Part shown: piece after piece, positions 1 to 31,008 of the stretch
Layout: every line of letters begins with the position of its first letter
Numbering within the stretch: the stretch's first letter is position 1
DNA from: a virus
Taxonomy: Duplodnaviria > Caudoviricetes
Length of the DNA stretch: 31,008 bases
Strand: one strand, 5' to 3'
Virus record (IMG/VR): IMGVR_UViG_3300020042_007756
Span: 1 to 31,008 of that record
Made by a program: the position numbers and the translations under genes
Notes under the pieces: generated by a model
The model's input: only the letters and a program-made list of their open reading frames with translations
Databases searched by the model: none
Told to the model about the DNA's origin: nothing

Positions 1-70
1 GATACATGCTGTTGTTTTTGGACCTGGTGTTAGAACAACTGGATATAAACAAGGAGCAGGAATAACATAA
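1..70 (+). CDS. 3' end of an upstream gene (partial, ...IHAVVFGPGVRTTGYKQGAGIT*)
   Basis: Open frame from position 2 to TAA at 68-70, followed by an A-rich spacer and the ATG at 87. Confidence 0.45.
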   Translation, partial: IHAVVFGPGVRTTGYKQGAGIT

Positions 71-86
71 AAATAAAAATAAAATA

Positions 87-380
87 ATGATAGTAGTAGA
101 TACAGAACATTTCGTTCAAGGTTCGGCACCAGAAATAACAAGAGTTGATGTTGGTGATGAAAAAAACCTTATTAAAGTAAATATGTTTCCGGAACAAGAA
201 TTTGGATACTTTTTTATTGGAACTCTTGATAGAGACCTTTATATAATTTATACGGACACAACTCAACCAGACCCTGATAGAATTTATAAGTTTTATGTTT
301 TAGAAGATGGAACTTATGAATATGTTGATATAACACCAACACCACCAGCACCACCTGATGAGACAGATGAACTACCATAA
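87..380 (+). CDS. Hypothetical protein, acidic with Pro-rich C-terminus
   Basis: 97-aa ORF with A-rich upstream region; converges on 424..1629. Confidence 0.7.
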   Translation: MIVVDTEHFVQGSAPEITRVDVGDEKNLIKVNMFPEQEFGYFFIGTLDRDLYIIYTDTTQPDPDRIYKFYVLEDGTYEYVDITPTPPAPPDETDELP

Positions 381-423
381 AAAGACAAAAGGGTTTAATT
401 GGTGTTCTATTTACATTTGTAAA

Positions 424-1629
424 TTAACTCATAGAGATTTCTAAAGTCCATTGATGTCTACAGTAAGGCGTTGTCTCAGAAGTTCCTGGTTTTCTATAAA
501 AACCACCTCTCCATAAAAACACATCTGGTTCTAAGCCTGGATAGTTAGCAAACATTTCTTCTAAGTGAGTGTTACTTAGACTTCTTATTTCTTCAATAGT
601 ATATCTTCTATCGGATTTTAATAAAGTTTTACAAAAAGGTCTACTACCACTTTTTGCTTCAGGAATTCCTGGTATCTCTTGATAACGATAAAAGAAGTTT
701 ATAGTTGCAAACTTTAAATCAATTAGTTTTCTTTCTCTCTCTTCAATCATTTCAGCCTCCTGAATACTACTTACAGGAAAAGACTTTAAAACCTTCTTAG
801 GATTAACCTGACGACCTCTAACAGACAACATCTCTAACACAGGATCTTCTCCTGTCATTAGTAAATCAAATTCAAATCTTTTATCTAATTGTTGAATCTC
901 ACCGAAGACTAAGTTGTCTTCTGTTAAGTTCGCTTGTTTTAATTGATTCCAAACTTTGTTATCTTTTCTTTTAATCTTACGAGAAGACCTAACATAAACT
1001 TTGAAACCCATCTCTTTATATTTTCTTGCTACTTCAACATCAAAGTCTTCATTGAAAAGAACTCTTCTTACTTTAGCAAACTTTTGAGAATTAAGTTTTT
1101 CTTTTTTAATTTGTTCTAACTTTCTTTGAGCCCATTCTACTCCAGCATCTCCACCCCAGGCTAACCACATTAAACGACCACAACCATCACCTAATTTTCT
1201 ATTAGAGTTTTGTCTTTGTCTTTCAAAAGAAGCCATACGAGAAATTGTTTCTTCACTTATTGACTCACCTTTTGCTAATTGATTTGCTCTTGCTTTTCCT
1301 ACAGGTGTTCCACAATCACCCCAACCATTTTCTTCAGCCCATCTTAAGGCAGAAGCAGCTGCTTCTTTTGCAGCTTCTGGATAATCATTGTAACTTGCAA
1401 AAGAAAGATTCTTTAATTCACTTTCGTGATAAAGATATTCAGAATCTTCTGTATGTTCTTCACCAGTCATTAAACGACCTGTTTCATCTTTGTGTGTAGG
1501 TCCAGTCCATAACTCACCATCAGCTGTATAGTGTTTAACACCAGGTTCAAGATTAACATTGATAGGTGCTTCTGTTGACCAAGTTGCATCTGATACAGAA
1601 GCAGTAGCCGATTTGCGATATTCTTGCAT
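424..1629 (-). CDS. Modular head-associated protein with C-terminal head-morphogenesis-like (Mu gpF/SPP1 gp7-like) Cys motifs
   Basis: SRPFC...CRHQW at the C-terminus; internal SYNDYP...GTPVGKARANQLA...WGGDAG module; preceded by the phage promoter motif. Confidence 0.55.
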   Translation of the reverse strand: MQEYRKSATASVSDATWSTEAPINVNLEPGVKHYTADGELWTGPTHKDETGRLMTGEEHTEDSEYLYHESELKNLSFASYNDYPEAAKEAAASALRWAEENGWGDCGTPVGKARANQLAKGESISEETISRMASFERQRQNSNRKLGDGCGRLMWLAWGGDAGVEWAQRKLEQIKKEKLNSQKFAKVRRVLFNEDFDVEVARKYKEMGFKVYVRSSRKIKRKDNKVWNQLKQANLTEDNLVFGEIQQLDKRFEFDLLMTGEDPVLEMLSVRGRQVNPKKVLKSFPVSSIQEAEMIEERERKLIDLKFATINFFYRYQEIPGIPEAKSGSRPFCKTLLKSDRRYTIEEIRSLSNTHLEEMFANYPGLEPDVFLWRGGFYRKPGTSETTPYCRHQWTLEISMS

Positions 1630-1647
1630 TACTAAATCGTTTTCTTT

Positions 1648-1676
1648 TTATGTTTAATATCCGTATAAATGTTTAT
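1648..1676 (-). promoter_or_regulatory. Phage promoter-like motif ATAAACA-N16-ACATAA
   Basis: Same 16-nt spacing as the other copies; upstream of the ATG at 1629. Confidence 0.65.
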
Positions 1677-1881
1677 TCTCATGATACCAAGACTTTAATC
1701 TACCCCATACACGAGCTCTGCAACCACTACATGCAGTTGAGTGTTCTTGATTTTCCCAGAATATCTGGTTATGTGTGTTAAATATCTGACGGATAACTTC
1801 CGCAGGCACATTGTAGTTCTCTTTACCTTGCCACTCTGTTACTAATCCGTGTGCTTTTAAAAATGTTTCTTCACTAATCAT
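1654..1881 (-). CDS. Small CxxC protein (likely start MISEETF at 1881)
   Basis: ATGA overlap with the upstream stop at 1878-1880; STACSGC motif. Confidence 0.7.
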   Translation of the reverse strand: MISEETFLKAHGLVTEWQGKENYNVPAEVIRQIFNTHNQIFWENQEHSTACSGCRARVWGRLKSWYHENKHLYGY

Positions 1882-2129
1882 AATCTTCCTTCTATTAATT
1901 TTCTGCAAATAAGTTCGCCTAACACGGCTGAACAACTTGCTACAAATAAGTCTAAACTTTGAAACCATATCAGTTTATATAAAATGGCTATCCAAAAAGT
2001 TGAACAAAGACAGCAATTGATAAGTCTTGAGAACCAGTTGTCTTTCTTATAAAGACTCTTTAATCTAATCATAGGCTCTGCGGTAATCCAAAGAACACCT
2101 ATACAAGCCAATCCAATAATTTCTAACAT
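1878..2129 (-). CDS. Small membrane protein, DUF1360-like
   Basis: Hydrophobic segments and LINCCLCSTFW, resembling the CxxC...W motif of DUF1360. Confidence 0.55.
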   Translation of the reverse strand: MLEIIGLACIGVLWITAEPMIRLKSLYKKDNWFSRLINCCLCSTFWIAILYKLIWFQSLDLFVASCSAVLGELICRKLIEGRL

Positions 2130-2677
2130 TCGTCATTTATCTTTTTTTTCAAATCATTTATCATACCATACACGGCAGACATCGGTAGATTTAACCGTTT
2201 AGCAACACCTCTTATAGATAACATTTGTGTGATGTAAAGGTCATAAAGAACTTTCTCGTGTGATTGTAAAGTAATATAAACTTTTCTGACTGAGATTATC
2301 TTCATCACTTCTACTTCTGAGAACCTACGATGTAAGTCTATAATAAACTCTTTAACATCATCACCTATATCTTCTGCTTTAATATCTAAGTTATCATCAA
2401 TTGCTTCACCTTCTGTATCCCATTCTTCATTAAAGTTATTTACTGCAATAGATTTTCTAAAATCACTATTAGACCACTTAACATTATTCTTCATCCAACT
2501 TTGTAAAAACTTAATTCTATCATTACCATCAGGAATCAAAGAAAATTTAGACCAGTTCTTTTCTAAATAGAAAGTCAAAAAGGCTATCAGTTCTGCCCAT
2601 TCTTCAGGATGCCATCTACGAGCCCAATATGAGATGATTTTATAATTATCATTTAACCACTGTTGCCAGTTATGCAT
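2123..2677 (-). CDS. ECF/sigma70-like RNA polymerase sigma factor or related HTH regulator
   Basis: 184 aa; region-2-like N-terminus and region-4-like HTH (LYDLYITQMLSIRGVAKRLNLPMSAVYGMINDLKKKI). Confidence 0.7.
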   Translation of the reverse strand: MHNWQQWLNDNYKIISYWARRWHPEEWAELIAFLTFYLEKNWSKFSLIPDGNDRIKFLQSWMKNNVKWSNSDFRKSIAVNNFNEEWDTEGEAIDDNLDIKAEDIGDDVKEFIIDLHRRFSEVEVMKIISVRKVYITLQSHEKVLYDLYITQMLSIRGVAKRLNLPMSAVYGMINDLKKKINDEC

Positions 2678-3026
2678 ATTCGTTGTTGAGTAGTTTTCTT
2701 AAGTTAGCCGCTACTTCAAACTCTTCTGATTCAATTGCGAACTGAATCCAAAGTTCAATAGTTTGTCCTATGAATAACCAATTTTGTAAGTATATCTCAC
2801 CGTCAGTTAATTGCGAGAAATCATATGAGTAAGTATCAATCTTAAAACAAAGTATCTTAACTTTTCTATTTGAAATAAACTCTTTAACAACTCCATTAAA
2901 GTAACAATCAAGTATCTCAAATAGAATTGTTGTTACCTCATCCTTTATATCAACATCACTTTTCCACTTTCTGAGATAGTCAGGCACATAAATTGTTTCT
3001 GCTATTTTTCTTTTAAGTTCTTCCAT
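2670..3026 (-). CDS. Hypothetical protein with C-terminal UVR (UvrB/UvrC)-like motif
   Basis: AIESEEFEVAANLRKLL fits the A..E.FE.AA.LR pattern. Confidence 0.55.
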   Translation of the reverse strand: MEELKRKIAETIYVPDYLRKWKSDVDIKDEVTTILFEILDCYFNGVVKEFISNRKVKILCFKIDTYSYDFSQLTDGEIYLQNWLFIGQTIELWIQFAIESEEFEVAANLRKLLNNEYA

Positions 3027-3045
3027 ATTAAATATATATATTAAC

Positions 3046-3699
3046 TTAATCCTTATACCTAAATCTAAGTCTTTTGTGTTTCTTATTTAAATAACCACCG
3101 TTATCACACGACTTTTGAACAATATTTCTACTGATTTTATGTTCAGCAGCTGCCATTCTAAGAGAGATATACTCTTTAATTGTAACACCTGAACTATCAA
3201 TCTGTTCAACAGTTCTACCTTTTCTGTAAGAACCTTTAACAACAAACTCACCAGTCATCATTCTGTTTAGTTCTAACAACATATATTGTATCTGTTGGTC
3301 TGGTTCTAAACTTGAATATTTATTCTCGTTATTTACACAATCCATATAAATGTGTGCAATCTTAAAAGGGTCTACAGGGTTAAAAAGGTTCCAACGAAGT
3401 TTAACAAGTAAGATTTTGATTTGTGGTGTCCATTGTCTAATGGTTTTACTTGCATTCTTAGGCATCTGAGATTTTCTATAAGATTGACTGAAGTTACCTT
3501 CAATAGCAAAGCAATGTCTACAAAGAGTTTTACCAATAGTTGTAAAGAATCTTCTATTACAATTCTGACACTTGCTGTGGTCTTGTTTACTTAAGCCTCT
3601 ACACTTTGAACACTCAGTCATGTCTTCTTTTTGAGTAAGAGCCTTTTTATTACAGGTTTTACAGATAAAAGGTTTTCCTTTATAAACATACTTTTCCAT
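3046..3699 (-). CDS. Zn-finger plus NUMOD1-like DNA-binding protein (likely start MEKYVY at 3699)
   Basis: Four CxxC pairs at the N-terminus; C-terminal VEQID...EYISLRMAAAEHKISRNIVQKSC...FRYK resembles NUMOD1. Confidence 0.65.
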   Translation of the reverse strand: MEKYVYKGKPFICKTCNKKALTQKEDMTECSKCRGLSKQDHSKCQNCNRRFFTTIGKTLCRHCFAIEGNFSQSYRKSQMPKNASKTIRQWTPQIKILLVKLRWNLFNPVDPFKIAHIYMDCVNNENKYSSLEPDQQIQYMLLELNRMMTGEFVVKGSYRKGRTVEQIDSSGVTIKEYISLRMAAAEHKISRNIVQKSCDNGGYLNKKHKRLRFRYKD

Positions 3700-3704
3700 A
3701 ATTG

Positions 3705-3738
3705 TTATACTCAACTTTTTTGAATTTGTTGGATATAA
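3705..3738. promoter_or_regulatory. Overlapping divergent promoter-like motifs: CAACA-N16-GTATAA (minus) and CAACT-N16-ATATAA (plus)
   Basis: Variants of the recurrent motif with 16-nt spacing, between divergent genes starting at 3699(-) and 3778(+). Confidence 0.5.
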
Positions 3739-3777
3739 ATTAGACGGCAATGCCGCTAAAATAAAAACTTAAATTTT

Positions 3778-4386
3778 ATGCGTGAAAAAACAAAAGTCGA
3801 GTTAACAAAACTCGCAGAGATTATGGTATCAAAGTATCAAATCAATGAAATCAAAGGAACAAATATCTTACTCGAATATGCTTTAACAGAAGCAAGAAGA
3901 AACGATATTCGTATAGATGTTCAATCTATTAGAAAGTATGAAAAATGGTTAGAAGTAAAGTGTTTAGACTTACAAGGTCACATTGATTATATGGCGTCAC
4001 AAAGTAAATCTATTGAAGAAGAAGTAGATGATGAGTTAGAAGATGATCATAACTTTTATGATTGTTACGGTGATGTAATAGATGATATGTCAATTCTTCA
4101 TAAAGCAATCGAGATAATGAGTAGGTTTACAAATGATGATTCAACCTCTACGGTAAGTCAGTCTTATATTGGTCAAAAATTTCCTGACTATTCTATGTTT
4201 GTTGTAAGTGAGGATGGCCTAATGGTAGTTAAAGGTTCATATAAAGGCAGACTATTAGACGAAATAGATGAGGTTAATTTTAAAGGTGCGAAAAGAGGAT
4301 GGGCTAAATGGTGTTTAGAAAACGACAAGAACCTAACAGACGATGATAGAGATGTCTTTAAAAAGATAATGATGAATCAGATGTAA
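3778..4386 (+). CDS. Hypothetical acidic protein; C-terminus weakly resembles the G(K/S)YKG..L.EI...W module (DUF3820-like)
   Basis: 202-aa ORF followed by a terminator; KGSYKGRLLDEID...WAKWCLEN. Confidence 0.7.
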   Translation: MREKTKVELTKLAEIMVSKYQINEIKGTNILLEYALTEARRNDIRIDVQSIRKYEKWLEVKCLDLQGHIDYMASQSKSIEEEVDDELEDDHNFYDCYGDVIDDMSILHKAIEIMSRFTNDDSTSTVSQSYIGQKFPDYSMFVVSEDGLMVVKGSYKGRLLDEIDEVNFKGAKRGWAKWCLENDKNLTDDDRDVFKKIMMNQM

Positions 4387-4393
4387 TCACAAC

Positions 4394-4423
4394 GAGACGA
4401 CTTGAGGGTCGTCTCTTTTTTTT
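4394..4423 (+). terminator. Rho-independent terminator
   Basis: GAGACGACT-TGAG-GGTCGTCTC stem followed by T8. Confidence 0.9.
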
Positions 4424-4482
4424 GCAATAAATAATCCAACTTTCTAAACTTTTTATTTTTTTTGAATATACATTAACATAAC

Positions 4483-4912
4483 AGGCAATCAAAAGCAAAT
4501 AACAAGCACAAATCAAAAGCAATTAACGGATTTACTACAGAGCGGGGCACGACAACGCTGGCTGTATGTATCTAATCGCGATACCAGGAGGACTATACGA
4601 ATCGCAACTATAGAGTTTAAGTCAGAAGTAGTATGTATAGCGGAGGATCTCAAACCTTTGAAAGTTGCTGACCAATCACATACAGAGATGCTATGTGTGC
4701 GACCGACACTTGTAATCAGAAAGAAAGATTATTGATGGAGGTAGAAAGATTCTAAGCAAGTTTAATCACTTGTAAGGAATGAAGTCTGCTTCCCTCTACT
4801 TGAATCAGAAAAAAGGATTGCCCACCATACCAGCAACATCATTTAACAATCTTAACACGAGTTGAAGTGTGAGCCCACACGGAAACGAAACTCGTGATGA
4901 TGGATTATGCCT
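4483..4912 (+). ncRNA. Putative large structured non-coding RNA (~430 nt), class unknown
   Basis: No ORF of 60 aa or more; visibly richer in G+C than its flanks; about ten nested stems, long-range pairings, and G-U wobbles favouring the + strand. Confidence 0.6.
4487..4527 (+). repeat. 17-nt direct repeat AATCAAAAGCAA(A/T)TAAC, two copies, 24-nt period
   Basis: Copies at 4487-4503 and 4511-4527 with one mismatch. Confidence 0.8.
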
Positions 4913-4919
4913 TAGTGGA

Positions 4920-5102
4920 TTAACCGTAAATCTTATCTAAATAAACTATATCTTCTCTAATTTCATTATCGGTAATGACCGTCTTAGGATCGACATACTT
5001 AGCCATCATTGTGTTAAGTTTATCTTGTTCGTGTTGAAACATCACGAGTGGCATACAGTTGATGATTGCTTGAATTACCCAGTTTCTTTCTTTTTGTGTC
5101 AT
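4920..5102 (-). CDS. Hypothetical protein (60 aa), probable early gene
   Basis: ORF directly downstream of a Bacteroidota-type promoter. Confidence 0.7.
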   Translation of the reverse strand: MTQKERNWVIQAIINCMPLVMFQHEQDKLNTMMAKYVDPKTVITDNEIREDIVYLDKIYG

Positions 5103-5123
5103 AATGGTTATTTAATTGTTTAA

Positions 5124-5153
5124 CAAAGATACTAAAACTTTTCGAACTACAAA
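5124..5153 (-). promoter_or_regulatory. Bacteroidota housekeeping-type promoter TTTG-N18-TATCTTTG
   Basis: Fits the -33 TTTG / -7 TAnnTTTG consensus upstream of the ATG at 5102. Confidence 0.7.
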
Positions 5154-5179
5154 AACATTTTAGAACTTTTTTTATATAA
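5151..5179 (+). promoter_or_regulatory. Phage promoter-like motif AAAAACA-N16-ATATAA
   Basis: Full motif with 16-nt spacing; no sizeable convincing ORF downstream. Confidence 0.6.
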
Positions 5180-5184
5180 CTTAA

Positions 5185-5319
5185 GATGAGTGGTGTTGAA
5201 ATCTCATCGTATATTATTTGACGCAATATATTTATTTTACAAATCAACACCAACACTTTCTAATGTGTAAAACCCGACTATCAATTTGAATTGCCGTTTA
5301 AGTAAAGTCGGGTTTTTTT
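5185..5319 (+). ncRNA. Possible small structured RNA (~135 nt)
   Basis: Lies between the promoter motif and a terminator; stems TGGTGTTGA/TCAACACCA, GATGAG/CTCATC and TATATT/AATATA. Confidence 0.4.
5269..5319. terminator. Bidirectional terminator-like hairpin
   Basis: AAAACCCGACT...AGTCGGGTTTTTTT with a long loop, at the end of the 5318..5503(-) gene. Confidence 0.7.
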
Positions 5320-5503
5320 ATTTAAGACCTTTAGTCTTTTCAAACTCTTTAGACCAGAACTCCCAGTCTATTGACTCGTCTTCATTTTTAAGTCGAGTCT
5401 TAGTCTTCTTCTTATTCTCTTCATCGATACACAACTGCCATAGTTGTTCATCAGTTAGCTTTTCTTCTTTCATATTAGGATTAAGAAAAGTTTGAGAATC
5501 CAT
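5318..5503 (-). CDS. Hypothetical protein (likely start MDSQ at 5503)
   Basis: Charged ORF overlapping the end of 5481..5750. Confidence 0.55.
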   Translation of the reverse strand: MDSQTFLNPNMKEEKLTDEQLWQLCIDEENKKKTKTRLKNEDESIDWEFWSKEFEKTKGLK

Positions 5504-5750
5504 AAAGAGAACTTCTACTGATGAATACCTGACGACCATTTAAAAAAAACTTGATAGATTGCTTAGAAGGTGTGATATGTATCTCAGTATCTAACAGGTT
5601 TGTGACGGCTTGTTCATGTGTTATACTGTAAAGTTCAGCATAATCTCTCACAAGACGATGTAAGTCGATAATAAGGTCATAGTTGTTATTTGAATTGACT
5701 AAATAACTGTAGTCAATTAGATTTGTTTTGATTGTCTTACAAGTTTTCAT
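5481..5750 (-). CDS. Hypothetical protein, probable early gene
   Basis: 89-aa ORF downstream of a TATATTTG promoter. Confidence 0.6.
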   Translation of the reverse strand: MKTCKTIKTNLIDYSYLVNSNNNYDLIIDLHRLVRDYAELYSITHEQAVTNLLDTEIHITPSKQSIKFFLNGRQVFISRSSLYGFSNFS

Positions 5751-5773
5751 AGTGTGTGTTTTTAATTGTTTAA

Positions 5774-5804
5774 CAAATATACGAAAACAAAAACAATCTC
5801 ACAA
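5774..5804 (-). promoter_or_regulatory. Bacteroidota housekeeping-type promoter TTG-N20-TATATTTG
   Basis: -7 TAnnTTTG consensus; 5761-5782 is nearly identical to 5111-5132. Confidence 0.7.
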
Positions 5805-5817
5805 GTTTTTTATATAA
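5789..5817 (+). promoter_or_regulatory. Phage promoter-like motif AAAAACA-N16-ATATAA
   Basis: The TerS ATG (5823) lies 5 nt after the second box. Confidence 0.7.
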
Positions 5818-5822
5818 TAAAT

Positions 5823-6227
5823 ATGAAAAACCACGAAAAAAAAGATTTCTCTAAAGAAGACATCATTATGTCCTTAGTCAAAATGAGAGTTGAGAAGTTT
5901 GCAACAACTAAGACAATGCTTGACTTTCTAATGAAAGAGATAGGATATGCACAAACTTATTCATATGAACTAATTAAAATATCTAAGACCAGAATAAATG
6001 AAATCTTTAAAGAAGAACACGAAGAGTCATTTCACAATGCAATGGCAAGACTTGAAGAGATTATAGAGTCATCTAAAAATGAAAAGGTTAGATTAGAAGC
6101 ACAAAAAGAAATGAATAAGTTACTTGGTCTACACAAACCACAAAAGGTTGATGTGACCTCTAACGGAAAAGATTTACAGATAGGTGAAGTAATAGTTAAA
6201 ATAATTAGAAGAGATGAAGACTTGTAA
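5823..6227 (+). CDS. terS: Terminase small subunit (likely start MKNHEK at 5823)
   Basis: Helical protein upstream of TerL with C-terminal KLLGL...KVDVTSNGK. Confidence 0.7.
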   Translation: MKNHEKKDFSKEDIIMSLVKMRVEKFATTKTMLDFLMKEIGYAQTYSYELIKISKTRINEIFKEEHEESFHNAMARLEEIIESSKNEKVRLEAQKEMNKLLGLHKPQKVDVTSNGKDLQIGEVIVKIIRRDEDL

Positions 6228-6504
6228 AAAATGTGAGTGTCAAAAAGAAACAACTGATTTTTATAATCAGAAAAGATATCGAGATAACTTAGACCCAATT
6301 TGTAAAGTATGTAGAGACCAGACTTCTCGTCAATATTACTTAGACAATAAAGAAAAGATGGATGAGTATAAAAGAACTTGGAATGTTCTTAATAAAGAAA
6401 GACTTGTTATAAGAAGAAAAGCTTATTATCAAAACAATAAAGAAAGGTTTAAGATATATTATGAGACCTGTAGAAAAAAGAAACTGAATGAAGTTAGAGA
6501 TTGA
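6214..6504 (+). CDS. Zn-binding protein resembling the N-terminus of phage HNH endonucleases, with no nuclease domain
   Basis: KTCKKC...DFY...ICKVC followed by YY..NKE repeats; no HNH motif. Confidence 0.6.
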   Translation: MKTCKKCECQKETTDFYNQKRYRDNLDPICKVCRDQTSRQYYLDNKEKMDEYKRTWNVLNKERLVIRRKAYYQNNKERFKIYYETCRKKKLNEVRD

Positions 6505-7687
6505 AGGTAATAGAATTTTAGATGAGATGCTTGCATCAAACCACAGATTCATTTTAAATGTAGGTGGTTCTCGTTCTGGTAAGACCTATGCAATTTTACA
6601 GTATATTCTGATATATTGTTTAAGAAACAAAGATAAGATTATTACAATTGCTCGTAAGACATTTCCTTCTTTAAGATTAGGTGCTTACAGAGAATTTGTT
6701 GAGATGTTAAAAACATATGGTATCTACAAAGAAGAGAACCACAATAAAACAAATAACTTCTACAACCTAAATGATAACACAGTTCAGTTTATATCATTAG
6801 ACCAAGCAATTAAGTTAAGAGGTTTAAGACACGACTTAGTTTTTATAGATGAGGTTAATGAGATAGATAAAGATGAAGCTGACCAACTCTTTATGAGAAC
6901 AGGTGAAAAGATTCTAATGGCTCAAAATCCATCTGATGCCCTTCACTGGTCTTTAAAACTAAAAGCAAATGAAGATTGCCTTTACTTACATTCAACTTAT
7001 GTTGATAATCCTTTTCTACCTCAAGCAATTGTAAATCAGATTGAAAGTTATAAACTAACTGATGAAGACTTATGGCAGATTTATGGTTTAGGCATACCAG
7101 CTAAAAACAATGAGTTAGTTTATAATCATCAACAATTCTTTACAGAAGAAGATTTAACTATAACTGATTCAGATAATAACACACACAATTTATTTGATGA
7201 GATTATATGGGGATTAGATTTTGGTTATAATCACCCGACTGCACTTGTAAAGATATGGGTTAATGTTAATAAGAGAATAATCTGGTGTAAAGAAATCATA
7301 CATCAGTCTTACTTAACTACTAATGACTTGATAACTTTAATGAAAGATTTAGATATAACAGGTAGAGTTTATTGTGATTCTGCTGAACCTAAAACTATTG
7401 AAGAGATTAAAAGAGCTGGCTTTGATGCAGTCAATTCAATGAAAGAAGTTAAAGAAGGTATAGATTGTATCAAAGGTCAAAACTTCTTTATACACAGAGA
7501 GTCAGTTAAAACTTTAGAAGAACTAAGAAGATATAAGTGGAAGATGAAAGGTGATATCAAAACAGATGAACCAATTAAACTATTCGATGATGCACTTTGT
7601 GCTATTAGGTATGCAACATTTACATACTTAACAAAAACTAACAGAGCCAATCAATATGATTTTGATATGGAGTGGATTGATTTATGA
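6488..7687 (+). CDS. terL: Terminase large subunit, PBSX/SPP1-like
   Basis: Walker A GGSRSGKT, Walker B VFIDE, STYVDNPFL, nuclease motifs GLDFGY and YCDSAEP. Confidence 0.95.
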   Translation: MKLEIEGNRILDEMLASNHRFILNVGGSRSGKTYAILQYILIYCLRNKDKIITIARKTFPSLRLGAYREFVEMLKTYGIYKEENHNKTNNFYNLNDNTVQFISLDQAIKLRGLRHDLVFIDEVNEIDKDEADQLFMRTGEKILMAQNPSDALHWSLKLKANEDCLYLHSTYVDNPFLPQAIVNQIESYKLTDEDLWQIYGLGIPAKNNELVYNHQQFFTEEDLTITDSDNNTHNLFDEIIWGLDFGYNHPTALVKIWVNVNKRIIWCKEIIHQSYLTTNDLITLMKDLDITGRVYCDSAEPKTIEEIKRAGFDAVNSMKEVKEGIDCIKGQNFFIHRESVKTLEELRRYKWKMKGDIKTDEPIKLFDDALCAIRYATFTYLTKTNRANQYDFDMEWIDL

Positions 7688-7884
7688 GTAAAAACATAAT
7701 AAGAAAGATTCTTTTCTCATCAGATAAAATTCAACTTGAAGTTATTAACATAACTGTTGGTGATTGTAAGATGAAAAAGTATAGAGAGATTAGAACTGAA
7801 GATGGTGAGATAGAAGTCTTAGAACACAAATCTATACCTAACTGGTATCTCAGAGATTTAAAACTAAAAGCTTTAGGTTTATGA
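7684..7884 (+). CDS. Hypothetical protein
   Basis: 66-aa ORF, ATGA-coupled to TerL. Confidence 0.65.
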   Translation: MSKNIIRKILFSSDKIQLEVINITVGDCKMKKYREIRTEDGEIEVLEHKSIPNWYLRDLKLKALGL

Positions 7885-8015
7885 CGGCCAGTATATTAAA
7901 AGTGTTCTTTATAAATGGAACTGCTGAAAACATAAGTGTTGAATCATATTACAGAGCAAAGAAAAGAAGACAAAAAATAAAAAAACTTTATGAAAACACC
8001 AAACAGTTGGAATGA
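7881..8015 (+). CDS. Small hypothetical protein (44 aa, MTASILKVFF...KQLE), absent from the ORF track
   Basis: ATGA overlap at 7881-7884; fills the gap before 7990. Confidence 0.5.
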   Translation: MTASILKVFFINGTAENISVESYYRAKKRRQKIKKLYENTKQLE

Positions 8016-8634
8016 TATCACGGTCGGTCAATATCAAGAACTACTATTAGTAGAAACAGAAAACAAAATAAGTCAGTCTATAGAAAAGATTGCAATAATT
8101 TGTGATTGTGACCCAGAAGACATTAGAGCCTTACCTTATGGTGAGTATTTAAAATTAAGTGAAAAGTTAAGTTTTATAGATGTTGAACCTAAAGGTGAAG
8201 TAGAAACAAAATTAGAGATTGATGGTATAGTTTATGGTTTAGAACCTGAGATGAACTTAATGTCAGCAGGTGTATTCACTGATGGTGAACAATTTAAACA
8301 AGACCCTATTGTAAATTTACATCTAACACTGGCTCTTATTTATAGACCTATAACTAAAGACTTAGATGATAGTTATGAGATTGAACCACATAAAGCACAG
8401 GGATTTGAAAAAAGAGCAAATCTCTTTAGAGATAGACTAAGTATACAGACCGTGTTAGGTGCCTGTCTTTTTTTTTCGACTCTCGGAATAGAATTATCAA
8501 TAATTTCTCTGGAATCTTTCAACACAATGATGAAGGAGGAAGTTCAGACGATGACGACAGCGATGACCCCAACACCTACGAAGACGCGCAAGCAGAAGCG
8601 TTCCAAAAAAGGTGGGGTCTCTACCACACAATAG
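7990..8634 (+). CDS. Tail assembly chaperone (gpG-like, zero-frame product)
   Basis: P.SW.DITVGQYQ N-terminus; slippery T9 run in the LFF codons. Confidence 0.65.
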   Translation: MKTPNSWNDITVGQYQELLLVETENKISQSIEKIAIICDCDPEDIRALPYGEYLKLSEKLSFIDVEPKGEVETKLEIDGIVYGLEPEMNLMSAGVFTDGEQFKQDPIVNLHLTLALIYRPITKDLDDSYEIEPHKAQGFEKRANLFRDRLSIQTVLGACLFFSTLGIELSIISLESFNTMMKEEVQTMTTAMTPTPTKTRKQKRSKKGGVSTTQ

Positions 8635-8750
8635 TAAAGTTAGCTGATGGTGATTTACTAAAAGTTCAATTAATTTATGAGCTGTCAATAATTACTGTTT
8701 TAAATCACATATCTTACTTGGCATCAGGTGGTCAGAAAAAAACAATCTAA
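7990..8750 (+). CDS. Tail assembly chaperone gpGT-like -1 frameshift product
   Basis: T TTT TTT at 8469-8475; -1 frame open from 8475 to TAA 8748-8750 (...FQKRWGLYHTIVKLADGDLLKV...). Confidence 0.7.
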
Positions 8751-8766
8751 AAGAACTTAAACATAT
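8738..8766 (+). promoter_or_regulatory. Phage promoter-like motif AAAAACA-N16-ACATAT
   Basis: ATG 8772 lies 5 nt downstream. Confidence 0.75.
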
Positions 8767-8771
8767 CAAGT

Positions 8772-9260
8772 ATGAGTATTCAATATCTATCACAGAACGG
8801 AATGAACACTGTTTTTAATCAGTGGTCTACTACTGACCCTAACATACTACAATATGGATTCGGTCAACTCTATAATGAAAATGGCGAGGCTAAAGTAAAC
8901 CAAGTTTATCCTGGTTTATGGGTTAATCCTACACAAACACAAGTCACTTCAGATTACGCAATTCAAAGAAACTACCAGATACTTATCTACGATTTAGTTT
9001 TTATTGCGGCAGATGGAACTTCTAATCAAAACAAGATCATTTCCGACTGTGAAGAAATAGCATTTAGATTAATTAGATTCTTAAAATTAAAGTCAGAGGT
9101 TTTTGATGTTATTAGTATACCTAATATTCAACCTTTCTCTGACCGTTGGTTAGATTCAGTTTCTGGTGTGATTATAGATATTCAAATTATCTTTAACGGA
9201 GAGTCATCAGATTGTGATGATCCTGACTATTCTTTTAACATAAAAACTAACGAGATATAA
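8772..9260 (+). CDS. Putative tail completion/terminator protein
   Basis: Size, acidity, YPGLWV and PFSDRW...SG motifs, structural-gene context. Confidence 0.5.
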   Translation: MSIQYLSQNGMNTVFNQWSTTDPNILQYGFGQLYNENGEAKVNQVYPGLWVNPTQTQVTSDYAIQRNYQILIYDLVFIAADGTSNQNKIISDCEEIAFRLIRFLKLKSEVFDVISIPNIQPFSDRWLDSVSGVIIDIQIIFNGESSDCDDPDYSFNIKTNEI

Positions 9261-11104
9261 TGGCACAAAAAAAAGTAGGCTTTTCTAACACCAGTAACAT
9301 ACAAGGCGATAAGTTGATAATCAACAACGGCTTGACTTCATCATTTAATTTAAATTACAATGGTGCAAACTCTTTAACTTTCTCTTTACCAACGGCTGAT
9401 GGTGCTTCAGGTTATGCACTTATCACAAATGGTGCAGGACAATTAAGTTTTGGAACTGTATCATCGGCTGGTAATGTTCAAGTTAACTCAGGTTCAGGTT
9501 CTGCACCTAAACACGCATATTGGACTGGTAGTCAATCTTTAAGTTCATCTTTATTAGAAGAAGGTTCAGGTCAATTACTATTTCCTTCAGGAACTACTGC
9601 ATCACCTGGTATCTCTTTCTTATTAGATACAGACACAGGTTTAAGAAGACCTACTGCAAATCAAGTTGCTATTGTTGGTAACTCACAAGACTTAGCAAGA
9701 TTTAGTTCAGCTGGTGTTCAGATTGGTCAGATTACTTATACTGCAGTTGATGGTCCTCAAAACTATGTTTTAGCAACTGATGGTTTAGGAACTACATTCT
9801 GGGTTGAAAACATTATAGGAGCAACTGGACCGACTGGTGCTACTGGTTTATATCCTGTCTCAGGTTATTCACCTAACTCAAATCAAATCATATTCACAAT
9901 GAACAACGGAGCAACTATCTCTGTTACAGGTTCATTTGCTGGAACTTCAGGTTCTTCAGGAACATCTGGCTCAAGTGGTTCATCTGGAACAACAGGAACT
10001 TCAGGGACATCTGGTTTTAATGGAGCTACTGGACCTGCTGGTGGTGGTTCATCAGGAACATCTGGTTCTTCAGGAACATCTGGTTCAAGTGGTTCATCAG
10101 GTCAGAACGGTTCAAGTGGTTCATCAGGTCAGAATGGCTCATCGGGAACAACAGGAACTTCTGGCTCAAGTGGTAGTTCTGGTTCAAGTGGTTCATCAGG
10201 AACTTCAGGAACTTCAGGTTCTTCAGGTCAAAATGGTTCATCTGGTTCTTCAGGCACAAGAGGAACATCAGGAACAAGTGGTATAATAGATGCGACCTTT
10301 ATAGATGGTTGGTTAAACAGTGCTTCTTATTCAACTCAGATAAATGCTTTAACTCAAAGTTCTAATTTCTCTGCAACAAATGTCTTTACAGGAACTATAA
10401 CAAACACTTTTCAAGGTCAAAGATATTTTGAATCACCTTATGTTTATGATGCGACTGGTGATAATCAATGGATTAGAACTTTAGTTGGTGGTGTTGTAGG
10501 TGCTACTGGCGCAACTGGCTCTGGAACCTCTGGAACATCAGGTCAAAATGGTTCTTCAGGAACATCAGGTCAAAATGGTTCTTCAGGAACATCAGGTTCT
10601 ATTGGCGCAACTGGTTCAACCGGAACATCTGGCACCTCAGGTCAGAATGGTTCTTCAGGAACTTCAGGTTCTATTGGTGCCGTTGGTGCAACTGGTTCAA
10701 CCGGAACATCTGGCACATCAGGTGTTAGTGGTTCTCAAAACTTACAAACGACTTTAGCAAACGGTAATACCAGTGGGACCTATTCAATTGCTTTGGATTT
10801 TTATATACAAGCTGACCCTGTTGTAAGCACCTCAGTAACCGGAGTTTTTACACAAAGTTTAAGTGCGAATATGTTCTTCTACACTCTTACAGGTAACACA
10901 ACATTTGGCTACAGCAATCCAACATATTCTATTTATAACTTTTTTGTCAAAGCAGGCACATACACATTTGATTTGAATTCAACGGCAAATTGGCTTACGC
11001 CAGGTGCTACTGCAATATCTGCGACAGGATCATTTTTGATGAGTATGGCTTATGATGGAACAGATATGTGGCTAACTTCGATTAAAAACTTCCAAACCTA
11101 CTAA
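9260..11104 (+). CDS. Fibre-like protein with Gly-X-Y (GSS/GTS) repeats
   Basis: LPTADG..GYALITNGAGQLSF fibre motif; two G-S/T-S tracts; C-terminal domain paralogous to that of 29119..30303. Confidence 0.75.
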   Translation: MAQKKVGFSNTSNIQGDKLIINNGLTSSFNLNYNGANSLTFSLPTADGASGYALITNGAGQLSFGTVSSAGNVQVNSGSGSAPKHAYWTGSQSLSSSLLEEGSGQLLFPSGTTASPGISFLLDTDTGLRRPTANQVAIVGNSQDLARFSSAGVQIGQITYTAVDGPQNYVLATDGLGTTFWVENIIGATGPTGATGLYPVSGYSPNSNQIIFTMNNGATISVTGSFAGTSGSSGTSGSSGSSGTTGTSGTSGFNGATGPAGGGSSGTSGSSGTSGSSGSSGQNGSSGSSGQNGSSGTTGTSGSSGSSGSSGSSGTSGTSGSSGQNGSSGSSGTRGTSGTSGIIDATFIDGWLNSASYSTQINALTQSSNFSATNVFTGTITNTFQGQRYFESPYVYDATGDNQWIRTLVGGVVGATGATGSGTSGTSGQNGSSGTSGQNGSSGTSGSIGATGSTGTSGTSGQNGSSGTSGSIGAVGATGSTGTSGTSGVSGSQNLQTTLANGNTSGTYSIALDFYIQADPVVSTSVTGVFTQSLSANMFFYTLTGNTTFGYSNPTYSIYNFFVKAGTYTFDLNSTANWLTPGATAISATGSFLMSMAYDGTDMWLTSIKNFQTY

Positions 11105-12189
11105 TGAGTAGACTTGTAATAAAACATAACGGTAAGATACCTCTGATTAGTGAGAGTTATAATAAGATAGGTGAGTGGCCTAAACCTTATGGTATCGGTA
11201 TGTTAGTAACTTTAGATGTTGAAACAACATACTCAAATGTTGTATGGTCTACAGGTGGTAACACTTTTACTGCGTCTCAATTTAATATTGCAAACAACGG
11301 TGTTTCTGGTGGAGCTGCTACTGCTATACAACCATTAGCAATTGCCTTTAGTTCTGCAATTAATAGATTTGTAACCTTTGGTGGTGTTTCAAGTCCTCTG
11401 CCATTTGTAATGTATTCAGATAACCTTTTGACTTGGGCTACTGCTTCCCATGCTTATTCAGCTGGACAACGAGGATACGATATAGATTACTCACCATCTT
11501 TGAATATGTTTGTAGCTGTAGGTGAGAATAAACCACAATATTCTACAACAGGTATAGGATGGACTTTATCAACATCTACAATGGGAACTATTTGGAGAAA
11601 TGTTAAGTGGATTGATGGTATAAGTAAGTTTATTGTTAGTAATATTAGTTCATCACCTTACTTTGCATCATCTACTGATGGTATAAATTGGACTACATCA
11701 ACTGCTGTTCCTTTGCTTGATGTAGCCTACTCAGATAATTTAGGTAGATTAGTAGGTGTTGGTAATAAATTTGGAGCAGATATTGCATTCAGTGATGATT
11801 CAGGTTCTACTTGGACTTACATAACTCAAAGTTTTGCTTCATTTACAGACACACGAAAAGATACTATCGCTTACTCACCACAATTAGACCTTTTTGTAAT
11901 TGCTGGTTTAGGAACAGGTTCAAATCCTTTTGCTACTAATAAATATTTTACATCTAAAACAGGTTTGACTTGGTCAGAAGTATCAGGTGCTACAAATAGT
12001 TGGAATCATATTAATTGGTCTAACGAGATGGAACAATTCTGGATTACACCACAATCTAATTATGATTTTGCAAGAAGTTATGCTTACTCATCTGATGGTG
12101 TGAACTGGGCGACTGCAAGTATTGAGGCTGGTTCTTTAACATCAGGAACTGCTTTAAAAATGATTACTACTAAAAACATCTTTATCTGA
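11104..12189 (+). CDS. BNR/Asp-box beta-propeller-like protein, candidate receptor-binding protein
   Basis: Repeated S.DG..W and IAYSP motifs; TAATG-coupled to the fibre gene. Confidence 0.65.
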   Translation: MSRLVIKHNGKIPLISESYNKIGEWPKPYGIGMLVTLDVETTYSNVVWSTGGNTFTASQFNIANNGVSGGAATAIQPLAIAFSSAINRFVTFGGVSSPLPFVMYSDNLLTWATASHAYSAGQRGYDIDYSPSLNMFVAVGENKPQYSTTGIGWTLSTSTMGTIWRNVKWIDGISKFIVSNISSSPYFASSTDGINWTTSTAVPLLDVAYSDNLGRLVGVGNKFGADIAFSDDSGSTWTYITQSFASFTDTRKDTIAYSPQLDLFVIAGLGTGSNPFATNKYFTSKTGLTWSEVSGATNSWNHINWSNEMEQFWITPQSNYDFARSYAYSSDGVNWATASIEAGSLTSGTALKMITTKNIFI

Positions 12190-12659
12190 TGAACGACCAA
12201 TTAATATTATTACTTCAACAAGCAAAAGCACAATGGGGTATCGAAACAGTTCAAGCAATTATAGCTAAGATAAATGAAGAAGGTTTAATCTTTCAATCTA
12301 ATTTAGTCAACTCAATTGGCTTTAATCAAGATGATACACTTGATGGTAATATTACATTTAAGATGATTGACTATGGTAAGTTCTTAGACGAAGGTGTGAA
12401 CGGAACTCTAACTAATGTAGGTTCTCAGTTCTCATTCAAAGGTAATTGGAAAGGAACTGCACTTGCAATCAAAGAGTGGGCTGATTCTAAAGGTCTAAAT
12501 AACTGGGTTTTAGGTCATTCAATTCAAAAGAAAGGTATAAAACCGAGAGGATTCTTTAACTCAGTTGTTGAATCAAGAATTCCTAATTTAGCAGCTAATT
12601 TAAATACAGCTTACCAAACTTATCTAAATAACATGATAAACAATCAACTAAACGCATAA
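12189..12659 (+). CDS. Putative neck/tail completion protein (HK97 gp10-like)
   Basis: DYGKFLDEG...KKGIKPRGFF motifs. Confidence 0.55.
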   Translation: MNDQLILLLQQAKAQWGIETVQAIIAKINEEGLIFQSNLVNSIGFNQDDTLDGNITFKMIDYGKFLDEGVNGTLTNVGSQFSFKGNWKGTALAIKEWADSKGLNNWVLGHSIQKKGIKPRGFFNSVVESRIPNLAANLNTAYQTYLNNMINNQLNA

Positions 12660-12664
12660 CATAT
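12636..12664 (+). promoter_or_regulatory. Phage promoter-like motif ATAAACA-N16-ACATAT
   Basis: 16-nt spacing; upstream of ATG 12685. Confidence 0.7.
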
Positions 12665-12684
12665 TCTATAAAGAAAGAATATAA

Positions 12685-14133
12685 ATGGCTATCACAATTA
12701 TAAAGAACTTAACTCAAAACAAGTTTTATCCTTCAGCAAATCCTATAAATGTTACAGTTGATTCTAATAATTCAGGTAAGTGTAATTTTAGATTCATTTG
12801 TGATGTCTACATAAACAACATCAAAGTTTTTACAACTAAGATTTTTCCTGACCCAATATCAGGTTATGGTTTCTTTCAACTTAGTAGAGTCTTAACTGAT
12901 TATGTTAAAACAGAAATTAATAAAGTTTCTTATACATCAGTCTTAAACTCAGGAGCTTCAACAACTGCGCCTTCATCTTCTTTTTTGATACAATTTAAAT
13001 TTGGTGAAGAATATGACAATACTGCTACTTGTGATGGTGACATCTTACAATATACTAATTTGTCGACTTCAAACTCAGCATACCTTTTTGAGGCAGCAAT
13101 TGACTACGAAGAGTTTCCTACTTTTAATGCGACTAATTACTTAATTGGAACACAGTCAGCTGAAACTCTTTTTCTTACTAATGTAAAAAGAGAACTTGAT
13201 ATTACTTACAACGAACCTTATTCACTTGATTTTATATCACTTATAAGTTTTGGAACTGCTTCATCAGTTGAGTTTAAAGCCTACAACTATACAGGTGGTT
13301 TTACACAATCTAATTTTACAAACGCACTTGGTTCTAAAAAAAGATTTAGAATTGCTTGCGGACCTATAGACATTAATAGAATAGTAGGCACACCGATTAT
13401 AAATCCCCTTATAGATTATTATACAATAAGATTACTATATAACGGGATTGGTGTGTCTGAGACATTTAGATTCAATGTTAGGGGGCCTAAAGTCTTTTCA
13501 ACACGAATAGCTTTTGTAGGTCTATTAGGTGGTATAGAACACTTTACTTTTTATCATAGAAGAAAAAATGCCTACCAAATAGAAAGAAAAGAATTTAAAA
13601 AACTTCTTAACTCTAATTATAGTGGTGATTGGTCTTATCAAGTAGGTGACCGTGGTTCAAGTGTGTATGGTGTAAATGCTCAATCAGTTCATAATGTAAG
13701 TTCATTTTGCACACGAGGTGATACAGACTGGTTGTATGAGATGTGGCTTTCTAAAGCTGTCTTTACTTACAAAAGACCCGAGTTGTTTTCATTTAGACCT
13801 TACCAAGATGGTTTGTATGTTAATTTCTGGGTAGATGGTGAACACGGTTTCGAAGTAGGTGATACTTTATTTGCTTTTACTGAGAACTCGGATTTCAATG
13901 ACGACTTTACTGTTACTTCTGTATCAGGCAACATTGTAAATTGTAATTTACTTTGGTCTGTTTATGGAGCAACTGTGCCTGGAACTTGTGGTTTTATTCA
14001 TAAGAACGCAGCTTGGCAAATCTTACCTATAGTTATTTCAGATAATTCAATTGAAGTAAAACAAAAAACCGAAAGGCCAATAGAATATGCTTTGAATTAT
14101 CAAATGGCTTACTCTAAAACAACACTTAGATAA
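12685..14133 (+). CDS. Tail structural protein (distal tail/baseplate-like)
   Basis: 482 aa, beta-rich, F..LLGGIEHFTF motif, coupled to the large tail gene. Confidence 0.55.
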   Translation: MAITIIKNLTQNKFYPSANPINVTVDSNNSGKCNFRFICDVYINNIKVFTTKIFPDPISGYGFFQLSRVLTDYVKTEINKVSYTSVLNSGASTTAPSSSFLIQFKFGEEYDNTATCDGDILQYTNLSTSNSAYLFEAAIDYEEFPTFNATNYLIGTQSAETLFLTNVKRELDITYNEPYSLDFISLISFGTASSVEFKAYNYTGGFTQSNFTNALGSKKRFRIACGPIDINRIVGTPIINPLIDYYTIRLLYNGIGVSETFRFNVRGPKVFSTRIAFVGLLGGIEHFTFYHRRKNAYQIERKEFKKLLNSNYSGDWSYQVGDRGSSVYGVNAQSVHNVSSFCTRGDTDWLYEMWLSKAVFTYKRPELFSFRPYQDGLYVNFWVDGEHGFEVGDTLFAFTENSDFNDDFTVTSVSGNIVNCNLLWSVYGATVPGTCGFIHKNAAWQILPIVISDNSIEVKQKTERPIEYALNYQMAYSKTTLR

Positions 14134-17100
14134 TGAAGACAGAGTTAATAATTTATCACAGACCATTTTCAAACATATTAGCGACACCGAATGAACCTGC
14201 TTTAGGTTTAGCGACGAGTTCAACTTTTGTTTATGATTTGAAATCAAATATAAATCAACCTTACACAAAGTCTTTTCAAGAAATTATAAGACCTAACTCT
14301 AACTCTACAGGTGGTGTTTCGCTTGATTTATATGACAATGTTCCTTTACCTATAAACTTTACAATAACCGATGTAAGAGAGCCAGAAAAAAGTAAAACTA
14401 ACTGGTCTAAGACTATCACTATACCTGGCACACAAAACAACAACAGAATCTTTGACCACATCTATGAACTCGGAGCTGATGGTTGGGTTACAATAGGCCA
14501 AACATCTGTGTATGAAGGTTTTAATCCCAACTTAAGATTACAATGTATTATTAACAATGATGGTGTTCAAGTAACAAGAGGTAATCTGCAACTTAAAAAG
14601 ATTACAAGAGATTACAATGGTAACATAGAATATGAAATAAGTATTACTGGTGACCTTACATCTTTGTTTTATGACTTAGGCACATCTAAACTTTCTGACT
14701 TAGATTTATCTGAGTGGAATCATACTTGGACTAAAGACAATATAGAAAAATCTTGGCTCGGTGAATCAGTTTATAACGGTGCGACTTTTAACTCAATAGT
14801 CTCATCAGGTCAAAAAACAATTAGTAGGATATTTAGTTCTACACAAACAGGTAGATTGTCTTTTCAAACATCTACATCTCATAGTTTAACTGAAGGCACT
14901 TATGTTAAGATACAACCTGACTTGACTGTAAATGCAAACTTTATGCAAATAGCAGGTGAGTGGCAGGTAACAGATGTAATCTCATCAACACAATTCTCTG
15001 TAAATTACTTTTATCCAGTAGGTCTTATAACTGGTGGATACACTGGCACATTAGGAACTATTGTAAGAAGAACTGCTTCTGGTAGAGGTTATGTTTATCC
15101 TATGATAAGTTGGGGTGATGAGTATGATTACAACTCTTTTCCTGTGACCAGTTTTATACCTGGTATCTATATTAAAGAGATTTGGGACAAGATATTCAAA
15201 GAAACGAACTCATCATACACTTCAACTTTTTTAAACAGTCAGTTCTTTAAAAGACTAATCTTAATACAAAAGAAATCAGGCTATGAATTAGATGTTGAAA
15301 ATTATAAACAAAAAAAGTTCTGGGTTGGTTCAACTCAGTCTTTTACAACAGGCGCTTCTTACTTAGGAACATCTGAATACTTTTTCACACAAGTTGGAAC
15401 GACATCAACAGCAACAGCTTCAATATTTCCTTCGATTACACCTAAACATTTTCCGTTTGAATCTGAGTCTGGTAGTTTCGGCACAGTCAGTTTTTATGAT
15501 AATGCTATTACAGCTTCTGGTTCTTATGGTAACTGGGATAACACAACTTACAAATGGAAAGTTTCAGACACTGGTGAATATGATTTACAAGCTTCTATAA
15601 AACTTACAGGTTTTTGTGATATGAATGGATTTGGTGGAACATCAATAGGCACAGGCACAAGTAGTTTTAACACCTCTATATACAGATATTATCCTGGTTC
15701 AGGTGGTGAAGTATATACCAACGCATTTACTTCAGGTCCACAACCTTATGCGTCTATAGATCCTTATATTTTTGGTATGCAAGTTCGAGCTACTATACAA
15801 AGATTAAGAGATGGTGTAGTTACAAAGATTGGTGAAAGTCAAATAGACTTTAAAATGAATAACCAATCATATTGGACACCTACAAACGAGAACTGGGCTT
15901 ACTTTGGTAGATATCAACCTGCTGGTTGGAAAAATCAAGAACTCAATGTTACATCAACTTCTAAATACTTTAAACAAAATGATGAAGTTTGGATTGAGCT
16001 AAGTCAAATAGTTGGTGCTTACGCAGGCCCACCAGCCTTTTTTCCTACACTCGGTAGAAAAGCATCATTTTGTTTTAATCAATCAGGTGGTCCAGAAATT
16101 GCAAAAGGGGTAGTTGGTGAATGGTATTTGAAAGTTGAAAGTCAAAGTTATATCTTCAACAACCCTTCGCCTAAAACAGTTGAAGGTGGTCTTCTTTCAA
16201 TGTCTAATGTTTTACCGAAGGATATGGATTGTAAAGATTTTCTTTTAGGTATAATCAAAATGTTTAACCTTCATATTGAAGCAGATAGAGATAGTGATAA
16301 GAGATACACAATTGAACCAAGAGATGATTACTATTATTCTGGTTCAACTTCTTCTCAGTTAGTAGACTGGTCTTCTAAATTAGATACAACATCAGTAGAG
16401 ATTACACCTATGGGTGAGTTGATTGCTAAATATTATATCTTTGAAAATAAAGAAGAAAGTGATTACTGGAATCAAAAATATAAAAACGAAAGAGGTAGAC
16501 CTTATCAATATTATAATAGAGAAATCAACAATGACTTCTTAAAGAACGAAAACAAAATCACATTACCTTTTGGTTCTACTGTGATGATTAATAATCCTGA
16601 AGGTTCAGATGTTGTTATACCAGCGATTTATGCTCGTGAAGCCAATGGTTCGCCTAAGCCGGTATCTAATAGTGCGCCACGCATTCTTATATGGGGTGGT
16701 ATGAGACCTTACTCAGCACAAAGAGGTGGTGCAAGAATACAATTACAAAACTCTTACTTTCCTAATGCTTATGGTTGGGAAATCTTATCAGGTTCTAATT
16801 CAACTATCATATCAGCATCTTCTTCTATATACTCACAATATCCTTATGCAGGAACTGTTGATTCACCAGCAGATCCTATAAGAGATATAAACTGGTATAA
16901 TATGGAAGTTGGTGACTTTGTTTATTATGATAATGCCAGATGGACTAATGAGAATCTTTACAATAAGTATTGGTCTAATTTTATAAACGAAATATCAGAT
17001 CCTACCTCAAAAGTAATCAATTGTAAGTTAGTCTTAACACCGAGTGATATATCTAATTTAGACTTTAGAAAGATTTATGTGATTGATGGTCATTGGCTTA

Positions 17101-17894
17101 GACTACAAAAAGTAATTGAATACGATCCTGTAGGTGATGGTCTTACTGAATGTGAGTTCTTAAAATTAAAATCACCTACTAAGTTTAAGAGACAGTCTGT
17201 TATAGTTGATTCATTTGGTTCTGTTAATAATACTTTTGCAAACACTACAGACACAATAAGACCTGTAAGTGTTAATTTCTTACAAGTAGCACCTGCGAGA
17301 AAAAGACCAGAGTTCGGTTATAACAACACCATATCAGGTATGAACCTTTCGAATAGTTTAACTATACAGACAAATGGTTTGTCAAATTTTGTAGGTCCAG
17401 TATCTAAAAACATATCAATAACTGGTAACGAAAATGCAGTAGGTGATGGTTGTGAGAACATCACTATTTCAGGTGGTTCAGGTAATTTTATAGTAGGTGG
17501 TGTAAAGAATGTAAACATAATTGGCACTGATAAAAAGTTGGTCAATGAATCAAATGTTACTTATATAAATGGTGTTAGATATGTAAGAGGTGTGCCTGTT
17601 TCTAAATCAAATATAATTGATGGTTGTGTAGATGCAGTCATTATAAGACAATCAGCCTCGACGACACCTAACACAATTGATGGTTCTGAAGATGTTGTGA
17701 TATCAGCTGGTTCAGCAGTGTATGAAAATGTTGTTAATAGTGGTCAGGATTCAATTCTACCAGACTTACCTGAGTTAGGAATATCTACAGTTGTAAATCC
17801 TAATCCAAGAACAAACTTAACTGCAGGTTATGAATCACAATTTGCAACTCAATCAATAATTGAAGTTATAAGAAAAAGAGCTGAAACAAGATAA
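14133..17894 (+). CDS. Large tail tip/hub protein
   Basis: 1253 aa; LDLYD...SKTITIPGT.NNN.IF N-terminus; IIKMFNL and DWSSKLD motifs; beta-helix-like C-terminus. Confidence 0.7.
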   Translation: MKTELIIYHRPFSNILATPNEPALGLATSSTFVYDLKSNINQPYTKSFQEIIRPNSNSTGGVSLDLYDNVPLPINFTITDVREPEKSKTNWSKTITIPGTQNNNRIFDHIYELGADGWVTIGQTSVYEGFNPNLRLQCIINNDGVQVTRGNLQLKKITRDYNGNIEYEISITGDLTSLFYDLGTSKLSDLDLSEWNHTWTKDNIEKSWLGESVYNGATFNSIVSSGQKTISRIFSSTQTGRLSFQTSTSHSLTEGTYVKIQPDLTVNANFMQIAGEWQVTDVISSTQFSVNYFYPVGLITGGYTGTLGTIVRRTASGRGYVYPMISWGDEYDYNSFPVTSFIPGIYIKEIWDKIFKETNSSYTSTFLNSQFFKRLILIQKKSGYELDVENYKQKKFWVGSTQSFTTGASYLGTSEYFFTQVGTTSTATASIFPSITPKHFPFESESGSFGTVSFYDNAITASGSYGNWDNTTYKWKVSDTGEYDLQASIKLTGFCDMNGFGGTSIGTGTSSFNTSIYRYYPGSGGEVYTNAFTSGPQPYASIDPYIFGMQVRATIQRLRDGVVTKIGESQIDFKMNNQSYWTPTNENWAYFGRYQPAGWKNQELNVTSTSKYFKQNDEVWIELSQIVGAYAGPPAFFPTLGRKASFCFNQSGGPEIAKGVVGEWYLKVESQSYIFNNPSPKTVEGGLLSMSNVLPKDMDCKDFLLGIIKMFNLHIEADRDSDKRYTIEPRDDYYYSGSTSSQLVDWSSKLDTTSVEITPMGELIAKYYIFENKEESDYWNQKYKNERGRPYQYYNREINNDFLKNENKITLPFGSTVMINNPEGSDVVIPAIYAREANGSPKPVSNSAPRILIWGGMRPYSAQRGGARIQLQNSYFPNAYGWEILSGSNSTIISASSSIYSQYPYAGTVDSPADPIRDINWYNMEVGDFVYYDNARWTNENLYNKYWSNFINEISDPTSKVINCKLVLTPSDISNLDFRKIYVIDGHWLRLQKVIEYDPVGDGLTECEFLKLKSPTKFKRQSVIVDSFGSVNNTFANTTDTIRPVSVNFLQVAPARKRPEFGYNNTISGMNLSNSLTIQTNGLSNFVGPVSKNISITGNENAVGDGCENITISGGSGNFIVGGVKNVNIIGTDKKLVNESNVTYINGVRYVRGVPVSKSNIIDGCVDAVIIRQSASTTPNTIDGSEDVVISAGSAVYENVVNSGQDSILPDLPELGISTVVNPNPRTNLTAGYESQFATQSIIEVIRKRAETR

Positions 17895-17922
17895 AAAACA
17901 TAAACTTAAAACAAAAACATAT
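17894..17922 (+). promoter_or_regulatory. Phage promoter-like motif AAAAACA-N16-ACATAT
   Basis: ATG 17928 lies 5 nt downstream. Confidence 0.75.
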
Positions 17923-17927
17923 TTAGT

Positions 17928-19091
17928 ATGAGTAAAATAGAACAATTTTCAAGATTAATAAACCATAGAATAACCACTGCGGGTCAGTTGTTTACAATAC
18001 CTACATCAAATGACCACACAGACGAAACTTGGATGGCATCAGACCTTTACATAGGTGAGGTTGGTATAAATGTAACAGATGATAAAATTTTTATGAGAAC
18101 TAATAACGGTATCGTTCAAATAGCAACAGGAACATCTTCTGGTGGTGGCTCAGCTTCTTCAAGTCCTTTTGTTTTTAACTCACCCAATATAGTAATAGGT
18201 TCTACATATTCAGCTGACGCAGTAACTCGTAGAACTGGATACTTTACAGATTTAGGTAGTTCATCATTAAGATGGAAAGACCTTTATTTAGGCGGTTCAA
18301 GTGGTGGTCTAACAACAATTGATACAAATGGTGGTGTTTATTTAAAAACATCAACTAATGGTATATTAACAACTGATGGTGCGGCTTCTGGAAATGCGCC
18401 TATTGAGATTCATACTAACTCATCTAACGCAAATAAAGACAGACCTTTATTTTTAAATGTAAGAAGTGGTCAGACTACTGGTTCAACAAATTATATTACA
18501 GCAGCATCTGCTCAGACAGTTAGTTTTAGTAATAACTCTTTTGTTTTTGCTGCAGCTGGCACATCAATTACTTTTGATGATAGTATAAGTTATTCAACTC
18601 ACTTAGGTCGTGGTTTAACAAGACCTGTTTATGAAAATGATATGCATGTTGTGTCTGGTAAATCAGCTGTAAAAGGTATGGCTGATGATGGAACAGGTCA
18701 ATATGATAAGTCAGAATGGATTACCTCACAAACTCTTTTAAGAACCAGTGATGCTCTCTTTACAGATTTAGTTACAATACCTTGGTCTGCTACCGCTACA
18801 GGTGGTGATATAATAAGTATAAAAGCAAATATACTATGCACTGTAATAGATGACGCTTCTACTGTGTTTGCTGCTGATTTATTTGGCACAGGCGCATTAC
18901 TTGACACACTCACAGGTGTAATCATCGGCACACCAGTTTTAAATGTAAACTCTTCTTTTACAGGCATACAACCTGATGTTGAAGTAGCAGTTGATTCTAA
19001 TAATATCTATATTAAAGCAAAAGGTCAAGGCTCTGTTACTGTTCAATGGCTTTGTTCTTTTTCATATCATAGACTAATAAATGTTCTTTAA
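17928..19091 (+). CDS. Tail fibre/spike-like structural protein
   Basis: LYIGEVGINVTDDKIF (Mtd N-terminal-like) and DLGSSSLRWKDLYL fibre motifs. Confidence 0.55.
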   Translation: MSKIEQFSRLINHRITTAGQLFTIPTSNDHTDETWMASDLYIGEVGINVTDDKIFMRTNNGIVQIATGTSSGGGSASSSPFVFNSPNIVIGSTYSADAVTRRTGYFTDLGSSSLRWKDLYLGGSSGGLTTIDTNGGVYLKTSTNGILTTDGAASGNAPIEIHTNSSNANKDRPLFLNVRSGQTTGSTNYITAASAQTVSFSNNSFVFAAAGTSITFDDSISYSTHLGRGLTRPVYENDMHVVSGKSAVKGMADDGTGQYDKSEWITSQTLLRTSDALFTDLVTIPWSATATGGDIISIKANILCTVIDDASTVFAADLFGTGALLDTLTGVIIGTPVLNVNSSFTGIQPDVEVAVDSNNIYIKAKGQGSVTVQWLCSFSYHRLINVL

Positions 19092-19094
19092 TAA

Positions 19095-22000
19095 ATGGCA
19101 GATTTTGAATTAAATGTAAAAGTCAATGGTATCGAACAATCGGTTAAAACGATTGGTGAGTTAGAAAATGCTTTAACAGAAACAAATAAAGAACTGAGTA
19201 AGGTTGGTCAAAATACTCGTGAGTTTAAGTTTTTAGAAAATCAATCTAAAAATTTAGAGAAAGTGTTAGTAGCTGTTACAGAAGATGCAACTAAACTTGA
19301 CTCATCACTCAAAGGCGTAAACAAATCCGCAAAAGATTTCAATCAAACTATAAATCAAACAGCACAGGCTGCTAATAGTTTAGATACAAGTGGTCAAGCT
19401 GTAAAAAACACAGGAACTGCAATTGGTGAAACTGTAACCAAAGCTCAATCTCTTAGGCTTGAACTAAGAAAAATTACAGTAGAGTTACAAAGTTTAGAAC
19501 CTGGCTCAGCAAGATTTCAAGAACTTTCTGTGAGAGCAGGTCAACTAAGAGACACAATAGCAGATACCTCTGCTGTAATTGGTAGTTTAGCTGGAACTGG
19601 TGTTGAGAGATTAGGTAAAGCTTTATCAACAACCGCTCAGATAGGTGTTGCTGGTTTTCAAGGTATAGCAGCGGCTCAAGCCTTATTCGGTTCTGAAAAT
19701 GAAGAACTCAATAAAACCTTAATAAAACTTACAGCACTATTAAACTTATCACAAGCCATAACTACATTCGGTGGTTTAGGTGATAAGATTACAGAATTGA
19801 AAGCTGGTTTTAGTTCTTTATTTCCAGCGGCTGCTGCAAGTGCAACTGCGATAACAGCAACTGCTGTCGCCGAAGAGGGTGAGGCTGTTGCTTCTACTGA
19901 AGCGGCTGTTGCTACAACTGGATTTGCCGTGGCTTTAAATGCACTACCGTTAGTCGCTATTATTACGGCTTTAGGGCTTGTAGTTGCAGGCTTAATATCA
20001 TATGCATCAGCTGAAAGTGATGCTGAAAAAGCAGATGAAAAAAGGAAAAAACAATTAGAACAAGTTAAAAAAGCTCAAGATGCACAAAATGAAGCTATCA
20101 AAAGAAGTTCCGAGCAATTTGCAGGTCAAGTATCAGGTTTTATTTCTTTGACCGCACAAATTAAAAACTCTTTACCAGGTTCTAAAGAAAGATTAGAATT
20201 AATCAAACAAAGTAATGCAACTTACGGCACAACTATAAAGAATCTAAAAGATGAAAGATTTTTTCAAGACCAAGTTACTAAATCTGTAGCCGACTATATA
20301 GCATTTTCTCGACAAAAATTTAAATTAGCACAAAATGAAAAGGCAATTGAAAACCAATTTACTAAACAACAAGTAGCTATCACAAAGTTAGCCAGCTCGT
20401 TAGGTATATTGAATCAATCACAGAAAAATTATATTACAAACTATGCAAGACAAGTTGAATCTGGTGAGGCACTTGTTGGTAATTTAGATATTTTAAAAGC
20501 TGGTTTTTTACAACAAGGTAAACAATTTCAAATACTACAAAATGATGTCTTTGATTATTTAGGTGAGATAAATTTAGCAAACTCAAGCATTGATAATTTA
20601 TCTGGAACTATAACTACATTAAAAAAACAATTAGCTGATGAATCAAATGCTTTATTTGTAGCAGCTGAGGGACATAAAACAAACACAACAGAAACAGACA
20701 AAGCCACTACAGCTGCTGATAAGTATAATGAAACTATTAAAGGTCTTATAGAATTCCAACAAAAGGCTGATAGTGAAGAAGAAAAATTAGCCCGTAAAAG
20801 AGTTGAAAGAACAGAAAGTAAACTCGATGACTTAGAGTTTGAAAGAGATATAGTCCTTTCAAAAATTATACAGGAGTATACAGCTCAAAAGAAAGCAATT
20901 GAAAACAATATAACAGATGAGATAGAAAGAAAACGATTACTACAAAATTTGGAAATTTTCTACACTCAAAGAACTAAAAATGTAAATACTGAATTATTTG
21001 AAGAATTAGAGATACAACAAAAAAATAGACTCGAAAATCAAAAAAAGGTCATAGACGATTTAATTTTAGCAGAAAAGATTTTACAGGATGAGATAACTTT
21101 CGGTAATAACAACACAAATGATAGTTTGACTGGTTTACAAATCAGAAGAAACCAATTAGCTATTGACAGATTAGAAATAGAACAAAAAGGTTTAGTTGAT
21201 TTTAAACAAATAGAAGACCAAAAAACGCAGTTACTACAAGCCAATTTAGAATTACAAAGCAAATTAGAAAGAGATAAAGCAGAAGCTGAAAGATTATTTC
21301 AGATAACTGAAATCTTAAATTATTACAAAAATCTTAAACAATTTAATATCGATTTTAATGACGAGACTGGTATTGCGACGGTAAAAGTTAATGAGAAATA
21401 TTTAACAGAACAATTTAAAGCTAATGAGACTTTTTTAAAACAAAAACAAGCAGCTGGTTTAATAAGTGAAGAAGATTTTAGTTCACAACTAATAGCCCTA
21501 AATGCAGAAACTGTTGATAAAATTGCTACAGAGGCTGAAAAAACTGAGGTTGTTATAAATAAATCTGCGGTCAATTTAACTGAAGAAGCTAATGTAAAAA
21601 AATTAGAATCTGATGCTAAGTATAACAAAGCAAAAGTAGATTTATCAGAAAAGTCAGATGAAGAAGTTCTTGATGGTGTTAAAAAGACAATTGATGCAAT
21701 AAACGAAATCTTTGGATTATTTGCAAGTCAATTATCAGGTCTTTTTTCAGCTATTACCGAATCTAACAAATTAGCACTTGACGAACAACTGGCTGACACA
21801 CAAAAGTTTTATGATGATAAAAACATAAAAAGTCAAAACTCTTTTGATGCTGAAAAGAAAGCTCTCAATGAAAGTCTAACTAATGGTGTGATATCACAAG
21901 AGCAATACAATGCCGCAATTTCAAACTTAGATATTAATAGAACTGCTTTTATTGATAGTAATGAAAGAAAACTAAATGCAGAATTGTTAAAACAAAGACA

Positions 22001-22448
22001 AAAGGCTTTTGATAAAGAAAAGAAACTTAAAAAAGCACAGGCTTTGATTTCTGGATTTCAAGGTGCTTTGACTGCATTTACTTCAGCGTTTCAATTAGGT
22101 CCGATTGCTGGTCCTATTGTAGGTGCCATATTAGCAGGATTAGTTGTAGCTACAACTGCTAAACAAATTCAAAATATAAACAACACAAAATTAGATGGTG
22201 GTGGTTCACAAGCAGATACAACATCAACAGTATCTGCATCGTCTCCAATATCTACAGGTAGTTCTTTGAATTCAATTGGTGGTGGTTTCACTACTTTCAA
22301 TGAGAATGCAAATGTTGGCACAAACCCGCCACCTGAACCACCTACTCCGACATCACCTAATTCACAAAGAGTTTATGTGTTGGAAAGTGATATTACATCT
22401 ACTCAAAACAAAGTTAAAGTTCTTGAAGACAACGCTACTTTCGGATAA
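19095..22448 (+). CDS. Tape measure protein
   Basis: 1117 aa, coiled-coil, Ala/Gly-rich hydrophobic stretches, C-terminal RVYVLESDIT. Confidence 0.85.
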   Translation: MADFELNVKVNGIEQSVKTIGELENALTETNKELSKVGQNTREFKFLENQSKNLEKVLVAVTEDATKLDSSLKGVNKSAKDFNQTINQTAQAANSLDTSGQAVKNTGTAIGETVTKAQSLRLELRKITVELQSLEPGSARFQELSVRAGQLRDTIADTSAVIGSLAGTGVERLGKALSTTAQIGVAGFQGIAAAQALFGSENEELNKTLIKLTALLNLSQAITTFGGLGDKITELKAGFSSLFPAAAASATAITATAVAEEGEAVASTEAAVATTGFAVALNALPLVAIITALGLVVAGLISYASAESDAEKADEKRKKQLEQVKKAQDAQNEAIKRSSEQFAGQVSGFISLTAQIKNSLPGSKERLELIKQSNATYGTTIKNLKDERFFQDQVTKSVADYIAFSRQKFKLAQNEKAIENQFTKQQVAITKLASSLGILNQSQKNYITNYARQVESGEALVGNLDILKAGFLQQGKQFQILQNDVFDYLGEINLANSSIDNLSGTITTLKKQLADESNALFVAAEGHKTNTTETDKATTAADKYNETIKGLIEFQQKADSEEEKLARKRVERTESKLDDLEFERDIVLSKIIQEYTAQKKAIENNITDEIERKRLLQNLEIFYTQRTKNVNTELFEELEIQQKNRLENQKKVIDDLILAEKILQDEITFGNNNTNDSLTGLQIRRNQLAIDRLEIEQKGLVDFKQIEDQKTQLLQANLELQSKLERDKAEAERLFQITEILNYYKNLKQFNIDFNDETGIATVKVNEKYLTEQFKANETFLKQKQAAGLISEEDFSSQLIALNAETVDKIATEAEKTEVVINKSAVNLTEEANVKKLESDAKYNKAKVDLSEKSDEEVLDGVKKTIDAINEIFGLFASQLSGLFSAITESNKLALDEQLADTQKFYDDKNIKSQNSFDAEKKALNESLTNGVISQEQYNAAISNLDINRTAFIDSNERKLNAELLKQRQKAFDKEKKLKKAQALISGFQGALTAFTSAFQLGPIAGPIVGAILAGLVVATTAKQIQNINNTKLDGGGSQADTTSTVSASSPISTGSSLNSIGGGFTTFNENANVGTNPPPEPPTPTSPNSQRVYVLESDITSTQNKVKVLEDNATFG

Positions 22449-22476
22449 AAAACATTTTGACCAAAAAACAACATAT
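22448..22476 (+). promoter_or_regulatory. Phage promoter-like motif AAAAACA-N16-ACATAT
   Basis: ATG 22482 lies 5 nt downstream. Confidence 0.75.
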
Positions 22477-22481
22477 AGGTT

Positions 22482-23642
22482 ATGGAAAAGAAATTACCAA
22501 TTTACGATATTATTTTAAGCGATGAAGACATCAGTCAAGGTGTTGGTATGATATCATTAGTCGACGACCCAGCAATAAAAGTAAACTGGATTAAATTAGC
22601 TAAACAAGAAAGTCTAAATTTTAAAACAGATAAAGAAAAGCAAATGCTTTTCGGACCTTTTTTAATTCCAAATATGTTAATCTACAGAAGTGATGAATTT
22701 AACGGTGAATATTATGTTAGATTTAGTAGAGAAGAAATAGAAAAAATAGCCACAAAGTTCAACGAGGATCTTAACAGTAAGAATATAAACTTTATGCATT
22801 CGGATGTTAAAGTTGATGCCTTTGTGGCTCAGAATTGGCTCATAGAAAACGAGCAAGATAAAAGTCGTGGTCTTGGCTTTGACTTACCAGAAGGAACTTG
22901 GTTCGGTGGTGTTAAAATTAAAGACGCTGACTTTTGGTTGAATAAAGTTAAGAGTGAAGAAGTAAAAGGATTCTCAGTTGAGATATTAGCTGATTTAGAA
23001 TTATCCTTAAAAAATAAAGAAAACAATATGAAAAAATTAAAATTTGCATCTGCTACTTTAAAGAACGGAACAGTAGTTTATTATGATGGTGAATTAGCTG
23101 TTGGAACTGCTGTGTTTTTAGACGAAGCTTTAACAGAGAAGGCTCCAGATGATGGCCATGTTGCTGAAGACGGAACAATAGTCGTTACTGTTGATGGTAT
23201 CATAACAGAAATCAAACCAGTAGAAGCAGGAAATCTTGCAGGAGATGGACCTTGTTATGAAGGTTACGAAATGGTTGGTATGAAAACAATCGATGGTAAA
23301 GAAGTTCCTAACTGTGTTCCAGTTGTAGACGGAAAACCTGAACCTTCTACTATGGCAATTGACCCTAACACAGGTTCTGAGTTACCAGCTGTTATCACAC
23401 CAGAAGAAGTATCAATGATGATTGATAATAGATTCGGTGAGTTGATGGAAGAAATTACAAGACTTAAAATTATGGTTGAAGGTAATGACAAAGGTATGGA
23501 AGAGTATAAGAAACAAATCGATGAGAAGTTTTCTACTACACCTGCTACTGGTTCTATCAAAAAAGCAGAGTCTCAACTTGACAATAAATTTACAACAGCT
23601 GAGGCAAGAATCAAAGAGTTTGCTCGTAAATATAACAAGTAA
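22482..23642 (+). CDS. Prohead protease (XkdF-like serine protease) fused to a scaffold region
   Basis: ISLVDDPAI, GPFLIPN, NFMH, LPEGTWF and VKGFSVE motifs; acidic coiled-coil C-terminal half; directly upstream of the capsid gene. Confidence 0.8.
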   Translation: MEKKLPIYDIILSDEDISQGVGMISLVDDPAIKVNWIKLAKQESLNFKTDKEKQMLFGPFLIPNMLIYRSDEFNGEYYVRFSREEIEKIATKFNEDLNSKNINFMHSDVKVDAFVAQNWLIENEQDKSRGLGFDLPEGTWFGGVKIKDADFWLNKVKSEEVKGFSVEILADLELSLKNKENNMKKLKFASATLKNGTVVYYDGELAVGTAVFLDEALTEKAPDDGHVAEDGTIVVTVDGIITEIKPVEAGNLAGDGPCYEGYEMVGMKTIDGKEVPNCVPVVDGKPEPSTMAIDPNTGSELPAVITPEEVSMMIDNRFGELMEEITRLKIMVEGNDKGMEEYKKQIDEKFSTTPATGSIKKAESQLDNKFTTAEARIKEFARKYNK

Positions 23643-23669
23643 AAACAAAAATCAGGTTTTCTAACATAT
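23641..23669 (+). promoter_or_regulatory. Phage promoter-like motif AAAAACA-N16-ACATAT
   Basis: Upstream of the major capsid gene, with an A-rich leader. Confidence 0.75.
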
Positions 23670-23704
23670 ACAATAGAAACCACAAAAAATAAAAACAATA
23701 AAAA

Positions 23705-24625
23705 ATGGCTTTAACAGACAATACTACTTTTTATGGTAAGGACGCTGAAGGATTCTTCAAGAAAGTTCTTACAACAGGTGTTGCTAAAAATGAGTTATCT
23801 TTGATTCCTAATGTGAAATCTAAGATTAAATTAGCTTACTCAGATTTAGGCAACATTTTACAAGCTGACGACTGTTCGTTCTCAGCAACTGGTGAAGGAA
23901 CACTTAACCAAAAAACAATGGAGGTTTGCGACCTTAAGGTTAACCTTGAATATTGCGCTACTACATTCGAAGCTAACTATCTTTCATTACAATTGAGAGC
24001 TGGGTCTAACTCAGAAGAAGTGATGCCAGCATCTTATGCTGAATTCGTAGTTGATTATGTAGCAGAAAAAGTTTCTTCTGACTTAGAAAAAGTTATGTTC
24101 CAAGGTAACACAGCAACTGCTTCTTACCCTTACTCACTTTGTGACGGTTTGAATAAATTATTACTTGCTGATTCTGATGTAATCGATGTATCGGCTACAG
24201 CTTCATTAACATCTGCAAATGTTGTTACTGAGTTAAACAGAGTTTTAGATTCAGTTCCTGCTGAAGTTCGTCAGGAAGCTAACTTTAAAATCTTTGTTTC
24301 TCAACAAATTGCTTTTTCTTACAAACAAGCACAAGCAGTTACTCAAGGTGGATTATTCTTAGTTGGTGATAAAGAACTTAATTATTTAGGTTATAGACTT
24401 ATCCCTACTTCAGGTTTATCTGCTAAACAAATGATTGCATTTAACTCAGACAAAGTTTATTTCTTAACAGATTTGACTTCTGATTGGGATGAAATCATTA
24501 TGATTCCTCAAAGAAATATCTCTGGTGCGAGAACTGAAAGATTCGCAACAGCATTGAAATTTGGTGTGAATTACCTTTATGGTAACGAAATCGTATTCTA
24601 CTCTGGTGGAACGGTTATGGCATAA
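23705..24625 (+). CDS. Major capsid protein
   Basis: 306 aa after the protease/scaffold; PNVKSK, C.F...G, CDGL.K motifs; own promoter. Confidence 0.8.
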   Translation: MALTDNTTFYGKDAEGFFKKVLTTGVAKNELSLIPNVKSKIKLAYSDLGNILQADDCSFSATGEGTLNQKTMEVCDLKVNLEYCATTFEANYLSLQLRAGSNSEEVMPASYAEFVVDYVAEKVSSDLEKVMFQGNTATASYPYSLCDGLNKLLLADSDVIDVSATASLTSANVVTELNRVLDSVPAEVRQEANFKIFVSQQIAFSYKQAQAVTQGGLFLVGDKELNYLGYRLIPTSGLSAKQMIAFNSDKVYFLTDLTSDWDEIIMIPQRNISGARTERFATALKFGVNYLYGNEIVFYSGGTVMA

Positions 24626-24655
24626 TCCTTTTGGACTAAAAAAAAATTATAAGAA

Positions 24656-25171
24656 ATGGCTTGTGTAAGTTTTTCAGGTGGTATCGCTAAAGATTGTAAC
24701 AACAATATTGGTGGACTCACAAAATTATATCTAACTGACTTTGATAATATCGTATCATACACTCAGGCAGGTGGAACTGTATCTGCAATCATCTTAGCTT
24801 CGGCTTCTAACTTCTATGAATTTGAGTTTAACAGAAACTCTGCTACATTCACAGAAGATTTAGTTAAGTCTGTTGAGGCTGGTTCAGCATTGTTTGAACA
24901 AACCACTACGGTTACTATTCCAAGAAGAGATGTTGCTAAAAGAAACACTTTGGCTCTTTTAACTCAAAGAGACTTAGCGTGTATCTTCAAAGATTCTAAT
25001 GGATTATACTGGTATCCAGGAGCAACTGAGGGAATTTATCTTTCAGAATCTACTTCTACATCAGGAACAGCGAAAGCTGATGGTTCTAACTATACTTTAA
25101 CTCTTAAAGGATTTGAGGTTGATAGAGCATTTGGTGTGTCTGCGAGTATCGTAGCAGCTTTAGTGGCTTAA
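24656..25171 (+). CDS. Putative major tail tube protein
   Basis: MAC...GIAKDC...IGGL N-terminus, SGTAKADGSNYTLTL C-terminus; co-transcribed with the capsid gene up to a terminator. Confidence 0.6.
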   Translation: MACVSFSGGIAKDCNNNIGGLTKLYLTDFDNIVSYTQAGGTVSAIILASASNFYEFEFNRNSATFTEDLVKSVEAGSALFEQTTTVTIPRRDVAKRNTLALLTQRDLACIFKDSNGLYWYPGATEGIYLSESTSTSGTAKADGSNYTLTLKGFEVDRAFGVSASIVAALVA

Positions 25172-25192
25172 ACCTTATTAGGTTCCACATAT

Positions 25193-25231
25193 AAAAAAAC
25201 CCGTAGTCAGGCAATTGATTACGGGTTTTTT
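25193..25231 (+). terminator. Rho-independent terminator (potentially bidirectional)
   Basis: A7-CCCGTAGTCA-GGCAAT-TGATTACGGG-T6. Confidence 0.9.
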
Positions 25232-25269
25232 ATTTATACGCAGATTATAACTAACATATGTTTTACTTA

Positions 25270-25298
25270 AAAAACAAGTTGAAGTTTAGACAACATAT
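25270..25298 (+). promoter_or_regulatory. Phage promoter-like motif AAAAACA-N16-ACATAT
   Basis: Directly after the terminator, upstream of the portal operon. Confidence 0.75.
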
Positions 25299-25315
25299 AA
25301 AATAAAACCGGTCTT

Positions 25316-25675
25316 ATGTTAATAACACTTACACCTGGCCTTACTACTTCAGTATGGATAAGTTTAAGAGAAGATTTACCTTATGGTTCTACAGCGAGTT
25401 TCTTATTTACACTCACTAATGATGTCTCTGGTGCAACTAAAAGTTTTTACCCAACTGATTTGCAACCTGACAACAAGTGGTGTGAATTTGAAATAGGTGT
25501 TGGAACACCTGAAAATCTCAACATCTCTAAACTGAACTTAGTAGCAGGAATGTGGTCTTATGTCGTAACAGCCGGTCAAAAACAACTTGAAACGGGTAAA
25601 GTTGTAGTAACAGAACAAAAAAATTGGTCAGCCTTAGATAGACCCGCAAAAACATCAGGCGCAATTAGAAGATAA
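25316..25675 (+). CDS. Hypothetical structural protein (possible head closure)
   Basis: 119 aa, beta-rich, G.W.Y.V...LETG; precedes the portal. Confidence 0.5.
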   Translation: MLITLTPGLTTSVWISLREDLPYGSTASFLFTLTNDVSGATKSFYPTDLQPDNKWCEFEIGVGTPENLNISKLNLVAGMWSYVVTAGQKQLETGKVVVTEQKNWSALDRPAKTSGAIRR

Positions 25676-25677
25676 GT

Positions 25678-26856
25678 ATGGCTATATTTGACTATTTCAG
25701 CAGAAAACCTGCACCGATACAAGCACCTCGAAGTGAAGATTTAATTCAAAACATTTCAGAGGCCATCAGTTTAAAGAACATCGAACTACCGATGCCTAAA
25801 GAACAGAAAGGATTTGACTGGGTTTTATTCGGACCTAACAATTCTTTTCCTATTGATGTTTTAGAGTATAGAAACTCATCAGCTATTCACGATTCAATTA
25901 TTGAAGGTAAGACTTCTTTAATTGCAGGTAATGGTTTTTTATTTGACACAACAAGAGATTTATCAAATCAGTTTATCGTTGATAACTGGAAACAAATACC
26001 TTTCTGGAGAAAGTTAGATAAAGCATTTTGGATGGTAGCAAGAGACCAAGAAACATTTGGATATTCTTGTTTTGAAGTAATCTATTCTATGGATAGAACT
26101 CGTATAGTTGATATCAATTGGATTGATGCTTCTCGTATTGCTTCAGGTAAAAAAGATGAATTCGACCAAATAAATGAATATTACTATTCTGAGAACTGGA
26201 CTAACACAAGAATGTATCCACCTCGTAAAATAGATAAGTATGATCCTAATGGTGAAGCACTAAGACAATTGATGTTTATCAAGTATGATGATAACAATAT
26301 GGATTACTATGCTTTGCCTAACTACTACTCAGCTTTGAGATGGATTAAAGCTGATGCACTTATGGCTGAATATAACTTGGCAGCAATCAACAATGGTTTC
26401 TCACCTTCTATTATATTTAAGTTCTTTAAGAAACCTTCACCTGAAGAGCGTAGAATGAACTCAGAAGCAATTAAACAACAACACGGTGGTGCAAAGAACG
26501 CTGGTAAAGCAATTATCTTTTATGCTGATGGTAAAGAGTTAGCACCAGAGGTTCAAACTTTAGATGCTACAAACATAGATGCAAGACTTTTACAAGTCTC
26601 AGAACAAATAACACAACAGATTATAACTGCACATAGATGTCACCCTCAATTATTAGGAATTCAAGTTCCTGGTAAGTTAGGATATTCAACAGAGTTATTA
26701 CAATCGTGGGAGATTTTCAATAATATGGTTATCAGACCAGAAAGAAAACTTATCTTAGATGCCTTTAAAGAAGTCTTAGTGTATAACGGTGTAGCAAGAG
26801 TATCAATTGAAGAACTCACACCGATAAAAATAGTTGAAGAGACACCACCTCAATAA
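25678..26856 (+). CDS. Portal protein
   Basis: FGPNNSFP, SAIHDSII, YYALPNY, INNGFSPS, GAKNAGK and IITAHR..PQLLGI motifs. Confidence 0.85.
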   Translation: MAIFDYFSRKPAPIQAPRSEDLIQNISEAISLKNIELPMPKEQKGFDWVLFGPNNSFPIDVLEYRNSSAIHDSIIEGKTSLIAGNGFLFDTTRDLSNQFIVDNWKQIPFWRKLDKAFWMVARDQETFGYSCFEVIYSMDRTRIVDINWIDASRIASGKKDEFDQINEYYYSENWTNTRMYPPRKIDKYDPNGEALRQLMFIKYDDNNMDYYALPNYYSALRWIKADALMAEYNLAAINNGFSPSIIFKFFKKPSPEERRMNSEAIKQQHGGAKNAGKAIIFYADGKELAPEVQTLDATNIDARLLQVSEQITQQIITAHRCHPQLLGIQVPGKLGYSTELLQSWEIFNNMVIRPERKLILDAFKEVLVYNGVARVSIEELTPIKIVEETPPQ

Positions 26857-26871
26857 AATAAAAACTAATCG

Positions 26872-27453
26872 ATGGCAGCAACTTTCTCATATCTTTTTAT
26901 AGACGACCAATATCTTAAGACTTATACACCATTAGGTAAGTCAATTGATGTAGACCAGATTTATCCTTTTGTTCAGGAGGCACAGGATATTTATATTCAA
27001 GACCTTTTAGGAACACCACTTTACAATTACTTAGAGTATCAATTGTTCATTGGAACTACTTTCTCAACTCCTTACTTTATATCACAAGAGATTGACTTAA
27101 TCAATATGTGTTCAAAGGCTTTAGCTTACTGGACTATTTATTTAGCACTACCACATTTAGCAATTCAAATAAGAAACATAGGTGTCGCACGAGCTACTTC
27201 TGAAAACACAGCTGTATCTACAGTTCAGGAGTTAAAGTATATTAGAGAAGAGATGCAAAACTTAGGTGAGTTTTATAATCAAAGAGTCGTAAATTACTTA
27301 TGTGAATATTCTGAGTTCTTTCCGCTTTACAATGCTGCTTCAAAAGATATGTATCCTACTAATTACCAATATGATTCTGATATCTATATTGAAGACAGAT
27401 ACAGAGATTTAACAATGGATGAACTTAAGTTCTTAAAAAAATATCTTTCATAA
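26872..27453 (+). CDS. Putative head-tail adaptor
   Basis: AQDIYIQDLLGTPLY and YLC....FPLY motifs; follows the portal. Confidence 0.6.
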   Translation: MAATFSYLFIDDQYLKTYTPLGKSIDVDQIYPFVQEAQDIYIQDLLGTPLYNYLEYQLFIGTTFSTPYFISQEIDLINMCSKALAYWTIYLALPHLAIQIRNIGVARATSENTAVSTVQELKYIREEMQNLGEFYNQRVVNYLCEYSEFFPLYNAASKDMYPTNYQYDSDIYIEDRYRDLTMDELKFLKKYLS

Positions 27454-27707
27454 TGATGCAGGAAATATTGATGTTATTAGGTGGTTTAATCTTTTCTGTT
27501 TTAGGTTTTTTTCTAAAGAGAACAATGGATGAGTTAAAAGATGTTAAACAAATGTCTTATGATAATAAAACACAAATTGACTTACTTAAATTAGACTACA
27601 AGAATAAAGTAGACAACTTAACAGAAAAGTTTGATGAGTTAAAACTTACGATGTCTGAGTTGATAAAAGAAATAAAAGAACTCAACAGGCGTATACATGG
27701 CAATTAA
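27453..27707 (+). CDS. Single-TM coiled-coil protein, holin-like
   Basis: N-terminal hydrophobic helix followed by a coiled coil, 84 aa. Confidence 0.45.
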   Translation: MMQEILMLLGGLIFSVLGFFLKRTMDELKDVKQMSYDNKTQIDLLKLDYKNKVDNLTEKFDELKLTMSELIKEIKELNRRIHGN

Positions 27708-28272
27708 TCTACTAACACGAAATTATCCTTATAACGGAGTCAGAGCTGTAATAAATGCATCTCAGTCTGGTGTTGCTTATACTTACTTTGTTGAAGGCGG
27801 TGGTGAAAGATATTATGTAAATAGAATCGCATCTACTGCATCTGTTATGGAGTCAGCTTCATTTCAATCTTTTATGAGTTTTACAATGTCTGGTTTTGCT
27901 ACCTACTCTGTAGACCTTATACCGATGGAATCAGGTGAGACCGCTATGATTGATACTCATGTTGTTGCCTTAAACACTAATGGTTCAAAAGGTTATGTTG
28001 GTCGTTTCTTTGGTGGATTCAGACACTCTGGTTCTTCTTTGACTGCTATTGGTGGTTCAATTGATAGTAATGTTAAGACAGACTTTTCAACAGTTGTAGT
28101 TAGTTTTACACAATCAGGAACTCAATCAGTTCAAATGAGATTAGTAGGTCAAACAGCAGAAACATTAGATTGGGATATTCATGTTGCTTACACTAAAGGT
28201 TTTCATAGTATCTCACTTACTCAAAGTTCAACACCACCTATTTATCCTAAACCAAATAATCCAACAAGTTGA
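27697..28272 (+). CDS. Hypothetical structural protein
   Basis: Beta-rich; C-terminus resembles that of 17928..19091. Confidence 0.55.
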   Translation: MAINLLTRNYPYNGVRAVINASQSGVAYTYFVEGGGERYYVNRIASTASVMESASFQSFMSFTMSGFATYSVDLIPMESGETAMIDTHVVALNTNGSKGYVGRFFGGFRHSGSSLTAIGGSIDSNVKTDFSTVVVSFTQSGTQSVQMRLVGQTAETLDWDIHVAYTKGFHSISLTQSSTPPIYPKPNNPTS

Positions 28273-28273
28273 T

Positions 28274-30303
28274 ATGAGCAATAGTTATTACATAAAACAA
28301 GCGGATGGAACTTATAGAAAAGTTACTTTGACAGAGAAACAATCTTTAGGTCGATTATATTTAGGCACTGATAAACCAATTGTTGGTGTTACAGGCTCAA
28401 AAGGAGACACTGGAGAACGCGGAATTGATGGATTCAATGGTCAAGATGGCAGAGATGGTAAAAGTGGTTTAGATGGTAAAAGTGGTTTAGATGGTCAAGA
28501 TGGTAAATCAGGAATTCACGGACTTGATGGTTATACACCACTTAAAGGTGTTGATTATTTTGATGGTCAACATGGTAAACACGGTATCAATGGTTTAGAT
28601 GGATACACACCTATTAAAAATATAGACTACTTTGATGGTTTTCAAGGAGCAACAGGTTCTGAAGGTCAAGTAGGACCACAAGGACCTAAAGGTGATAAAG
28701 GTGATACAGGACTTCAAGGTTTATTAGGACCAATCGGATTAATCGGGCCTCAAGGTATACAAGGTTTAAGAGGTGAAGTAGGAGCTACAGGCGCCACAGG
28801 TGCTCAAGGTCTTAAAGGCCAAAAAGGTGATAGAGGATTCTCAGGACCTATGGGACCTCCTGGACCTGCTGGAACTTCTGGTGGTGGAGGAACTGGTTCA
28901 GGAGTGTCTGGCACTTCAGGAACTTCAGGTCAAAATGGTTCATCAGGAGTTAGTGGCTCTTCAGGTTCATCAGGTTCATCAGGAGTTAGTGGTTCATCAG
29001 AAGTTCAGGTGTTGATGGTGCAAATGGTAGTTCAGGACTTAGTGGTTCATCAGGAAGTTCAGGTGTTGATGGTGCAAATGGTAGTTCAGGACTTAGTGGT
29101 TCATCAGGAAGTTCAGGTGTGAATGGTAATGATGGTTCATCAGGTGAGAACGGTTCTTCTGGTTCATCAGGCCAAAGTGGTTCATCAGGTGTTAATGGTT
29201 CAAGTGGAAGTTCAGGAAGTTCAGGTTTAAATGGTTCAAGCGGAACATCGGGCTCGTCAGGCTCAACTGGAACAAGTGGTTCAAGTGGTATTGATGGTTT
29301 AAGTTCTAATATATTTTTATATGAAGCCGAGACATCAATTATTACAGGCAATCCTGGTTCAGGTCATATTCTATGGAATAACGCAACTCAAATATCAGCA
29401 ACTCAAATAAATATAAATCATCTTACAGATGCTCCGATTATAGATATAGATATATTTTTAGCACTCTTACATATAGGACAGAGGATTACAATACAAGATA
29501 GAAGCAATAGTGGTAATTATCAAATATGGGTTATTACATCAACTCCAACTTTAATTGCTGGAGCGAGTAATTATTGGGAAGTGCCTGTGTCTTTAATCTC
29601 ATCAGCGGGAACAGGAACAACAAACTTTTCAAATAATCACGAATTGTTTTTATCATTAATATCTCAATCTGGAACAAATGGTTCATCGGGAACATCAGGT
29701 TTAAATGGTTCATCGGGAACATCAGGTCAAAACGGTTCAAGTGGTTCGTCAGGTCAAAACGGTTCAAGTGGTTCTTCAGGTTTATCTGGTTCAAGTGGTA
29801 GTTCAGGTTCATCTGGTTCAAGTGGTAGTTCAGGTTCATCTGGCTCAGCAGGAACTTCAGGTTCAACTGGAACGGATGGATTAAATGGTTCATCTGGACA
29901 AAGTGGTTCATCTGGAACCAGTGGTGTTACACAAACACAAACATTTGAACAAACATTATCCTATGGTAATAGCTCTGGAACCTATTCAGCTATTGTAAAT
30001 ATGTATGAGACAACAGTATCTACTGCATCAATATCCGGCTTTTACACAGCATCTTTGTCATTATCAAATATTTATGCATATACACTAACCAGTAACACAA
30101 CTTTTAGTTATACTGCACCTAAAAACACTATATACAATTTTGCTATCAAAGCTGGTTCTTTTGTGTTTACATTAAGTTCAGCCTCAAATTGGCAAACTGT
30201 TGGTGCAACTGCATTAGGGTTTACAGGATCATTTATAATGAGTTGTTTGTATGATGGAACTGATATGTGGGTTTCAACAATAAAAAATTATCAATCTTAT
30301 TAA
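28274..30303 (+). CDS. Collagen-like/GSS-repeat fibre protein, interrupted by a 1-nt deletion at ~29000 (true frameshift or sequence error)
   Basis: Likely start MSNSYY at 28274; G-X-Y repeats and DGYTP.K..DYFDG twice; the frame changes where a 54-nt repeat unit lacks one G; ends YDGTDMWVSTIKNYQSY. Confidence 0.75.
28986..29120 (+). repeat. 54-nt tandem repeat (about 2.5 copies; first copy 53 nt)
   Basis: TTAGTGGTTCATCAG(G)AAGTTCAGGTGTTGATGGTGCAAATGGTAGTTCAGGAC starting at 28986, 29039 and 29093. Confidence 0.9.
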
Positions 30304-31008
30304 TGTTTTCAGCAGTAGCATTTTGGCAAACAATAGAAGCACCAGTAACACCAGGTCTTACTTATGGTAGATGGGTTGGTGTTAGAAAAACTGGCACAAA
30401 TTTAAGAGCGGCATGGTCTAATGATGGTATAACTTGGGCCACAGCCACGACTCCAAATTCATCAAACTATGTAAGTGTTGATTTTTCACCTGACCTTGGA
30501 CTTTATGTAGGTGTGGCTGAAATTGCATCAACAACAGCGGCTATTATGAGTTCAACAAATGGTGTTACTTGGACCTCAAGAACAAGAACAACTACAAATA
30601 CCACAGTTGGTATTAAATGGTGTTCTTCATTTGGTAAATTTATAGTAAATACTTATCAAAATATATTGACTTCAACTGATGCAACTACTTGGGTTGTAGC
30701 TCATACTTTTTCAGTTGGTTCAACTTGGGGTGGTGAGGCTTATCAACCAATGTATGCTTACACAGCAGACCAAGGTTATTTATGGTCATGCACTTTGGTA
30801 AAGGAATTCGGACAAGGAACATCAAATTTAAAAGTTGTCTGGACTACAAATGGAACCACCTTCACTGAAAATAACACTACAACTGACACATTCTGGTCGG
30901 ATGGTGATGGTAGAGCAATAGCATATAGCACAGAACAAAGTAGATATATGATAGTCGGTCAAACTCTACCATCAAGAATTCTTATTTCTTCAACAATTTC
31001 ATCAGGTT
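30303..31008 (+). CDS. BNR/Asp-box beta-propeller-like protein, 3'-truncated by the window
   Basis: Open from ATG 30303 to the end; WSNDGITW, VDFSPDLG, SSTNGVTW and IAYS motifs; paralogous to 11104..12189. Confidence 0.75.
   Translation, partial: MFSAVAFWQTIEAPVTPGLTYGRWVGVRKTGTNLRAAWSNDGITWATATTPNSSNYVSVDFSPDLGLYVGVAEIASTTAAIMSSTNGVTWTSRTRTTTNTTVGIKWCSSFGKFIVNTYQNILTSTDATTWVVAHTFSVGSTWGGEAYQPMYAYTADQGYLWSCTLVKEFGQGTSNLKVVWTTNGTTFTENNTTTDTFWSDGDGRAIAYSTEQSRYMIVGQTLPSRILISSTISSG

Follow-up and report, generated by a model that had tools for sequence, protein, structure and literature searches.

The largest gap between open reading frames (ORFs) in the analyzed phage genome is occupied by a pseudoknotted fold of about 430 nt (4483–4912, + strand), which is likely an RNA and for which we favor, with moderate confidence, the role of primer RNA of an initiator-free, ColE1-like replicon. 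The broader claim that it serves the replication origin in any way is considered probable. Comparison of homologous sequences confirmed the structured element, which is raised above chance by covariation and not by folding stability. Many small phage genomes are devoid of a recognizable replication gene, and the element represents a concrete candidate for the replication start in some of them. Whatever its function, its 140-nt core with three crossing helices would be a new family of structured RNAs that lends itself to cryo-EM or crystallography. The term "window" denotes the whole stretch of phage DNA that was analyzed (31,008 nt).

The ORF-free gap and its surroundings

The window represents the genome of a small tailed phage, in which genes for the large terminase, portal, head protease and tail fiber as well as a sigma-like gene were recognized (PHROGs, Pfam). 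No replication gene was recognized among the 32 proteins compared with PHROGs and the 25 compared with Pfam, in agreement with the lack of such genes stated in the initial annotation. The claim that the element lies in the largest ORF-free gap was likewise borne out, as the stretch 4387–4919 (533 nt) is the longest in the window without ORFs of at least 55 aa and the runner-up measures 144 nt; the maximum stop-free frame inside the gap comprises 89 codons. The completeness of the record is rated at 68%. Because the 44.5-kb record G006 (behind locus L025) repeats after about 33.7 kb with unchanged gene order, the window record probably lacks no more than about 3 kb, from the tail region. The self-repetition of G006 may be a reason for the rating of 68% that relatives of 31–35 kb received.

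The host presumably belongs to the Bacteroidota, as suggested by promoter-like sites and by a relative of a sister-phage protein that is encoded in Flavobacterium marginilacus. Sites like TTG-N18-22-TAnnTTTG, which we take to be the promoter consensus of Bacteroidota, precede the leftward genes of the window. A relative of the phage is located on a 33-kb contig in a Gammaproteobacteria MAG (L041/L042), which is likely mis-binned and provides no host evidence. Blastn searches against GenBank phages and plasmids returned short chance matches only, those to plasmids covering at most 6% of the query. The cumulative GC skew turns near 3800, where it coincides with the switch of gene direction, and was left out of the argument.

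The following features (all + strand) lead into the element:

3778–4386 (+), 202-aa ORF with function not known, directly upstream of the element; context, not an obligate partner
4394–4423 (+), intrinsic terminator of the 202-aa ORF with a 9-bp stem (4394–4415) and a T run, separating the ORF from the element
4446–4471 (+), putative phage promoter of the AAAC[AT]-N13-17-ATATA type, proposed from motif recurrence
4483–4535 (+), 5' leader, rich in A, in which AATCAAAAGCA and (G)GCAAT motifs occur

The 202-aa ORF has no match in PHROG, Pfam or Atlas. Its homologue precedes the RNA in L051 alone, L002 and L054 carry other ORFs there, and partial homologues are present in L001 and L040, both without the RNA. 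The upstream terminator of the initial annotation was retrieved as the stem at 4394–4415; it is present in L051 and absent in L002. Equally, the reported motif AAACT-N15-ATATAC was found at 4446–4471. The promoter motif precedes the element also in L051 and L002, i.e. in three of the four homologues including the window, as well as the window genes at 5153 and 5791. Given that it also precedes the terminase and capsid genes, late expression of the element is possible. Motif types scanned on the minus strand of all homologues revealed no antisense promoter inside the element. Within the leader, AATCAAAAGCA is conserved in all four homologues, as is GCAAT at a distance of 11–17 nt 5' of the first helix. 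The proposed pairing of the 5' GGCAATC with 4816–4822 is indeed possible over 7 bp in the window and 6 bp in L051, and L002 has a different 11-bp pairing. In L054, a 43-codon ORF (292–423, +) passes through the leader and terminates inside helix P1; no comparable started frame was seen in the other three homologues.

Comparative evidence for the fold

Collecting homologues, which the initial annotation had named as a check, yielded three full ones outside the window. L051 is 85% identical to the window over the whole element, L054 is a diverged homologue from another phage group, and L002, whose terminase is 85% identical, has at the same place a stretch that is free of ORFs and folds strongly (z -5.05), its primary sequence showing hardly any similarity. 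The family comprises these four sequences and partial contigs, L054 being a 4-kb and L002 a 12-kb fragment, and a core of about 140 nt with seven conserved helices is common to them. Freshwater and lake runs yielded contigs covering the element. The contigs of RNA run X7 match the upstream ORF (3763–3987, 4081–4329) and not the element, and at their low depth they indicate presence only; no contig of run X2 aligned.

The search pattern for the 3' hairpin was derived from the window and L035 and matched 12 viral sequences, five of which were kept (L045 and L046, which are the same in sequence, L047, L051 and L054); the other seven were judged by context to be chance matches. A second pattern scan gave at least 94 distinct matches, and among the 15 outside long open frames L113 (= L002) alone was real; a third gave 30 matches with L197 (= L051) and L054 as the real ones; a fourth gave 74, of which the model recognized L255 (= L051) alone, L054 having been left out of the input. 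No fifth full homologue emerged from further pattern scans and two covariance models, and the four-sequence model detected none in 69 sources (546 kb), nor in 14 sources with the filters off. An RNA search of 25 whole records missed the known L002 element, and its negatives were not counted.

The core and the 3' part of the element (all + strand) are composed as follows:

4536–40/4562–66 (+), helix P1, paired in all four homologues
4541–44/4556–59 (+), helix P1a, with compensatory changes together with P1
4558–61/4584–87 (+), pseudoknot K1, CTGG with CCAG, paired in all four
4578–82/4601–05 (+), helix X, paired in all four
4593–98/4635–40 (+), helix Y, which crosses X, paired in all four
4607–11/4628–32 (+), helix Z, paired in all four
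4641–46/4655–60 (+), helix H with an 8-nt loop, paired in all four
4621–25/4668–72 (+), K2, the loop of Z with the region downstream of H, paired in all four
4677–4822 (+), variable domain with a hairpin (4677–97) and a long G-U-containing rod (4737–93) that pairs in each homologue
4821–4837 (+), CCCACCA motif followed by ACCAGCAAC, marked by its enrichment upstream of TV-Pol genes
4856–4896 (+), two-stem 3' hairpin, identical in L051, L054 and L047

The pseudoknotted core spans 4578–4672 (+), and P1, K1, X, Y, Z, H and K2 pair in all four homologues, with compensatory changes in seven helices across the four sequences; the covariation check thus came out in favor of the element. In X, Z and H, which were drawn by eye from the same four sequences with alignment starts chosen by the analyst, four being few, 64 of 64 cells are paired and 8 of 16 pairs are altered on both sides, a degree of pairing that was reached by none of 500 column shuffles, and slid controls pair at 33–52%. 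Across three sequences, P1, P1a, Y, Z and H show 77 of 78 cells paired and 7 of 26 pairs altered on both sides (P1 and P1a together: 3 of 9). K1 reads CTGG/CCAG in three homologues and CCAG/CTGG in L002, and Y is represented by CTATAC/GTATAG versus ACACG/CGTGT without a pair that is invariant across the four. A model built from the window, L051 and L054 recovered L002 (6603–6747, +) with an E-value of 2e-5 in 465 kb, the next match having 0.19. Lake contigs that were not used for drawing, grouped by equal depth and one of them with a depth of 3, show co-changes with retained pairing at 4609/4630, 4610/4629, 4644/4657, 4645/4656 and 4646/4655; among the matches listed, changes at 4632 (end pair of Z) and 4640 (end pair of Y) break the pairing. 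A structure-only pattern built on the four sequences matches only them in 4.05 Mb of loci (both strands, redundant).

Folding stability by itself is weak support. The whole element has a z-score of -1.88 on the + strand, with 3 of 100 shuffles as good, and -0.34 on the - strand. The rod reaches -2.9 on + and 0.0 on -, and the 3' hairpin -3.7; the core alone (+1.3) is no better than shuffles because nested folding cannot model crossing helices. These values (-1.9 for the whole element, +1.3 for the core) and the limited number of four full homologues would be in line with a decayed gene or chance folding. This explanation is largely refuted by the compensatory changes in seven helices, the independent recovery of L002, the absence of the structure-only pattern from 775,200 shuffled bases and the lack of an ORF of at least 55 aa.

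The secondary structure drawn in the initial annotation missed the pseudoknots, and the core of P1, P1a, K1, X, Y, Z, H and K2 was not part of it. Its stems are present in the sequence, three of them without comparative support. GTATC/GATAC shares bases with two helices that covary and does not hold in L051. For TAATC/GATTA, L051 loses 2 of 5 pairs in the register tested. The long-range GTTGCTG/CAGCAAC is letter-identical in L051, i.e. without covariation, and overlaps the covarying K2, so that it could form an alternative fold. Its G-U wobbles had been taken as a sign of RNA-level selection; the G-U pairs of helices H and Z identify the + strand as the structured one and do not separate RNA from single-stranded DNA. 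The fold is likely RNA.

The rod was found in all four homologues with unrelated sequences. CCCACCA and ACCAGCAAC represent a candidate origin element near the putative switch from RNA to DNA; in its exact form CCCACCA is absent from L054 and L002. The 3' hairpin, a candidate DNA-level origin or primosome assembly site, has covarying variants in L045, L035 and L280 and is absent from L002. It also occurs without the RNA, namely on a hairpin-only contig in run X8 and in L045/L046 and L047. Two identical 31-nt hairpins that resemble it (CACACG..AACGAAAC) are located in L001 (4756–4786, 5108–5140), each adjoining a leftward gene.

The slot shared with a polymerase-fold gene

L054 and L047 form a natural pair with either RNA or protein between the same flanks. 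On either side of the slot, L054 (3–212 and 840–3022) is 81% identical to L047. The slot of L054 contains the RNA and then the hairpin, that of L047 the hairpin, inverted relative to the flanks, and then a 325-aa gene (2864–3841), the 3' hairpin being kept by both. The swap is documented by this one clean pair. The 325-aa protein has 382 relatives, and its structural model (pLDDT 87) obtained 48 listed Foldseek matches, all of them family-A DNA polymerases, with a best E-value of 5e-4 and a TM of about 0.3 by query. R147, D175, K225 and H294-D295 are invariant or nearly so, and the protein exhibits the minimal family-A polymerase core, the conserved Arg, the two Asp and the RxxxK of TV-Pol. 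The TV-Pol motifs are described in PMC2579912, where the family is predicted to act as primase-polymerases; for the staphylococcal CcPol, PMC10061031 reports primase activity only together with its partner MP. The L047 protein is thus predicted to be a TV-Pol-like primase, and its family is probably an undescribed phage replicon. It has no match in GenBank phages, and the PDB sequence search gave a best E-value of 0.74. L047 2864–3841 and the loci L276–L298 have no Pfam match and a PHROG E-value of 0.04 only, with AAAGTGA repeats and an AT-rich tract upstream.

In the complete 30.9-kb sister genome G004, the TV-Pol-like gene is the sole replication gene recognized, and no linked helicase or SSB gene was recognized. 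AAAGTGA repeats occur on the hairpin strand upstream of the TV-Pol genes at 12 of 19 loci versus 9 of 154 background segments. CCCACCA is present in the 450 nt upstream of these genes at 7 of 19 loci on the hairpin strand, compared with 1 of 19 on the other strand and 7 of 154 in the background, and 5 of 16 TV-Pol gene starts have the promoter motif at a distance of at most 70 nt, versus its presence in 2 of 192 coding windows. The hairpin HMM retrieved 2 of 23 TV-Pol loci, one of which is L047 itself, and a looser motif was seen at 4 of 19. In L045, a covarying version of the hairpin precedes a 392-aa gene with weak similarity to the 325-aa family (hhalign E 2e-4, probability 45%).

The two contents of the slot were not found together: TV-Pol is absent from all four RNA-bearing records, and the RNA has no match in the 23 TV-Pol loci. 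Among the RNA-bearing phages, the record G001 comprises almost the entire circle, and a PHROGs comparison of 14 of its ORFs assigned a replication function to none. The near-complete genomes of this type have no recognized initiator and many small ORFs without known function, one of which could be an initiator. L025, from the window's own group, has in its slot the gene of a 198-aa protein (7994–8590) with an internal repeat (15 bp × 5.8). Its composition is suggestive of an iteron-type initiator, with weak HTH/DnaD-type leads and Atlas scores all below 0.9; a homologue is absent from the three RNA-bearing records tested. Small proteins with tandem DNA repeats within the gene, also suggestive of iteron-type initiators, are encoded in L040 (6118–6702) and L038 (1350–1907). 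The early region of L001 encodes a helicase. L035 has the hairpin and neither the RNA nor a recognized initiator in the slot (1028–1598), where several GATC-rich palindromes and further hairpins accompany the shared one. The slot of L030 has neither the RNA nor a recognized initiator; its different ORF-free fold (1120–1412, +; z -3.36) with long crossing complementarities and no match to Rfam or to the covariance models R1 and R2 may represent a second family of RNAs.

In the window, L051 and L002 the element is oriented toward a convergent gene, and in L054 it runs opposite to the early genes; because of this orientation it is not the 5' leader of a gene.

Functional readings and a second structured element

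The absence of matches to known RNA classes, as stated in the initial annotation, was corroborated for tRNA, tmRNA, RNase P, introns and small ribozymes. Rfam 15 (4227 models), which covers tmRNA, RNase P, group I and II introns, small ribozymes, ROOL, GOLLD, HEARO and ARRPOF as far as it holds them, has no match in the window at gathering score and three chance-level matches at E of at most 10 (E 1 to 7), none of them within 4483–4912. On the homologue loci the best match is Betaproteobacteria-1 on L002 (29 bits against a threshold of 49, E 0.13). ARAGORN found no tRNA or tmRNA gene in the window. No reverse transcriptase or IscB/TnpB gene that would point to a retron, DGR or OMEGA RNA was recognized among the 32 (PHROGs) and 25 (Pfam) window proteins. 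The idea of a new class of large phage ncRNA is therefore strengthened by a conserved, structured element without an Rfam match. A full-text literature search, with most subscription journals and the supplements of PMC5737381 outside its reach, found no paper describing the RNA, and two 2026 preprints on ncRNA discovery contain no replication-related passage in their texts exclusive of supplements.

The element would represent a new RNA family that works most like ColE1 RNA II and the initiator RNAs of mycobacteriophages, without being either. According to the relevant passages of PMC7157519, ColE1 RNA II primes Pol I, and mycobacteriophage prophages devoid of repA have RNA-based origins; those of PMC5778457 treat hairpins as primosome assembly sites and the use of R-loops by PriA. 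The likeness to RNA II, as far as these passages describe it (PMC7157519, PMC5778457), consists of the lack of a recognized initiator, in records that are incomplete and rich in ORFs with no known function, a likely RNA fold of several hundred nt that would be read toward a hairpin, and the absence of a 3' terminator; a use of host Pol I and PriA by the element would extend it. Unlike RNA II, the element is pseudoknotted, has no long G tract and no overlapping antisense promoter was found; moreover, it resides in a tailed phage with a presumed Bacteroidota host, and priming is proposed for it by analogy. The cluster A mycobacteriophages without RepA resemble our case: in the account of PMC7157519, the replication slot holds a protein initiator in some sister phages and a noncoding RNA region (about 400–500 bp) in others. 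They differ in that no parABS or other temperate genes were recognized here and in that the exchanged protein has a polymerase-A fold and is not RepA-like; replication was shown for their RNA origins (PMC7157519), whereas the element is known from sequence only. ARRPOF, PAGEV and GEBRO are long structured motifs tied to plasmid replication regions, and for ARRPOF a gene-free region is sufficient for replication without rep (main text of PMC5737381). With 223–349 nt and a plasmid location in that text (PMC5737381), they are distinct from the phage-borne element of about 430 nt, which has no Rfam match. TV-Pol is the protein counterpart of the element in L047 and not the element itself.

In the proposed mechanism, RNA polymerase would start near 4446–4471 and transcribe across the element, whose 3' end is free of a terminator. 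The knotted core and the rod would fold co-transcriptionally, and the 3' part would stay on the template as an R-loop around CCCACCA. Host RNase H or run-off would leave a 3' end for extension by host DNA polymerase I, and the 3' hairpin, exposed on the displaced strand, would allow PriA-type restart proteins of the host to assemble a primosome. At the same origin in phages of the L047 type, primer synthesis would fall to the TV-Pol-like protein. If priming is true, RNA-primed replicons would extend beyond ColE1 plasmids and mycobacteriophage prophages to a presumed Bacteroidota host, with a fold unlike that of RNA II and possibly a compact protein-free replicon for Bacteroidota genetics. The initial suggestion of a primer like ColE1 RNA II gains from the predicted primase gene at its place in a sister phage and from the lack of a recognized initiator. 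It found no counterpart in homology, as Rfam has no match to RNA II or RNA I and no plasmid match exceeds 6% of the query, nor in an overlapping antisense RNA I, for which the motif types scanned yielded no minus-strand promoter capable of producing an overlapping transcript across all homologues and the only candidate is a separate small RNA with short complementarity. Several observations stand against the primer reading: L002 has neither the shared hairpin nor CCCACCA, L035 and L030 replicate by means outside the model, the longest G run in any homologue is 4–5 nt, the overlapping antisense promoter was not found, the promoter motif also precedes the terminase and capsid genes, and the swap is represented by one clean pair, with the hairpin in 2 of 23 TV-Pol loci.

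The positional evidence would equally fit an origin element that does not prime, i.e. an RNA scaffold or aptamer recruiting host replication proteins or a fold in single-stranded DNA, which we consider unlikely. The asymmetry of G-U or G-T pairs sets the strand and not the polymer, plasmid replication motifs could act as single-stranded DNA according to the text of PMC5737381, and three crossing helices seem more elaborate than priming needs. Against this reading stand the promoter motif at the same place in three of four homologues and the short crossing helices of 4–6 bp with conserved G-U pairs, which fit RNA better than DNA. Slightly less probable still is a trans-acting ncRNA outside replication (a regulator, protein decoy or anti-defence RNA) in a variable slot for module exchange at the hairpin. 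The high variability of the slot is compatible with it, as are the occurrence of the hairpin alone and in either orientation, which could mark an exchange point or terminator, the complementarity of the leader GGCAAT to the loop of a hairpin upstream of the terminase genes, and the presence of the promoter motif before structural genes. It leaves unexplained why the gene lost in L054 corresponds to the only recognized replication gene of G004 and why RNA-bearing genomes have no recognized initiator.

A ribozyme or reduced, selfish intron-like element is very improbable. Its appeal is the crossing order X5'-Y5'-X3'-Z-Y3'-H in all four homologues, which presumably resembles P3, P7, P8 and P9 of group I introns if X, Y, Z and H are compared with them. 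In group I introns, the P4-P6 domain separates P3 from P7, and P7 contains an invariant pair for G binding; the 10–11 nt between X and Y leave no room for P4-P6, Y is without an invariant pair, and Rfam has no group I, group II or ribozyme match. The element interrupts no gene, sitting between a terminator and a convergent stop codon, and no splice joint across it is present in the contigs compared.

Control of copy number or timing is a further part of the primer reading and relates to one more feature:

5185–5320 (+), second conserved structured element and candidate small RNA, with a long hairpin, a UGCC-tipped loop and a T run

This second element is conserved in L002 (7274–7415), and its hairpin is kept in L051 (7250–7312). 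The terminator stem differs between the window, L002 and L051 and pairs in each of them around the invariant GAATTGCCGTT. The RNA leader contains the complement of GAATTGCCGTT, letter for letter in L051 and L002 and in degenerate form in the window; this complement recurs in the leader of the 202-aa ORF. From these complementary sites, 5185–5320 could be a trans-encoded inhibitor of the large RNA that might, as a weakly supported step, exert control by pairing with GGCAAT in the leader; the sites are accounted for just as well by a DNA operator located shortly downstream of promoters. Energies of the small RNA/leader duplexes (-13 to -18 kcal/mol, with no shuffle control) are no better than those of cross-genome pairs, both sides being invariant, and were not used as evidence. 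As a tentative and rather doubtful proposal, the findings might be united by a novel class of initiator RNAs with pseudoknots, exchangeable with a minimal polymerase-A primase at a shared origin hairpin in freshwater phages. Such an RNA might make its own primer end or load host Pol I through its knotted core, and pairing of the UGCC loop of the small RNA with the leader would hold it in check.

In the window and L002 a possible pseudoknot precedes the small-RNA hairpin (5185–90/5203–08, 5192–99/5244–51). ACGGCAAT follows closely on the promoter of the 202-aa ORF (window 3745–3752, L051 2885–2895), and the same motif is found at the start of the large RNA of L051; these sites could be an antisense target or a DNA operator. 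Similar hairpins, with long GAAT(T/A)GCC loops and freely varying stems, are carried without the large RNA by L001 (3920–3980, -), L030 (960–1000) and L025 (7815–7890, -).
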